This document shows positions 1-64,000 of a stretch of DNA of 64,000 nt, piece by piece; position 1 is the first letter of the stretch; each line of letters begins with the position of its first letter. Position numbers and translations under genes: made by a program. A model generated the notes under the pieces. It was not told where the DNA came from. It ran no database searches and saw only the letters and a list, made by a program, of their open reading frames with translations. The DNA is from Candidatus Latescibacterota bacterium. GTDB lineage: Bacteria > Latescibacterota > UBA2968 > GCA-2709665. The DNA is taken from NCBI GenBank assembly GCA_963667175.2, contig CAXXXF010000018.1:64001-128000 (forward strand), in the 5' to 3' direction.

Positions 1-679
1 CCCGCCTCGGCCGGTCGGTCAGGTTGGCGCCCGCGTGGTGGAAATTGCATCCGTGATGAAAGGTCACCCCGCCCGCGGCCATCTCCATCGCGACGGGCGC
101 CGCCACCTCGTGCCCCTTCTGCGCCATCTTGTCGACGATGCTCTCACCGGCCACACCCAGCGCGATCGGCGCCTGCGGGCCCAGTCTGTGGGAGCCCGGC
201 ACAAAATGCAGACATCCGTTCTCGACCGTCACGTCGTCCACCGCCACCCAGGCCGATAGCGCGCCGTCCGGCGTCATGGGCCAGTAGGGCATATCCTGGT
301 GCCAGTTGGTCGCGCGGCTGCCGGCCCCGCCGGGTTTGACCATGGCGTGATCGTGATAGATTCGCACGTGACGGCAGCCGGTGAGGCGCCGCGCGGTCTC
401 GGCCAGGGCGTGGCTGAACGAGTAGGCTTTCACGTCCGGGAAATCCGTCCAGAGATTCACCATCTGGTTGAAGACCTGCTCGTACGCCTCGGAAGTCCGG
501 CCGCCGCCCGGCGCGCCGACGATCCGCTCCCTGTTGGTCTCGATGGCGCGGTCGATGGCCTCCCCGAGCGCTGCGATTTCATCCCTCGAAAAAAACTCCG
601 GATACCTGATGAAACCGTTCGCCTGATAATATGCCGCGTCTTCACGCGTCGCGGGGCTTCGTTTACCGTCAACTGGCAA
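1..679 (-). CDS. Phytanoyl-CoA dioxygenase (PhyH) family Fe(II)/2-oxoglutarate dioxygenase, 3' end runs off the window
   Basis: Not in the ORF track (no stop in window). Manual minus-strand translation gives YYQANGFIRYPEFFS...IYHDHAMVKP...TNWHQDMPYWP...AWVAVDDVTVENGCLHFVPGSH...FHHGCNFHHAGANLTDRPRR, i.e. HxD...H...R. TTG start at 679 with GGAGA RBS. Confidence 0.85.
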   Translation of the reverse strand, partial: MPVDGKRSPATREDAAYYQANGFIRYPEFFSRDEIAALGEAIDRAIETNRERIVGAPGGGRTSEAYEQVFNQMVNLWTDFPDVKAYSFSHALAETARRLTGCRHVRIYHDHAMVKPGGAGSRATNWHQDMPYWPMTPDGALSAWVAVDDVTVENGCLHFVPGSHRLGPQAPIALGVAGESIVDKMAQKGHEVAAPVAMEMAAGGVTFHHGCNFHHAGANLTDRPRR

Positions 680-727
680 TCGCGTCTCCAATCAGAACTG
701 GAATGTGTTCCGTATGTACTTTTCCGC

Positions 728-771
728 TTGACACGGAACCCCAGGTACGGTATATGGATACACAGTGTGTA
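728..771 (+). promoter_or_regulatory. Putative sigma70 promoter with palindromic operator for the toxin-antitoxin pair
   Basis: TTGACA (728-733), 17 bp, TATATG (751-756), followed by palindrome TACACA-G-TGTGTA (759-771). Confidence 0.5.
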
Positions 772-810
772 CCATTACGCGCCTCTGTACTAAGCGCAAG
801 GAGCCATAGC

Positions 811-1353
811 ATGGGCGGGTTGCTTCTGGATATGCCGGTTAGAGACATTCAGCAACGCATTGAAAAACATGACGCTGATTCATTGGACATATCGCTTTCA
901 AGTTCCATGCGCGCAAGCGACGATGAAATGGAGCATGATGTAGAAATCGAAAGCCGCCTTGCATTATTGAATCGCATCGCGGACGAGACCGGTGAATTTG
1001 CGATTGCAGAGATCGCGAAGCTGCAAAACGCCCTTGAAAGACTCGAAGAGAATCCCGATAATTACCTGGAGTTATGCATAAACGAGGATGCCGAGGCAAC
1101 GATAGAGCAAATTGAAGAATTCGAGGAAAAAACCAGAGCTTTACGGGAAAGATATTCATCGATTGCGGAGCGACACAAGGAATTTTCTACTACATATTTG
1201 AAGATTAGTACAGTGGTCGATCATCTGTTTGACAGTATTGCCATGCTTCAGGAAATTCGTTGGAGAATCATGATCCTCCACAGTGAGAGACAACCTGCTT
1301 CAGGAGAGGTGTACAGGTCGGCAAGAGATCTGATCGATTCGCTCCGGAGCTGA
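811..1353 (+). CDS. Hypothetical acidic coiled-coil protein, putative antitoxin
   Basis: AGGAG RBS before ATG 811 (ORF-track extension to 631 is unlikely). AT-richer than flanks. C-terminus GEVYRSARDLIDSL resembles RelB/DinJ-type toxin-binding tails. Ends 7 bp before the toxin. Confidence 0.55.
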   Translation: MGGLLLDMPVRDIQQRIEKHDADSLDISLSSSMRASDDEMEHDVEIESRLALLNRIADETGEFAIAEIAKLQNALERLEENPDNYLELCINEDAEATIEQIEEFEEKTRALRERYSSIAERHKEFSTTYLKISTVVDHLFDSIAMLQEIRWRIMILHSERQPASGEVYRSARDLIDSLRS

Positions 1354-1360
1354 AACGTGT

Positions 1361-1705
1361 ATGGAGAATGGCCAGAAAAAGAAGGCATTCAGGCGTTATA
1401 ACAATTATTTCAAGAAGACATACAGTCGTCTCCCGGAGCGCATAAAGAGGAAATTTGAAAGGGTTGTTTTCGAGCTTGAAAATAACTCACTGAGCACCGG
1501 CAGAAAGAAAAGAAATATCAAGGATTGTCGTTGTTCGACTGTTCGGATTGATAGAGCGTATCGTTTAGCATTTCGAGAACATGACGACAATACCATTGAA
1601 TTGCTTGCCGCTGGCAAACGAAACGACGTGTACGAGTATTTGAAAAATAAAGTCGATTCCAAATTGAATGAAGGAATAATCTATCGAAATCGGAACCGGA
1701 CCTGA
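1361..1705 (+). CDS. RelE/ParE-superfamily toxin (mRNA interferase-like)
   Basis: 114 aa, very basic. FKKTYSRLP...TVRIDRAYRLAF...IELLAAGKRNDVY matches the RelE fold pattern. Confidence 0.7.
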   Translation: MENGQKKKAFRRYNNYFKKTYSRLPERIKRKFERVVFELENNSLSTGRKKRNIKDCRCSTVRIDRAYRLAFREHDDNTIELLAAGKRNDVYEYLKNKVDSKLNEGIIYRNRNRT

Positions 1706-1721
1706 GAAGGTCCGGTTTTTT
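1694..1721 (+). terminator. Rho-independent terminator
   Basis: AACCGGACCT-GAGA-AGGTCCGGTT followed by a T run, overlapping the toxin stop codon. Confidence 0.8.
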
Positions 1722-1930
1722 GTGAGGCAAAGTTGTGCCGTTTCGGCCAATTTCCGGGTGACTTGCCCCAACGTTGGCGACACGAAAGCAGGCATCCGGG
1801 CCAGTACGAATTATTCGGCATGAGAAAACCGCTGGCGTCGGACGCGCCAAAATACACAATGGGAGCATCGGCGCCAACGGTTATTTGGAACGTCGGATTC
1901 CTGCGGCCGATGGATTCCGGGCCTGGCGGT

Positions 1931-2116
1931 TCAATAGGCGATCCGATGTCTGTCGCGGGCAATCAGCCGGTAGCCCACGTAGATCAACACTGCCGGAACG
2001 GCGAGCTTGATCAGGAGCCAGATCAGGCCCAGCGCGACTCCAATGAGCCCGCCAAGCAGAAACAGCGCCGCCACCCCGCCGGCAGCCAACATGCAAAAGC
2101 CCAGAAATTTCACCAT
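1931..2116 (-). CDS. Small two-TM membrane protein co-transcribed with pspA
   Basis: 61 aa, hydrophobic with a basic tail. GGAGGAG RBS. Starts 37 bp after the pspA stop. Confidence 0.75.
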   Translation of the reverse strand: MVKFLGFCMLAAGGVAALFLLGGLIGVALGLIWLLIKLAVPAVLIYVGYRLIARDRHRIAY

Positions 2117-2153
2117 CGTCGACTCCTCCAGATAAGCTGTGAGCCGTCCGCGC

Positions 2154-2846
2154 CTAATTCAGATCCTGTTCAGAGTTCGCATCGGTCAGCTTACTCTTCA
2201 TCTCCCGCAACTGCGCGTCGATTCGCTGTTTGCGCGCCAGCTTTTCGCAACGGTCCTCGAGGTCCGGGTCCTTTCCGGATATTTCCTCGAAAACCTCCGC
2301 CACGGTCTCTTCATGGTCAACCCGTTGGCAGAGCGCGTCGAACCGCTCGAACGCTTCTTCGTCGATCCGAACCGGGGAACCCGCGGCTGAGCCGTATCCT
2401 CCCGCCGCGCGGCTTCTGGCCAAGAGGGTCCTCCGACGCGTTGTGGCCTCCCGGAGACGGTGTTTCAGACGCGCGCGTTGCCGTTCAAGCTGTCCGGTCG
2501 CTTTCCCGGCTTCGGCCAGCGCCTTCTCAAGCTCTGCGACTTCCGCCTCCACCTCCGCCTTCCGCTCCAGAGCCAGGCGGGCCAGGTCGTCGTTTCCCTG
2601 CGAGACGGACCGTTCGGCCGTCCGGTTCCAGGCTGCCGCATCCGCCTGCCGCGCCTTCAGCCTTCGTTCGAGAAGCCGCTGTCCTGCCATCGCTTCGGCA
2701 ACGGCGGTGACGGCATCGTTCACGGCGTTCTCCATCTCCGTCAACATCAGGCGCGACGTCTTTTCCGGGTCCTCCATCCGGTTCAGCAGATCGTCCACGT
2801 CCGCCCTGATGATATTCCCGATCCGCGTGAATGTGCCCGCGGCCAT
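2154..2846 (-). CDS. pspA: PspA/IM30 family phage shock protein
   Basis: GTFTRIGNIIRADVDDLLNRMEDPEK N-terminus, DDLARLALERK motif, long coiled coil. AAGGAGA RBS. Confidence 0.9.
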   Translation of the reverse strand: MAAGTFTRIGNIIRADVDDLLNRMEDPEKTSRLMLTEMENAVNDAVTAVAEAMAGQRLLERRLKARQADAAAWNRTAERSVSQGNDDLARLALERKAEVEAEVAELEKALAEAGKATGQLERQRARLKHRLREATTRRRTLLARSRAAGGYGSAAGSPVRIDEEAFERFDALCQRVDHEETVAEVFEEISGKDPDLEDRCEKLARKQRIDAQLREMKSKLTDANSEQDLN

Positions 2847-2919
2847 GTCAGTCTCCTTTCACAAGTGGGTGAACTTTCGACTGCGACGGATGGTCTTGTT
2901 CCATCCTTCCCCCTGTGAA

Positions 2920-2965
2920 TACAAATGCCGTGCCATAAGTTGAATATAAATTTAAATCGTTGTTT
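2920..2965 (-). promoter_or_regulatory. sigma54 (-24/-12) promoter and IHF-like site upstream of pspA
   Basis: Minus strand TGGCACGGCATTTGTA (2935-2920; GG at -24, GT variant at -12). AAACAAcgatTTA (2965-2953) is close to the IHF consensus WATCAANNNNTTR within an AT-rich tract. Confidence 0.65.
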
Positions 2966-3094
2966 AATAATAAGATATATGGAGAACACAAAAAAGAGCC
3001 GCCCGGGACGTCGGCGATTAACGCCAACCGTGGCGGCCGAATTCACCTCTTCAGAAGCAATGAGAGGGAAGAGGTTAGTCGTGAGGCAAAGCGA

Positions 3095-3473
3095 GAAAGG
3101 CGGTTAGAAGCGGAACGGCGGATGCAAAAAAGAACAAGGCGCGAAAGACCGTTAGCGTTGGGGGGGTGGTCTTTTTCGTTTTTCCTTCTTCCTCCTTCAA
3201 TCTTCCTTTTTCCTTTTGTCTTTAATCCAAGCTGACACTGTCGGCTGAACGCTCTGTTTCTCTTTGTGTCTTCGTGTCTTTGTGTGAGATGAATGTCGTT
3301 TTTGATCTTTGCTGATTGCTGACAACTGACCGCTGATAGCTGCTTCTCAACGGCAGGGAATTTGGGGAGATGTAGTTCTTGACTTTGATCCTGGTCTTTT
3401 GATTCAAGCCGACTGCCGAGAGCTTATTGCTGATCGCTGCTTTTCTTCCTTCTTCGTTCTTCCTTTTTCCTTC
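3095..3473. repeat. Mosaic of short degenerate tandem repeats (7-mer and 9-mer tracts)
   Basis: TTCTTCC-type tracts (3172-3223, 3441-3473), TCTTTGTGT/CTTCGTGTC tract (3260-3287), GCTGAnn tracts (3311-3342, 3409-3440), CTTGAC/TTTGATC tract (3376-3404). Purine-rich arm 3095-3150 is loosely complementary to 3168-3217. Confidence 0.75.
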
Positions 3474-4587
3474 ATGGCGCCGCGCTTGCGCCCGCCAGCG
3501 ATCTGGCCCCATGAGATGGCTTGCCTCCGGAGCGACGCGCCTGGATGAGCTCGGAGACCACGCTGATGGCGATTTCCTCCGGTGAGTCCGCGCCAATGTC
3601 CAGCCCGATTGGCGCGTGGATCTCGTTCAGTCGCTCCCTTCTGATTCCCTTCGCCTCCAGTTCCTTCCACATCAACGCAATCTTGCGCCTGCTGCCGATC
3701 ATGCCGATGTAGGCGGCGTCCGCCCATACCGCCTGTTCCACCACCGGCTTGTCGTGCTGGTGTCCCCGGGTCACCGCGACAATATAGGACAGGTCGTCGA
3801 TTTCCAGGTGTTGAAACGCCGTTTCCATCTCCAGCGTGAGCGTCTCGTCCGCCATCGGAAAACGCTCCTTGTTGGCGAACATGGGGCGGTCGTCGATGAC
3901 GACGATGCGAAAGCCCACGGTGACCGCGATCCGGGCGATGGCGAACGAAACGTGCCCCCCGCCGAAGAGGTAAAGCGTGGGCTCCGGGCAGACCGACTCC
4001 ATGAAGACCTTCACGGGGCCGCCGCAATCAACTGCGTCCAGCGACACCACCTCCAGCAGGTCCTCCGGGATTGTTTCCATGTCCGCCACTTCGCTCAGGA
4101 TCGCGTCGTCGGCCTCCGGGCGCCCCAACGACCCCACCGTCGTCCCGTCGGCGCGCACCAGAAGCTTGGCGCTCCAATTCGACGGATCCCCTCCGGACAC
4201 GAGGGTGGCCAGCACCGCCGATTCCCGGGCTTTTCGGACCTCCCCCACGGTCTCGAGCACGTTCTCGGACCGGCCCCGGTACAGAGGCTCCGTGAAGATT
4301 TCCACGTTTCCGCCGCAGTTCAAGCCATTCTCGCCGGCATGTTCTTCGGTCAGAATAAAGCGCTGAAGCGTGGGAACACCGCTTTCCATCACCTCACGGG
4401 CTTCCGCCCAGACGTCCGCCTCGAGGCACCCGCCGCCCACCGTACCCACAATCTGGCCGTCGGGACACACCAGCATCTTGGCCTTCTTGCTCATCGGCAA
4501 GGATCCCTTGCTGGAGACAATTGTCGACAGCGCGGCGTTCTGTCCCGACGAAATCAGGTCCAGAGCTTCTGAAAACACGTCTTTCAT
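3472..4587 (-). CDS. xdhC: XdhC/CoxI family molybdenum-cofactor insertion chaperone
   Basis: GTVGGGCLE, GLNCGG, LYLFGGGHV, VTRGHQHD, YIGMIGSRRK and APIGLDIGADSPEEIAISV motifs. Duplicated N-terminal XdhC domain. Confidence 0.92.
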   Translation of the reverse strand: MKDVFSEALDLISSGQNAALSTIVSSKGSLPMSKKAKMLVCPDGQIVGTVGGGCLEADVWAEAREVMESGVPTLQRFILTEEHAGENGLNCGGNVEIFTEPLYRGRSENVLETVGEVRKARESAVLATLVSGGDPSNWSAKLLVRADGTTVGSLGRPEADDAILSEVADMETIPEDLLEVVSLDAVDCGGPVKVFMESVCPEPTLYLFGGGHVSFAIARIAVTVGFRIVVIDDRPMFANKERFPMADETLTLEMETAFQHLEIDDLSYIVAVTRGHQHDKPVVEQAVWADAAYIGMIGSRRKIALMWKELEAKGIRRERLNEIHAPIGLDIGADSPEEIAISVVSELIQARRSGGKPSHGARSLAGASAAP

Positions 4588-4615
4588 CAGAACCACCCCC
4601 TTAACCCCATTAATT

Positions 4616-4668
4616 CATGAAACGGAACAAACATGAAACGGAACAAACATGGATGGACAGGATGAAAA
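4616..4668 (+). repeat. 16-bp tandem duplication plus purine-rich short repeat
   Basis: CATGAAACGGAACAAA twice (4616-4647), then CATGGATGGACAGGATG. Confidence 0.85.
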
Positions 4669-4669
4669 C

Positions 4670-6387
4670 CTAAGGCGGCTTCGCTTTGCTCAGCCGCAAC
4701 CAAAAAGTGTGGTATTGAAGCGGCAGGTTGTTTTGTGGTATGAAAAGCGGCGTTCGTCCGTTATGATGGTGGTCCCGACCGCCATCAATCCAAGGAGGAA
4801 CGCCGTGAACGACTTCGTGGACCAATATAATGAAAAAATCAGTGGCGTGGTATCGTGTTTTGATCGGGTTCTGTTCAAGGGGTACCTGCCGTTGGGATTT
4901 GGCGATGCGATGGAGCGTTTCATGGGTAATCAGGGTTTTTTGTTGAAGGACTTCAAGCGTTTTGTGACGATGCATTCCAAAACGATCAAAGCCCACGCGG
5001 AGGCGATGGCGAGCAGGCACAAGCGCCCGTTCCTCTATCTCGACCGCAACACCGTCAGGAAAGAGGAGGAAGCGCGACGCATCGCCCAACGAGATGGGAT
5101 CACCCGCGGCCTGGTCTGTGTGTACCGCGCCGTGGAGGGCTGTCAGAGTTTCAAGCTGGTTCCAGGGAAAGGAAGGCCTCGCCTGCGCAACGCCCGGCGG
5201 AAGTGCCTGTGCTACTATTTCTACTATATCGACCGTGAGTTCGGGTTGCTGCATATCCGCATCCAGTCGTGGTTCCCCCTGGTGGTGCAGGTCTGTCTCA
5301 ATGGCCACGAATACCTGGCGCGCAAGCTCGATAAAAACGGCATTGCCTATCGCAAAGCAGACAACGCGTTTCTATGGATCGACGACGTGGCCCGGGCGCA
5401 ACGGTTTGCCGATCGTTTTGTCGAGAAAAATTGGCCGCGCATTCTCTCCGGGCTTGCCCGCAGGGTCAACCCCCTGCTCAAAGACCTGCTTTCGGGAATG
5501 GACTATTACTGGGTCGTTGACCAGGCTGAGTTCGCCACCGACGTGATGTTCACAAGCCCCCACGCCCTGAAGGTGCTGTATGAAAATCTGCTCAGACATA
5601 CGGTGCTGTGCTTCTCTCCCCAGGACATCCTGACCTTCCTGGGACGCAAACTCCACGGCAACTTTCAGGGCGAAGTCCTCACGGACTTCAAAAACAAACG
5701 CCAACCCGGCGCACGGGTCAAACACCGGATGTGTGAGAACTGGATAAAAATGTACGACAAACACGGGCGCGTACTACGCATAGAGACAGTGATCAACCAT
5801 CCAAGGCAGTTCAAGGTCCGCCGCCAGGGCATACGGCAAGGACAACGCGTGATGGGCTGGTATCCCATGGCCAAAGGGGTGGCCAACCTCTACCGCTATC
5901 GGGAGATCTCATTGAAGGCCAACCAACACTATCTTCAGGCGCTGGCAGCAGCACCAGACACCGGGAAGAGCCGTCACAGCCTCGCCGCACTTGCCCGACC
6001 ACGCAGGCACAAGGGGCGGACCTATCGGGGCTTCAATCCCGCCGACACCCGCGACCTCGACCTCTTCACCGCCGTCCTGAAAGGCGAACACGCCCTGATG
6101 GGCTTCCGCAATCGGGACATCCGAAAACACCTCTTCAAACAACCCAGAACCCTCGACCAGCGACGACGACAAGCCAACGCCGTCAGCCGACTCCTCAAAC
6201 GTCTACACGTCCGAGGCCTGATCGCTAAAATACCTCGGTCCAGAAGATGGCGCGTCACACAGGCCGGACACGTCACCCTCGCGACTTCACTGACACTATA
6301 CGACAACCACACAAACCGGAACGCTATCCAAGCAGCATGAACAAACTTCTACGCATCTTGCGTTGAAGTCTTACTGTAAGACTCTAA
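4670..6387 (+). mobile_element. Putative insertion element with hairpin ends and no terminal inverted repeats
   Basis: CTAA at 4670-4673 and 6384-6387. Left hairpin GCGGCT...AGCCGC followed by AACCAAAA. Right hairpins ACGCA-TCT-TGCGT (6351-6363) and AGTCTTAC-T-GTAAGACT (6367-6383). Encloses a single ORF. Confidence 0.55.
4805..6340 (+). CDS. Putative transposase / replication-initiator-like protein with C-terminal winged HTH
   Basis: AGGAGG RBS plus GTG 4805, 511 aa, basic. SCFDRVLFKG, YYFYYIDREFG, QAEFATD and WIKMYDKHGRVLRIETVIN motifs. C-terminal GFRNRDIR...RLLKRLHVRGLIAKIPRSRRWRVT wHTH. Confidence 0.7.
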   Translation: MNDFVDQYNEKISGVVSCFDRVLFKGYLPLGFGDAMERFMGNQGFLLKDFKRFVTMHSKTIKAHAEAMASRHKRPFLYLDRNTVRKEEEARRIAQRDGITRGLVCVYRAVEGCQSFKLVPGKGRPRLRNARRKCLCYYFYYIDREFGLLHIRIQSWFPLVVQVCLNGHEYLARKLDKNGIAYRKADNAFLWIDDVARAQRFADRFVEKNWPRILSGLARRVNPLLKDLLSGMDYYWVVDQAEFATDVMFTSPHALKVLYENLLRHTVLCFSPQDILTFLGRKLHGNFQGEVLTDFKNKRQPGARVKHRMCENWIKMYDKHGRVLRIETVINHPRQFKVRRQGIRQGQRVMGWYPMAKGVANLYRYREISLKANQHYLQALAAAPDTGKSRHSLAALARPRRHKGRTYRGFNPADTRDLDLFTAVLKGEHALMGFRNRDIRKHLFKQPRTLDQRRRQANAVSRLLKRLHVRGLIAKIPRSRRWRVTQAGHVTLATSLTLYDNHTNRNAIQAA

Positions 6388-6390
6388 AAG

Positions 6391-6496
6391 CGCGAGAAAG
6401 GCACGAGAAAACGAACATCAGAAACTGCGAAACACGCGAAAAATACGAAAAATCCGTGGCTGAAATCAGTTGCCACAAGAGGCGCAAAACCACAAT
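6391..6496 (+). repeat. Purine-rich degenerate 9-mer-type repeat tracts
   Basis: CGCGAGAAAGGCACGAGAAAACGAA; CTGCGAAACACGCGAAAAATACGAAAA; GCCACAAGAGGCGCAAAACCACAA. Confidence 0.6.
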
Positions 6497-6626
6497 GTTG
6501 CACGTCAGCCCGACACCCCAACATGACTCCGGCCAAACCGACTTTGGACGAATCAAGGTTTTCGTTATATTCTCCACTCATGTTATTGGAAATCAACCGA
6601 TTACACGAAATTTCCACCGGTTTTCA

Positions 6627-8602
6627 GTAGAGTCGAGAGGTGGCGCGGTGGTGTAGGAGAGGCCTATCTGTTTCCGCCCCTTTCGTCTGGCGGTGCCTCA
6701 ATAGCCGCTCCGCGTTCCGTTTCCACGTCCCGCTCATCGAACCGGACGTGCGGATTTACCGCATCCGGCTCTCGGACAAGGAGTCATGCGTTCGCCCACG
6801 GAAGGTTGTGCGTCTGCACCTCCAGCCGGGTCAGGCCCAACGTATTGTAGAGGACCTCGTCAGGGAGACGGGACGTCCCCTTTCCCGGTATTCGGTACTT
6901 GTTGCACAACCACCAGCGGAGCCGTTGCCGGGTGTGGCTGTCCACACTCCGGTAGGCTTTGCTGACCGGACCAAGACGGAAGTAGTTGCCCCACCCTGTT
7001 AGCTTTCGGTTCAGGTGGGCAATCCGTTCTTGATGGTCTTTCAGCAGCCACCGCCGCGCCGTTGCCTCGCTGATGGCCCGGCAGATGTGCCGGATGGCCT
7101 TCTTTGACGGGCGCGTGCCGATATAGGCCTTTCCCGTCTTTGGTGAGTAACAGCGTTCGATGGTGTAGCCCAGAAAGTCAAATCGTCCTTCAGGAAGCGT
7201 GCATATGCCCGTCTTCTGCTCGTTCACCGTCAACTTGAGCGCCTTCATAATGGATCGCATCGCGCGCATCGCTTCTTTTGCGGTGCCGCGACAGCAGATC
7301 ACAAAATCGTCCGCGTAGTTGACAATATGAGCCTTCAGGCGTTGCTGATGTCCCCGAACCTGCCATCCCAGAATGAACCGCCGCATATACAGGTTCGCCA
7401 GCAGGGGCGAGATCGGGGCGCCTTGCGGTGTCCCCCTTCCCTGATCCTTGTTCGGCGTCGTTCGACGTTTGCGGCCCCGCTTGTCGGTCTCCTCAATCGG
7501 CGCGGTCAGCCACAGCTTGACCAGGCCCAGCATACGCCCGTCACTGATGCGACGCGCCACACATTTCATCAGCTCGGCATGCGGGATCGTGTCAAAGTAA
7601 CCGCTCAAGTCCGCGTCGATCACCTGCGTATGGCCACGGCTCACCAGACTGTGAACCGCCCTGATGGCGTCGTGCGCACTCCGTTTCGGACGGTACGCAT
7701 ACTGCGCCGCTGGCAGGTCCGCCTCAAAGATCGGCTCCAATACCAGCATCGCCGCGGTTTGCACCACCCGATCTTTCACCGTCGGGATGCCCAGCGGCCT
7801 TTGCTTCCCGTTCGGCTTGGGGATATACACCCGACGGATCGGAGACACCCGATACGATTTGCTCCTTACGGCTTCCGACAGTTCGCCTAACCACCGCTTT
7901 TGCCCATATGACTCGATATCCGCAAACGTCTCGCCGTCCACGCCCGCCGCGCCGCCGTTGGCCTTGCAGCAGCGGTACGCATAAAGCAGGATGTCCTCGC
8001 GATACACCTTGTCATACAGCGCGTAGAATCGGTAGCCGGGCGATTCCTTCGCTTTGGCATGCAACGTCCTCTGCAACTTCCGAACCTTTTCCGGAGGTCT
8101 TAGGCTCATACCAATCTCCAGGCTCTCGCTCCTTTGACGTTGCCCTTGAACCAAGGCCCCTTTCCTCCGCCGGCATTACCCGGCTTCTCAGGTACTACGG
8201 GCCTCTCCGCCACCCCACGCGGCCCGGCCTGACCCTCACGGGCTGCCGGTTGGTGTCTCCACCACCGCCTGGGGCTTCCCGTGTTGCGTCGGAACTCCTT
8301 GTATACGTGCCTCCGCCACTACCCCGGCGGGACCGTTGGGTGCTCGCGTTGCCTGCTTCCCCAACGACGGCGGCCTTCCCCGAAATTCAGGCGGGTCGGC
8401 TCCCGCATTACCCTTTTCGAGGCCTGCGCAGCGTTCACTCACGTTTCGGCCCGCATACTCGCCAAGTCGCCTTGCGACCCTCTACACCGGAGGCTTCGGA
8501 GATGTCGTTTCCTACGTCCCCGCTCCGATTGCTACCGACTGTGGCAACACTTGTCGGGTGGGACTCTCACCCACTGAAGTTCCGCGCCTTTTCACGGCGC
8601 AC
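6627..8602 (-). mobile_element. Complete group II intron (IIB-type, bacterial class E/F-like), 1976 nt
   Basis: 5' end GTGCGCCGTGAAAAGGCGCG at 8602. Domain V GAGCCGGATGCGGTAAATCCGCACGTCCGGTTC (6771-6739). 3' end CCACCTCTCGACTCTAC at 6627. Candidate EBS1 UGAAU (8389-8385) pairs with the 5' exon end ATTCA. Confidence 0.92.
6784..8109 (-). CDS. ltrA: Group II intron reverse transcriptase/maturase, no endonuclease domain
   Basis: RPLGIPTVKDRVVQ, DADLSGYFD, GTPQGAPISPLLANLY, YADD, FDFLG and maturase GWGNYF motifs. 441 aa from ATG 8109 with GGAGA RBS. Confidence 0.95.
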   Translation of the reverse strand: MSLRPPEKVRKLQRTLHAKAKESPGYRFYALYDKVYREDILLYAYRCCKANGGAAGVDGETFADIESYGQKRWLGELSEAVRSKSYRVSPIRRVYIPKPNGKQRPLGIPTVKDRVVQTAAMLVLEPIFEADLPAAQYAYRPKRSAHDAIRAVHSLVSRGHTQVIDADLSGYFDTIPHAELMKCVARRISDGRMLGLVKLWLTAPIEETDKRGRKRRTTPNKDQGRGTPQGAPISPLLANLYMRRFILGWQVRGHQQRLKAHIVNYADDFVICCRGTAKEAMRAMRSIMKALKLTVNEQKTGICTLPEGRFDFLGYTIERCYSPKTGKAYIGTRPSKKAIRHICRAISEATARRWLLKDHQERIAHLNRKLTGWGNYFRLGPVSKAYRSVDSHTRQRLRWWLCNKYRIPGKGTSRLPDEVLYNTLGLTRLEVQTHNLPWANA

Positions 8603-8653
8603 TGAATAATTCAGGTTAAGTTCCGGATGCCGAATTCTCGAAAGTCGCCGGTC

Positions 8654-9808
8654 TCATCGCCAGACCGAACGCAACGTTTTGGCCAGCTGCACAAGGCTTT
8701 CCAGATTGTGAGCGGCCATGAAATGATCCAGGTAGGGCAGCGCCGTCTTCATGCCCAGACAAAGCGGCTGGTACCCGGGGCTGCCCAGCAGAGGGTTCAG
8801 CCACATCAGCTTATGGACGCGTCTGCGCAGCCGCTCCATTTCCCGCCGCATGAGGTCCGCGTCTCCGCGGTCCCAGCCGTCGCTGACGATGATCATGACG
8901 GTTTTGGCCTTCAACATCTCCCGGGCGAACCGGTCGTTGAACTCCCGCAGACAGCCGCCTATATCCGTTCCCCCGGCCCAGTCGTGGACCGTATCGGCTA
9001 CTTCCCGGAGCGACTCTTCCACGCTCTTGTTCTTCAGCAGCCTGGAGATCGGGGTCATTCGCGTGGAGAAAACCCCCACCTCGACGTCACGGATTTCCCG
9101 CTTCAGCGCGTAGATGAACTGAATCAGGAACTGGCTGTAGCAGTCCATCGACCCACTCACGTCGCACAGCAGCATCAGCTTCGTTTTCTTGATCCGCCGC
9201 CGTCGCCTGGCAAGCGCGACGCCGTCCCGCCCGTAAAGCGCGTTTTTGCGCCAGGTCCTCCTGAAGTCGATCTCCGCGCCCCGTTTCTGCGGCTCCCTGC
9301 GCCGGCTGCGCCTGTTGGCGATGATGTCCACGATTTGCGCGATGACCTGCCGGGCCTTCTCGATCTCCCTGTCGTTCATCGCGGCCAGGTCCTTGTGCAT
9401 CAACACTTCATCGGGGCTGTACCCAATCTCGTCGGAATCGCCCTCACCGTCCGGATCCTCCTCTTCCTCGGTCGCGGTGTCAACCGGCTCATCGAGTTGA
9501 TCCGACACTTCGAGGCTCTGATCGTCGGCGTCCTCGTCTGTGACTTCCATCTCCAAGCTGCTGACTGGAGCGCTCCAGAACGCGTGAAATACGCGGTCGA
9601 ACGTGTCCAGATCGTCGAACCGGGACACCAGCGTGGCCCGCGCGGCCGCGTAGAAGTCCCTCCGCCTGCCGATTTCGATAAACCTGAAACTCTGGCAGAA
9701 GTCGATCAGATTGCCGGAATTCACATCCACGCCGGCCCTGTGCAATGCCCGCGAAAAGGCCACCACGCGGCTCATCATGCTCCTGTTTTCGACCTTTTCC
9801 GTGTTCAT
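8654..9808 (-). CDS. coxE: CoxE-like VWA domain protein
   Basis: IDFRRTWR, LCDVSGSM (MIDAS), FSTRMT, WAGGTDIG, VSDGWDRG and WLNPL motifs. The ORF-track N-terminal extension is a shadow over the ATPase gene. Confidence 0.88.
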   Translation of the reverse strand: MNTEKVENRSMMSRVVAFSRALHRAGVDVNSGNLIDFCQSFRFIEIGRRRDFYAAARATLVSRFDDLDTFDRVFHAFWSAPVSSLEMEVTDEDADDQSLEVSDQLDEPVDTATEEEEDPDGEGDSDEIGYSPDEVLMHKDLAAMNDREIEKARQVIAQIVDIIANRRSRRREPQKRGAEIDFRRTWRKNALYGRDGVALARRRRRIKKTKLMLLCDVSGSMDCYSQFLIQFIYALKREIRDVEVGVFSTRMTPISRLLKNKSVEESLREVADTVHDWAGGTDIGGCLREFNDRFAREMLKAKTVMIIVSDGWDRGDADLMRREMERLRRRVHKLMWLNPLLGSPGYQPLCLGMKTALPYLDHFMAAHNLESLVQLAKTLRSVWR

Positions 9809-9849
9809 ACGATCCAACCCGTGGAGACGTCCGTTGTTCAGTCGTGCGG

Positions 9850-10764
9850 TCAATTCTTCAGCCGCATCGCCCGGTCCTTTAGCGCCCGTGCCTTTTCGAT
9901 GATCTGGGGCAGACCGTCCTCCTGGAGTTTCTCGATGTCCTCCTTGTACTTCAGCACGCACCCCAGTGTGGCGTTGACGGTGTCGGAATCGAGTTCGTCG
10001 ATTTCCATCTGCATCAGCGCCAGCGCCCAATCGATGGTTTCCGCGATACCCGGGCGCTTGTAGAAATCCCGTGTGCGCATCAGCTGCATAAACCCGCACA
10101 CCTGCTGTGCAAGGCCCGTTTGAATGCGGGGAACCCGGGACGCGACGATTTCCATCTCTTTCCTGAACGTGGGATAGTCGATCCACAGGTAGAGGCAACG
10201 CCGTTTGAGCGCGTCGTGCAGTTCGCGGGTGCGATTGGAGGTGAGCACGACAAACGGCACTTTCTGTGCGGTAATCGTGCCGATCTCGGGGATGGTAATC
10301 TGGAAATCTGACAGCACTTCCAGCAGAAATGCCTCGAACTCTTCGTCTGACCGGTCCACCTCGTCGATCAGCAGCACCGGCGGGTTGCTTCCGCTGCCCT
10401 GGATGGCCCGGAGAAGCGGCCGCTTCAGCAGGAAATCCTCGCTGAAAATACTGCGGCCGATCTCCTGTTTTTCGATGCCCCGGGCCTCCTCCAGGCGCAT
10501 CTCCAGCATCTGCCGCGGATAATTCCATTCGTACAGCGCCGTATTGGCATCCAGACCTTCGTAACACTGCAGCCGGATCAGATCCGTTTCCAGGGTCTGC
10601 GCCATGACCTTGGCGACCTCTGTCTTGCCTACCCCCGGCTCTCCCTCCAGAAATATCGGTTTTCCCAGCGCCACGGCCAGGTAGACCGTCGTGGCCAGCG
10701 TCCGATCGGCGATATACCCCTCGCGACCGAACCGCGTCTCCACCTCCTCGATTGATTGTAACAT
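9850..10764 (-). CDS. coxD: CoxD-like MoxR AAA+ ATPase
   Basis: GEPGVGKT Walker A, RLQCYEGLD, LLIDEVDR Walker B, TSNRTRELHDALKRRC. Confidence 0.92.
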   Translation of the reverse strand: MLQSIEEVETRFGREGYIADRTLATTVYLAVALGKPIFLEGEPGVGKTEVAKVMAQTLETDLIRLQCYEGLDANTALYEWNYPRQMLEMRLEEARGIEKQEIGRSIFSEDFLLKRPLLRAIQGSGSNPPVLLIDEVDRSDEEFEAFLLEVLSDFQITIPEIGTITAQKVPFVVLTSNRTRELHDALKRRCLYLWIDYPTFRKEMEIVASRVPRIQTGLAQQVCGFMQLMRTRDFYKRPGIAETIDWALALMQMEIDELDSDTVNATLGCVLKYKEDIEKLQEDGLPQIIEKARALKDRAMRLKN

Positions 10765-10785
10765 CCGACCCGTATCTCCCCTTTC

Positions 10786-11340
10786 TCAGCCCCGGGACCG
10801 ATCCATTGAACGGCAGCTTGCCGCAAACCGCGCCACCCATGCGCGAAGCGCTTCGACCGTACTGCGAAATGCCAACTCAGACCAGGGAATCCGGCCTGAA
10901 GGATACGTCCGGACTTCCAGCGTCTCGAAGTTTCCCTTCAGATTGCCTCCCACCGCGACGCCCGTGTACACGATCAGTACCGTTGTCTCGTTGGGGTATG
11001 AATAGATGCCGAGCAGATCTTCGATCTCGACTTCAAGCCCCACCTCCTCCATTGCTTCCCGTGCCGCCGCGGATTTCACCGGTTCGCCACGGTCGACGTA
11101 TCCGCCCGGAAAGACCCATTTCCCCATCCCCGGTTCGATGCCCCGCTTCAGGAGCACAAGCTCACCTTCCAGCGTGACGATCACGCCGGCCGCCACTTTC
11201 GGGTCCAGGTAGACCACGAATCCGCAGGCCGGACAGACTGGACGAACGCGGTCTTCGACCGGTTTCAGCACCAGCGCCGCGCCGCATCTTTCGCAGAACC
11301 GGGCGCCGTCTGCGGGATGCGCGGTATGATCGCTCGCCAC
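10786..11340 (-). CDS. Nudix hydrolase with N-terminal zinc ribbon
   Basis: FCERCG...CPACG zinc ribbon; Nudix box GGYVDRGEPVKSAAAREAMEEVGL. Confidence 0.9.
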   Translation of the reverse strand: MASDHTAHPADGARFCERCGAALVLKPVEDRVRPVCPACGFVVYLDPKVAAGVIVTLEGELVLLKRGIEPGMGKWVFPGGYVDRGEPVKSAAAREAMEEVGLEVEIEDLLGIYSYPNETTVLIVYTGVAVGGNLKGNFETLEVRTYPSGRIPWSELAFRSTVEALRAWVARFAASCRSMDRSRG

Positions 11341-11442
11341 GGAGCAAAAACCCTCCGGAAAAATGGGGCCGATCGCCTAAATATACGGGTTTGGGAACGC
11401 TTCACAAGCCCTTTTTCGCGACCATGAGCGCACCGGCCGCAC

Positions 11443-11476
11443 ACAAAAAACCGCAGCCAATTTTCGGCATGCGGCC
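11443..11476 (-). terminator. Probable terminator after phoU
   Basis: Minus strand GCCGCATGCC-GAAAATT-GGCTGCGG-TTTTTT. Confidence 0.55.
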
Positions 11477-11556
11477 CTGAATTCCAACGTCGCCGCCAGT
11501 GGCGCCCCGTCGACCGGCAGAAGGAATTCGAAATCGTTCAGATGAGTCCTGTCTTG

Positions 11557-12234
11557 CTATTCCTTTCCGATATTCTCCTTCTGGTGGCGCACAATCCGGC
11601 CCTGCACCAGGAACACCACGTTCTCGGCGATGTTGGACGCGTGGTCGCCCATACGCTCAAGATGCCTCGAAACCAGAATCAGGTGAATCGCTCGATCAAT
11701 GGCGTCGTTTTCCGCCCGATAGTGCAGGTACGTGAGCAATTCCCTGAAAATTTGATCTCTCAAACCGTCCACCACGTCGTCTCGCCTGCGCACGTCGTTT
11801 GCCAGGTCCACGTTCCGGTTGACAAATGCGTCCAGCGCGTCCTTGACCATCCCGCGGACGAGTTCCGCCATTCTGGGGATGTCGATCAGCGGCTTCAAGA
11901 GGGTTGCCCGGTTCAGTGCAAACGCCCGCTGTGCGATATTCACCGACTGATCGTTGATCCTTTCCAGGTCGTAATTGATCTTCATCAGGGTCGCCATCAG
12001 GCGCAAGTCGCCGGCCACGGGCTGCCGCACCGCCAGCAGCTTCAGGCACGCATCTTCGATGCGCACCTCCCAATCGTCAATTGCCGCGCCTCCGGTGATT
12101 ACGGTATTGGCGAGATCGTTATCCCGTTCGAGCAAGCTCTTCACGGCCTGATCGATGGACGCCTCCACCGCGCCGCCCATTGCCAGCAACTCGCTCTTCA
12201 ACTGTTCCAACTGCTGATCCAACGTCCGTTCCAT
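11557..12234 (-). CDS. phoU: Phosphate signalling protein PhoU
   Basis: RQPVAGDLR, DLERIND, RDDVVD and HLERMGDHASNIAE motifs. Start placed at ATG 12234. Confidence 0.95.
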   Translation of the reverse strand: MERTLDQQLEQLKSELLAMGGAVEASIDQAVKSLLERDNDLANTVITGGAAIDDWEVRIEDACLKLLAVRQPVAGDLRLMATLMKINYDLERINDQSVNIAQRAFALNRATLLKPLIDIPRMAELVRGMVKDALDAFVNRNVDLANDVRRRDDVVDGLRDQIFRELLTYLHYRAENDAIDRAIHLILVSRHLERMGDHASNIAENVVFLVQGRIVRHQKENIGKE

Positions 12235-12276
12235 AGTCAGCCCCGTTCGTTGAAGTCCGACCGACCCGTCGGCTGT

Positions 12277-12436
12277 CAGCCCGTTGAAAAAGTCCATCCG
12301 GTCTGCGTCCGGCCCTTGTGGCCGAATTTCCGCGTTGCGCTCCCTCCCCGAATCCAGGGATTCGCGTCGGTCGCGCGCCTTGTCTTCGGCCACAATGACT
12401 CGGCCTCGCCTGCAGAGCAACTTTTCCAACGGGCTG
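12277..12436. mobile_element. MITE-like element (160 bp) between pstB and phoU
   Basis: Terminal inverted repeats CAGCCCGTTGAAAAAGT / ACTTTTCCAACGGGCTG (16/17), internal hairpin GCGTTGCGC...GCGCGCCTTG. Abuts the pstB stop codon. Confidence 0.75.
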
Positions 12437-13231
12437 CTATCCGAACCTGCCGGTCACATAGTCCTCCGTCTGTTGCAGATTCGGGTTCGTAAACATCTCT
12501 TCGGTACGAGCGTATTCAATCAGCTTGCCGAGGTAGAAGAATGCTGTCCGGTCCGAGATACGGGAAGCCTGCTGGAGATTGTGGGTCACAATAACGATCG
12601 TATACCTGCTCTTCAACTCATTGATCGTCTCTTCAATGCGTCCGGTGGCGATCGGATCCAGCGCGGAACAGGGCTCGTCCATCAGGATTACCGACGGCTC
12701 CACCGCGATCGCGCGCGCGATGCAGAGGCGCTGCTGCTGTCCCCCGGACAACCCCAGCGCGGATTCTTCGAGTCGATCCTTGACCTCGTCCCAGAGTGCC
12801 GCCGCCCGAAGGCTTTTCTCGGCCACCTCATCCAGAACGGGACGCCGGTTCTCCCCCGCGATGCGCAACCCGTACACGACGTTTTCGAAGATTGACTTGG
12901 GAAACGGATTCGACTTTTGAAACACCATACCCACCAACCGCCGGAGTGATATGACATCGTACCCCTGGGCGTAGATGTCTTCTCCTTCGATCCGGACCCC
13001 GCCATCGATCCTTACCGAGTCGATCAGATCGTTCAAACGGTTCATACAGCGGAGCAACGTAGACTTCCCGCAACCGGACGGTCCGATAAACGCGGTGACG
13101 TTGTGCCGGGGTACGTTCAGACTGATGTCGAACAGCGCCTGGGCGTCGCCGTAGTGCAGACTCAGGGATTCGACCTCGACGACCGGTTTCTCAGGTGCGG
13201 TGTCGACCTGCTTCGTGGGTTCCACGCCCAT
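12437..13231 (-). CDS. pstB: Phosphate ABC transporter ATP-binding protein
   Basis: [53 protein letters not shown]. Confidence 0.97.
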
Positions 13232-13281
13232 CCTTATTGACTCCTGATTGATAGACCGTCCGGAGAGCTGCCGAGATGCCG

Positions 13282-14886
13282 CTACAGCCCGATTCTCTGG
13301 TATCGTTTGCGCAAGCGCGACCTGACCTGGATCGCCGTCAGATTCAACGCCAGCACGATAAACATCAGCAACAGCGTGGTGGTATACACCATCGGGCGGG
13401 CCGCCTCGACATTGGGCGACTGGAATCCTACGTCATAGATGTGAAAGCCCAGATGCATGAACTTGCGCTCCAGGTGAAAAAACGGCCAGTTGCCGTCCAC
13501 GGGCAGCGTGGGCGCGAGCTTCACCACCCCCGTAATCATCAACGGCGCAACCTCGCCCGCGCCTCTGGCCACCACCAGCACGATTCCGGTCAGAATGCCG
13601 GGTAACGCCGCGGGAAGAACGACGCGCCAGATGGTCTGGAACTGGGTCGCACCCAGCGCAAGAGAACCCTCCCGGACCTCTCCGGGCACGGATGCCAGCG
13701 CCTCCTCAGAAGCCACGATCATCACCGGTACGGTCAACAGCGCCAGCGTCAGCGAGGCCCACAGAATGCCCCCGGTGCCGAACGTGGGCGCAGGCAGCGC
13801 CTCGGGAAAAAAAAGCAGGTCCAGACTCCCGCCCACGCCGTAGACGAAGAATCCGAGTCCGAACATGCCGAAGACGATCGAAGGTACTCCAGCGAGGTTA
13901 TTCACCGCGATCCGGATCGCCCGCACCAAGGGCCCCTGCTTCGCGTATTCACGCAGATACAGCGCCGCCAGGACGCCAAACGGCACCGCCGCCAGACTCA
14001 TCAGAATGACCATCATGACCGTACCGAAGATCGCGGGAAACACGCCGCCTTCGGTGTTGGACTCGCGCGGTTCCGCGGAAAGGAATTCCCAGACCCTCTC
14101 CAGGTACACGCCCGTCTTGCCAAAGACACCCAACCGGTTGGGACGGTACGCGCGCACGACGTCAGCCACCGCCAACCGTCGTATCTCTCCGCCAGCCAGC
14201 CGGACCTCCAAATGAGGGACTTCGCTCTCCGCCCTGAGTTGGTTCAGGTCAGCGGCCAACGATTCATAGCGCGTCCAATATCGGCGGCTTCTCGCGTCCA
14301 GCTGCGAAATCCGTTCCTGCTGCGCGTCATCCGCCAGTTCACGCCTTCGTTTCTCCAGGCGAAGCTGTTCGATTCGCCGGTTGAGATCCGATATGGCGTT
14401 GTACTCGATGTCGCGGATTCGATCCAGAAGCACGCCCGTTCGCCGCATCTGCTTCTGAAACACCGCCCAGCCGGCCGTGCCGCCTCCGGCGACTCTCTCC
14501 TCGCCCTCGAACACGCCGTCCAGAAACCCGAACAATTGTCCCCATTCGCGCCGCTCAAACACAACCGCGCTCTCGGGAAACGTCCGGTCCTGAATCCGCG
14601 ATTCGTCGATCCACCGGAAGTCAACGCCGTATGCGTCCCGGTTCGCCACTTTCAGTTGAACCCGGAATTCCCCGTCCCGGTTGGGAATCTCCTGCCTGTC
14701 CCACATCTGCCCCATCACAACCGCGTTGTCTTTCAGGCCAATTGCGGTCAGGTCGGCCGGCCAGAAAAAGCCGAGCCCGTTATAGACTACCAGGCCGATC
14801 AGCCCGACGATCATCAGCACACAGAAGGCGAGCGCACCGCCCGTCAGCCAGATATATGCCTGCCCTGATTTCCAGAATCCGTTCAT
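13282..14886 (-). CDS. pstA: Phosphate ABC transporter permease PstA (long form with periplasmic coiled-coil domain)
   Basis: [52 protein letters not shown]. Confidence 0.95.
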
Positions 14887-14912
14887 TCAACTTTCTCCGG
14901 ACGGATCGGGAT

Positions 14913-17165
14913 TCATATCCTGCTGTACCGTTCGCGTAGCCGCTGCCGCACGATTTCCGCGAGGGTGTTGACGACGAAGGTGACTCCCGCAAGCAGCAGG
15001 CCGGTGAGAAACAGGACCCGGTAGAGTGTTCCTTCGTGCGGCGCCTCCGGGATTTCCACGGCGATATTGGCCGACATGGTGCGCATCCCGTTGAAGATGC
15101 TCCAGTCCAATATCGGCGTGTTTCCGGTCGCCATCAAGACGATCATCGTTTCGCCGACCGCCCGTCCGAACCCGATCATCGTAGCAGAAAAAATGCCCGG
15201 ACTGGCGGTTGGGAGCACGACGCGGACCGCCGTCTGCCACGGCGTGGCGCCCAGCGCCAGAGACCCGGCGCGAAGGTGTGACGGAACGCTCGTCAGCGCG
15301 TCTTCGCAGATCGTGTAGATGATGGGAATGACCGCAAAACCCATTGCGAATCCCACAACGATGCAATTCCTCTGGTCGTAGCGGGTACCGGCGGAATCCG
15401 CGAGCCATCTCTGGAAATTCCCGCCCCACAATGCGTCTTCCAGCCATGGACCCAGGGCCAGTGCCAGCCAGATTCCAACGAGGGACACCAATACGTAGAA
15501 AATCTCCGGGCCCGGAAGTCGGTTCATTGCGCGGCGCGGCAGCCGGGACCAGACCCAGGAAGCTGCAATCACCGTGAGCGCAACCGTCGGCAGCAGCAGC
15601 AGAACCCCCACCACCTGGCGTTCCAGCAACGGCGCCAGCCAGAGGCCCCCCAGAAATCCGAGAATCACGCTTGGCAGCGATGCCATCAGCTCCACCGTGG
15701 GTTTGACGACGTTCCGCACGCTCGGGCGGGCGAACTCGGACGTATAGATGGCGGCCAGTACCGCTAGCGGAAGGGCGAAAAACATCGCGTAGAACGTGCC
15801 CTTGGCCGTGCCGTACGCCAGGGGGACGATGCTCAGCTTCGACTCGAATTCGTCGGTGCCGCCGGTGGACTGCCAGACGTACTCGGGTTGGGTATATCCC
15901 TCGTACCACAGTTTGCCGAACAGCGTTTTCAGCGTCACTTCCGGGTGCGGATTGGACAGCCGGTAATGGTTTAAAGTGCGGCCGGCGTCCAGAGAAAGGA
16001 AGCCGTCTGCCTTGGGTGCGAACGCCAGATCGGTGACGCCGGATCCGTCCACCAGTTCGAAAAAAGTCTGGCCCGATGTCATATGGTGCAGCATGACGTG
16101 TCCACCCGCGCTGCCGGTCAAAAACTGTTTGTCTCGGGCGGACGGCGCAATCGCACGCACCGCCGTGCGATGGGACCGGAATATGTGCACTCTCCGGAAA
16201 GTCGTAGAACCGCCCCCGGCAGGTCGGCGCACCGGTGACCACGTACTCACGCGGCCTCCGGCGTCGCCTATCGCCACGGATACGTCGCCAAGCAAATACA
16301 CGACCGTCGTAATCGCCAGGTCCGATGCACGAAATCGCTGCACGAGGGACGGGGCCGCCTTGACGTTCGAAACGTCCCAGCAGTACACCTCTCCGCGGTC
16401 CGTACCCGCCAGAAGACGGCGACCGCTTCCGTCGACCAGAACCGTTGTCGGCCTGCCGTCGACTTCATTCGTCAATTCGTGGACGTATGTGTCAAGCGTA
16501 CCCCCGCCCAGCAGCCCCCTCTTTTTCTGTCTGCAGGCCACGAGCAGCCGGCCGGACGCCGTGATTCCGGCCGCGGTGGACCGCCGTGCCCCGTCGGAGC
16601 GAAATACAACCTGAACGATCGGTTCGCCCCTGACGTCCAGCGACACATGATCCTCGATCTGAAACTCGGGCGAGACCCGTCGTTTTCCCTCCGGGTAGGT
16701 TACCCGGTAATTCACCTTTGCAAGGGCGATGCGGCCATCTGACAAGCCCAGACCATGATTGCCGTCGGTAAGCGACGAATGCACCGATATCACACGCCGG
16801 TCCTGAAATTCGTCGCCGCGTACCCGACGAATCGACTCGCCCGATGCAAGTCGGATAAAATCAATGCCTTCCGGCCGGACCAGAAACGCGACTTCACGAT
16901 AGGGATCCGTGCCCACGGCCAACGTCCGTTGGTCATCGATGCCTTCGAGCGTGTGGCGATTCACAATCGTCGCCGGAGCAGGAGACAGGAATAGCGGAAA
17001 GGATTCACGAAATACGAAGGCCAGAATGCCCAGCACCACCAGGATGACCCCGACGCCGCCTATGGCGATCACCCATCGGCCGAGACGGTCCATTGTGCGC
17101 GCCGCGGGCGTGATGCCGGGGCGAGAACGGGGTCCGCCTGCACTGTTTTGGCTCGGTTGCGCCAT
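14913..17165 (-). CDS. pstC: Phosphate ABC transporter permease PstC (long form with beta-propeller domain)
   Basis: KLWYEGY..PEYVWQS, KPTVELMASLPSV, GFGRAVGETM, MATGN. WD40-like N-terminal region. Confidence 0.95.
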   Translation of the reverse strand: MAQPSQNSAGGPRSRPGITPAARTMDRLGRWVIAIGGVGVILVVLGILAFVFRESFPLFLSPAPATIVNRHTLEGIDDQRTLAVGTDPYREVAFLVRPEGIDFIRLASGESIRRVRGDEFQDRRVISVHSSLTDGNHGLGLSDGRIALAKVNYRVTYPEGKRRVSPEFQIEDHVSLDVRGEPIVQVVFRSDGARRSTAAGITASGRLLVACRQKKRGLLGGGTLDTYVHELTNEVDGRPTTVLVDGSGRRLLAGTDRGEVYCWDVSNVKAAPSLVQRFRASDLAITTVVYLLGDVSVAIGDAGGRVSTWSPVRRPAGGGSTTFRRVHIFRSHRTAVRAIAPSARDKQFLTGSAGGHVMLHHMTSGQTFFELVDGSGVTDLAFAPKADGFLSLDAGRTLNHYRLSNPHPEVTLKTLFGKLWYEGYTQPEYVWQSTGGTDEFESKLSIVPLAYGTAKGTFYAMFFALPLAVLAAIYTSEFARPSVRNVVKPTVELMASLPSVILGFLGGLWLAPLLERQVVGVLLLLPTVALTVIAASWVWSRLPRRAMNRLPGPEIFYVLVSLVGIWLALALGPWLEDALWGGNFQRWLADSAGTRYDQRNCIVVGFAMGFAVIPIIYTICEDALTSVPSHLRAGSLALGATPWQTAVRVVLPTASPGIFSATMIGFGRAVGETMIVLMATGNTPILDWSIFNGMRTMSANIAVEIPEAPHEGTLYRVLFLTGLLLAGVTFVVNTLAEIVRQRLRERYSRI

Positions 17166-17217
17166 TTCCTGATCCTACGCCCTTCCTGCCGGACCCGGAA
17201 CGGGGTTCGGCCGCGGG

Positions 17218-18195
17218 TTACATGCCGGACGCTTCCAGCTTCGCGAGTTCTTCTTTAACGACCTCGAACGGCACCGGCATGTAACCGTCCTTGATGATGA
17301 CTTCCTGACCCTCTCTTGAAAAGATATACCTGCAGAACTCACGCACCATCGGATCCAGGGGCTTAGCGGGAGTCTTGTTGATGTAGATGAACAGAAACCG
17401 GCCCAGCGGATAAGTGCCGTCCAGTACATTCTCCATGCTGGCGTCTCTGAATCCATCCTCCGGGTCCTCCGCAAGAGGCACCACACGCACATTCGACGTC
17501 CTGTATCCTATTCCACTGTACCCAATCCCGTACCGGTCTTCCGCCACCCCCTGGACGACCGAAGCCGACCCCGGCTGTTCCTTGACCTCATCCTTGAAAT
17601 CCCCCTTGGAAAGTGCGTTCTTCTTGAAGAAGCCATAGGTGCCGGACGCCGAATTGCGGCCGTACATGCTGATCATCGCGGATGCTTCCTCACCTGCCCA
17701 TCCCGCCTCGTTCCAGCGCGTAATATCCTTTGGATGGCCCTTTCGGCGGGTCTTCGAAAAAATCGCATCCACCTGCTTCAGCGTCAAGCCTTCAACCGGA
17801 TTGTCCTTATTCACGAAAACCGCCAGTGCGTCTAGAGCGGTTCGCAGCGCCGTGGGCGGGTAACCGAACGCGTTTTCGAACTTGTCCACCTCCGTCGCCT
17901 TCATCGCGCGCGACATGGGTCCGAACTGGGCTGTGCCTTCGATCAGCGCCGGCGGTGCGGTGCTGGATCCCTTGCCTTCGATCTGTACGTTCACGTTCGG
18001 ATAATATTTCCGGAAGCCCTCGAGCCACAGGGCCATCAGGTTATTCATCGTATCCGATCCGATGCTGCTGGCGCTTCCCGAAATGCCTCTCGCCTTTGTG
18101 TAGGCCGGAATTCTCGGGTCGACCTCCACGGTCTGCGCGCTTGCAGGAACGACGGCGAACATCAGAAATATCAGACCGGCGACTGTTCGAAACAT
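17218..18195 (-). CDS. pstS: Phosphate-binding protein PstS
   Basis: Signal peptide; GSDTM, GKGSSTAPPAL, MSR, GRNSASGTY, YPLGRFL. AGGAGGAG RBS before ATG 18195. Confidence 0.95.
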   Translation of the reverse strand: MFRTVAGLIFLMFAVVPASAQTVEVDPRIPAYTKARGISGSASSIGSDTMNNLMALWLEGFRKYYPNVNVQIEGKGSSTAPPALIEGTAQFGPMSRAMKATEVDKFENAFGYPPTALRTALDALAVFVNKDNPVEGLTLKQVDAIFSKTRRKGHPKDITRWNEAGWAGEEASAMISMYGRNSASGTYGFFKKNALSKGDFKDEVKEQPGSASVVQGVAEDRYGIGYSGIGYRTSNVRVVPLAEDPEDGFRDASMENVLDGTYPLGRFLFIYINKTPAKPLDPMVREFCRYIFSREGQEVIIKDGYMPVPFEVVKEELAKLEASGM

Positions 18196-18304
18196 GTCTG
18201 CACTCCTCCTTGATTCAGGGTGATCGTCTGAAGATATTCGGGCGTCAATGTAACCGGCCAATGTTACGTTCGTGTGTCGATTGCCGGACGTCCGGAGAAA
18301 GCCA

Positions 18305-19279
18305 TTAGAATTTGTAGAACACCGTCATACGCGGGATGACCTCGGTATCCGCGTTCGAAGGCGCGTAAATCGTTGCCACAACGTTGGGCATGATGTGAAT
18401 ATTCCCTGCCGGCGCGATGTCGACGCCTCCGATAACCATGGTTTCCTCGTCCTGCCCCGTGCTCCTGCCGGGATCGTAATAATCGAGGCGGGCGAATATA
18501 TCGACCCGGGGCCTTGCGTTTGCGGCGCAGAATACCGATACGCCTCGTATCCGGATATCGTCGCCGCCGCCCCCGTTCCGGTTCATTCTGACAAACCCTT
18601 CGATACCGCCACGGAATTCCTCGCCTGACATCCCCAGCATCCCCGCGAACGTGACGCGATCTCTTCCTTCGGGTTTGCCTTCCCAGTCCAGGTAGACCGT
18701 GGCTTCGATGGCGTCCGTCGGTTTCACGTGAAGTAGCGTGTACAGCTTCTTGCCGTTGTCGACTTCCGAACGCTGTCCGCTCCCGTTGCCGAACATCAGC
18801 TGGGCGTTCACCCTTCCCGCGCCATCCAGCCTTCCTTTGAATCCCACCCCGATATCCGCGGACGAGCCGATCTTGCGCATATCCATGATCGTTTTTGCGA
18901 TCGACCGGTATCCCCAGATTCGCTCGGATACGTTCCAGGTTGGCGTGCCGAACAGCCCCATGTTGACGGCCCGACCGTTCGCCCGGTACCGCAGATAACC
19001 GTGCTTCACGAACGGCCGCATCTTGTCCTCACCGCCAAATCCCGCATCATTGGCTTCGTAACGTACACGGCCGGACCAGCGGTCGTTCCATTTCATGTCG
19101 TACGTCAGGTATATGCGCCGGAACCTGAAGCCGTTTTCGTTCTTGTCCGTTCCGGTCGCGACGTAGTAATAATCGCCAAAAGCCACCCCCTTGATCTTGC
19201 CCTCGGCGCCTTCGGCAGGTCCGAACAGGCCGAGGCTCAACACGGCGACGATTCCCCGGATGGTCCCGATTAGTCGCAT
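18305..19279 (-). CDS. Outer-membrane porin, probably phosphate-selective (OprO/OprP-like)
   Basis: Signal peptide, GFRFRRIYLT arginine-rich strand, amphipathic beta strands, C-terminal Phe. First gene of the pst operon. Confidence 0.75.
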   Translation of the reverse strand: MRLIGTIRGIVAVLSLGLFGPAEGAEGKIKGVAFGDYYYVATGTDKNENGFRFRRIYLTYDMKWNDRWSGRVRYEANDAGFGGEDKMRPFVKHGYLRYRANGRAVNMGLFGTPTWNVSERIWGYRSIAKTIMDMRKIGSSADIGVGFKGRLDGAGRVNAQLMFGNGSGQRSEVDNGKKLYTLLHVKPTDAIEATVYLDWEGKPEGRDRVTFAGMLGMSGEEFRGGIEGFVRMNRNGGGGDDIRIRGVSVFCAANARPRVDIFARLDYYDPGRSTGQDEETMVIGGVDIAPAGNIHIMPNVVATIYAPSNADTEVIPRMTVFYKF

Positions 19280-19460
19280 TTCTCCTCCCTGCTGTTTTCG
19301 GTTTATCGATCGACCCGCCCGGATTCCCTGCGGCCGCGGCGGTTCACCCCGTGATGGTCCGGGGGCGGCGGCTCGCCCGGAAGGCTGAACGCCGAGATTT
19401 GACCTCGAACGCTGACCCGTTGCCCCCCGTCTTCCGCACGCTGAACCAAGGAGTACAATA

Positions 19461-19511
19461 TGTTACGCTTTCATTACGATCGGGTGGCAATTGTGTGACG
19501 AACAGGTTACG
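19461..19511 (-). promoter_or_regulatory. Pho-box-like array (5 units, 11-bp period) for porin-pstSCAB-phoU
   Basis: Plus-strand units at 19461 TGTTACG, 19472 CATTACG, 19483 GGTGGCA, 19494 TGTGACG and 19505 GGTTACG (minus strand cGTAAC-like). Confidence 0.75.
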
Positions 19512-19611
19512 ATCTCCGGGTCGGACTCCGCCAAAATGCGGAGGGAAGTCGGTGGGGGCACAACCGGCAGCGCGGTCGTGGAATGAACCCCCGTGGGATA
19601 CCCTGCGAAAA

Positions 19612-19667
19612 CGTCATTGAACCGTAACGATTCCGTAACCCGGTCTAAACATCCGGTTCGTTACTTT
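19612..19667 (+). promoter_or_regulatory. Pho-box-like array (4 units, 11-bp period) and -10 element for the TonB-dependent receptor
   Basis: CGTCATT 19612, CGTAACG 19623, CGTAACC 19634, CTAAACA 19645; TACTTT at 19662. Confidence 0.72.
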
Positions 19668-19755
19668 GACGCCGATCAGAGGGAGCGGGGCCGCCGACAC
19701 GTTGAATCCGGAACGCGACGGCCTGAAGAAACATCAACCGAGGAGCGAGAATCCC

Positions 19756-22548
19756 ATGTTACGAATCGCGATCATGCTGTTGTCTGCCGTAATGGTGCTT
19801 TCACTCTCCGCCGAGGAGATGGGAGTTGTTCAGGGGCTGATTGTCGACGGCGAAACAGGCGAGCCGCTGATTGGGGCCAACCTGATCGTCTACGACACCG
19901 GGGGCCGGCCGGCCTTCGGCACGACGACCGACCTGGACGGGAGGTTCAGCCTCAGACTGCCGTCCGGCAGGCACAGCATCGAGATTTCCTATGTGTCCTA
20001 CGCGACGAAAACGGTTACCGGCGTCGAGGTAGAAACCAACGGGACTTTCCAACTCAGCGAAGCACTTTCGCCGGAAGCAATCGAAGTCGAAGCGATTACG
20101 GTCACGGCCAGACCCGAGCGCTCCAGCGAAGTCTCCATGCTGGTTATCCAACAGAAGGCCGGCGTGGTTACGGACGGCATCAGTTCGGAACTGATGAGCA
20201 AGGCTTCATCTTCGGACGCCGGGGATGCGCTCAAAAGGGTGACCGGAATTACGGTGGTGGGCGGGCGCTACGTTTACGTTCGCGGCCTGGGAGAGCGCTA
20301 CAGCAATACACAGGTCAACGGCGCGCAGATGCCCAGCCCCGAGCCGAACCGCCGCGTGGTTCCGATGGATATTTTCCCGGCGGGACTCCTGGAGAATATC
20401 CAGGTGGCCAAGACCTTCTCTCCCGACCAGCCGGGCGATTTCTCGGGCGGATCGGTCCAGATCAGAACGAAGGATTTTCCAGATCAGCTGACGCTCTCAC
20501 TCTCGGCCTCCACCAGCTTTCATTCACAGACCAGCTTTGAAGATATCCAGAGCTACACGGGCGGTTCGTGGGACTTCCTGGGCGTTGACGACGGCGGACG
20601 GGACCTGCCCGAACTGGTAAAAACACAGGCGGCGGAACAGGCCGTTCGCAAGCGCGGGCGCTTTTCCACGTCGGGTTTTACCGCTGAGGAGATTCAGACC
20701 CTCGGCCGGTCGTTCAACAATGTCTGGTCGCCGGAAACCCGGACGGCCCCTTTGAACCAGAGCTACAGCTTCAGCGTCGGTAACGCCCTTTCTTCCGAAA
20801 ACAGGGAACTGGGCTTCGTGCTGTCCCTGACGTACGACAACAGCTACAGGAACGGGAGTCAGGAATGGAACAGCTACCGGCTTACGGCCAAAGACGGCCA
20901 GGAATTCCTCTCCCCATTCACCAGTTACACGGTCAGCGGCACCACCAATAACGTGCTGTTGGGCGCTCTCTTCAACAGCAGCTTCCGTTTCTCGCCGCTT
21001 CACAAGATCAGCCTGAAGACAATCTACAACCGCAACACCGACGACGAAGCCCGCGGCTATACCGGGTTCAACTCCGACCGCGGCGCCGACCTTCGAAACC
21101 TCAGGTTTCGCTTCGTGGAGCGCGGCGTATTTACGGGGCAGCTTGGCGGAGAACACCACATCGATCCCCTGTTCAAATCCAACCTGAACTGGCAGTTCGG
21201 CTATGCCGAAGCCACGCGAGACGAACCGGACAACCGCGAAGTTGTTTACGAAATGCGGAATCAGCGATGGACCTTTTTCGACATCACCCAGAGCGGAAGC
21301 CGGTTCTATTTCGATCTTGCCGACAGGGAGTGGAGCGGAAAGCTTGACTGGACGGCGCCTATCAAGTCTCCCGCCGGCCTGCCCGCCAAATTCAAGCTCG
21401 GGGGTGTATGGCGAAAGAAAGACCGCACCTTCGACGCCCGGCGCTTCCGCTTCGAACAGTCCAGCGGCATTCAACGTCACGTGGACCTGACGGCCGACCC
21501 GGAAATCATCTTCGCCGAGGAAAATATCGCGCCCGGGCGCTTCGAACTCAGGGAAACCACCCGCGCCAACGACAACTACTCGGCCAGACAGGATCTCTCG
21601 GCGGGTTATATGATGGTGGACATGCCCGTCGCGGCTTCGTGGCGTCTGGTGACCGGGGTCAGGGTCGAATCGTCCAGACAGGAACTGAGATCATTCGACC
21701 CCTTCGCGCTCAATTCCGAGCCCATCGTCGTCACGCTGGACAATACCGACGTCCTGCCGGGAATCAATCTCGTGCGGAAGCTTTCCGACCGGTCCAATCT
21801 GCGGGCAGCCTATTCCCGCACCCTGGCGCGTCCCGATTTCCGGGAACTGGCGCCCTTCGAATTTACCGACTTTGTAGGCGGCCGGGCGGTCGTGGGGGAC
21901 ACGTCGCTGACCCGTACCGTTGTCGACAACTACGATCTCCGCTGGGAGAACTTCCCCAGACTGGGGGAGCTGGCGGCCTTCAGCGTTTTCTACAAGAAAT
22001 TCCACGATCCCATCGAGCAGATCATCCAGCCCACCGCCCAACTCCGTGTCAGCTACGCAAATGCGGCGTCTGCCAGCAACTACGGCGTCGAATTCGAGTA
22101 CCGGCGCAGGCTGGACGCCCTCGTTCCCGACCTTGAGAAATTCTCGGTAAGCGCAAACGTCACATTGGTCAGATCCAAGGTTGAAATCCACCCCGCCAGC
22201 GGGGTGCAGACCTCTTCCGAGCGGGCGCTGCAGGGCCAGTCGCCATTCGTGGTGAACCTGATGCTTGGGTACGACAATAATGAAGCGGGCACGTCGGCGA
22301 ATCTGCTTTACAACGTCGTCGGACGGCGAATCAGCGAAGTAGGGGCCCAGAGACTGCCGGATGTCTTCGAACAGCCCCGCCACCAGGTCGATTTTACGTT
22401 CAAACAAAGAGTAGGGTCCGGTGTCAGGGTCAAACTCTCCGCCAGGAACCTGCTCGATTCGACCGTGCTCTACGAACAACAGGAGGAGGTTTTCACACGG
22501 TACAAGAGAGGTCGGTCCATCTCCGTCGGAATCGGCTACGATCTCTAG
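19756..22548 (+). CDS. TonB-dependent receptor with N-terminal carboxypeptidase-regulatory-like domain
   Basis: GLIVDGETGEPLIGA, plug motifs DALKRVTG..YVYVRGLGERY..NG, barrel motifs ARPDFRELAPF and LQGQSP, C-terminal GIGYDL. AGGAG RBS. Confidence 0.93.
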   Translation: MLRIAIMLLSAVMVLSLSAEEMGVVQGLIVDGETGEPLIGANLIVYDTGGRPAFGTTTDLDGRFSLRLPSGRHSIEISYVSYATKTVTGVEVETNGTFQLSEALSPEAIEVEAITVTARPERSSEVSMLVIQQKAGVVTDGISSELMSKASSSDAGDALKRVTGITVVGGRYVYVRGLGERYSNTQVNGAQMPSPEPNRRVVPMDIFPAGLLENIQVAKTFSPDQPGDFSGGSVQIRTKDFPDQLTLSLSASTSFHSQTSFEDIQSYTGGSWDFLGVDDGGRDLPELVKTQAAEQAVRKRGRFSTSGFTAEEIQTLGRSFNNVWSPETRTAPLNQSYSFSVGNALSSENRELGFVLSLTYDNSYRNGSQEWNSYRLTAKDGQEFLSPFTSYTVSGTTNNVLLGALFNSSFRFSPLHKISLKTIYNRNTDDEARGYTGFNSDRGADLRNLRFRFVERGVFTGQLGGEHHIDPLFKSNLNWQFGYAEATRDEPDNREVVYEMRNQRWTFFDITQSGSRFYFDLADREWSGKLDWTAPIKSPAGLPAKFKLGGVWRKKDRTFDARRFRFEQSSGIQRHVDLTADPEIIFAEENIAPGRFELRETTRANDNYSARQDLSAGYMMVDMPVAASWRLVTGVRVESSRQELRSFDPFALNSEPIVVTLDNTDVLPGINLVRKLSDRSNLRAAYSRTLARPDFRELAPFEFTDFVGGRAVVGDTSLTRTVVDNYDLRWENFPRLGELAAFSVFYKKFHDPIEQIIQPTAQLRVSYANAASASNYGVEFEYRRRLDALVPDLEKFSVSANVTLVRSKVEIHPASGVQTSSERALQGQSPFVVNLMLGYDNNEAGTSANLLYNVVGRRISEVGAQRLPDVFEQPRHQVDFTFKQRVGSGVRVKLSARNLLDSTVLYEQQEEVFTRYKRGRSISVGIGYDL

Positions 22549-22646
22549 AGACCGGCCGCCGCGGGGCCGGCTGACTGGCGTTCCATCCATCGCATTCGCA
22601 GGGGACAGTCCCCAATCGTAAACACCCGTCACCAAGGAGTCGCGCT

Positions 22647-24133
22647 GTGAAGTTGACAACACGTTTTGCACTATTCATCATCCTGACGCTGGGTTTTCCC
22701 GCCTTGCTTCAGGCGCAGACCACCTCCCCCGCCCGGGTCGATTTCGACGGCGACGGCGCGGTCGGGTTCGGAGATTTCGTTCTGTTCAGTCAGAACTTCC
22801 AATCAGACCATCCGATGTACGATCTGAGCGGCGACGGCGCGGTGGGTTTTCCCGACTTTGTCGCATTCGCAAGCGCCTTCGGTCAGACAGTCGCCCGGAT
22901 GGAACGACCGGGAATGGTCTCGGGCAATATCACCTCGAACGCAGTCTGGACCTCGGACCGCGACTATCTGCTCTCCGGTCCGGTCTTCGTCCGGGACGGC
23001 GCCACGCTCATTGTCATGCCCGGCACGACGGTCTATGGCGAGGGGGCAACCAACGGCACACTGATCGTCGCGCAGGGCGGCAAACTCATCGCTGACGGAA
23101 CTGCTCGAAATCCGATCGTGTTCACGAGCGATCAGTTCGAGGGCGAACGAGACAGGGGGCAGTGGGGCGGTCTGATTATCAACGGCCGTGCGCCGGTCAA
23201 TACCGGTTTGCCTGCATACGGCGAGGGCGACACGGGCGAATACGGCGGCACGGACCCGGAGGACAGCAGCGGCATCCTGCGGTACGTGCGCGTGGAGTTC
23301 GCCGGCATCGAGTTTTCTCCAGACAATGAGTTGAACGGCATCGCGTTCCAGGGGGTGGGCTCCGGCACTGTGGTGGACTACGTGCAGGTGCACTTCAACC
23401 AGGACGACGGCATCGAGTTCTTCGGCGGGACGGTGAATGCGAAGCACCTGTATTGTACGGGAATTCGGGACGACTCGTTCGACTGGACGGACGGCTGGAC
23501 GGGCAAGGGACAGTTCTGGGTGGCGCAGCAGCGCGGCGACGACGCGGACAACGGGTTCGAAGCCGACAACAACGGCGACGACAACGAGGCGAGCCCGCGT
23601 TCGAACCCGACGATCTACAACGTGACGCTGGTAGGGGATCCGGACGGACCGGAAAGCGACACGGGTCTGCTGCTTCGCGAGGGCACCGCGGCGACCCTGC
23701 GGAACTTCATCGTGATCGGGTTCAACGCGGGCGGCCTGGACGTCGATACGGAATCGTCGATTACACTGGCAAACAACGGTGATCTGTCGTTGCGGAACTC
23801 GATTTTCTACAACAACGCGACGGATATGGACGAGCAGGGCATGCGCACGATGGGCAACTTCAACACGGACGGCGACGGGATCGACGAGGGGACGTGGGCG
23901 ATGATGTCGGGCTTCGACAATCGGAGGCGGACCCGGATCTGCGGTCGCCGTATAGCCAGCGTTCGCCCAGCTTCCAGCCGTCTTCATCTTCGCCCGCCGT
24001 AAATGGTTCGGTGCCCGTCGCGAGTCCGCCTTCGGACGGGTTTTTCGACGCCGTGGACTTTATCGGCGCGATGAGTGCGGACGACGACTGGACCGCGGGA
24101 TGGATCACGACGGAACAGCCCGCGGGAGAGTAG
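22647..24133 (+). CDS. Secreted beta-helix protein with N-terminal dockerin/EF-hand-like pair; frameshifted near 23922
   Basis: Signal peptide; DFDGDGAVGFGDF and DLSGDGAVGFPDF; GTARNPIVFTS, WGGLIING, DSSGILRYVRVEFAG, DDGIEFFGG. The natural C-terminus (EADPDL...FIGAM...DWTAGW) lies in another frame ending at 24133. Confidence 0.8.
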
Positions 24134-24206
24134 ACACGACTCTCCGGGCGGAAAGTTGAAAAAAGGGGGAGGAAACCTCGCTCCCATCTCGCTCCCCTCC
24201 CCCTTT

Positions 24207-24289
24207 GAAGCTGTCTTGAAAACCCGGCGGTTGTCGCTCGGATCCAAAAGCGCCGGCCGGGAACGCACCAGGGATTTTGAGACAGTTTC
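24207..24289. repeat. Small inverted-repeat-bounded (MITE-like) remnant
   Basis: GAAGCTGTCTTGAAAACCC versus reverse complement GAAACTGTCTCAAAATCCC (15/19). Confidence 0.45.
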
Positions 24290-24439
24290 CAGGAGACCGG
24301 ACGGGCTCGAACGAAGCGTGACCGCTTCAGCGCCTGTTCGGTCTTTCTTGTCTTTTTTACCGGTTCAACGTATTATTCAGTTGGAGATGCGATGATTTTT
24401 TTCAATGGAGAAAGAAACGGTGGTCGTAGCTTATTTTCG

Positions 24440-24910
24440 ATGACGAAGCGGATTTTCCGGGGCGCGCTCGCCGTCCTGCTGGCATCGGGTTGCGTAGACA
24501 GCAATGGGGATACGGACTCGCCGGAGGGGCTCGCACGCGCGGTCGTCGCCGCCCTCAACAAGGAAGACATCGCGGCGCTTCATGGCCTCCGGGTCCACAG
24601 GGAGGAATACCTCAAGAACATCCTTCCGGCATTTCCACCCATCAATTTCTCGCCGGAGTTCGCCTGGAACAACCTGAACAAGAGATCCATCATCGGCGTG
24701 AACAAATGGATCAGACGATACGGCGGAGAGAGTCTGAGTTTTACCGGCATCCGTTTCGAGAAGCCGGAGGAAACCTATGAGGGGCTGAAACTCCTGCGTG
24801 GGACCGTGTTGAGCGTGCGAACCCAGAGGGGCAAACACGTGGATCTGCGCATCCTCGGATCGGTGGTCCTCAGAGACGGCCGGTACAGGCTTCTGAGCTA
24901 TGACGACTGA
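24440..24910 (+). CDS. Hypothetical lipoprotein
   Basis: MTKRIFRGALAVLLASGC lipobox; overlaps the next gene by 11 bp. Confidence 0.75.
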   Translation: MTKRIFRGALAVLLASGCVDSNGDTDSPEGLARAVVAALNKEDIAALHGLRVHREEYLKNILPAFPPINFSPEFAWNNLNKRSIIGVNKWIRRYGGESLSFTGIRFEKPEETYEGLKLLRGTVLSVRTQRGKHVDLRILGSVVLRDGRYRLLSYDD

Positions 24911-25892
24911 ACGAAGTGCCTTCAGGGAAGCGCGAAACAGGCTGATGTCTCTGGGCATCGGCCTTCTGTTTATGGGGCATGTTTTCCCGCTCTGTGCGGC
25001 GGACTATGCCTCCGTGCGGACCCATGAGGGAAACAGCGCGCTTCCGGTTTCCCTAACCACGCTCGAACGTGAACTTCTTGAGGACGTCCGCGACGGGCGC
25101 CTGGACCGGTTCGACCTGATCGAAGCCGGCCTGATCGCATCGGGGGCCACCGACCCCGTTCTTCTCTCCCGGTACAAGCGGCGCTTCAGCCACCTTCAAC
25201 AGCACGCCCTGCTTTCCATTCCCTATCTCATGCACACCGAACAGATGGCCGCCGAGTTGTTTCACTATCTTCACCGATACGTCCTCAGGCAGTTCGATAC
25301 CCGTCCGGTCACCGTGATCAACCTGCTGTCCGACGGCCGCTACAACTGCATTACGGCCTCGTGGCTGTACATCGCGCTGGCGCAACGGTACGACCTGCCC
25401 GCAACGGTGATCAAGACCCCGATGCATGCGTACGTGCGACTGGAAACCCGTCCGCCCATTCCCATCGAAATGACCGTGCCCGTTGGCGGCGTCGACCACG
25501 CGCAGACCCGTGAGCAGGTCATTCAGACCCTTCTGGATGCGGGGCTGGTCGATCCATCGCAGATTGAATCACACGGGGCCGACGATCTTTTTCTCGAATA
25601 CCAGCGTCACCAGTTTCCGCTGGAACCGGTCCAGATCCTTTCCGTACTTTTCTACAACAGCGCGCTGCACGCGTTCGAACGGGGCGACCCGCACCTGGCG
25701 TTCCGAAATGCCCTCGGAGCTCAGCTTTCTCATCCGGAAGACAGACAATATCAACAGCTTACATTCGATATGGGTCTGGCCTACGCCACCTTTCTCCGTC
25801 AGCGGGGCGACCACGACGGCGAGAGCGGAATCGTCACCTATCTTCGCGGTATGAAGCAAATGTTCGCGTCGAACGTTCCCGTCGGGTTCTGA
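24900..25892 (+). CDS. Transglutaminase-like (Cys-His-acid) domain protein with TPR-like tail
   Basis: GRYNCITASWLY...PMHAYVRL...IEMT; hydrophobic N-terminal segment; helical repeats at the C-terminus. Confidence 0.7.
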   Translation: MTTERSAFREARNRLMSLGIGLLFMGHVFPLCAADYASVRTHEGNSALPVSLTTLERELLEDVRDGRLDRFDLIEAGLIASGATDPVLLSRYKRRFSHLQQHALLSIPYLMHTEQMAAELFHYLHRYVLRQFDTRPVTVINLLSDGRYNCITASWLYIALAQRYDLPATVIKTPMHAYVRLETRPPIPIEMTVPVGGVDHAQTREQVIQTLLDAGLVDPSQIESHGADDLFLEYQRHQFPLEPVQILSVLFYNSALHAFERGDPHLAFRNALGAQLSHPEDRQYQQLTFDMGLAYATFLRQRGDHDGESGIVTYLRGMKQMFASNVPVGF

Positions 25893-25905
25893 TGGACATC
25901 ATGCG

Positions 25906-27441
25906 ATGAAAAGCAAGGTATCCGCACTGCGTCTTCCCGCATCGGTCGACCCACTCAGCGTGTGGGGGAACGCCGTCGGTTCCCATACCTGTGTACCGAC
26001 AGACGATACCGTGCAAAATCAGACGTTCCTCGACACGTTCGATTGGCGCCTGTTCAATAGAAACCTGGTGCTGATGAAGGAACAGGAACGCTACCTTCTC
26101 TACAGCCTGCCGGACCGCGAAACCGTCGCGTCGCTCGGCATGCCGCGCGGGGCCGAACCGGTGTTCAGCACGGATTTTCCCGAGGGACCCCTGAAGAAGG
26201 TCCTGCATGCACACGTGAGCGTACGGGCGCTGTTGCCCCTCGCGCGCGCCACGACGCGCCGGCAGACCTTGCGTGTACGCAACAGAAACGAAAAAACCGT
26301 CCTGATCGCAACGATTGAACAAGCGCGGTTGACCGACGCCGTGCGAGACGGACAACCGATCAACACCGTCGTGCTGCGGTCGATCCGGGGATATGAGAAG
26401 CATCTGCGAAGACTAAACCGTTCGCTGCTGGACGCGGGCGCCCAACCTCAGACCGAAGACCTGTTCCACGCCGCCATGCGGGCGTCCGGGAGGGAACCGG
26501 GAGGCTACACCTCAAAGCTCAACATTGTTCTGGAACCCAACCTTACCGGCGCGGAGGCCGTCAAGCGGATTCTGGAGCACCTGTTCAGAACGATCAGGTG
26601 TAATGAAGCGGGCATAAAGGATGACGTCGATACGGAGTTTCTGCACGATTTCAGGGTGGGAATCCGGCGGACGCGTTCAGCCCTCAGCCAGATCAAATCT
26701 GTACTTCCCGATGGTCGGGTTGCCCGTTTCCGGAAGGACTTTTCCTATCTCGGAAAACTCACCAACCGACTGCGCGACCTGGACGTCGCCCTGTTGAAGC
26801 GGGACGCGTACCGGTCTCTCCTGCCAGGATATCTGCGGCCTCGACTGGACCCCCTTTTCGAATCGCTCCGGGCGGAACGTACGGGCGAACACCGGCGCCT
26901 CGCCGCCGCCCTGGACGGCGGCAGGTACCTGAAATTCGCCGCGGACTGGGAGGCGTTTCTGAAATGCCCGCCGGAGTTCCCATCGCCGAGCAATGCCGAA
27001 GCGCCGGCGGTTGGCCTGGCGCGGAGATTCATTGGCAAGAGATACGGCCGCGTGATCGAATTGGGGACCGCAATCGACGCGCCCACACCCGACGCTGAAC
27101 TGCACCGGCTTCGGATCGAGTGCAAGAAATTGCGCTATCTCCTGGAGTTTTTCTCGTCGCTTTACCCAACTCAAGAAGTCCGGCTGATTGTCGAGCGCCT
27201 CAAGAGCCTGCAGGACAATCTGGGTGACTTCAACGACCTCTCCGTCCAGCAGGCCGACCTGAAGTCGTACCTGAAAGCGTTGCCCGCGGAGGGGACTCAC
27301 CCGGAAACCTTTGCCGCCGTCGGCGGTCTGATCGGTTGCCTGTACCGCGAGCAGCAGACCGTCCGCGCGGCCTATTCGAAGACATTTATGCGGTTCAATC
27401 AGGCGGAGGTCGCCGCCACCTTCCGACGCCTGTTCGCCTGA
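25906..27441 (+). CDS. CHAD domain (polyphosphate-binding) protein with degenerate CYTH-like N-terminus
   Basis: FLDTFDWRL N-domain; LHDFRVGIRRTRS, LRDLDV, LHRLRIECKKLRY and LQDNLGDFND CHAD motifs. Confidence 0.92.
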   Translation: MKSKVSALRLPASVDPLSVWGNAVGSHTCVPTDDTVQNQTFLDTFDWRLFNRNLVLMKEQERYLLYSLPDRETVASLGMPRGAEPVFSTDFPEGPLKKVLHAHVSVRALLPLARATTRRQTLRVRNRNEKTVLIATIEQARLTDAVRDGQPINTVVLRSIRGYEKHLRRLNRSLLDAGAQPQTEDLFHAAMRASGREPGGYTSKLNIVLEPNLTGAEAVKRILEHLFRTIRCNEAGIKDDVDTEFLHDFRVGIRRTRSALSQIKSVLPDGRVARFRKDFSYLGKLTNRLRDLDVALLKRDAYRSLLPGYLRPRLDPLFESLRAERTGEHRRLAAALDGGRYLKFAADWEAFLKCPPEFPSPSNAEAPAVGLARRFIGKRYGRVIELGTAIDAPTPDAELHRLRIECKKLRYLLEFFSSLYPTQEVRLIVERLKSLQDNLGDFNDLSVQQADLKSYLKALPAEGTHPETFAAVGGLIGCLYREQQTVRAAYSKTFMRFNQAEVAATFRRLFA

Positions 27442-27459
27442 AGACGGAAAGCGCATTCC

Positions 27460-28209
27460 ATGGCTACAGTGGCCCTGTACAACATCAAGGGCGGGGTGGG
27501 GAAGACCGCCGCCGCGGTGAATCTGGCCTACCTCGCCGCGCGCGACGGCGCGCAGACCATTCTGTTCGATCTGGACCCGCAGGGATCGGCAGCATTCTAC
27601 TTTCGCATCAAACCCTCAAGGAAACTTCCGGGTCGAAAATTTCTGCGAGGAGGGCGCAGGGTAGAGAAGCGCATCCGAGGGACCGACTACGAAAATCTGG
27701 ACCTGCTGCCGTCCAACCTGTCGTTCCGAAACCTGGACACGACGCTGAGTAAACTGAAGGCCTCCTCAAAACGGCTCCATCGCATTCTGAAACCGTACCG
27801 CAAGACATACGACTTCATCTTTCTCGACTGTCCGCCTGGCATCGGCCTGGTATCGGAAAATATGCTCTTTGCCTCCGACGTCGTTCTGGTTCCCTGTATA
27901 CCGACGACGTTGTCCATGCGTACCTGTGACCAGCTGGTACGTTTCTTCGATTCCAGAGGCCGGGACGTCTCCCGGATCTACCCGTTCTTCGCGATGGTGG
28001 AGAAACGGAAACGCATGCACAGCGAAATTCTGGCGACCGGCGGAGACCCCGAACAGCGGTTTCTGAAGACCCGGATTCCTTACGCGTCGGAAGTCGAGAA
28101 AATGGGTATCCACCGGGAACCGGTCCCATGTTTCGCGCCGGGTTCGCCCGCCGCAGACGCGTATCAGGACCTTTGGGATGAACTCAAGGGGATCGTGCCG
28201 AGACGCTGA
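27460..28209 (+). CDS. ParA/MinD family ATPase (orphan, no parB)
   Basis: Deviant Walker A KGGVGKT, DLDPQGS, FLDCPP. Confidence 0.92.
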   Translation: MATVALYNIKGGVGKTAAAVNLAYLAARDGAQTILFDLDPQGSAAFYFRIKPSRKLPGRKFLRGGRRVEKRIRGTDYENLDLLPSNLSFRNLDTTLSKLKASSKRLHRILKPYRKTYDFIFLDCPPGIGLVSENMLFASDVVLVPCIPTTLSMRTCDQLVRFFDSRGRDVSRIYPFFAMVEKRKRMHSEILATGGDPEQRFLKTRIPYASEVEKMGIHREPVPCFAPGSPAADAYQDLWDELKGIVPRR

Positions 28210-28346
28210 CGGGCGACGACTCTGTCCGTCAAATCCCCGTACCGTAATGACTTGCGAGCCTGAAACCGATTGACTGAGGCATTGCTGTGGATTATCTTGG
28301 CGCTGTATAGACGTCGATTCCGCGGGTACACCACGAGAAGTGCGGC

Positions 28347-30455
28347 ATGAATCTGGACGATCCAAAACTGTATACCAACCGGGAAATCTCCTGGCTTCGC
28401 TTCAACGAACGCGTCCTCGAGGAAGCCCGCGACCCCGGGAACCCCTTGTTGGAGCGGGTGAAGTTTCTCGCCATCGTGGCCAACAATCTGGACGAGTTTT
28501 TCGAAATCCGGGTTGCGGGGCTGCTGCAGCAGATGGAAGCCAGGGTTCCCGATGCCGGCCCCGACGGGCTGTTGCCCGACGAACTGTTCGAACTGGTTTC
28601 GCGGGAAGCCCACCGGATGGTCGACGAGCAATACGCCTGCTGGAACGACGAACTCCTGCCCGCGCTGAAGGACGCCGACGTACACGTCCGTTCGTTGTCC
28701 GACCTCGACGCCGCCGACAAGGCGTTTGTCAGGCATTACTGCCAGCGGGAACTGCATCCGGTATTGACGCCTCTCACCGTCAATCCCGCCCATCCCTTTC
28801 CGCGGGTGGTGAACAAGTCGCTCTGCATCGCCGTGTTGCTCAAGGACAGTGAAGGCGATACGTTGTTCGGCGTGGTTACCGTTCCGCGCCTATTGCCCCG
28901 TTTCATCCGGCTGCCCAGAGAAGACGAAGGCCGCCGCGTGGACTACGTCTCTCTTGCCGAACTCGTGAGAGCCCATATTCCGGAGTTGTACCGGGGGTAC
29001 AGGATCCTTGGCACGGCCGCCTTTCGAATCACGCGCAACAGCGACCTCTACCTCGATGAGGAAGAAGCCGACGACCTCCTGCTGGCCATCGAAGACGAAC
29101 TCAAACGCCGGCGCAAGGGCGATACCGTCCGATTGGAAATCGACGCGGCCGTGCCGGAACAGATCGAACGCCGTCTGCGGGCCATCTACGACCTGACCGA
29201 GAAACAGGTGTACCGCGTGAACGGCCCGGTCAATCTGAATCGATTGATGATGCTCTATGGCGCAACGCTGCGACCCGATCTGAAAGATGCCCCGTACCAG
29301 CCGACGGAATACGCCTACGCGGAAGAATTCGACCAGCTCTTCGCCGAAATCCGCCGCCGGGACATCCTGCTGCATCATCCCTACGACTCGTTCCAGCCGG
29401 TCATCCGGTTCGTGCAGGCCGCGGCGCGGGACCCGGACGTACTGGCCATCAAGCAGACCCTGTATCGGACGACCGAGGACTCGCCGATCATGGATGCCTT
29501 GCTCAAGGCGGCCGAGGCGGGCAAAGAGGTCACCGTCATCGTGGAACTCAAGGCCCGCTTCGATGAAGCATCCAACATCCGGTGGGCGCGGCAGCTCCAG
29601 GACGCCGGGGTGTACGTCGCCTACGGCGTGGTGGGCCTGAAGACCCACTGCAAACTGTCCATGCTGGTCCGGCGCGAAGCCGGCGGCCTCCGCCGCTACG
29701 CCCACGTCGGCACCGGAAACTACAACGCGTCGACGGCGCGCGTCTACACGGACCTGGGTCTGATGACGACCAGGGAGGACATCACCAGCGACGTCGCCGA
29801 AGTCTTCAATCTCCTTACGACGCAGTCCGACCGTCCGGAAGTCGAGAAACTGCTGGTTGCGCCCTTCAATATGATGGACTGTCTCCTCGGCAAAATCGAT
29901 CGTGAGATCGAGCACGCCCGAGGCGGCCGGCCGGCCCGCATCGTCTGCAAGATGAACTCGCTCCAGGACGAACGGGTGGCCAAAGCGCTCTATAAGGCTT
30001 CTCAGAACGGCGTGGACGTGGACCTGATCGTCCGCGGGATCTGCTGTGTCCGCCCGGGGATTCCCGGCGTCAGCGACCGCATTCGGGTCAGGAGCATTGT
30101 CGGGCGGTACCTCGAGCACAGCCGCATCTATATGTTCCACAACGGGGGCAATCCCGAAATCTACACGGGCAGCGCGGACTGGATGCCCCGCAATCTGCGC
30201 CGCCGCGTGGAGATTCTCTGCCCCATCGAAGACCCGGCGCTCGTCCGCCGAATTCAATCCGGGATTCTGTCTCCCTGCCTGGCGGACAACGTCAAGGCCC
30301 GCGAACTCCTTCCGGACGGCGACCATCGCCGCGTCGGGCCGTCAAACGGCAGACCGGCCCTTTCATCGCAGGACGTGATGATGGGTCTCGCCCGCGGAGA
30401 ATCTATCGACGTTCCGGATTTCTTTGCCGGCAACGGTCGGCAGCCGGATTCCTGA
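28347..30455 (+). CDS. ppk1: Polyphosphate kinase 1
   Basis: NREISWLRFNERVL, HPFP, LHHPYDSF, ELKARFDE, KTHCK, GTGNYN, RYLEHSR, GSADWMPRN. Confidence 0.97.
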   Translation: MNLDDPKLYTNREISWLRFNERVLEEARDPGNPLLERVKFLAIVANNLDEFFEIRVAGLLQQMEARVPDAGPDGLLPDELFELVSREAHRMVDEQYACWNDELLPALKDADVHVRSLSDLDAADKAFVRHYCQRELHPVLTPLTVNPAHPFPRVVNKSLCIAVLLKDSEGDTLFGVVTVPRLLPRFIRLPREDEGRRVDYVSLAELVRAHIPELYRGYRILGTAAFRITRNSDLYLDEEEADDLLLAIEDELKRRRKGDTVRLEIDAAVPEQIERRLRAIYDLTEKQVYRVNGPVNLNRLMMLYGATLRPDLKDAPYQPTEYAYAEEFDQLFAEIRRRDILLHHPYDSFQPVIRFVQAAARDPDVLAIKQTLYRTTEDSPIMDALLKAAEAGKEVTVIVELKARFDEASNIRWARQLQDAGVYVAYGVVGLKTHCKLSMLVRREAGGLRRYAHVGTGNYNASTARVYTDLGLMTTREDITSDVAEVFNLLTTQSDRPEVEKLLVAPFNMMDCLLGKIDREIEHARGGRPARIVCKMNSLQDERVAKALYKASQNGVDVDLIVRGICCVRPGIPGVSDRIRVRSIVGRYLEHSRIYMFHNGGNPEIYTGSADWMPRNLRRRVEILCPIEDPALVRRIQSGILSPCLADNVKARELLPDGDHRRVGPSNGRPALSSQDVMMGLARGESIDVPDFFAGNGRQPDS

Positions 30456-30462
30456 AAACAAG

Positions 30463-30493
30463 AGACGGAGGACGTTCCCGCTGTCCTCCGTCT
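30463..30493. terminator. Hairpin between convergent ppk1 and phoR
   Basis: AGACGGAGGAC-N9-GTCCTCCGTCT. Confidence 0.65.
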
Positions 30494-30526
30494 TCCATCC
30501 TTTCGCGGCGTCAGGGATGTACTGCT

Positions 30527-32023
30527 CTAGACGGTCTGAAGCGTGAAGCCGAAGGTAGACCCCGCGCCCAGTACGCTCGTCGCGTAGACCCGTTCCCCGT
30601 GGGCCTCAACGATATGCCGGACGATCGAGAGCCCCAGACCGGTTCCACCCAGGCTCCGGGAACGCCCCCTGTCGACCCTGTAGAATCGCTCGAACACGCG
30701 CGGCAGCGAATCCGACGGGATCCCGATACCGGTATCCGCGACCTCGAGCGCAAACCGTTCGCCCGAAGCGCCCGGCCCTGAGTGCTCATCCTCGTGGCCG
30801 GGGTGAGCCGCCAGTACAACGTTCGGCGCCGTCGCCGCGTCCGTACCCGCGAAAACTTCCTCCGACCCGAGCCGCCTTCCGGCCACCCGCACATGCCCGC
30901 CCCGGGTCGTGTATTTTACGGCGTTGTCGAGCAGGTTGACCACGGCCTGTTCGATCAGTTTCGGGTCGCCGCGGACCACCGGTTCGTCCTGAATTGCGAT
31001 TTCAACGACGATGTCATTTGCTTCGGCCTGGTTCCGGACGGAATCGAACGCCCGGTCCACCACTCGTCGAATCGCGAAATCCTCGATTTCAATCGCCGGC
31101 GCGTCGGACTGCATCCGCGAGAGATCGAGCAGGTCTTCCAGCAGCGCCTGGAGCCGGTCCGAATGCGTCAGAATGGTCTGCACGAATCGATCGGCGGTGG
31201 CGTGGTCTTCAAGCGCTCCGTCGGCCAGGGTATCCGCGCACCCCTTGATGGCCGTGAGCGGCGTCCGTATTTCATGGGATACGTTGGCCACGAAATCCTT
31301 GCGCGCACGCTCCAGCCGATGCAATTCGGTGGTGTCGTAGAAGACCGCCGCCACACCCATCCCCGCGCCCTCCCCGCGGATGGGACCCACGTGAACGTCG
31401 AAGTGTCTCTCTGGCGGACCGGACGCCGTCATTGCCCGCGTCAGGCCCTCGCCGGTTCTCAGGGTGTGTTCGATGGCCTCCTGCACCTTGACGTCGCGGA
31501 TCATTTCCACCGGCGGGCGGCCTTCCGAGGGGGACGTCACGCCGAAGAGGCGCTCGAAGGCGCGGTTGGTCAGCAGAACGCGGCCGTCGCGCCCCGTGAC
31601 GAGGATGCCGACGGTGATATCCGCGAGAATCGCCTCGAGCCGTGACTTTTCGCCCACGACGTCCGCGATCCGGTCGCCGACGTTCCGCCGGGCGGACGCC
31701 AGAGACGCCGCCAGATCCATGACTTCCGGGGAAGAAGCTATGGAAGGCGCCTCGCCGTCGAGGTCGCCCGCGGCGATGGAACGCGAGAATGCCGTCAATT
31801 CTCGTATTGGCCGGAAGACCGAACGCGAGAAGACGGCGGCCAGCGCCAACGCGGCGATCAACCCCGTCGCGGTGGCCAGCAGGACGGCTATATTGACGCG
31901 TTCCTGCAGGCGGTCCGCCATCAGGGCATCCTCAAGTGTAGCCGTCAGGTAAACATGCACGGTCGCCAGGGTCGTCAGGACGACGGCCGCGCACAGCAAC
32001 GTCAACCGCCAATGCAACTTCAT
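30527..32023 (-). CDS. phoR: PhoR-like sensor histidine kinase (2TM-HAMP-PAS-HisKA-HATPase)
   Basis: DFVANVSHEIRTPLT H-box, NLLDNAVKY, DTGIGI, FERFYRVD, GTGLGL; located in the phosphate island. Confidence 0.88.
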   Translation of the reverse strand: MKLHWRLTLLCAAVVLTTLATVHVYLTATLEDALMADRLQERVNIAVLLATATGLIAALALAAVFSRSVFRPIRELTAFSRSIAAGDLDGEAPSIASSPEVMDLAASLASARRNVGDRIADVVGEKSRLEAILADITVGILVTGRDGRVLLTNRAFERLFGVTSPSEGRPPVEMIRDVKVQEAIEHTLRTGEGLTRAMTASGPPERHFDVHVGPIRGEGAGMGVAAVFYDTTELHRLERARKDFVANVSHEIRTPLTAIKGCADTLADGALEDHATADRFVQTILTHSDRLQALLEDLLDLSRMQSDAPAIEIEDFAIRRVVDRAFDSVRNQAEANDIVVEIAIQDEPVVRGDPKLIEQAVVNLLDNAVKYTTRGGHVRVAGRRLGSEEVFAGTDAATAPNVVLAAHPGHEDEHSGPGASGERFALEVADTGIGIPSDSLPRVFERFYRVDRGRSRSLGGTGLGLSIVRHIVEAHGERVYATSVLGAGSTFGFTLQTV

Positions 32024-32188
32024 CTCACTCGCCTGCCTCGAGCCGCCATGTCCGGAAATTCACAAAAATGACCCGTGCCGCATTGAAAGAGCGGGACACA
32101 GGCCATCTGTGAAGAAAAATCCGGAATCCGGGATTTCAACTTGATCTGATGCACTGTCGCGAGATATCTTCGCCAGTTACAAACCGTT

Positions 32189-32458
32189 TCATGCTATCTG
32201 TAACGGAGCCAACTCTTCAGGATCAAGCAGGGGAACGTCCAGCGCCTTCAACACGTCGTTAATCCGGTCCGACGTCACTTCAGTCGGAGCGGTGATCTCC
32301 AGTCCGATCGGACGTCCTTCCGCCTCGTAATCCAACAGCAGACCTTTCCCGATCGTTTCAGTCCTTACACTCTTGGCCATGGCCTTTCTGGGAAAATACA
32401 GATACGCTGCCAACGGCCGTCCTTTCCGAAACGTAATTTCCAGATATCGATCTCTCAT
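32189..32458 (-). CDS. DUF2283-like small protein (putative antitoxin)
   Basis: AAYLYF...SVRTETIG..LLLDYEAEGRPIGLEI pattern; 14 bp downstream of the DUF4258-like gene. Confidence 0.75.
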   Translation of the reverse strand: MRDRYLEITFRKGRPLAAYLYFPRKAMAKSVRTETIGKGLLLDYEAEGRPIGLEITAPTEVTSDRINDVLKALDVPLLDPEELAPLQIA

Positions 32459-32472
32459 CGCCCCTTGCTTTC

Positions 32473-32730
32473 TCAGGTTGGATAAGCGGTGACAATGACA
32501 AGCATCTGTTCTTCAAAATCCGGCTCGACAATAACCTCCCAGTCATCCTGATGATACCGGCTTTCTACGACAAATCTGCCGTAATATTCGTCTGGTCTAT
32601 AGCCTTCCGCACGGCTCAACATCTCTCTTAGTGCGATTTCCGTAAAATCCCTCTGCTCCATTCGTTTCTCGGCGTGCGGGGTGATTTCGAGTTCCCATAT
32701 CCACCAATCCGGCCAATTCATCCTCGCCAT
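32473..32730 (-). CDS. DUF4258-like small protein (putative RNase toxin)
   Basis: ITPHAEKRMEQRDF...VIVTAYP pattern. Confidence 0.75.
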   Translation of the reverse strand: MARMNWPDWWIWELEITPHAEKRMEQRDFTEIALREMLSRAEGYRPDEYYGRFVVESRYHQDDWEVIVEPDFEEQMLVIVTAYPT

Positions 32731-32865
32731 CCGAACGGAGTCTGGATTGACTCGCTATAAATATAAAGAAAATTGATATTTCAAGACACTATTTTACGGC
32801 CCGGCAGTCATCCGTCGCAAGAATGACGACAAATCACCTGAGCCGCCGGGAACACAGTGAGACCG

Positions 32866-34338
32866 TCAGATGCGCCTGCCACCGGCGAATCCACTGAATT
32901 CGTCCAGGAACCATTCGGCCTGTTTTGTCATGAAGATACCGATCTCATCGCCCTTGAAGGCGAATGATATCAGGAGCCGTCCCAGGTAGACGTCCGTGAC
33001 GCAGACTTCCATGTTGAGCGTCTGCCCGTCGATCCACGCGGCGGAGGACAGGCAATCGTACTCGATACCGGGGACCTGGCCGATCCGTTCGCCGAAGTAG
33101 TTGCGTTGCGGGAACTTGCCGGGCAGCACGCGCCCGATGCCGAAACGCAGCACATTGTCGCCCTGACCGTTGGTGTACTCCCATGCGCCCTCATCATCAC
33201 CGAAGGACAGGCGCATGCGCGTGATCCCCATCGGGTTGTCTTCGAGGGCATACCATGCACCGTTGACATCCGAGGCCGGGGGAGCATCGGGATCCCCTGG
33301 AATCGGCAGGACTTCCAGGCGTTCGATTCTGCCGGCAAGTGCCGCACCGGCGTCGCGGTCTTCGGGAAGCGGCGCGTCTGAAAGGTGGCCGTAGAGTTCC
33401 TCGCGCATCACGGCGGGAATGGCGCTGCCCGCCGCCGCACCCTGCGTGTCGGCGATGCAAGTGAACAGGAAATCTTTTTCGGGAAAACAGATGGCATACT
33501 GACTGCCCATCCCGCGGAAGGAGAATCCGTTCTCTTCCTCGCGCCAGATCTGATATCCGTACCCGCTGTTTCCCCGGATCGTGTTGTCGATCTGACAGGC
33601 GGTCGCGGCGCGCACGTACGCATCCGGCAGCACCCTCTCGTCTCCCCATGCGCCGCCGTTCATGCAGGCGAGCGCCACTCTGGCAAGATCGCGGAGCGTA
33701 CAGACGACCCCCGATCCGCCCCACGACACCCCTTCGGGCGTTCGAATACACCATGCGTCGGCCGAGAATCCGATCCGGTCAAGAAACCGCGGCCGCATAT
33801 AGTCCAGAAAGGGCATCCCGGAAAGCCGTTCCACCGTGGCCGTAAGCACGACGGTCGCGGCGGTGTCGTACGCGAAAATCGTCCCGGGAGGATGCGAAGG
33901 GGCCCGGTTGAAGAAGGTCCACACCCAGTCCGGATCGTTGCGCGTATAGGAGTTTCTCGAATGAGGGGTCGCCATCATCAGGAGGTCCCTGACAGTGGAG
34001 GCGGCAAGCCACGGATGAAGGTCTTCCGGCAGCTTGTCCGGGAAGGTTTCGACGACCCGGCTGTCGAGGGTGAGCCTGCCCTCGTCGATCATCATCCCGA
34101 CTGCCAGTGCGACGAAGCTCTTGCTGACCGAATACATCCGGTGCTTGCGCCGGGCCGACCATGGAGCCCAGTATCCCTCCGCCGCGATCCTGTTGTGGCG
34201 CGCCAGCAGAAAACCGTGCATGCAGATGCGCTCGGAGTCGATCCGCTGCAGGAAATTCAGGATTGCCCGCGAGGGGATGCCCTGTCTCTCAGGTGACGCC
34301 GCTACTGTAAAAAAATCTTCAGATACCGATCGCGTCAT
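32866..34338 (-). CDS. Serine hydrolase, beta-lactamase/esterase class C-like family
   Basis: YSVSKS (SxxK), LLMMAT, PGTIFAYD, GYGYQIW, RGMGSQ. No signal peptide. Confidence 0.88.
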   Translation of the reverse strand: MTRSVSEDFFTVAASPERQGIPSRAILNFLQRIDSERICMHGFLLARHNRIAAEGYWAPWSARRKHRMYSVSKSFVALAVGMMIDEGRLTLDSRVVETFPDKLPEDLHPWLAASTVRDLLMMATPHSRNSYTRNDPDWVWTFFNRAPSHPPGTIFAYDTAATVVLTATVERLSGMPFLDYMRPRFLDRIGFSADAWCIRTPEGVSWGGSGVVCTLRDLARVALACMNGGAWGDERVLPDAYVRAATACQIDNTIRGNSGYGYQIWREEENGFSFRGMGSQYAICFPEKDFLFTCIADTQGAAAGSAIPAVMREELYGHLSDAPLPEDRDAGAALAGRIERLEVLPIPGDPDAPPASDVNGAWYALEDNPMGITRMRLSFGDDEGAWEYTNGQGDNVLRFGIGRVLPGKFPQRNYFGERIGQVPGIEYDCLSSAAWIDGQTLNMEVCVTDVYLGRLLISFAFKGDEIGIFMTKQAEWFLDEFSGFAGGRRI

Positions 34339-35047
34339 CTCGCACGCGCCCTCCGTTAAAGCGGTAGCCGACGCCCCGGACGGTCTCGACCATTTCGCTC
34401 ACGCCGCCCAGTTTCTCTCTCAACCGTCGGACGTGGGTATCCACGGTCCGGCCGTAGCCGGCATAATCGTAACCCCACACCGTGTTCAACAGTTCCTCCC
34501 TGGACTGCACGCGCCCCCGTCGTTCCGCCAGCGTAACCAGCAGACTGAATTCGGTGGACGTCAATGCCAGTGCATCGCCGCCCACGGTTACCCGGTGGGC
34601 CGCCTGATCGATGGTGAGCGGCCCGAATCGCATCGTTTCCGGACCGGACGTTTGCGATGCCGGGTCCCGCGGTTCCGCCAGCCGCCTCAGGATGGCCTGG
34701 ACCCGAAGTGCGAGCTCGCGGGGCGAAAACGGTTTCACAACGTAGTCGTCCGCTCCCAGTTCCAGGCCGACGACGCGGTCCACCTCTTCGGCGCGCGCCG
34801 TCAGCATCAGAATCGGCAGTTTGCGGGTGGCCGCGTCCTGCTTCAGCAGCCTGCACACTTCCAGCCCGTCTATTCCGGGCAGCATCAGGTCCAGGACCAC
34901 CAGATCGGGAATCTCATTCCGAATGAGTTCGACGGCCGCTTCGCCGGTCTCGACGGCGACCACCGTAAAGCCCGCCTTCTCAAGGTTGTACGAGACGATC
35001 TCCCGAATATCAACTTCGTCTTCAACCAACAGAATTCTGCCTGCCAT
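34319..35047 (-). CDS. phoB: PhoB/OmpR family response regulator
   Basis: LVEDE, LDLMLP, LTAR, GADDYVVKPF, RTVDTHVRRLREKL, ETVRGVGY. Confidence 0.88.
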   Translation of the reverse strand: MAGRILLVEDEVDIREIVSYNLEKAGFTVVAVETGEAAVELIRNEIPDLVVLDLMLPGIDGLEVCRLLKQDAATRKLPILMLTARAEEVDRVVGLELGADDYVVKPFSPRELALRVQAILRRLAEPRDPASQTSGPETMRFGPLTIDQAAHRVTVGGDALALTSTEFSLLVTLAERRGRVQSREELLNTVWGYDYAGYGRTVDTHVRRLREKLGGVSEMVETVRGVGYRFNGGRVRDDAIGI

Positions 35048-35333
35048 GGATGTCCTCGCATCAACAACAGACCCGTCGCGCTGTCAGGGTTCGAGACGTC
35101 ATCTCCTCTCCGAAACGTAATATACAAAAAGGAACGAAATGGGCAATGCCCCTGGCCCGGTATTGGACGTCCGAACAAAAAGAACCAGATTGTCCATCAC
35201 CCGGGAGATCGACGAGACCGGAGGACAATCCGAATCATCCGGAGAACGCACGAAGTCTTGGGTTCCGTCCCGGAAATCAGTTGCCTGACGGCGAGGTGTT
35301 TTCAGGACGGAACGACGTTCCGCGCAAAGTACA

Positions 35334-37298
35334 CTATGCGGGAGAAAAGGAGATATCGCCCAGCCAGGGGTCGCAGCGGCCCAGCCTCACGGCCAGGGTG
35401 TCTCCGGGCGCCGCCTTCGGGGGCGGCCTGATATCCGTCTGGAACGCGAAGTCCAGTATCTCGACGTTCATCGTCCGATCGCGCGTTTCCAGCGCAACCG
35501 CCTCGAAGACGTCGCCGATACGACCCTGAAGGTACCGAAACAGCCAGTAACGCTCCCGCCGCCGCTCGATGCGGATCAGGGCGCGCATCCGTTCCTCGGC
35601 TTCGAAGACCACGCGCTGGATGTGCACCTCGTCGTACGGCAACGGCCGATCCATCAGAAGAGCCGCCACCTGCCTTTGAACCGCCAGGTCCGTATACCGC
35701 CTCAACGGCGATGAGGCCTGGCAGTACGGCTCCACGCCCAGGCCGCCGTGCAACGCCGGTGTCACGCTCATCGACGCGCGCCGCATTCGGCGCAACACCC
35801 GGTACCGGCGCAACACTTCATTCTCCACGTCGCTGAATTCCGCGAGATCCGGCGCGGTCTGGATCCGGTACACCACCGGTATGCCCCGGTCCCGGCAGAA
35901 CCGCGCCATCGCAACGTTTGACATCACCATCATCTCGCTCACGAGGAGGTTCGCCGGAGACCTGCCGTCCTGCATCGACACCTCGATCTTCCCCCCCGCC
36001 GTTATCCCGATGCGCCGGTTCGGATGTTCCACGTCGATCGCGCCGTTCTGCAGCCTTTCGATGCAGTGCCACTCCGCTACGGTGTGCAATGCCGAAAACT
36101 CGCTGTGCAGGGAATGGGAGGGATCCTCCAGAATCCGGTCCACGGCTTCATAGGTGAGTTTGTCGCGGCACCGTATCACCGAAGGAACGATATGAACGCT
36201 TTCCACCGTTCCATCCGCCGAAACTTCGAACAACTGACTCAGCGCCAGCCGCGGAACACCCGGTCGAAGACTCCCCAGATCGCTGGAGATCCTCTCCGGA
36301 AACATCGGAATCTTCCGGTCAGGAAGGTAAAGGCTGGAAACCCTTGCCGCGGCCTCCCGGTCGGGTTCCGAATCCAGGGGAACCAGACTCGCCACGTCGG
36401 TGATGTGCACGCCAACCTGCAGGGACCCGTCGGCTCGGATCAGGACCGATACGCCGTCGTCCATATCGGTGGTTGCGGCGTCGTCGACAGCGTAGACCGC
36501 CAGTTCCGTCAGGTCCCGTCGACGACCGTCGTCCGGCAACGGAGCTTGTCCCAATGCATCGGCCGCCTGGCTGACAACCGACGGGAACTCGACCGGGACG
36601 TCGGCCCGGATCAGGTCCAGGTGTTCATCCGGAGCCCATACGCCATCTCGCACAAGCCGGTCGAAGACGAGGCGCGCGTCCACCCTGGCGTCCGCCATGC
36701 GTTCCAACCACCCGGCGTGAATACTCCTCTCGCCGCGCAACACGGTATCCTTCAGCCGATCGACCCATCCGCCGACGAGTTCCGGAGGTCCTTCACGACA
36801 CTCGGCGAACCACTGCTGGAATTGCGCCTTCACTTCGGCCCGCTCGGCCTCGCGTCTTGCCGCGGCCCGTCGGGCCTGAACCGCATCCTCGCTCAGCGCG
36901 CGGTACCCGCCGCCGCGCCTTTCCGCTTCGAAATACACGTTCGTTTCCAGATGGACCAGCATCGCGGCGCGTTGTTCCGGCGTCACGTCCCTTCCGAAAT
37001 AGAGATCCGCCAAGCCGTCCACCGTCCAGACGTCCGCGTCTTCGCGCGCCAGTTCCCACGCGTCCCAGAGGTCTATCCCCTCGCTTTCCGCCTGCGCGCG
37101 CGACATCCACGCGGCCGCGCCGGTCCAGTCCGAGGCCGTTTCACCGGTGCAGAGCAACACGTTCCCGGCGGGCGTATTCACCGTTTCCCTGCGGCCCGTC
37201 GCAAAGCGCGCCTTTCCGCCTTGCGAAGTCAGGCACACGCCCGCCATCAACCGGTTGCGGTACCGGAAGAACGCAATCTCGTTTTCCATTATCGCCAT
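35334..37298 (-). CDS. Ribonuclease II/R family (RNB domain) exoribonuclease
   Basis: VDDAATTDMDDG, VHITDV, SLYLPD..IPMFP, SEMMV, HGGLG, SSPLRRYTDL. Exact start uncertain (37304/37298/37289). Confidence 0.9.
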   Translation of the reverse strand: MAIMENEIAFFRYRNRLMAGVCLTSQGGKARFATGRRETVNTPAGNVLLCTGETASDWTGAAAWMSRAQAESEGIDLWDAWELAREDADVWTVDGLADLYFGRDVTPEQRAAMLVHLETNVYFEAERRGGGYRALSEDAVQARRAAARREAERAEVKAQFQQWFAECREGPPELVGGWVDRLKDTVLRGERSIHAGWLERMADARVDARLVFDRLVRDGVWAPDEHLDLIRADVPVEFPSVVSQAADALGQAPLPDDGRRRDLTELAVYAVDDAATTDMDDGVSVLIRADGSLQVGVHITDVASLVPLDSEPDREAAARVSSLYLPDRKIPMFPERISSDLGSLRPGVPRLALSQLFEVSADGTVESVHIVPSVIRCRDKLTYEAVDRILEDPSHSLHSEFSALHTVAEWHCIERLQNGAIDVEHPNRRIGITAGGKIEVSMQDGRSPANLLVSEMMVMSNVAMARFCRDRGIPVVYRIQTAPDLAEFSDVENEVLRRYRVLRRMRRASMSVTPALHGGLGVEPYCQASSPLRRYTDLAVQRQVAALLMDRPLPYDEVHIQRVVFEAEERMRALIRIERRRERYWLFRYLQGRIGDVFEAVALETRDRTMNVEILDFAFQTDIRPPPKAAPGDTLAVRLGRCDPWLGDISFSPA

Positions 37299-37343
37299 AG
37301 CCAATGTAAGCGCCGGGTACGCCCCGTCGATCCGGTTTCCGGT

Positions 37344-37727
37344 TTATTGCCGCGGCTTTCTTGCGACCACGTCGATTTCCACCAGGACGTCCGGCAGCAC
37401 CGACTGCACCGTTGTCCTGGCCGGCCGGACGCCCGTGAAGAACCTCGAGTACACCCGGTTGAATGCCGCGAAATCGCCGATATCCGCAAGATGGCAGGTC
37501 GATTTGACCACGTCGTCCATCGTACAGCCCGCTTCCTGCAAGACCTTGCGGATGTGCTCCAGCGTAACGCGGGTCTGTGTCTCTATATCGTCGCCGATCA
37601 CCTCGCCGGTGGCCATATCCAGCGACGCATGCCCGCTCACGTAAACCCATCCGTCCATTTCGACCGCCGCCGAATACGCCCCCGTATCCACCTGTTTGTC
37701 GGGGTGTTTGATCTCTCGCTTGCCCAT
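37344..37727 (-). CDS. RidA/YjgF family protein
   Basis: AYSAAV, YVSG, DVVK, FNRVY, PARTTV, VEID. GGAGG RBS. Confidence 0.92.
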   Translation of the reverse strand: MGKREIKHPDKQVDTGAYSAAVEMDGWVYVSGHASLDMATGEVIGDDIETQTRVTLEHIRKVLQEAGCTMDDVVKSTCHLADIGDFAAFNRVYSRFFTGVRPARTTVQSVLPDVLVEIDVVARKPRQ

Positions 37728-37961
37728 CGTGTGTCCTCCCATGGATCGAGCCGTCCCGTATCGTTTGTCGCGTCAATATAGCGAATTCCGCGGAACCGAT
37801 CCAGCCGGTTCTGTTCATTGGGCCAATGCCCCGATGCGCCTTGCGTTTCGCCGTCCGGACATTTATCTTTTCCGCAATCTTCCGCCGTCCGGACGCCAGG
37901 AGCGCCGCGTTGTACGACTGGCTCACGGATACCCGAACACGGTAAAGTCACGGACGCCTGA

Positions 37962-39272
37962 ATGAAGATCGCCCACGTTTCCGACTTCCATCTCCGCCAT
38001 CATCTGCCCGGCACCTCGACCATATCCAGACGTCTGAGCCGGCATATGCCGGACCTGATATCGCAGGCGGTGGAACGCATCCGCGCGGAATCGCCCGATC
38101 TCGCGGTTGTAACCGGCGACCTTGTCGACCACCCCTTTTACGGGATGCGCGATTGCCAACTGGTCGCCCTTGGGGAGAAGGACCTTTGTCTCGTCCGGGA
38201 ATGTTTCGCGCCGCTGACGTGTCCGGTGGCCTTTCTGTACGGCAACCACGACCATCCCGAATCCTTTCACCGGGTCTACGGCGACCTGCCCGCGGAGTTT
38301 GAGGTTGCCGGCCACCGCGTCCTGATCTTCTTCGACGACGAAGTGGACGACCACTTCCCCCAGCGGATGGGTGCGCAGCGCGAACGGTTTCTCGCCGCGC
38401 TGAACGACGACGACCCGCGGACTCAGATCCATCTCCAGCACTATCTCGTCGCGCCCGTCCGTGCGCGCGGCTATCCTCACGCGTACCGGGAGGCCGAAAG
38501 CCTCAGGGCCGCCCTTGTGGCGGACAGCAGGGTCCGCCTGGTGCTTTGCGGGCATTATCACAAGGGGGACCGTCTGTTCAACGAAGGCCACGTGTACTTC
38601 GGCAATGCGCCCGCGTTCGGGGAGCCCCCACATCCGTTTCGCGTCTACAATTTGGATGACACGGGCGTCACGCAGACTGAGTTCCATCTCCGCCCGACAA
38701 AGGCGCCAAAGCGGCGCGCGGTGTTCCTCGACCGGGACGGCACGATCAACCCGCAACCGGCCTATCGTACCGGTCCCGAGGAGTTCAGCCTGCTGTCCGG
38801 CGCCGCGGAAGCCCTGTCGAAATTGAAGCGCGCCGGTTATGTTCTCGTGGTTGTCTCGAATCAGACCGCCGTCGGCCAGGGTTACGTGACCACCGAGACG
38901 GTCGGCGCCGTCAATGATCGCATGGCATCGCTGCTCCGGGTTTTGGGCGTGGAACTGGATGGCGTCTACTGCCGTTATCACAGCCCGGGCGCGGTGCTGC
39001 CGGAACATCGGACCGATCAGCCGGAAACCAAGCCCAGCCCCGCGATGCTCGATGCCGCGGCAGAAGACCTGAATCTCGACCTTTCTGCTTCTTTCATGGT
39101 GGGCGACCGGAAAAGCGACGTGGAGGCCGGGCGAAACGCCAGCTGCCGCGCGTCCATCCTGGTGAAGACCGGTGGCGGTCCGGAGGCGCTGGCGAAGATG
39201 CCGCCCGGTCACGCGGATTTCGTTGCCGAGGACCTCGGCAACGCCGCGGACTGGATTCTGGAGCAGAGATGA
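37962..39272 (+). CDS. Fusion: calcineurin-like metallophosphoesterase + GmhB-like HAD-IIIA phosphatase
   Basis: SDFH, TGDLVD, GNHD, GHYH, followed by FLDRDGTIN, VSNQ, KPSP, MVGDRKSD. Confidence 0.88.
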   Translation: MKIAHVSDFHLRHHLPGTSTISRRLSRHMPDLISQAVERIRAESPDLAVVTGDLVDHPFYGMRDCQLVALGEKDLCLVRECFAPLTCPVAFLYGNHDHPESFHRVYGDLPAEFEVAGHRVLIFFDDEVDDHFPQRMGAQRERFLAALNDDDPRTQIHLQHYLVAPVRARGYPHAYREAESLRAALVADSRVRLVLCGHYHKGDRLFNEGHVYFGNAPAFGEPPHPFRVYNLDDTGVTQTEFHLRPTKAPKRRAVFLDRDGTINPQPAYRTGPEEFSLLSGAAEALSKLKRAGYVLVVVSNQTAVGQGYVTTETVGAVNDRMASLLRVLGVELDGVYCRYHSPGAVLPEHRTDQPETKPSPAMLDAAAEDLNLDLSASFMVGDRKSDVEAGRNASCRASILVKTGGGPEALAKMPPGHADFVAEDLGNAADWILEQR

Positions 39273-39895
39273 TGGCAGGTATCCGCGTCCGATCCATATT
39301 TTGGGTTCTGATCCCGGCGGCCGCGGTGGCCGGGATCATCGCCGTCGTCCTCACCAGGTATGCGCGGGAACTGGACCGCCTCATCGGCGACGGGCCGGAG
39401 GGCGCTGCGGCTGCCGGTCTCCCGCCCATCCTGCACAGGGTCGCGGACTCGCTGTCCGCGACTGACCTGGCGGGTCTTCTCGCCCGACAATTCGTTCCGC
39501 CGGACCGTTCGGATCTTTCAAGTGGATTCAAACGGACCGGTTACGCCCTTCTGATGGCCCGGAAATACGAAAAAGAAAGCCTCCTGGCTTTCTTTTTCGA
39601 CCGGACTCCCTTCCCTTTTCCTCGAAAGACCCCCGTGCCGGGCTTCGAGGGCGCCGCCCGGGCTTACTTCGGCGTACCTCCGGCCCGGATGACCGCGGGC
39701 GAAGCCGTCCTGTTGTTCCATCTTGCCCGTTTTCCCGATGCGCCGGCGCCGGTGACCGACCCGGAACGCGCCATCGAACTCCGAAACCGCCTGCTGCGGG
39801 ATCTCATGAATGACGGTACGATTAGCGCGGCACAATACCGGTCCGAATCCGGCCGGCCGCTCATCCTTTCCGGAAGCCATCCGGCCGTGTGGTGA
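39269..39895 (+). CDS. Membrane-anchored degenerate transglycosylase (GT51-like) domain protein
   Basis: N-terminal TM; GFEGAARAYFG...MTAGEAVLL...PERAIELRNRLLRDLMNDGTIS resembles the C-terminal half of GT51. No EDxxFxxH motif. Confidence 0.6.
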   Translation: MMAGIRVRSIFWVLIPAAAVAGIIAVVLTRYARELDRLIGDGPEGAAAAGLPPILHRVADSLSATDLAGLLARQFVPPDRSDLSSGFKRTGYALLMARKYEKESLLAFFFDRTPFPFPRKTPVPGFEGAARAYFGVPPARMTAGEAVLLFHLARFPDAPAPVTDPERAIELRNRLLRDLMNDGTISAAQYRSESGRPLILSGSHPAVW

Positions 39896-39956
39896 CGGGC
39901 CGGATGGGTAAAGAATCAGGCCACAATCGCGGTCCGTCCGACGGGTGGCGCGGACG

Positions 39957-40040
39957 AAAAATCCGGGCCTCTATCCGAGACTCGGCCTGTCGGGAGGGAG
40001 ATGCAGGCAGAGCGCGTGACAGAGGCCCGCGTCCTGAATC
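39957..40040 (-). ncRNA. Candidate small hairpin RNA (or long terminator)
   Basis: 12-bp outer stem CGGGCCTCTGTC/GATAGAGGCCCG, inner GCCTG/CAGGC stem, C-rich loop, U tract. Upstream TTGACT-17bp-TATATA. Confidence 0.35.
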
Positions 40041-40120
40041 ACGATAATATATATCCGATTTTACACGCCGAGTCAATACCCTCTCCTCACTTTTTCGCGA
40101 CTGATTGCGGGGATCGGAAA

Positions 40121-40140
40121 CCACACACACAAGTGTGTGG
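40121..40140. promoter_or_regulatory. Palindromic operator-like motif, copy 1
   Basis: CCACACAC-ACAA-GTGTGTGG; 17-mer ACACACACAAGTGTGTG is identical to 45766-45782. Confidence 0.55.
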
Positions 40141-40556
40141 ACCCTTGAGCCGGATGTAGTCCGCGGATTGGTCCAATTGCTCCAATCCGGAGCCATCTTC
40201 GCTGCAGTGTGCGGCCCACCTGGATTTCGCGGCGGCCGAACTACATTTCGCGCCCGCAGGGAGCGCGGGAACCTGTCACGTCTCCCGGCGGCTGGGCATG
40301 ACGACGCACCCTCCGCACGACGGGTTCAACAGATGGTTTCGCGACTGCCGGCTGTTTTCGAAATTGGCTGTGATCTTTGTTAAGGATTATCACGAAAAAC
40401 TCACAATATTGATGGAACTTCCCGTATATTATCGCTACGTTGAGGATTTTTGATTGATCCGGAACCCACTAAACACCGGGATCACGTATCGAGATTCCCG
40501 CCGGGGCTGATGGAATGGCGTGTAACCCAAAAGTGACAACAGTAACGGGGTACGGC

Positions 40557-43500
40557 ATGCGCAATACATTCATCAAATGGAAAATGTCGTTGCCATTTCT
40601 GGCGCTCCTCGCGATGCTTTGCGGACACCCGGCGTCCGTCGCCGGTCAGGAAGCGATTGAGGAAGCAGACTACCAGACATGGCATCTACCCAACGGCGCG
40701 ACCGCGCGTCTGGGAAAAGGAACGATTGGTTTCGGGGACCGCGAACTGGACGTTTCTACCGACGGGCGAACGCTCGCCATAGGGAGCCGCGTCGGCGTCT
40801 GGCTGTACGATGGGACCAGGGCCCGCACGCTGGCGCTGTTGCCGAGCCCGGACCGAATCGCTTCGGTGTCGTTTTCGCCGGACGGGAGCACATTGGCCAC
40901 CGTATCCGAGGCCGGTACGCTATTGCTCTGGGACGTGGCCACCCGATCGGAGAACGCGACCCTGGAAGGGCATTCGGGCAAAGTCAATGCGGCGTTATTT
41001 TCTCCCGCAGGGAACACGCTGGCCACCACAACGGAAGAAGGCGCGGTAATCTTGTGGGACGCGGCTTCCAGAACACAGGCGGCCACACTCAACGGACACG
41101 CGGGCAACGTCACTTCGATCGCGTTTTCGCCTGACGGAGGCACGCTTGCCACCGCGTCGGAGGATGGCCTGGTGCTGTTGTGGGACGTGAACGCGCAAAC
41201 CCGGCTCGACACACCCGAAGGGATTGCGGACGCTGTGACGTCGCTGTCGTTTTCCCGCGACGGCGGTACACTGGCCACCGCGTCGGGCGATAGCTCGGTG
41301 GTGCTATGGGACGTCGCCCTTGCGGAGGCAGATACCCTCATGGGTGATGCTGCCGACGTCACGTTGGTGGCATTTTCGCCGAAAGCGGACACTCTGACCA
41401 CTGCATCGGCGGATGGCACGGTGTTGCTGTGGAACGTCGCAGAACGACGCGTGGTCGATACGTTCGAAGGACATACGGGTAGCGTCACATCGTTGGTATT
41501 TTCGAAGGACGGCGGCACGCTCGCCACCGGGTCGGCGGATGGCACGGTGCGGTTCTGGGACGTGGAGACAGGCTACTTCGTCGCATTTGGCGGACACAGA
41601 CCCGCGGTCACGTCGATAGGACTCTCTCCCGATAGCGACACGTTGGCCGCCGGTTCGGCGGGGGGAGCGGTACACCTGTGGGACGTGGGCGAGCGAATGC
41701 AGTTCGATATCCTCAAGAGGCATCGCGAAAGCGTCACGTCGGTGGTGTATGCCCCGGATGGCGACACGCTGGCAACCGCGTCGCAGGACAGTACGGTCGT
41801 TCTGTGGGACGTGGCCAGCCGGATGGCGGCCTCCACTTTCGAAGGGCATGGGGATGGCGTTCGTTCGGCAGCGTACTCGCCCGATGGGACCATGCTGGCT
41901 ACCGTGTCGGATGACGGCGCCGTATTGCTGTGGGAGGGCGCCACGCGACGCGTGGCCGCCACCCTCGGCGGGAGTGCGGATGGCTTTGGGTCGGTGGTGT
42001 TTTCGCCCGAAGGCGACGCGCTGGCCACGGGGTCGGCAAACGGCTCGGTCGTTCTGTGGGACGTGGCCTCGCGATCACGTATCGCCGCACTCGAAGGGCA
42101 CAGAGGGAGTGTCAATACCGTCGTGTTTTCGCCGGACGGGAGCACGGTGGTCACCGGTTCGAGCGACAAAACGATCAAAGTGTGGGACGTGGCCACGCGA
42201 TCGCAGTTGGCCACCCTGCAAGGTCATACGGGCGGGGTTGGAGCCCTCGATTTTTCATTGGACGGCAGCAGGCTGGTTTCCGGGTCGAACGACAACTCAA
42301 TCAAGCTCTGGAACGTGAGCGCGCGAACCGAGGTCGCGACGCTGGTCGGGCACACCGCCAACGTCAATTCGGTTGTTTTTTCGTCGGACAGGGTCACGTT
42401 GGTTTCCGGGTCGGAAGACGGTACCATGCTGTTGTGGGACCTGTCGGCGTGGCTGGGCCTCCGTCCCCTCTCCCTGGAGACCATCTCCGGCGACGGACAG
42501 GAGGGCGCGCCGGGCGGAACGCTTGCCAAGCCGCTTGTCGTGGAAGTGAAAGACCACAATGGCGATCCCGTGCCCGGCGTCGCCGTGACGTTTACGGTCT
42601 CAGCCGGACAGGGGCGGCTCGGCGACCGTTTCACGGTCCAGCAGACCCGGACGGATGCGGACGGCCGCGCATCCGTCGTACTGACGCTGGGGAACCGGGT
42701 GGGCACAAACACCGTCGAGGTAACGCTCGGCGGTCGTGAACTGGCAACCTTTTCCGCGGACGGAGTGGGGACCTCCCCCGTGGTGATGGACGGCGACCCC
42801 CGCAGGTGGCGTCTGCCCGAAAGGGCGACGGCGCGCCTGGGCAGAGGAGCGATTGGAAGGGGCGACCGCGCGCTGGCCCTGTCGAGGGACGCAAAGACAC
42901 TGGCCGTGGCAAGCGGCGTGGGGGTGTGGCTGTATGACGTGGGCAGGTCCCGGGACGCCGCACTTCTTTCAGGTCCCGAGCGTGTGCATGCGGTGGCGTT
43001 TTCAAGGTCCGGCGCCCTCGCGGCGGGCCTGGCCAACGGCGGTGTCGAACTCTGGAATCCCGCCATGGGCGCCCGCATTGCGACGCTCGAAGGAAGTGCG
43101 GCGTCGATCGTATCCGTGGCATTTTCGGATGACGGCGCCACGATCGCCGCCGGCGCGGAAGATGGCACGGTCAGGCTGTGGGACGTAGACGGGCAAACCG
43201 GGGTCGCCACCGTCCGGGCGCACTCGGGGAGTGTGACTTCCGTGGCATTCTCGTCCGACGGGGCCACCCTGGCCACCGGCTCGGCGTACGGCGCGGTCAA
43301 ACTGTGGGACGTCGGCGCCCGAACCGAGGCCGCCGCGCTGGAAGGCCACGCGGACGGAGTCCATTCGGTCGCATTTTCGGCAGACGGAAGCACCCTGGCG
43401 GCCGGGCTGGCGGCCGGTACGGTCAAACTGTGGAACACCGTCGCACGGACCGAGGCCGGCACGCTGCGAGGCCACGCGGACGGGGTCCGTTCGGTGGCGT

Positions 43501-44789
43501 TTTCGGAGGACGGGAGCACACTGGTCACCGGCTCGGCGGACGGCACGGTCAAACTGTGGGACGTCGCCACGCAGGAACTGAAGGACACCCTGAGAGATCA
43601 CGGGGGCATGGTCTATTCAGTAGCGTTCGCACGCGGCGGATCGATCCTTGCCTCGGGGTCGGCGGACGGATCGGTCGTCGTTCGAAACGTCGCGACGGGA
43701 AATGCCGCCGTGATCTACGGATACAGGTCTCTTGCGTCGTTGACCGTTTCGCCCGACGGAGGCACGCTGGCCACGGGCACGCGTGACAACCGCGTGACGC
43801 TGTGGGACGTGTCGACGCGAACGGCGGTCGCGACACTCGCGGAGCACACCGATTGGGTCCGCTCAGTGGCGTTTTCGCGCGACAGGAGCACGTTGGCATC
43901 CGGGTCGAGCGATCACTCAATCAGGCTGTGGGACGTGGCCACGCGAACCGTGATCGCCACGCTTGACGGGCGTAGCTGGGTCTATTCGCTGGCGTTTTCT
44001 CCGGACGGGAGCACGCTGGCCGCAGGGCTGCGACGTGGAACGGCGACGTTGTGGGACCTGGCGACACGTGCCCGGGTCGCAATTCTCGATGGCCATGAGC
44101 CCACGGGCGGCGTCGGATCCGTGGCGTTTTCTCCGGACGGGAGCACGCTGGCCACAGGATCCAGCGACAGGACGGTCAAGTTCTGGGACGTGGCCGCGCG
44201 AACGGAGATCGCCACGCTGGAAGGACACAACGGCTGGGTGTATTCGGTCGCGTTTTCGGAGGATGGGAGCGCCCTGGCTTCGGGGTCGCAGGACGGCACG
44301 GTGCGAATATGGGACGTGGCCGCGCGAACGGAGATTGCCACGCTGGAAGGACACAGCGGCTGGGTGTATTCGGTCGCGTTTTCGGAGGATGGGAGCGCCC
44401 TGGCTTCGGGGTCGCAGGACGGCACGGTGCGAATATGGGACGTGGCCGCGCGAACGGAGATTGCCACGCTGGAAGGGCACAGCGACTGGGTCTATTCGGT
44501 CGCGTTCCTCGACGACGCAAACCGGCTGGTGTCCGGATCGAGAGACGGCACAATGCTGTTGTGGGATCTCTCGGCGCCGGAACCGCCGCCGGTGACGACT
44601 CCGAGGACTCCCGTGGCGGACTTCAACGGTGACGGCGCCGTGGGTTTCGCCGACTTCGTGTTGTTCGCGCAACACTTCGGATTGCGGCAAGGTGACGCGG
44701 GTTTTGACGCCAGGTACGACCTGGATGAAGACGGCGTAATCGCCTTCAGCGACTTTGTGGAGTTTGCCGGCGCGTTCGGACAGGGTTAA
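40557..44789 (+). CDS. Large secreted WD40-repeat protein with central Ig-like (Big_1/invasin) domain and C-terminal dockerin/EF-hand-like pair
   Basis: Signal peptide; two blocks of GH...VAFSPDG.TLA.GS.D..V.LWD repeats, each preceded by W.LP..ATARLG.G; ISGDGQEG..G..L..PLVVEV..GVAVTF..TDADG.AS Ig domain; DFNGDGAVGFADF and DLDEDGVIAFSDF. Confidence 0.93.
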   Translation: MRNTFIKWKMSLPFLALLAMLCGHPASVAGQEAIEEADYQTWHLPNGATARLGKGTIGFGDRELDVSTDGRTLAIGSRVGVWLYDGTRARTLALLPSPDRIASVSFSPDGSTLATVSEAGTLLLWDVATRSENATLEGHSGKVNAALFSPAGNTLATTTEEGAVILWDAASRTQAATLNGHAGNVTSIAFSPDGGTLATASEDGLVLLWDVNAQTRLDTPEGIADAVTSLSFSRDGGTLATASGDSSVVLWDVALAEADTLMGDAADVTLVAFSPKADTLTTASADGTVLLWNVAERRVVDTFEGHTGSVTSLVFSKDGGTLATGSADGTVRFWDVETGYFVAFGGHRPAVTSIGLSPDSDTLAAGSAGGAVHLWDVGERMQFDILKRHRESVTSVVYAPDGDTLATASQDSTVVLWDVASRMAASTFEGHGDGVRSAAYSPDGTMLATVSDDGAVLLWEGATRRVAATLGGSADGFGSVVFSPEGDALATGSANGSVVLWDVASRSRIAALEGHRGSVNTVVFSPDGSTVVTGSSDKTIKVWDVATRSQLATLQGHTGGVGALDFSLDGSRLVSGSNDNSIKLWNVSARTEVATLVGHTANVNSVVFSSDRVTLVSGSEDGTMLLWDLSAWLGLRPLSLETISGDGQEGAPGGTLAKPLVVEVKDHNGDPVPGVAVTFTVSAGQGRLGDRFTVQQTRTDADGRASVVLTLGNRVGTNTVEVTLGGRELATFSADGVGTSPVVMDGDPRRWRLPERATARLGRGAIGRGDRALALSRDAKTLAVASGVGVWLYDVGRSRDAALLSGPERVHAVAFSRSGALAAGLANGGVELWNPAMGARIATLEGSAASIVSVAFSDDGATIAAGAEDGTVRLWDVDGQTGVATVRAHSGSVTSVAFSSDGATLATGSAYGAVKLWDVGARTEAAALEGHADGVHSVAFSADGSTLAAGLAAGTVKLWNTVARTEAGTLRGHADGVRSVAFSEDGSTLVTGSADGTVKLWDVATQELKDTLRDHGGMVYSVAFARGGSILASGSADGSVVVRNVATGNAAVIYGYRSLASLTVSPDGGTLATGTRDNRVTLWDVSTRTAVATLAEHTDWVRSVAFSRDRSTLASGSSDHSIRLWDVATRTVIATLDGRSWVYSLAFSPDGSTLAAGLRRGTATLWDLATRARVAILDGHEPTGGVGSVAFSPDGSTLATGSSDRTVKFWDVAARTEIATLEGHNGWVYSVAFSEDGSALASGSQDGTVRIWDVAARTEIATLEGHSGWVYSVAFSEDGSALASGSQDGTVRIWDVAARTEIATLEGHSDWVYSVAFLDDANRLVSGSRDGTMLLWDLSAPEPPPVTTPRTPVADFNGDGAVGFADFVLFAQHFGLRQGDAGFDARYDLDEDGVIAFSDFVEFAGAFGQG
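44184..44506 (+). repeat. Near-identical 126-bp tandem repeats (about 2.6 copies) encoding WD40 units
   Basis: Units start at 44184, 44310 and 44436 with TGGGACGTGGCCGCGCGAACGGAGAT; the first two differ at only 2 positions. Confidence 0.92.
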
Positions 44790-44879
44790 GCCATGGACGG
44801 GGAGTCAGGCCTCCGCGGCGTTGACGGATGAGTTCACGTTGCGAAGGGGATGACGGGCTCGGTGAGGCTGGAAGGGAAG

Positions 44880-45626
44880 CTAACGGATGATCTCGATTCG
44901 GACCACGTTCTTGACGTTGGCGCACTTGTCGTCGGTCTCAGGAATGAACAGGCGGATCGGCCCGCCCAGCCGTTCGGGGAGCGGATGGCCGCCGATGCGG
45001 TAGACGAGGATGCCGTTTTCGACCGCCGCGGCGAGGGAGACCCGCGCAAAAAACCCTTCGTCGGCCGAATGAAAGACGACGTCGCGCTCAGCAACGCCTG
45101 ATGCCGCGCCTCTCAGAAGCGTGGCGACGGAAATCGCGGACCCGCGCCGTCCAGGAACCAAACGGCCGACGTCTTCGATCTGCTCGGGGATCCGCAGCAG
45201 GTCACCGTACGTGAATACCATCGGCCCTGGCAGGCATCCCTCGACGGTCAACAACGGCGCGGTTTCGTCACTGTCCAGGCCCGACGTTGTCTGGTCGATG
45301 TAATCGTGTGCGATTTCGACCAGCCTCGGGTCGAAGCCGACGGCCGGCGCGACGCGAATTTCAAGATCCGGATGGTCCCTGCAAACTGTGTCCGTACGCT
45401 GTCGGATCAGACGCAACTCCGGCTTGCCAGCATGGAAGAGGAACGGCAGGACCGCGATCCGGGCTGCGCCGCGTTGAACGCACGCCGCCAGCGCGTCTTC
45501 CAGGGCCGGGTGGCCTTCCAGAACGCCGGCCTCAACCGCAACGCCCCTGTGCCGCAGCGCGTCGGCGACCTGAGTGAGACAGTTGTCATCCGGGTGCCGC
45601 CCGACCAGTACCGTGGCGTGAGTCAT
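44880..45626 (-). CDS. Fusion: degenerate CbiX/SirB chelatase-like domain + molybdopterin-oxidoreductase-like domain
   Basis: P.LEDAL..CVQRGA.RIAVLPFLF.AG and APAVGFDPRLVEI (CbiX-like), then LTVEG..FTY.DL, SADEGF, G.PLPERLGGPIRL.IP, NVKNVVRIE. GGAGG RBS. Confidence 0.7.
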   Translation of the reverse strand: MTHATVLVGRHPDDNCLTQVADALRHRGVAVEAGVLEGHPALEDALAACVQRGAARIAVLPFLFHAGKPELRLIRQRTDTVCRDHPDLEIRVAPAVGFDPRLVEIAHDYIDQTTSGLDSDETAPLLTVEGCLPGPMVFTYGDLLRIPEQIEDVGRLVPGRRGSAISVATLLRGAASGVAERDVVFHSADEGFFARVSLAAAVENGILVYRIGGHPLPERLGGPIRLFIPETDDKCANVKNVVRIEIIR

Positions 45627-45763
45627 CGGACTGCCTCCATCGTTCGACGGTATCTTCAAGCAATGCACCGATGATCCCCGGCGCGCGACCCTCGACGTCC
45701 TTGTTCCGCTTCTGACCGCACAACCAGATCCTGATCGCCGTCGCCAATCCGGCGAGTGAGGGT

Positions 45764-45785
45764 ATACACACACAAGTGTGTGTAT
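45764..45785. promoter_or_regulatory. Palindromic operator-like motif, copy 2
   Basis: Perfect ATACACACAC-AA-GTGTGTGTAT. Confidence 0.6.
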
Positions 45786-45841
45786 TGGCCAATTTCCTGA
45801 TTTTACGTCGGTTAATTCCAGTTGTGAGCCACCATCTCGCG

Positions 45842-46123
45842 TTATTCGTCCTGCCGACTCGAAGCCCCTCTCAATTCCCTTCGCGCAACCGATAGCGCCA
45901 TGACTTCCAGTGCGTTGATGAGGTAGACGTCGCGCGCGTGGCTGTCCAGGGCCTCGGCCATCTGTTTGGCGAGCGCGGGAATTTCAGCCTCCAGATCGGC
46001 TCTCATGTCTTCCCAGCCGGTCAGTCGACCGTGTTTGCCGCGGTACGACTCCCGTGCGGCCCGGTAGATGGCCCTGGCGAGCGTGCGCGGGTCTCCGTCG
46101 AGATGGATCTGGGGTTCGTTCAT
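45842..46123 (-). CDS. Small helical hypothetical protein
   Basis: 93 aa from ATG 46123 with host-like codon pattern; no recognisable motif. Confidence 0.55.
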   Translation of the reverse strand: MNEPQIHLDGDPRTLARAIYRAARESYRGKHGRLTGWEDMRADLEAEIPALAKQMAEALDSHARDVYLINALEVMALSVARRELRGASSRQDE

Positions 46124-46236
46124 CTTGCCTTGTGCGGTCGCGGGTTTGAGGGTGGGGCCTGCCTGCAGCGCAGTTCGCTGCGCAGGCAGGCAGACGTTCC
46201 TGTCTGCCTGATTTCGACGGTGCATTTTTCTTGCGG

Positions 46237-47553
46237 TCATTCATCCTGTTTCTTGTTCAATTCTCTTTCCAGTCTTCTGACATTTCGCCCAGTAAGAGTT
46301 ACCTCTCCGACTCCAGGCAGGTTGACCCTTACGTTCGATGCGGCCTTCAGTAACACACCTATGGCATCTTCCGATGGATGCTGAGCCCGCCCACCGTTCG
46401 ACTGATCCATAAATAAGCCCGCCGTCAGGCGGTCCACCATCACGCCAGGCATCTCGCCGCCCTTGTCTTCCTGCCACTCCAACAACATCTCAGTAGCGTA
46501 GCCGGCTCGATCTACGTCCAGCGCAAGTTGCTGAAGTTTAAACTCCTGGTCCGCATGCTGCCTGAACCAGTGATCGTTCCATCGAATATAGTAGATCGCA
46601 GTGAGGGCGAATCCGAATAACCCTAGCGGAAGTCGCCCGAAGTCCAACCATAGCGCCAAGCCTTCCGTTGCAATTGGTGGAACGAACAGCGAACGCGCGA
46701 TCAATCCTCCTGACGCAAGGAGCAGAACCACAAATATCATATGAATCGGCCACCGCTTTCGTTGTGTTTCTGGCGTCAGCTCGAATTTCTCGGATCGATT
46801 TGCAATCTTCTTTTGTAGATCCCTGCTCTGCTCCCTCCGCGCGTGTCTCGCCGTACGATCATCGAGTTCCTTTCTTAGGCTATCAAGTTGTTCATCGCGG
46901 GCTTTTAATTCAGCCAACCGCTCAGCGTGTCTTTCCTCACGGCTTTGGTCTTTTTCGTCAAATGCCTTCGAGAGTGCCTTCTTGTGCTCTGCCACTTCGG
47001 CATCGAGCTTCAGGCGATAGTCGTGAGTCTCCTTCACGATTCTATTGGTCAATGCCTCCAGGCGAGACAGACCTTCTTCTCGGAGCCGGTAAAACTCGGC
47101 CATTTCTGGTCCAAGTGCCCGCTCTATCGATGCCGTCCGGTTGAATGGAACGAACTGCTTCTGAACGGCGGCTAACGACTTAGAGACTTCTAAAGGGTCA
47201 TGAGGACCTTCTTCATAGGAAAATTGGATCTCGTCGGCGCCTTTTTTACCGTCCCGGCGGACGGTTATTTGCAGTTTCAATGCCACAAAACTGATTATTG
47301 CAATACTCCAGGTTGCACTGTCGTGTTGTTTAGCGAATTGTGTGAGCGGATGACGCTCTACCTCAATTAAAGTGAAAGGCGGTACTTCATAACTGTCAAT
47401 TAAGGCCACCGATACATGACAATCTGGTGGTTTCTGGCCCAGGTCGTTTGCAATTTCCGCAAAAGCGCTCAAGACTCTTGCGTCACTGGACGTAGGCGAG
47501 TGGAACGCTGTGTTCGATGCCAATGTGACCTCCAATCCTGACCGAGAATCCAC
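46237..47553 (-). CDS. Hypothetical coiled-coil protein with two C-terminal TM helices
   Basis: 438 aa, long charged coiled coil, TM segments IHMIFVVLLLASGGLIA and LPLGLFGFALTAIYYI; AT-richer than flanks. Confidence 0.75.
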   Translation of the reverse strand: MDSRSGLEVTLASNTAFHSPTSSDARVLSAFAEIANDLGQKPPDCHVSVALIDSYEVPPFTLIEVERHPLTQFAKQHDSATWSIAIISFVALKLQITVRRDGKKGADEIQFSYEEGPHDPLEVSKSLAAVQKQFVPFNRTASIERALGPEMAEFYRLREEGLSRLEALTNRIVKETHDYRLKLDAEVAEHKKALSKAFDEKDQSREERHAERLAELKARDEQLDSLRKELDDRTARHARREQSRDLQKKIANRSEKFELTPETQRKRWPIHMIFVVLLLASGGLIARSLFVPPIATEGLALWLDFGRLPLGLFGFALTAIYYIRWNDHWFRQHADQEFKLQQLALDVDRAGYATEMLLEWQEDKGGEMPGVMVDRLTAGLFMDQSNGGRAQHPSEDAIGVLLKAASNVRVNLPGVGEVTLTGRNVRRLERELNKKQDE

Positions 47554-47922
47554 AAGAGTTCAAATTCAAAAATAACTACATGCCAAGTTATATCCGTTGG
47601 ACTCGGCCCAGGTCTTTTCTACGAAGCCAACCTCAATTCGAGTTCTGGCCTCGATCAGACCTCGATCGCGAATCCATTTCCTCCAATTGACCCTACTCGA
47701 CGTGGAACACCGGGGCGAGTCGCGACATGTCCGGACGCAGGGTTCTTGGGCTTCGGTTTCATGGATGCGAGCAGACAGGAATATCTGCTCCACCCTTACA
47801 ATCCATTGTAGGACGAAGCGCATGAGTCCATCAGCGACTTGCGACTAAAGGGCAGTCCTCGTCTTCACTTACCCAAGCGAGAATCGTCACTGGTCGGCGT
47901 GCCCCGTGAACGCAACTTGATC

Positions 47923-50900
47923 TCATTCACTCGACCCGACGGGTTCGAAGCGGACGGTATCGCCGACCACGTAGTCCACGATCTGGACCCAGGCGCCGGG
48001 CGCGAGGTTCCGTAGCCGGTCCCCGTCGCCCCGGTTGGGGTCGATCCGGACCGTCGTGCGGACCCTTCCCGGGGGCCACGAGCCGACGTTGGACGCGTTG
48101 GCGATGACGGCCCAGTCGTCGTTCGCGCCGGTTCGGATCCGCGTACCGTTGAGATTGCCCGACTTCGCCAGGACGTGAAATCCGAAGTCGATCTTTCCGC
48201 CTTTCGCGGCAACAACCGTTGCGCGTCCGAGGAGCGAAGTGACGTCCAGCGTGAGCCGAACGACCGGGTCACCGGCGGCCTGGATGGCCTCGACGCGGTA
48301 GCTGTGGGCGCGTTCATCGGGATTGACGGTCACGCGGTCTCCGGCGGCGACGCCCTCCAGGCCTTCCACGTCGATGGTGCACCCGTCGCGGTCGAGAGCG
48401 ACGATTCGGCCGGTCTGTTGCGCCCGATTGACGGCGAGCGACGTCTTGGCGTTACGAAACGAAGACGCGCCCACGGTTGAGATCTGTCCGTCGACTGCTA
48501 CCGCCAGGGCGCCTTCCAACCTGGCGCCGTCGTCAAAGGACGTGGCGTCGCCGGGACCTGACTCCGGCGCCCAGTAAAGGGCGATCTCCCTGCCCTGCAT
48601 TGTGGTCAGCCTGACGCCCGCGGCGGCGGAAGACGCCGCTGGAATGGCGATCGCTTCGGCAAGGGTCGGTTCGCCGATCCGGGGTTCGAATACGAGATCG
48701 ACGCAGGTGGCGTCGTCCTGCGGCGTCCGGCGCCAGAGGACCGGATGATACAGGTAGTTGGACGTTTCGGGCGTCCCCATCGCCTGGGCCGCGCGTGCGG
48801 AGAACAGACGGGTTCCGGGGGAGACGCGCAACTGATGCAGATCCAGGCGGGCCGCGGGCTCGACCAGCGATTGCCAGGTCCCGCTGAAGGCCGGCGGCGC
48901 ATGGCCGGTTGTCACGTCGTCCATGTACGCCAGAGCGGTATGGTCGGGGTGCGGCAGGTCGCCGGTCTCCCCGCGTTCGATATGAGGTCCGGCGACGGTT
49001 CCGGTTTGCGGCAGAAGTCCCGCGTTGTCCGATCGGAACGCGCCTTCGAGCCCCCGGCAGGTGCGCCAATGGTTCGTGCCTCCCGCGATCCTGGAAAGAT
49101 CGACGAGCGCGACGCCGTCGCCGTCGGTCGCCACGAGGGCGATGAGGCGGCGGAAGGCGACACCGAGCCTGCGCCATCCCCGCGACTCGTCGTGTGCCCA
49201 CCGATGCGCCTCGACGTCCAGCACCTGGACGCCGTCCGCAAAGAGGCTGCGCACCAGGCGCCCGCGGCCCGCGCTGACGGGTTCACCGGGAGGCAGGTCG
49301 GACCAGACCGTGTTGTGGGTAGCCCAGTGAGATTCCCATGGGGACATGCTCGCCCATGACTGGGGGTATCCCAGGTCGGTCAGAAACGGACGCTCGAATG
49401 CGAACAACTGGACGTCCAGAAGGTCCCGGTGCCGGTGGTGGAGCGTATCCCCGTACACGATACCGGCCGCGGCCCGTTCGGGGGCTTCGGGCGTGCGCAG
49501 GATCGCAATGCCAACGCCGTCGTGAACCGTGGGGCCGAGGGCGCGGCGCCGCCGGTCTTCAACGGCCGATTGAATTTCGCGCACCAGCGGATCATTCGTG
49601 AAGGCCGCGGCTCGACTGAGAAGACTCGGGTCCATCGGCGGATGAAACAGGTCGTTTTCCAACCGGATCGTGCCCTCGCCCTTGAAGCCCGCGGAACCGG
49701 GCGCGGACCCGTCGCCAAACTGGAAATAGGACTTGCCGCACATCGTGATTTCGTGCAGCGCCCGCGGCACGTGCGCGGCCCTCCGATCGTCGAAGAGCGA
49801 AGGGTAGTCGGACTCGGGGTAGGCCTCCGGCTGCCCTGCGCGCAGTTTTCGAAGGTGGTGTTCCAGATCGAACAATCCGTCGCTGTGGATGGCGTTATAG
49901 CCTCCGGTGGCCTCCTGGGGCGTGCCGTCCGGGAAGAAGTCGTTCGTGGTGAACACCCGCAGCGTGTCCGGCCCCTCGTCGTAGACCCATTCCATCACGT
50001 CCCGCGCGTCGGGGCGGTCCAGGCAGCGCAGGACAATGAGCGCCCCCTGGCTTTCTCTCGGAAGGTTGCTGGACGCGCCCCTGTCCAGCGTGACCTGGAG
50101 CAGAGCGGCCAGCATTTCTTCCGTCAGCTGGCAGACGTCGCCGGGGGCCTGCACGGAGAGGCCCATGCACTGCGCCCGATCGACGAGTTCGCGATCCTCC
50201 CTCATCAGCGGCCAGACCGTATCGTAGGCCAGCGCGAGGCATTCGGTCAGATACGGCGTATCGATGCTGTAACGGATGCTGCCCTTGGCCCGAAGCGCCT
50301 GGACCGGGTCCGACTCGTCCGCCCAGTCCGGCTGGCCCCAGTCCCAGGGTTCTTCCACGCCTTTCGACGGACCGTATCGGAACTGCGGTACGGAGGCCAG
50401 GTAGAGCTCTTCCTCCGCGTAGCGCAGCAGAAGCAGTCCGAGTTGTCTCGCGCGGGCTTCGTCGAACCCGCCCGCGCGAAGCGCGTTCGTCATCGCGGCG
50501 ATTCCCGAATTGAAGCTGCGGCATTGGTCCCGGTGATAGGTGGCGGCGAAGAGGTAGATGTGGCCTTCGGCGTCGAAATAACCGTACCCGTCATCGGGAT
50601 ATTCGCCCGATGTGTAGTCTTCGTCCGCCAGGTTGTTGCTCGGATAGACCGAGCCGCAGTTGGGACATACGGACTTGAAGTCGCACGGATGGTGGTTGCG
50701 CGCCCAGGGATAGAAACCGCTGTATTTGAAAATGGCTGTACCGCAGTTCGGGCAACCCTGGTGGCAGTTGGCGAAGTGGGCTTTAGGCAGTTCCGCGCCG
50801 GGAAGCTGCGCCCACAGAACCTGATCCGACTGTGAGGACCACCACGCGACGGTCTGCTCGTCAACACGGCCCGATACGGGTTCGTCCTGCAGGGTCTGCC

Positions 50901-51240
50901 GGGTCTTTGTCGGCCGGTAATTCTTCTCCAGAGGCCAGCGGCGGGGCCACCACGCGCCGTTGTAGCTGTGCGGCCGGCGCAGTTGGTCCAGCGTACGGAC
51001 GCGGATGGTCGTTTCCGCGGACCTGCCGCCGCGCGTTGCGCGGATCGCATAATCGCCGGCCTGGCCTGGAGACCGAAGATAGTGGTAGACGGCGCCGTCC
51101 CGATCGGACCACCTCGCGGCGATCGTCTCGAAATGATCCGCCGAGAGTGTGACGTTTTCGTCCTGCGCCTGAACGGGCAGGCGGAAGCTGCGTCCGGGCA
51201 GAATGACCCTGGGACGCCAGGGGATTGCGGGATCCGGCAT
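47923..51240 (-). CDS. Large heparinase II/III-like protein with CxxC pairs
   Basis: CPNC twice, DDGYGY, PQEATGGYN, QFGD, HHRHRDLL.VQLFA...DLGYP, WATHNTV. Confidence 0.65.
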   Translation of the reverse strand: MPDPAIPWRPRVILPGRSFRLPVQAQDENVTLSADHFETIAARWSDRDGAVYHYLRSPGQAGDYAIRATRGGRSAETTIRVRTLDQLRRPHSYNGAWWPRRWPLEKNYRPTKTRQTLQDEPVSGRVDEQTVAWWSSQSDQVLWAQLPGAELPKAHFANCHQGCPNCGTAIFKYSGFYPWARNHHPCDFKSVCPNCGSVYPSNNLADEDYTSGEYPDDGYGYFDAEGHIYLFAATYHRDQCRSFNSGIAAMTNALRAGGFDEARARQLGLLLLRYAEEELYLASVPQFRYGPSKGVEEPWDWGQPDWADESDPVQALRAKGSIRYSIDTPYLTECLALAYDTVWPLMREDRELVDRAQCMGLSVQAPGDVCQLTEEMLAALLQVTLDRGASSNLPRESQGALIVLRCLDRPDARDVMEWVYDEGPDTLRVFTTNDFFPDGTPQEATGGYNAIHSDGLFDLEHHLRKLRAGQPEAYPESDYPSLFDDRRAAHVPRALHEITMCGKSYFQFGDGSAPGSAGFKGEGTIRLENDLFHPPMDPSLLSRAAAFTNDPLVREIQSAVEDRRRRALGPTVHDGVGIAILRTPEAPERAAAGIVYGDTLHHRHRDLLDVQLFAFERPFLTDLGYPQSWASMSPWESHWATHNTVWSDLPPGEPVSAGRGRLVRSLFADGVQVLDVEAHRWAHDESRGWRRLGVAFRRLIALVATDGDGVALVDLSRIAGGTNHWRTCRGLEGAFRSDNAGLLPQTGTVAGPHIERGETGDLPHPDHTALAYMDDVTTGHAPPAFSGTWQSLVEPAARLDLHQLRVSPGTRLFSARAAQAMGTPETSNYLYHPVLWRRTPQDDATCVDLVFEPRIGEPTLAEAIAIPAASSAAAGVRLTTMQGREIALYWAPESGPGDATSFDDGARLEGALAVAVDGQISTVGASSFRNAKTSLAVNRAQQTGRIVALDRDGCTIDVEGLEGVAAGDRVTVNPDERAHSYRVEAIQAAGDPVVRLTLDVTSLLGRATVVAAKGGKIDFGFHVLAKSGNLNGTRIRTGANDDWAVIANASNVGSWPPGRVRTTVRIDPNRGDGDRLRNLAPGAWVQIVDYVVGDTVRFEPVGSSE

Positions 51241-51301
51241 GGCGACCTTCCTCGGTAAAGGGGATACTGACGTTTGGGTTCGCTCGACTCCGGGCTCGAG
51301 T

Positions 51302-52138
51302 TCACACCGCCATTTTGGCCTTGACAGCCGCGTGGCAGCGGTAGTTGATTAGTCTGAAGTCGTCGTAGACGAAGTCGTCGATCGTGTTCTGGCCGCGGTC
51401 CTCGATGTGCAGGCGCGGGAGCGGATACGGGTCGCGCGACAGTTGTTCCCGGACCGCGTCCAGGTGGTTCAGATAGACGTGGGCATCGGCCAGCGTGTGG
51501 ATGAATTCGCCGGGTTCGAGACCGGTGATTCTGGCAACCATGTGCAGCAGGAGTGAATAGGAGGCGATATTGAGCGGCACCCCCAGAAACATGTCGCAGG
51601 ACCTCTGGTACATCAACATGGAAAGTCTGCCTTCCGCAACGTAGAACTGGAAGAAGGAGTGGCAGGGAGGAAGGGCGACGTCGACGGGCGCGACTTCGGC
51701 GGCATTCCATGCGTTTACGATCATGCGCCTTGAATCGGGGTTGTCGCGGATCAGGTCGATGGCTTCCCGCAGCTGGTCCACGGTCCGTTCCGCCCCGCGC
51801 CATTTCCGCCACTGGACGCCGTAGATGCGTCCCATCGAGCCGTTGTTTTCGCGCAGGCCGAGTCTCCGGAGATAGTCCTGATAGTTGCCGTCCCAGAGTC
51901 TGTTGTAGGGATAGATCTTCTTGAGGTCGTTGATATTGTCGGATCCCGAAATGAACCAGAGAAGCTCGGAGAGCATCGATTTCCACACGAGCTTTTTCGT
52001 GGTGACGGCGGGGAATCCGTCTTTCATATCGTACCGCGCGTGCAGGCCGAAACAGGAGATCGTGCCAACGCCGGTCCGGTCTTCTTTCGTGACGCCGTGT
52101 TCCAGGATATATTTCAGCTGATCGAGGTATCGTATCAT
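51302..52138 (-). CDS. thyA: Thymidylate synthase
   Basis: DRTGVGT, ELLWF, GRIYGVQWR, SRR, ALPPCH, YQRSCDMFLGVPLN, HVYLNH, C-terminal MAV. Confidence 0.97.
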   Translation of the reverse strand: MIRYLDQLKYILEHGVTKEDRTGVGTISCFGLHARYDMKDGFPAVTTKKLVWKSMLSELLWFISGSDNINDLKKIYPYNRLWDGNYQDYLRRLGLRENNGSMGRIYGVQWRKWRGAERTVDQLREAIDLIRDNPDSRRMIVNAWNAAEVAPVDVALPPCHSFFQFYVAEGRLSMLMYQRSCDMFLGVPLNIASYSLLLHMVARITGLEPGEFIHTLADAHVYLNHLDAVREQLSRDPYPLPRLHIEDRGQNTIDDFVYDDFRLINYRCHAAVKAKMAV

Positions 52139-52183
52139 CGTATACCTGTACGGATGAGCCTTCGGCACCTATCGTTCAGTAAA

Positions 52184-52220
52184 GAGCCGTGAGCCGTGAG
52201 ACGTTAGACGTGAGAAACGT
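52184..52220 (+). repeat. Short 7-mer tandem tract
   Basis: GAGCCGT GAGCCGT GAGACGT TAGACGT GAGAAACGT in the folA-thyA gap. Confidence 0.7.
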
Positions 52221-52300
52221 CCTTGCCCGTTTGGCTCTTCCTCAATGCCTCCGGCACGAAATGAAACCGCACGGCGCAAACAATTTCTCCCGTCCCCCGT

Positions 52301-52777
52301 CTACCCTCTTTTGTCTACCCGCCTTTCGTAGACGAACAGGGTGATTTCATCGAGTTCTTCTTTTTTCGTGAGTCGCCACTCGCTCTCGTCAAACTCGGGG
52401 AAGAAGGCGTCGCCGTCGTAGTCGCCCCTGATCCGGGAGAGAACCATCCTGTTCGCGACGGGGATGGACTGCCGGTAAATCTCGGCGCCGCCCGCGCTGA
52501 AAACGGGTTTCCCGTAGGAACCGGCTCTTTCAAGCGCCGCTTCGAACGTGCGGCAGACGTCCACGCCCGGGGTTTTCGGGAACGTGCGGCTGACGATAAC
52601 GTGGGGGCGTTTCGGAAGGGGTCTGCAGCCGATGGACTCGAAGGTCTTGCGCCCCATGATCAGAACGCCCCCGGTGGTGATTTTCCTGAAATGCCGGAGG
52701 TCCTCGGAAACGTGCCAGGGCATGGCATTGTCTTTGCCGATCACCCGGTTGTCCGCCATGGCGGCGATGACGGTCAT
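52301..52777 (-). CDS. folA: Dihydrofolate reductase
   Basis: VIGKDNAMPW...EDLRHF, IMGRKTFESI, RPLPKR, GGAEIY, GDAFFP. Confidence 0.97.
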   Translation of the reverse strand: MTVIAAMADNRVIGKDNAMPWHVSEDLRHFRKITTGGVLIMGRKTFESIGCRPLPKRPHVIVSRTFPKTPGVDVCRTFEAALERAGSYGKPVFSAGGAEIYRQSIPVANRMVLSRIRGDYDGDAFFPEFDESEWRLTKKEELDEITLFVYERRVDKRG

Positions 52778-54117
52778 GGCCCCCCCGGCGCGGTGATATC
52801 CAGCAGTTGCGGGACCGCCGTGGATCGACCGACGAGATCGTGATCGAGCGCATCCGTGATTTCCACGTCTGTGAATTCGCCGATCCGCGCTTCACCGGAA
52901 ATAAAGACCTCGCCATCGATCTCGGGAGCGTCCATGCGCGTACGGCCGACATAGTCATAGGCCGGATCGTCAGAGTGCCGGTCTATCAGTACGCGGTGCG
53001 TGCGACCCACGCATTCGGCGGTGATCTGCGAGGAGATGACGGCCTGGAGGCTGAGGATGCGGTCCAGTCGTTCCCGTTTTTCGTCTTCCGGCACGTCGTC
53101 CTCGAGCCGCCCGGCCCGGGTGCCTTCCTCGTGCGAGTAGAGGAAGCCGACCAGTCGGTTGAAACGGATTTCCTCGACGAATTCCAGGAGTTCCCGGACG
53201 TGTTCCTCTCTCTCGCCGGGGAAACCGGCGATGACGGAGGAACGGAGGGTCAGGTCGGGCACCCGGTCTCGCAGTTTTCGAATCAACGCGCGGGTGTTCT
53301 TCACGGTCGCGCCGCGATTCATCGCCTTGAGCATGGCATCGGAGGCGTGCTGGATGGGCATGTCCACGTACGCGCACAGCTTTTCCTCTTGCGCCAGGAC
53401 GTCGATCAGGTCGTCGCGCCAGCCGGTGGGGTACGTGTAGAGCAGGCGGATCCATTCGAGGCCGTCGACGCGGACGAGTTCGCGCAAGAGGTCCATCAGG
53501 CGCGGGCTGCCATAGAGGTCCGCGCCGTATCGCATGGTATCCTGGGCGATCAGCGCGATTTCCTTCACGCCGCCTGCGGCCATACGCCAGGCTTCGGCCA
53601 CCAGAACCTCGATGGATTCGCTGCGGTTCACGCCACGTATGCCGGGGATGGCGCAGAAGGCGCAGGTCCGGTCGCAGCCGTCCGAAACACGCAGATAGGC
53701 CCAGTGATTGGGCGTGAGAAGATGCCTGGCGCCCTCATCGCGGTAGACCCTGGGACGCGAGATGCCCAGCAGGCGGTCGCAATGGGAGACGATCTCGCGT
53801 TCGCCGGCCAGACCGACGACCACGTCGGCCTCGGGGATTTCCGCTTCGAGTTCGTGCCGGTAGCGTTCAGCCAGACACCCTGTGAGTATCAGACCCTTGC
53901 AATTGCCGGTTTCCTTGTAGTCGGCGGCTTCGAGGGCCGTAGCGATGGATTCGTCTTTGGCCGGCTCGATGAAGCCGCACGTGTTCACAACGATGACGTC
54001 CGCGTTGTGGGGATCCTCGGCCACCACGTAGTCGTTGGATTCCAGTAGCCGGTGCATTCGTTCCGAGTCGACGGTATTCTTCGGGCATCCAAGCGTAATG
54101 AGATTTACAGACGGCAT
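52774..54117 (-). CDS. rimO: Ribosomal protein S12 methylthiotransferase
   Basis: LGCPKN.VDSE, NTCGFI, GCLAERY, CDRTCAFC radical-SAM motif, TRAM-domain DAPEIDG. Confidence 0.96.
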   Translation of the reverse strand: MPSVNLITLGCPKNTVDSERMHRLLESNDYVVAEDPHNADVIVVNTCGFIEPAKDESIATALEAADYKETGNCKGLILTGCLAERYRHELEAEIPEADVVVGLAGEREIVSHCDRLLGISRPRVYRDEGARHLLTPNHWAYLRVSDGCDRTCAFCAIPGIRGVNRSESIEVLVAEAWRMAAGGVKEIALIAQDTMRYGADLYGSPRLMDLLRELVRVDGLEWIRLLYTYPTGWRDDLIDVLAQEEKLCAYVDMPIQHASDAMLKAMNRGATVKNTRALIRKLRDRVPDLTLRSSVIAGFPGEREEHVRELLEFVEEIRFNRLVGFLYSHEEGTRAGRLEDDVPEDEKRERLDRILSLQAVISSQITAECVGRTHRVLIDRHSDDPAYDYVGRTRMDAPEIDGEVFISGEARIGEFTDVEITDALDHDLVGRSTAVPQLLDITAPGGP

Positions 54118-54308
54118 TTGGACGACTCCGGCACAGCGGGTGACAAACGGATTCCATCGCTTCCGTCCGAGTTGGCCACGAAGCTTAAAGAAAAAATCGT
54201 CGATGCGCCGAATTTTGTCAAGCGGAAGATGGGTACATAACCGCGAAACGCGTATGAAAACTCAGATGCTTCGACGTCGCTGAAGGAGGTCCGATTTCGG
54301 GTTCTTTC

Positions 54309-54336
54309 TTGACAAGTGACGCCTTATGGATATATT
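54309..54336 (+). promoter_or_regulatory. sigma70 promoter for rpmB
   Basis: TTGACA-16bp-TATATT. Confidence 0.65.
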
Positions 54337-54472
54337 TAACCGGAAAAATGCGGTGCGTCGCTGAACGGTCGCGCACAATTGGGAAGCGTTTCCGCCCGCC
54401 AAAGCGGGGCGGTCTTTTCATTTTAAAGATAATTCGACCGGTTCAATTTTGGGTCTCACGGAGGCAACGATT

Positions 54473-54664
54473 ATGGCAGCCAGATGTGACATTTGCGGGA
54501 AGGGGCCGATGGTCGGCAATCACGTCAGCCACGCCAACAACAGAAAGAAACGGCGGTTCAATCCGAACCTGAGACGGGTGCGCGCGCAGGTGGACGGGAC
54601 CACAAGAAGAATCAAGGTCTGTACGAAGTGCATAAAGCTCGGCCGCGTGAACAAAGCCGCATAG
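54473..54664 (+). CDS. rpmB: 50S ribosomal protein L28 (Zn-binding C+ form)
   Basis: [30 protein letters not shown]...VCTKCIK. GGAGG RBS. Confidence 0.97.
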
Positions 54665-54744
54665 GGTCCGGACGCGGCCATCAGATGTCCCCTGTCGGAT
54701 CCCCGCAGGAGGTTCGGGTCAAACCGTCAGAGGATTCCAGTCCG

Positions 54745-54780
54745 AAAAAACTCACCTTTTGTTTCCAGGTGGGTTTTTTT
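54745..54780 (+). terminator. Rho-independent terminator after rpmB
   Basis: AAAAAACTCACCT-N9-AGGTGGGTTTTTTT. Confidence 0.75.
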
Positions 54781-54885
54781 ATGTTATCGAACCGACACGT
54801 GATGGGGCAAGGGAGACGACGCAGGATGACCCTGAAGGCTGAGATTGAAATCATACCCGACGTCAATAACGGGAACGCGGTCTGA

Positions 54886-57024
54886 ATGGACTACTCTCGG
54901 GGTAAACGCTTCCTGAATACGCTGCAGGACTGGGAGCGGGACGGGACGGCGGCGGGCACGCCGGACCATTACCTGCCGCGGATGCGGGCCCTTTTGCGTG
55001 GGATGGGGAATCCACAGAAGGACTTCGCGTCGGTCATTGTCGGCGGGACAAACGGCAAGGGAACGGTGGCCGGCGTTCTGGCCGCCCTGCTGCAGGCATG
55101 CGGCCGCCATACCGGTATCTACACGTCGCCGCACCTGCACACCATCCGCGAACGCATCCGGACCGACGGCAGTATCCTGGAAAAGGATGACTGGGCAAAG
55201 GGGATCGCAGACCTCTACGACCGGACGCGCGGATTCGAAGCAGAGGGGTACGGTTCATTCACCAGGTTCGAGGCGTTGACGGCGCTGGCGGCGTCCATTT
55301 TCGCACGGGCCCGAGTCGAATTCGGTGTGTTCGAGGTGGGGCTGGGCGGCCGATATGACGCAACCAATGCGTGGGATGCCGGTGTGGCGGTGCTCACGTC
55401 GATCGATCTGGACCACACCGAAGTGCTGGGCGATACGGTGGAGGAGATCGCGCTCGACAAGCTCGAAATCTCCCGTCCCGGGAGGCCGCTCTTCACCTCC
55501 GCCGCGCAGAAGCCCGAAGTGCTCTCGCTGTTGCGGAGGGAGTGTCGTAAACGGGGCGTGGATCTTCGGGTTGTGTGCGACGGGACGGGCGGAGGCTGGG
55601 CGGACATATCGGAGACATTGGCGCTTGCGAAGATGCCCGAACGGGGATCCGTATTCCGGAACAACGCCCGGCTGGCGCTTGCCGTCGGGCGCTATCTGTT
55701 GGGAGATGAACTTACGAAACCCCGTATCGGGGAAGCCCTGAGCGGACTCGAGTTACCGGGCAGATTCGAGGTGGCGCAACAGTCGCCCCGGGTCGTTCTG
55801 GACGGCGCTCACAACCCGGCGGGGGCCACGGCCCTTGCCCACGACCTCGGCAGAATATCGAAGCGGTGGACGTTTGTGGTTGGCGTGAACGCGGGCCACG
55901 ACGCCGGAGGGATACTCGAGGCGATTCGGCCGCTGGCGAAAACGGTGATTCTGACGCGGTCCGATCACCCGAAGGCGCTGCCCGTCGACGTGTTGCGGCG
56001 AAGCCTGCCCGCGGGCGTTTCCGCGTGCTGCGCGCCGGACGTGGTTGAGGCGCTCGGACGCGCGGGGTTGCGGGAAGGGGATCCCGTCTGTATCATGGGA
56101 TCGTTGCATCTGATTGGAAAAGCGCGGGAATCGCTCGGGCTTCCCTGCGAGCGGGACGGATTCGGGGAAGATCTTCACCGGGAGAGTCTGACGTGCCTCG
56201 CGAACGCCTGCGGCAACCTGGGCCTCCGGCTGGAACGGGCTTCCGAAGACGGAAATCTGGTCTGCATCCGGCCGCCGGGCGGCGGGCCCGTCTATTTTCT
56301 GCGCAACAGGCACCCGTTCAACGACTACGTGGCGGCCCGTCTGGCGGAAGACAAGGCATATCAATACGAACTGTTCACGCGGGCCGGCCTTCCGGTTCCC
56401 GTTACGATCGTGGCATTCAATCCGTTCGCGGACGAACGGTTTTCGCGTTACCGGACCCATGCGTCCGTCGATGCCGTCGTCGAGGACGTTGAACGCCGGC
56501 TTTCCTATCCGGTGGTCGTCAAACGAAACCTCGGGTCGTTGGCGCAGGGGGTATTCTTGGAGCGAGACCGGCGCGCACTGAAGAATCGCCTGCAGACGTT
56601 GTTCGAAAACAGCGGATTTCTGGATAATCTGGTCCTGGTCCAGGCCTATACCGCCGGTCCCGAGTATCGGATCCTCGCCGCCAGGGATGAAGTGCTGCTG
56701 GCTTACGAGAAAGCCGGCGGTTCTCCGGACGGCGACCTGAACCCGCTTCACGGGGCAACGGGGTCTGCGAAGCGTGTGGAGGCGCCGGAACTGGTCGAAG
56801 GGCTGTCGGAACTGGCGACGGCCGTCTCGGGAGTGATCGGTCTGGGGTTCTACGCGATCGACGTCATTCAGTCGGCGGCGGGATTCCAGGTGATCGAAAT
56901 CAACCCGAACCCGATGTGTTATTTTTACAACCTGCACAACGGCCGGGCGGATTTCGTGGACATCTACGAAAGGCTCCTCGGCAGGCATCTTCAGGGATTG
57001 AACCCGCCGGCCGCGCAGGAATAG
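54886..57024 (+). CDS. folC: FolC (dihydrofolate/folylpolyglutamate synthase) fused to a C-terminal RimK-like ATP-grasp domain
   Basis: GTNGKGT, YTSPHL, EVGLGGRYDATN, DLDH, PGRFE, DGAHNP, GSLHL; then EDKAYQY...GLPVP, YPVVVK..GS.AQGV, LVQAY, EYRI, AIDVI, VIEINPNP. Confidence 0.88.
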   Translation: MDYSRGKRFLNTLQDWERDGTAAGTPDHYLPRMRALLRGMGNPQKDFASVIVGGTNGKGTVAGVLAALLQACGRHTGIYTSPHLHTIRERIRTDGSILEKDDWAKGIADLYDRTRGFEAEGYGSFTRFEALTALAASIFARARVEFGVFEVGLGGRYDATNAWDAGVAVLTSIDLDHTEVLGDTVEEIALDKLEISRPGRPLFTSAAQKPEVLSLLRRECRKRGVDLRVVCDGTGGGWADISETLALAKMPERGSVFRNNARLALAVGRYLLGDELTKPRIGEALSGLELPGRFEVAQQSPRVVLDGAHNPAGATALAHDLGRISKRWTFVVGVNAGHDAGGILEAIRPLAKTVILTRSDHPKALPVDVLRRSLPAGVSACCAPDVVEALGRAGLREGDPVCIMGSLHLIGKARESLGLPCERDGFGEDLHRESLTCLANACGNLGLRLERASEDGNLVCIRPPGGGPVYFLRNRHPFNDYVAARLAEDKAYQYELFTRAGLPVPVTIVAFNPFADERFSRYRTHASVDAVVEDVERRLSYPVVVKRNLGSLAQGVFLERDRRALKNRLQTLFENSGFLDNLVLVQAYTAGPEYRILAARDEVLLAYEKAGGSPDGDLNPLHGATGSAKRVEAPELVEGLSELATAVSGVIGLGFYAIDVIQSAAGFQVIEINPNPMCYFYNLHNGRADFVDIYERLLGRHLQGLNPPAAQE

Positions 57025-57078
57025 GAATCGGCGGGATTCAGGATCAGGTGCGGACCGAATACCCGGAAAGGAAACGTC

Positions 57079-57816
57079 ATGCCGCTGACTGGCGCCCAGC
57101 TCGAACAGTACCGCGCCGATGGCTTTGCCGTGGGCGGCCGGATTCTCAGTGACGACGAACTCGCAAGGCTGCGGACAGTACTGGAATCCATCATCGAGAA
57201 TCTGCCCGGTGATCGAAGGCCCGAGAACATGCCGTCGCTCCACTACGAAAACGGGTACCTTCGCGATCTGTTCCTGGACGATCGTCTCATCGACGTGGCG
57301 GCGCAGATCGTGGGCCCGGACGTCGCGCTGTTCACGTCCTACGTGATCAGCAAACGCCCGGACGACGGCCTGGCGGTAGACTGGCATCAGGATGCCGCGT
57401 TTTTTCCCATCGAGCCGATGGATACGTTCACGCTCTGGCTGGCGGTGGACGATTCCGACGTTGAGAATGGCTGCATGCGGGTGCTTCCCGGCACCCACCG
57501 GCAGCAGGCCGTTCTGCTGCACAAGGTGGATCTCGACTCCGGCACCACACTCCCGATGTCACTGGAAAATCTCGACCATTCAGGGGCCACGGACGTGGAG
57601 CTGCGGGCCGGTGAGTATTCCGTTCACGATCCCTGGATCCTGCATGGGTCCAATCCCAACACGTCGTCCAGGCGGCGCTGCGGGATCACCTTGAAATACA
57701 TCTCCACGCGCGCCGAAATCGACCGCACGTTCCGTTCTCCCTCCGGCTTCGACTGGGACGGGCTCCGTCTCTACCTGGCGCGGGGGAATCCGGGCCGCCA
57801 CAGCTACGCCAACTGA
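57079..57816 (+). CDS. Phytanoyl-CoA dioxygenase (PhyH) family protein
   Basis: WHQD, ENGCMRVLPGTH, HGSNPNTSSRRR. Confidence 0.92.
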   Translation: MPLTGAQLEQYRADGFAVGGRILSDDELARLRTVLESIIENLPGDRRPENMPSLHYENGYLRDLFLDDRLIDVAAQIVGPDVALFTSYVISKRPDDGLAVDWHQDAAFFPIEPMDTFTLWLAVDDSDVENGCMRVLPGTHRQQAVLLHKVDLDSGTTLPMSLENLDHSGATDVELRAGEYSVHDPWILHGSNPNTSSRRRCGITLKYISTRAEIDRTFRSPSGFDWDGLRLYLARGNPGRHSYAN

Positions 57817-57859
57817 TCTCCAGTGTCCGTGCGGAAACCCGGATCGAATTGAACCGGAT

Positions 57860-59518
57860 ATGACGAAAAGCGTTCATCGCTTCATCCTTCTGGCCGATCT
57901 CCATCTTTCGGACCACCCGGGTACGGCGGCCCACCATGCGCTGCAGTGGGCCGTCGACCGGGTGAATCTGGAGAGGCCGGATTTTCTGGCCGTGGCCGGG
58001 GACGTCACGACCTTTGCAACGGCCGTTTCGGCCAGACGCTGCGTCGAGGCGCTGGACCGGGTGGAGGTTCCGGTACTCTTCACCCCGGGAAACGCGGACC
58101 GGCGGGGTTGGCACGCGACGTCGGTGTTCGAAACCCTGGCGGCCCCCGGACGGCGGGCGGCCGTGTTCGGCGACCTGCTGGTTCTTCTGCCCGACACGTC
58201 GACCGGAACCCTACCGGACGACGAACGCTCGTGGCTGAACGGGAACCTCCGTTCCAACCATGCGGCCCGGCGGCTGGTCGTTACCCACTATCCGCTGGAC
58301 AGGATGGACGCAGAGGGTCGGCGGTGGCTCTCATGCTGGCTCACGGAAAATGGCGTCGAACTTCTGGTCGCTGGACACAGTCACGTTCACCGGACCCGCC
58401 GTAGAAACGGCTTCGCGGAGGCCGTCGTCCGCGGACTGGATCCCGATAAAGCGATTGGAGATCTTCCCGGAATCAGTCGCTTCGAGAGTGCGAAAGAGGG
58501 GGAATGGACGGAGGTATTCATCCCCTGGTCGCCGGCGATCCGGTTGCTGCCCTCGGATCTTCCCGACGGCTTGCTTCCCGTAGGCTGGTCGATACAGGGC
58601 GACCCGGTGAACGCCGCGCGAGAGACCCTGGAGTTCGGGCTGTCCTGTCTGGAAATCCGGCCGCCGGCCACTGATTTTTCACAACGTGCGCTTTCGGGCG
58701 CGCTCCGCGCGCTTCGCGACCAGGGTCCCCTGCATCTCTCCTACCATCTGCCCGACCTGAAGTGGAACCCGGGGACCGGACGCATCGACGGAGTCGAAAC
58801 GGTACGGACGCACGTGGAACGCGCGATGCACGCGGGCGTGGACAACCTGACGGTCCACGTGCCCAGGGTGAGCGCACGCGCGATGGAGCGCGTGCGGGAG
58901 GACCGGCATCAGCCGACAGCGTGTTTCCTGTCATTCGCCGAGACGTTCGCAACACTCTTCAGAGAGGCGGCGCGCGCGGGGGTGGGGATCGCAATCGAGA
59001 ATATCCACAATCCGGACGATACGCCTGCCGACTCGCCGGACCGCGAATTCGCCACGCGGATCGACGAATATCTGCGATGGATCGACGCCGCGGCGCGTGC
59101 AGTGACCGATGTGCCTGGAGCGAAGGTCGGCGCATTGCTGGACGTGGGACACGCGAGGAACAACGGGGGCGATCTGGATAATCTGCAGCCCCTGGGCGAC
59201 TGGTATGCCTGCCTGGGGCGGCGAATTCTGGGATATCACATTCACCAGGTGGATACGGATCCGGTAAAGGGCGGGCTTACGAACCATCACGAGATTTCCG
59301 ATCTGTTCGGCAGCAGGATCTCCTTCGCAGGTTTTCTCTGGGCGTGGTCCACACACCAGATCACACGGGGTCCCCTCTTCGTGGAGGTCCGCGATGACGA
59401 AGGCCGACGCAATACCGTCCGGCGGTTCAAACGGCTCTTCGAAGGCGCGCACAGGATTCACGAGGCCGCTGACCTGACCCGGCGGGAACTGGAGTCGAAT
59501 GATCCGCGTACCCTGTAG
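57860..59518 (+). CDS. Fusion: metallophosphoesterase + xylose-isomerase/AP-endonuclease-2-like TIM barrel
   Basis: ADLH, AGDV, PGNAD, THYP, GHSH; then LTVH, IAIEN, LLDVGHARN, YHIH, FVEVR. Confidence 0.75.
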   Translation: MTKSVHRFILLADLHLSDHPGTAAHHALQWAVDRVNLERPDFLAVAGDVTTFATAVSARRCVEALDRVEVPVLFTPGNADRRGWHATSVFETLAAPGRRAAVFGDLLVLLPDTSTGTLPDDERSWLNGNLRSNHAARRLVVTHYPLDRMDAEGRRWLSCWLTENGVELLVAGHSHVHRTRRRNGFAEAVVRGLDPDKAIGDLPGISRFESAKEGEWTEVFIPWSPAIRLLPSDLPDGLLPVGWSIQGDPVNAARETLEFGLSCLEIRPPATDFSQRALSGALRALRDQGPLHLSYHLPDLKWNPGTGRIDGVETVRTHVERAMHAGVDNLTVHVPRVSARAMERVREDRHQPTACFLSFAETFATLFREAARAGVGIAIENIHNPDDTPADSPDREFATRIDEYLRWIDAAARAVTDVPGAKVGALLDVGHARNNGGDLDNLQPLGDWYACLGRRILGYHIHQVDTDPVKGGLTNHHEISDLFGSRISFAGFLWAWSTHQITRGPLFVEVRDDEGRRNTVRRFKRLFEGAHRIHEAADLTRRELESNDPRTL

Positions 59519-59533
59519 ACATGGGAGAAAGCG

Positions 59534-60607
59534 ATGATTCCGGAATTTGAGGTCGGGGGCACGCCGTTTCGACGCGGGGAACAGATCGGGCGCCGGTTCA
59601 AGGCGGAGATTCAGGAAACACTCGCCCGCCTGTCGGAGAACAGCGAAGTGCGAAACCGGCAGGTTGCCCTGGTGGAGGCGATGCGAGGGCATCTCGAGGC
59701 GGAATTTCCCGAGATCGTGGAGGAGATTCGCGGCATCGCGCACGGTGCGGACGTTACGGACGGCGACGCGTTCTTCAAGAGCGCCTACAACGCCGTGGGA
59801 CCGGCGCTGGCGGACAACCTCGGGTGCAGCAGCGTGGCCTTCGCCGCCAGCGACGTCGGGCCCATCCTCGGAAAGACCGACGACGGGAGTTTTCGACCGG
59901 GTTCGGATCGGCTCGGGGGGCTGACCATCCTGACGATACGTCCGGAAGAGGGGTACGACGTTTTGTGCGTGAACCAGATCGGGACGGTGTGGACGGAGTG
60001 CGGGGTGAACGGCAAAGGGCTGTGCATGGGTACGAATTCGGGTCACCCCACGATGACCGGGCAGGACGGGTCCGGCGTGCCCCAGCACGTCGCGCCGCGC
60101 CTCGTGTTGCAGCGGTGCGCGAACGTCGAGGAGGGCGTCGACCTGCTCAGGCAGATGACGCTGACGGGCAAGGGCATCAATATCGTGCTGGCCGACGCGG
60201 AGGGCAACGCAGCCGCCACGGAGAACGCCTGCGCGATGAACGGTGTCCGCGAGCCGGAGCACGGGGTCGTCTTCTCGACGAATCACTATTTCAGCGAGGA
60301 GATGCAGGGTGTATCGTGGCAATGGGATCCCGGCTTCATCAGCACGCGGTATTTCCAGAATTCCCTGAACCGGATCGCGCGCCTGTACGGCCGTTTCGGA
60401 AACGGCGGAAGAACGCTTACGCTCCAGGAGATGCGCGAGGTCCTGATGGATGAACACAATCCGGGGGGCCTCTGCCAGCGTCCGCAGAACAACGAAAACA
60501 ACATGACGACGAACTTCGGCGTGATTCTGGTGAGCCGCGACCGCGAGATGTGGTTGAACGAGGGACCCCCATCTCTCGACCGGTTTCGGCGATACGCACT
60601 GGGTTGA
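59534..60607 (+). CDS. C45 family Ntn-hydrolase (acyl-CoA:6-APA acyltransferase-like)
   Basis: GTPFRRGEQIG, EEIRGIA.GA, G|CSS autocleavage site, GVN.KGL, TNH. Confidence 0.88.
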   Translation: MIPEFEVGGTPFRRGEQIGRRFKAEIQETLARLSENSEVRNRQVALVEAMRGHLEAEFPEIVEEIRGIAHGADVTDGDAFFKSAYNAVGPALADNLGCSSVAFAASDVGPILGKTDDGSFRPGSDRLGGLTILTIRPEEGYDVLCVNQIGTVWTECGVNGKGLCMGTNSGHPTMTGQDGSGVPQHVAPRLVLQRCANVEEGVDLLRQMTLTGKGINIVLADAEGNAAATENACAMNGVREPEHGVVFSTNHYFSEEMQGVSWQWDPGFISTRYFQNSLNRIARLYGRFGNGGRTLTLQEMREVLMDEHNPGGLCQRPQNNENNMTTNFGVILVSRDREMWLNEGPPSLDRFRRYALG

Positions 60608-60698
60608 ACGGCCGGATGTATTCCGGCCGGGATCGCCCTGTTTTTCTATAGTGGAAACATGACAGACCGCCGGAACATCCGGCAACAGGAGGCGGAAC

Positions 60699-62870
60699 GT
60701 GAAGATTCAGGTTCGAGGGCGTGTGATCGATGATTCGTCTGTGCGGGGACTGGCCGGGATCTGTGTCTCGAACGGAGAGCGGGTCGTACGGACGAATGAC
60801 GAAGGCGAGTATGAACTCACCGTGGACCCTGGCGCGCACCGGTTCGTATTCGTGACGGTTCCGGACGGCTTCTCGGCAGCGGACGGAACCTACCGGCCCA
60901 CGCTGGATTGGACGAAATCTCGCGTTGATGTGGATTTTCGGCTTTCACCGTCCCCCGGACGTTCCGAGAGTTCGTTCACGCTCGTGCAGATTACCGATAC
61001 GCACATCGTCACCGAAGGAGACACACTCACCTCAGGGCCCGTGCTTTCTGAAGCCCTGCAGCAACTCGAACGCGAGGCAGGACCCGATCTGATCATCGCC
61101 AGCGGAGACCTGACGGATTGGGGGACTTTAGACCAACTGACCGCATATCGAGAGGCGGTGGCCTCGATATCCACACCGGTCTTTCCGCTGTTCGGCGGGC
61201 ACGATGGGAATAAAGAGCGCATGGGCGGAATTTCGATTGAGGAATTCCTGCAGATGAAGGCAGTGCCGAACAACCCCAGGCTGAATGAACTCGTGCGGGA
61301 ACACGAGGGAAACGCGTCGACCCTGCATTTCGAAGCGGTGCTCGGACCAACGTATTACAGCCTGGATTGGGGCGGGCGCCACTTCGTGTTCTGGCCCAAT
61401 GAAGATTCATATTACTCGCCGGCGGGCCTGGAGCGGAAGGAAGGGTGGCTGTGGGCGGACCTGGCGCTGCAGCCGGAGGACCGCGAAATCGTGGTCGTCG
61501 TCCATACGCCGCCCCCCGCTGCGTTTCTGCAGGCGCTGAGCCGGTACAACGTTCGCCTCGTCCTGCACGGCCATTGGCACTCCAGCAAGGTCTATTCGTA
61601 CGGCGATATGGTTGTTGCCGCCGCCCCGCCGGTCTGTTTCGGGGGAATCGATACCTCGCCGCGGGGCTACCGCCAGGTACGGTTCAGCGGGAAGGACGCG
61701 GTCCTGGACGCCGGCGTACTCCGCTCCGCGGGGGTGTCGCGCAATCCCCGCGAGGAGTCCCCGCGAGAGATCGGATTCGACGGCGCGCCGTTGCGTCTCC
61801 GATGGGAGCACCGGCTTTCCGGTGGGCTGCACCGCGCGGCGCCCACGTCGTCCGGAGGACGCGTGTTTCTGACTTCGCGTGACGAAGGTTGGCCGGGACG
61901 CCCGGAAATATGCTGCGTGGATGCGGAGAGCGGGGACACGCTCTGGCATGCCAGGATGGATACAGCGGTAAAGAACAGCGTGGCAGCCTCCGGCAACGTG
62001 TGCGCGGCGGTGTCGGTGGCCGGTCGCGTCCACGCGCTCGAGGCGGCTTCGGGCAGGCCTCTCTGGGAGGCGGACCTGCCGGGCTATCCGGAACGCTGGA
62101 TCTATTCCTCTCCGGTAATGGCGGACGGGACCGTGTACGCGGGCGCCAAGGCGGACTACGCGGCCTTCGATCTGAAGTCGGGTCGCCGCCGATGGCACAC
62201 GGGGAATGACGTCAGTGACAATTGGGCCTGTTACGCCAGCCCGCTGGTTTCCGGAGATCTGCTTATCCTCATGGTGCAGCGGACGGGCTTCAGGGCGCTG
62301 GACCGCAAGACGGGGAACGTCGTCTGGGAATGCCCGGCAGGAGTTGAATTTCCCTATGCAAGGCCGGTCTTGTCGGGCGACCTGCTTCTGAGCGGCGGCG
62401 ACTCGTCCGACCTCCACCATTTCTCCGAAGAGGCGTCATTCCTCATCGCGGTCGAGACGAACTCGGGCAGGGTCGCCTGGAAGAGACCGGCGCTGCCCTC
62501 CAGGTATCCGTCGGGATTGCTCGTGTGCGACGACCGGATCTGCGCGACCACGCCCGAGGGCGAGGCCCTTTGTTTCGGTCTGGCTGACGGTGCGTTGCGC
62601 TGGCGTTTCCGGACCGGTGACGACCTCCTTGACATGGTTCCCTATCGCCGGGGGGTACGGTCCATCCTCGCGGCGCCCGTTATGTTTGAAGGTTGCCTTA
62701 TCGTCTGCGGGTGCGACGGGTTTCTGTACGTGCTGGATCCCTCTTCGGGCCGATGCCTGGGCAACGTTGCCTTCGGCTCCCCGATCACAGCGCCGCCCTG
62801 CACGGTGGAGGGCGGGCTGGTTGTGGGGACATTCGACGGGCGGGTCTTCTGCTATGGCAGGAACGGGTAA
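60699..62870 (+). CDS. Metallophosphoesterase with N-terminal accessory domain and C-terminal PQQ-like beta-propeller
   Basis: VSNG..V.TN.EG.Y, TDTH, SGDLTD, GGHD, HGHWH; repeated A.D..SG..LW propeller blades. Confidence 0.85.
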   Translation: MKIQVRGRVIDDSSVRGLAGICVSNGERVVRTNDEGEYELTVDPGAHRFVFVTVPDGFSAADGTYRPTLDWTKSRVDVDFRLSPSPGRSESSFTLVQITDTHIVTEGDTLTSGPVLSEALQQLEREAGPDLIIASGDLTDWGTLDQLTAYREAVASISTPVFPLFGGHDGNKERMGGISIEEFLQMKAVPNNPRLNELVREHEGNASTLHFEAVLGPTYYSLDWGGRHFVFWPNEDSYYSPAGLERKEGWLWADLALQPEDREIVVVVHTPPPAAFLQALSRYNVRLVLHGHWHSSKVYSYGDMVVAAAPPVCFGGIDTSPRGYRQVRFSGKDAVLDAGVLRSAGVSRNPREESPREIGFDGAPLRLRWEHRLSGGLHRAAPTSSGGRVFLTSRDEGWPGRPEICCVDAESGDTLWHARMDTAVKNSVAASGNVCAAVSVAGRVHALEAASGRPLWEADLPGYPERWIYSSPVMADGTVYAGAKADYAAFDLKSGRRRWHTGNDVSDNWACYASPLVSGDLLILMVQRTGFRALDRKTGNVVWECPAGVEFPYARPVLSGDLLLSGGDSSDLHHFSEEASFLIAVETNSGRVAWKRPALPSRYPSGLLVCDDRICATTPEGEALCFGLADGALRWRFRTGDDLLDMVPYRRGVRSILAAPVMFEGCLIVCGCDGFLYVLDPSSGRCLGNVAFGSPITAPPCTVEGGLVVGTFDGRVFCYGRNG

Positions 62871-62903
62871 TCGGTATGGATATCTCAACTCGAGTGCAAG
62901 ATC

Positions 62904-64000
62904 GTGGGTAAACCGGTTCTTTACGCCGGCGCCGCCCAACGGGTGATCACGCCGCCGGTTGGCGTGTCGATGTCCGGGTGGAACCCGAGGGCGGCCGGGA
63001 ATATCATGTCGCGTTACGTGCGCGACGATCTCTACGCGAAAGCGCTGGTTCTTCGCAAAGGGAATCGGGCCTGGGCCCTGGTCGCCGTGGATCTTACCGG
63101 CGTGGACGCGGTTGCGACGGAGGAGATCCGTCACGGCGCGGCCGAGCGGACCGGGCTGGCGCCCGGGGCGATCATGGTCTGCGCGACGCACACGCACTCC
63201 GGGCCGGCGTTCTGCCCGGTGGCCACCGCGTACAGCCCAGAAGATATGGCCCGTCTTACAATACGCGGCGACGGATCGGCGCCAGCCGCCATGGGCGAGG
63301 TCACCTCGGTCTCGTCCTCGGCCAGTTGGGTGGGCGAGACGGACCTGGCGTGGAAGGCCTGGTTTGTCGCGCAGGCGGTGGACGCGGTGGAGGAGGCGCG
63401 CGGTACGTTGCGGGCAGCTTCGGCGGGTTTCGGGGAGGCTCGGATCGACGGCGTGGCCAGTTCCAGGCGCGTGCGGATGTCCGACGGGAGCTGGGGGGAC
63501 CCGAGACGGGACACCATTGAAGGCGTCCGCGTGGTTTCGCGCACGAATATCGATCCCCTGGTTCGCGTATTCGCAGTTCGCGAGCGGGGGACGAATGCGC
63601 CGCTGGCGGCGGTGATCAACTATGGTACCCACCCCTGGATATTCTGTGGATCGGGCATTTCCGCCGAGATCGCAGGCGCGGCGGCCGGCCAGGTGGCGGA
63701 CGCGTGGGCGGGCAGCGGGGGAGAGCCGCCGGCCGTTCTCTACACGACCGGCCCCGAGGGCGACGTCACCACAATCTGGAACGTCGACGTCGAAACGGTC
63801 TGGAAGACGCGGCCGGATGAGGATTCCGAGGCGAGCCTCGCAAGACGGGAGCGGGGATTCGAACGGGAACTGGCGCGCCTGGGCGGGCGGGTGGCGGATG
63901 GGTCGATGACGGCGATCCGTGGAATAACGGGCTGGGACGAGACTCCGGAAGTATGGGCCCGCCGGCGGGAAGTGGCGCTGCCGCTGAAGAACGGTTACCG
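62904..64000 (+). CDS. Neutral/alkaline ceramidase-like hydrolase, partial (runs off the window)
   Basis: Not in the ORF track. From GTG 62904: AGAAQRVITPPVGVSMSGW...DDLYAKALV...CATHTHSGP...NYGTHP...GPEGDV. Confidence 0.8.
   Translation, partial: MGKPVLYAGAAQRVITPPVGVSMSGWNPRAAGNIMSRYVRDDLYAKALVLRKGNRAWALVAVDLTGVDAVATEEIRHGAAERTGLAPGAIMVCATHTHSGPAFCPVATAYSPEDMARLTIRGDGSAPAAMGEVTSVSSSASWVGETDLAWKAWFVAQAVDAVEEARGTLRAASAGFGEARIDGVASSRRVRMSDGSWGDPRRDTIEGVRVVSRTNIDPLVRVFAVRERGTNAPLAAVINYGTHPWIFCGSGISAEIAGAAAGQVADAWAGSGGEPPAVLYTTGPEGDVTTIWNVDVETVWKTRPDEDSEASLARRERGFERELARLGGRVADGSMTAIRGITGWDETPEVWARRREVALPLKNGY

Follow-up and report, generated by a model that had tools for sequence, protein, structure and literature searches.

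A hairpin-ended insertion sequence of Latescibacterota and its putative transposase with a predicted Rep_trans-like fold

Transposons are classed by the chemistry of their transposases, which are DDE, DEDD, HUH, or Cas1 enzymes, serine or tyrosine recombinases, or reverse transcriptases. IS200/IS605 elements carry subterminal hairpins, use a tetra- or pentanucleotide target at one end, and give rise to miniature elements; hairpins and a short target at one end together with a similar motif at the other are the anatomy of the IS608 type. IS91/ISCR elements and Helitrons, as described in the accessible text of PMC5714925, have neither inverted repeats nor classical duplications, insert beside a specific tetranucleotide, and possess one origin-like and one terminator-like end, with truncated or extended copies among their products. 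The enzymes of both groups are HUH nucleases, a 150-aa Y1 protein in IS200/IS605 and a protein whose tyrosines lie on a helix in IS91 and Helitrons.

The Rep_trans initiators (PF02486; pT181 RepC, pC221 RepD, and pSTK1 Rep; structures 4CWC and 4CIJ) have instead a TBP-like curved sheet of two modules. Their tyrosine lies on a strand between two basic residues ([KR]-x-Y-x-K); both modules carry acidic residues on their opening strand, as does the strand that comes next after the tyrosine (R-x-E). A distinct DNA-binding domain is appended to this sheet, and a CTAA-type motif stands where cutting is required (the loop of pT181 ICRII reads CTCTAA). As in MOBT relaxases, a 5'-phosphotyrosine link is formed in a metal-dependent reaction, and the enzymes have nicking-closing activity. 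Their motifs, in the portion of PMC5714925 available, run in the order N' (D), I (RxD), II (T/SxY/ExG), III (YxKxxE), and IV (W/LxRxE). The MOBT relaxases (RelSt3 of ICESt3, Orf20 of Tn916, and NicK of ICEBs1) are Rep_trans-related enzymes with an HTH domain; the available text of PMC9371924 gives their conserved nick site as CT'AA, identical to that of the Rep_trans origin and adjoining or inside a GC-rich hairpin, and has them perform strand transfer. Rep-Arvir (DUF7845, PF25227), from viruses and plasmids of archaea, likewise joins a tyrosine nuclease of TBP fold to a winged helix behind it; the accessible part of PMC13107129 presents it as an archaeal replication initiator recognizable by structure only, acting at an origin with one downstream hairpin. 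TBP itself is a noncatalytic DNA-bending factor of 180 aa in archaea and eukaryotes.

In the window (the whole 64,000-nt stretch of Latescibacterota DNA analyzed here), positions 4669/4670 to 6387 are one copy of a 1.72-kb insertion sequence. The copy is intact and probably active. In its own genome, BLAST similarity among nine full-length copies starts at 4669/4670 and stops at 6387 in window numbering; with one chimeric double copy and one copy truncated by a contig end, the copy number is about 10. Over the aligned length, three of the nine full copies show 100% identity; one of the three is the 5'-truncated member of the chimeric pair. Copies that are 3' truncated or chimeric are also known (two of the nine in group A, and C15:527097-530190 in the source genome). 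About 15 full-length and many partial miniature derivatives of 215 to 265 bp have only the two ends in common with the element, and a paralog of 31% identity in the same genome has an identical end plan, with CTAG replacing CTAA. The distribution among relatives is patchy: of 31 related genomes, 7 yielded a match (with counts of 17, 11, 2, and 1), and the rest have none. Mobility is established by the occurrence of the same ends at unrelated sites, by empty sites in related genomes, by this patchiness, and by the single mobility gene. No head-to-tail junctions, with a right end directly abutting a left end, and no tandem copies were found in the source genome. An integrated plasmid or phage was ruled out, since the element occupies many chromosomal sites and consists of 1.7 kb with a single gene. 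Whereas Rep_trans initiators serve a plasmid with one origin, and MOBT relaxases one oriT from which DNA is handed to a secretion system, this multicopy chromosomal element has two different ends and reinserts within the same genome.

The left end consists of the pentamer CCTAA (4669 to 4673, forward strand, as are all features of the element given below), a GC hairpin, and AACCAAA. The first base of the pentamer, at least, is target derived (C in eight of the nine own copies, T in one), and we propose that the pentamer is the nick or target motif. The subterminal hairpin (GCGGCT-11 nt-AGCCGC, 4675 to 4697) is kept in other phyla with covarying stems (GCGGC, GCGGGC, GCGGCC, GCGGCT, and GTGGCC/GGCCAC), and directly 3' of it lies a conserved box, AACCAAAAAG (4698 to 4707), a candidate protein-binding site. 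No covariation across groups was seen, in sequences read by eye, for a pairing of the left pentamer with this post-hairpin box (AGG against CCT). The right end has two hairpins followed by TCTAA. Hairpin 1 (CTTC-T-ACGCA-tct-TGCGT-T-GAAG, 6346 to 6368) has counterparts with different stems in other groups, while hairpin 2 (AGTCTTAC-t-GTAAGACT, 6367 to 6383) is lineage specific and poorly conserved elsewhere. The right pentamer (6383 to 6387) begins with TCTA in all 44 copies from nine groups and ends in A in 41 of them. Across the same 44 copies, the left pentamer follows the consensus C[CT][TC]A[AG], and the flanks hold no further consensus. Folding z-scores are only about -2, within chance for a single copy, and the hairpins are credible because they are conserved across phyla with compensatory stem changes.

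Both flanks belong to a dispersed purine-rich repeat that was hit by the insertion (4603 to 4668 on the left, continued from 6388 to 6626 on the right, outside the element), a 14-mer of which occurs at 12 genome sites. Three uninterrupted paralogous copies of this repeat have CCAAA in place of CCTAA plus the element. An orthologous empty site with a single pentamer was found in the relative G009, at a position where the genome G000 has a miniature element, and the comparison shows that the GG at the left end of that miniature element is not target derived. The G009 site reads CCTTA and not CCTAA; therefore, one substitution must be assumed. At other loci, the empty-site junction of a miniature element (C12) was too diverged to align in five relatives, only the left flank of another element (C16) was found in G009, and relatives have other DNA at the site corresponding to a third (C6). 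CTAA or TCTAA adjoins the hairpins at both borders, and the pentamer is also present in the empty site. The empty-site and copy comparisons are compatible with a cut behind the first, second, or third base of the pentamer. A cut at the published CT'AA position, after base 3, would make bases 2 and 3 target derived; however, these bases are fixed within groups and differ between them (CCC in 9/9, CTT in 6/6, and CCT in 5/5 copies), which would weigh against such an origin of these two bases.

The end plan recurs in eight of nine multicopy groups from other genomes in two phyla, the CAVXHV group (seven copies) having atypical ends without TCTAA. Protein and end plan travel jointly through different phyla as a single-gene unit of 1.7 to 2.1 kb, and many homologs stand alone on contigs of 1.7 to 2.2 kb. 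What a first-pass annotation had read at this locus without database searches is borne out by these copies, namely, a unit from 4670 to 6387 with CTAA at both borders (9/9 own copies), one left and two right stem-loops, no terminal inverted repeats (the best register matches 12 of 37 bases between the ends), and purine-rich repeats on either side. The comparison of homolog flanks that it proposed returned fixed boundaries and conserved hairpins in the same eight groups.

The only gene of the element (4805 to 6340, with a GTG start and a TGA stop at 6338 to 6340) codes for a putative transposase of 511 aa. The GTG lies 7 nt past AGGAGG, and 511 aa is the length of most homologs; the reading frame is open for 563 aa from an ATG at 4649, outside the element. 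The protein is basic (pI 10.5; K+R 96 versus D+E 44). Predicted fold and conservation assign residues 1 to 385 (4805 to 5959) to a TBP-like two-module domain, and residues ~390 to 511 (5972 to 6337) form a winged helix-turn-helix DNA-binding domain of the MarR/HxlR type. The catalytic domain has no match in Pfam (E≤10), NCBIfam, or PHROGs. No DDE, HUH, or other transposase Pfam family was matched even at an E value of ≤10, nor any Y2 transposase or HUH family at ≤1. Searches of the PDB by sequence and profile gave only subthreshold matches (E≥0.04), the best of them to C-terminal winged-helix regulators. PF02486 was matched neither by the protein (E≤1), its domain (E≤10), nor 69 family members (E≤0.1), and was not found in the six-frame translation of the source genome (E≤10); PF25227 had no match in the protein or the family either.

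The AlphaFold2 model of the domain (pLDDT, 95.1; pTM, 0.92) has the TBP-like double module that defines Rep_trans, a crescent sheet made of two five-strand modules related by pseudo-twofold symmetry. Among the matches listed from 48,161 PDB chains, RepDE and RepSTK1 are the only whole-domain matches that are not TBP. Foldseek gave a probability of 0.89 to 0.93 against 4cij, and its weak matches include unrelated two-domain enzymes. An RNase H-like fold is absent among the matches listed in both structure searches. The viral library BFVD gave six matches at an E value of ≤1e-3, one of them a named Inoviridae protein, and also lists A0A345MNV4 at 1.0e-3, an inovirus Rep_trans initiator according to the available text of PMC13107129. 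That text names similar Foldseek matches for Rep-Arvir (a giant-virus TBP and the same inovirus Rep).

Candidate active-site residues are D20, E242/D246, K315-Y317-K319, and R325-E327, with E111, Y138, and Y140 as further invariant positions. The motifs QAEFATD, MYDK, and LRIE that contain most of them are nearly invariant columns in an alignment of 69 sequences (D20, 69; E242, 68; D246, 67; K315, 67; Y317, 68; K319, 68; R325, 69; E327, 69), and the one sequence that departs at Y317 is aberrant throughout the region. In the model they sit on the strands 12 to 27, 235 to 249, 312 to 319, and 323 to 330. By position these strands match those of D46, D142, Y191, and E214 in RepDE; the accessible parts of PMC4797284 and PMC5714925 put these four residues on the opening strand of either module and on two neighboring strands within the second. 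Likewise, K315-x-Y317-x-K319 on strand 312 to 319 parallels R189-x-Y191-x-K193 on strand 10 of RepDE. As in Rep_trans, Y317 lies on a β-strand on the concave side of the modeled sheet, with basic residues at ±2. The order D20, Q-x-E242-x-A-x-D246, K315-x-Y317-x-K319, and L324-R325-x-E327 is also that of Rep_trans. The proposed equivalence of the active sites is read from residue order and strand position.

Other features differ from Rep_trans. E242 stands for the aspartate of RxD in motif I, motif II (T/SxY/ExG) is without clear counterpart, the xxE of motif III is missing, and Y317 and E327 are 10 residues apart, compared with 23 in RepC. The catalytic domain is 385 aa long, versus ~230 aa in Rep_trans with no detectable sequence homology, and has extra invariant residues (E111, Y138, Y140, and R152) on the first module. 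A comparison of the family with 12 Rep_trans sequences by hhalign was not significant (probability, 0.5%; E value, 0.11; 23 columns); the aligned stretch only places IKMYDK onto IRIYNK, the nucleophile motif, and shrinks to six columns with -mact 0.01, and the global mode (-glob) produced a meaningless alignment. The HTH domain, which is N terminal in MOBT relaxases, is C terminal here. Compared with TBP, the long insertions, the invariant Tyr, Asp, and Glu residues, and the setting within a mobile element speak for an enzyme.

The first-pass annotation had described a basic 511-aa protein with the three motifs, a C-terminal winged HTH, and no DDE or HUH motif, all of which we recovered. Its match to RxDxAxD / YxK / RxE is one of motif order and strand position. 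Of the two tests that it proposed against Rep_trans, the structural one returned neither an RNase H/DDE fold nor a plain regulator but the TBP-like double module, while the profile-profile one was not significant. Its inference of a single-strand or rolling-circle transposon with a Rep_trans-fold enzyme is supported. In our best reading, the 511-aa protein would be a transposase that joins a TBP-like tyrosine nuclease of the Rep_trans/MOBT fold to a C-terminal winged helix, and the element probably represents an undescribed insertion sequence family that moves by single-strand or rolling-circle transfer. CT'AA being the published Rep_trans/MOBT nick site (available text of PMC9371924), the motif at both borders fits the Rep_trans reading.

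Transposition could proceed as follows. The winged helix and the concave sheet would bind the subterminal hairpins, placing Y317, with K315 and K319 on either side, near a metal held by D20, E242/D246, and E327. Y317 would nick the coding strand within the left-end (Y)CTAA and become linked to the 5' phosphate, and the nicked strand would be displaced in the direction of the right end, perhaps with retention of the donor copy. The left end looks origin-like, a nick site followed by a binding hairpin, and the right end terminator-like, with the hairpins preceding the nick site. A second cleavage within TCTAA would free or transfer the strand, probably a single-stranded intermediate, which would then be joined to a CTAA-like pentamer at a new site, so that the motif stands on either side of the element, and the host would make the complementary strand. 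The invariant Y138-x-Y140 of the first module may form a second, pseudosymmetric active site; a monomer could then perform both cleavages, like the two-tyrosine enzymes of IS91 and Helitrons.

Could the element instead use DDE-style metal chemistry on a TBP-like scaffold, with D20, E111, E242, D246, and E327 as ligands and CTAA as the target-site duplication of a 4-base stagger? The five acidic residues are indeed invariant or nearly so, CTAA flanks both sides of all nine own copies, the single-pentamer empty site also fits a 4-bp duplication, and Rep_trans homology is not significant by sequence. However, the left border of miniature elements reads CCTGG, CCTAT, or CCTAG and their right border CTAA, and these left variants track element subfamilies and differ from the right CTAA; therefore, they are not one duplicated target. 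DDE transposases have an RNase H-like fold, inverted repeats, and an arbitrary duplication. Here, no RNase H-like fold is among the matches listed, the ends are not inverted repeats, and the left and right flank motifs differ in many copies; the whole-domain matches listed include TBP and Rep_trans, and three invariant tyrosines lie on the concave sheet. We consider this chemistry quite unlikely. The fold, the missing inverted repeats, and the unequal flank motifs led us to reject the DDE reading, and a HUH reading was rejected on fold and motifs. The absence of both a HUH motif and a Y2 family also separates the protein from the IS91/Helitron enzymes, which its end structure and lack of inverted repeats otherwise recall. 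That a mere DNA-binding passenger or regulator is carried along while an unrelated host-encoded enzyme elsewhere moves the element seems highly improbable: protein and ends travel together as one gene across phyla, often alone on short contigs, binding alone does not require the invariant Tyr, Asp, Glu, Lys, and Arg that line one face of the sheet, and miniature elements retaining only the ends are expected if the full element provides the enzyme.

A Rep_trans-like nuclease might also work by "peel and paste" in the manner of IS200/IS605, with a circular single strand cut out at the replication fork and pasted into single-stranded target DNA, and with no rolling-circle copying of the donor. 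The subterminal hairpins, the lack of inverted repeats, the short specific target adjoining one end, and the similar motif closing the other agree with this, and the miniature elements are a further likeness to that group, although the protein is 511 aa long and of another fold than its 150-aa Y1 enzymes. IS200/IS605 insertions show a strong orientation bias with replication, but the complete genome G007 has 11 copies (4 on the + and 7 on the - strand) with five changes of orientation from one end of the chromosome to the other; hence, orientation is not strictly tied to the direction of replication (origin not mapped). The 100% identical, 3'-truncated, and chimeric copies fit copying with faulty termination at least equally well. 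Neither the orientation nor the truncation evidence is decisive, and we regard peel and paste as unlikely.

We lean slightly towards regarding the element as the founding example of a new prokaryotic transposon superfamily with a TBP-fold, Rep_trans-like tyrosine nuclease, the first rolling-circle or single-strand transposon that is not of the HUH type. If so, Rep_trans-like transposases would add a class to the known transposons, and a second, non-HUH lineage of rolling-circle nucleases would have been recruited for transposition, beyond plasmid and phage replication and conjugation, giving the Rep_trans superfamily the three roles of HUH enzymes (replication, conjugation, and transposition). 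The enzyme would recognize a short motif with hairpins and probably form a covalent link to DNA, traits to which HUH enzymes owe their use as DNA-protein coupling tags. The open literature searched (ISfinder aside) holds no description of a Rep_trans or TBP-fold transposase or of a CTAA-targeting hairpin insertion sequence. Uncultured Planctomycetota, Latescibacterota, and members of other phyla harbor the family in abundance; it occurs in thousands of such bacteria, with 787 clusters at 50% identity for an E value of ≤1e-30 and 3514 for ≤1e-10. Its members are annotated as "hypothetical protein" throughout; therefore, genome annotation and analyses of genome plasticity based on insertion sequences currently overlook thousands of these elements.

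The putative transposase of the window has 18 protein matches in its own genome (5.52 Mb, 18 contigs), and comparison of the element with this genome found nine full-length DNA copies, in which similarity starts at window position 4669/4670 and stops at 6387. Identity over the aligned length reaches 100% in three (one of which, in a chimeric pair on contig C15, is missing its first 36 bp); it is about 96.7% in five full copies and about 91-95% in one more, which has internal insertions. A contig end truncates a further copy. The nine copies all differ in their flanks; CCTAAG forms the left border (TCTAAG in one copy) and TCTAA the right one. There is no terminal inverted repeat: whatever the register, no more than 12 of 37 bases match between the two ends. 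The first-pass annotation had claimed CTAA at both borders, an absence of TIRs and a long basic ORF of 511 aa, and all three are borne out. Window 4200-6900 holds a single long frame on the plus strand, open for 563 aa from an ATG at 4649, and a GTG at 4805 with AGGAGG 7 nt before it yields 511 aa, the length of most homologues, with a pI of 10.5 and 96 K+R versus 44 D+E. Among 31 related genomes, seven contain matches to the element (counts of 17, 11, 2 and 1, none elsewhere), an uneven spread that is the patchiness of insertion sequences. This is a real, abundant and unannotated insertion-sequence family.

Terminal pieces of the element (35-50 bp of its start, 55-64 bp of its end) also recur at many other places in its own genome, where a pattern count gave 24 left ends. 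A miniature element of 215-265 bp, present in about 15 full-length copies and many partial ones, shares the left end of the full element (CCT-nn-C/G, the hairpin GCGGCTTCGC...AGCCGC and AACCAAA) and its right end (ACGCA..TGCGT, AGTCTTACTGTAAGACT and CTAA), with an unrelated interior. Such ends-only, nonautonomous elements are expected if the protein of the full element acts at these ends. Miniature elements such as the one at C14:132055-132279 carry an internal palindrome (internal bases 77-107), CACTCCCCCCTTGAGGGGGAGT, that also stands by itself at dozens of places in the window's genome and in related ones, perhaps as a small repeat family of its own.

The window copy interrupts a purine-rich repeat (…GGACAGGATGAAAA-CCAAAAAGCGCGACAAAGGCACGAGAAAACGAACATCAGAAACTACGAAACACGCG…; window 4603-4668 and 6388-6626) that is dispersed over 12 or more sites in its own genome (C3:249316, C6:571031, C6(-):53174 and others) and also occurs in related genomes, in line with the purine-rich tracts noticed earlier on both sides of the element. 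Three uninterrupted repeat copies read ...GGATGAAAA-CCAAA-AAGCGCGAC..., where the window has ...GGATGAAAA-CCTAA, then the element ending in TCTAA, then AAGCGCGAG...; hence, the target held one CCTAA-like pentamer before insertion. For the miniature element at C2:356878-357132, the related genome G009 provides an orthologous empty site, GGAGCCCCTTAGGGAGGG, while the filled site reads GGAGCCCCT, then GGCGCGG...GATG, then CTAAGGGAGGG. The empty site holds one pentamer, CCTTA, one base off CCTAA, and the GG after the left CCT of the miniature element is not target DNA. At locus L046, in a Kuenenia MAG, the right TCTAA is directly followed by more TCTAA units (…GATTCTAA-GGTCTAA-AGTCTAA), and it likewise continues at L043 (…GACTCTAA-ATTCTAA); these repeats may reflect a target context that the element prefers, or be left over from earlier events.

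The family extends far beyond this genome. A homologue search returned 5072 of 8000 scored candidates at E<=1e-3, and representatives of 50%-identity clusters numbered 7501 at E<=1e-3, 3514 at E<=1e-10 and 787 at E<=1e-30, the weakest of which may cover the winged helix alone. No homologue has an informative name, nearly all named matches being "hypothetical protein", and many lie on 1.7-2.2-kb contigs. In species-representative genomes, 548 stretches encode relatives, and 79 loci were kept, with titles including Latescibacterota, Planctomycetota, Desulfobacterales, Verrucomicrobiota, Lentisphaeria, Victivallales, Terriglobia, Armatimonadetes and Myxococcota, among others.

Ends were defined independently from nine multicopy groups, and a check of the homologue flanks for conserved hairpins and fixed boundaries found them in eight (37 copies, plus the nine of the window's genome), with a common plan. 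On the left, a variable flank is followed by C[CT][TC]A[AG]-C/G, a GC hairpin and AACCAAA.AGG; on the right, a hairpin is followed by about 20 nt ending in AAGA[CA], TCTAA and a variable flank. Of the 44 copies whose ends are clean, 43 begin the left pentamer with C, all (44/44) have TCTA on the right and 41 have A as the final base of the right end, with no consensus at any flank position outside the pentamers. In a pattern scan of 37 distinct loci, several of them short of flank, the canonical left end was found in about 20 and an AAGAnTCTAA-type right end in 27. The left stem covaries (GCGGC/GCCGC, GCGGGC/GCCCGC, GCGGCC/GGCCGC, GCGGCT/AGCCGC, GTGGCC/GGCCAC); the ends of the window copy, folded by themselves, have energies no more than about 2 sd below those of shuffled sequence, so the case for the hairpins rests on conservation and not on energy. 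A second element of 1.8 kb in the window's genome (C4:389880-391697 and C2:20408-22244), whose protein is 31% identical, keeps the end plan with CTAG (TCTAG-C and the hairpin GAGGC-ttc-GCCTC on the left; ...GGCTAGAG on the right), and solo left ends of it occur at C14:137872, C15:526922 and C15:120564. The plan does not fit the ninth group, seven copies of a 2.17-kb relative in the Planctomycetota MAG CAVXHV (L076-L083, L108; protein 47% identical), whose ends are without canonical pentamers or TCTAA and have TA[CT]-rich flanks: the left end is TTATAG-CAGCATAGCCGC-AACCAAAGG, preceded by nTAyAC, and the right end …CGTATCATT, followed by nTACG.

Residues 1-385 have no match in Pfam, NCBIfam or PHROGs even at E<=10, searching with the window protein and 69 members singly, and NCBIfam has no model for the window protein. 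Only winged-helix families match, in the C-terminal part (e.g., HVO_A0261_N in 24/69), where a winged HTH had been proposed. On sequence grounds, the protein falls outside PF02486. In a comparison with 48,161 PDB chains, domain 1-385 has whole-length matches to TBP and, as the sole non-TBP proteins among the matches listed, to RepDE and RepSTK1; most other listed rows span residues about 240-385 alone. Foldseek gave no PDB match at E<=1e-3, with chains of the Rep_trans structure 4cij at ranks 2-5 (probability 0.89-0.93) and 4cwe_A at 0.82. A viral library gave six matches at E<=1e-3, including a giant-virus TBP and one named Inoviridae protein; next came A0A345MNV4 (E 1.0e-3), an inovirus Rep_trans initiator according to the Rep-Arvir paper (PMC13107129), which presents a similar kind of match list for the Rep-Arvir TBP-fold nuclease. 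These moderate structure scores show the fold class and are no proof of homology.

D20, R21, E111, Y138, Y140, N166, N187, W236, R325 and E327 are invariant in the 69-sequence alignment, E242, Y317 and K319 are kept in 68/69 (the sole sequence without Y317 is aberrant over the whole region), and D246 and K315 in 67/69. In Rep_trans, the nucleophile Y191 lies on strand 10 between R189 and K193, and the metal ligands are D46 (central N-terminal strand), D142 (strand 6) and E214 (strand 11), as described by Carr et al. (PMC4797284); the motifs are N' (D), I (RxD), II (T/SxY/ExG), III (YxKxxE) and IV (W/LxRxE) (PMC5714925). By order and strand position, the candidate counterparts are D20 (first strand, residues 12-27), Q-x-E242-x-A-x-D246 (first strand of module 2, residues 235-249), K315-x-Y317-x-K319 (strand 312-319) and L-R325-x-E327 (strand 323-330), from which we infer spatial equivalence to the Rep_trans active site. 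The corresponding blocks in 12 aligned Rep_trans proteins are TRLDLAFD, IRIYNK and WRVE, and hhalign pairs just IKMYDK with IRIYNK between the families (probability 0.5%, E 0.11). The window protein has no clear counterpart of motif II and lacks the xxE of motif III, and its motifs III and IV are spaced by 10 residues versus 23 in RepC. Y138-x-Y140, E111 and R152, also invariant, lie on module 1 strands pseudosymmetric to those of Y317 and E327; that they provide a second tyrosine is speculation.

The DNA motif is evidence independent of the fold. CT'AA is given as the conserved nick site of MOBT relaxases, as at the Rep_trans origin (PMC9371924), and the pT181 hairpin reads CCGGCTA-CTCTAA-TAGCCGG; (Y)CTAA borders by hairpins, a CTAA-like target and a Rep_trans-fold protein thus fit the known DNA specificity of that family. 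Numbering the pentamer bases 1-5 (P, left; Q, right), Q5 varies within groups of 98.8-99.9% identical copies (A/T in group C, A/T/G in group D) and is therefore target derived, and P1 varies among otherwise near-identical copies of the window's genome (C eight times, T in one case, a weak indication). P4-P5 are AA, AG, GG or AT by element subfamily, tracking copy phylogeny in group A, and those of the miniature element are missing from the G009 empty site, so they are part of the element. By this pattern, target and element join after base 1, 2 or 3, and the published CT'AA position is base 3. P2-P3 are constant within groups and different between them (CCC 9/9 and 2/2, CTT 6/6, CCT elsewhere), which would be simpler if they were inherited, putting the junction after base 1 (Y'CTAA).

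The left end (motif, hairpin and conserved box) resembles the layout of a plasmid origin, a nick site followed by the binding site of the initiator (PMC4797284), and the right end, with hairpins ahead of the motif, is like a terminator. Movement could start at the left end and terminate faultily, the comparison model being IS91-type rolling-circle transposition (PMC5714925). In group A, left ends are intact in 9/9 copies and right ends truncated in 2/9. In the chimeric pair at C15:527097-530190 (L003, L010), a copy cut at element base 1413, ending …GTCCTGAA, continues directly with base 37 of a second one, which resumes just past the left hairpin and AACCAAA box; faulty termination, recombination or misassembly could be the source. 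Two loci of the Isosphaeraceae MAG CAWAHD (L095, L099) have a common 25-bp left extension from CTAAG/CTAGG, with different flanks beyond it, as would result if one transposition had taken a CTAA-like motif further upstream for its left boundary. The truncations, the base 1413 fusion and this extension fit a start at the left end with faulty termination. Replication-linked orientation is known for IS200/IS605. The 11 copies in the complete genome G007 (four on the plus and seven on the minus strand) switch orientation five times along the chromosome, which, judged from chromosome positions, argues weakly against a strict link of that type.

Considering fold class, motif order and the CTAA/hairpin ends, which support the Rep_trans-like reading of the first-pass annotation, the transposase is most likely a member of the Rep_trans structural class and would, as a putative function, work like a Rep_trans or MOBT enzyme. 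Its architecture, a TBP-fold nuclease with a winged helix, parallels the archaeal Rep-Arvir. The roles listed for Rep_trans are plasmid replication, phage replication and conjugative relaxation (PMC13107129, PMC5714925), and the Replitron preprint names IS200/IS605, IS91/ISCR and Helitrons, with HUH Rep endonucleases, as the Rep-mobilized transposons so far. In the open literature searched, we found no Rep_trans-like or TBP-fold transposase and no insertion sequence with such ends described. If biochemistry agrees, this would be a new transposase class.

The neighbors of the window copy are an XdhC gene (3472-4596, minus strand) and a group II intron with a reverse transcriptase (minus strand, 6627 to about 8576; Rfam domain matches at 6627-6773 and 8439-8576; RT/maturase ORF at 6784-8154, minus strand). 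The intron lies 239 bp from the right end of the element. Next to the C14 copy (C14 from about 274548 onward; L008, 3175-3749) there is an intron 3' end of 94% identity, separated from that copy's right end by only 11 bp, the same intron being the right-hand neighbor of two of the nine copies in identical relative orientation.
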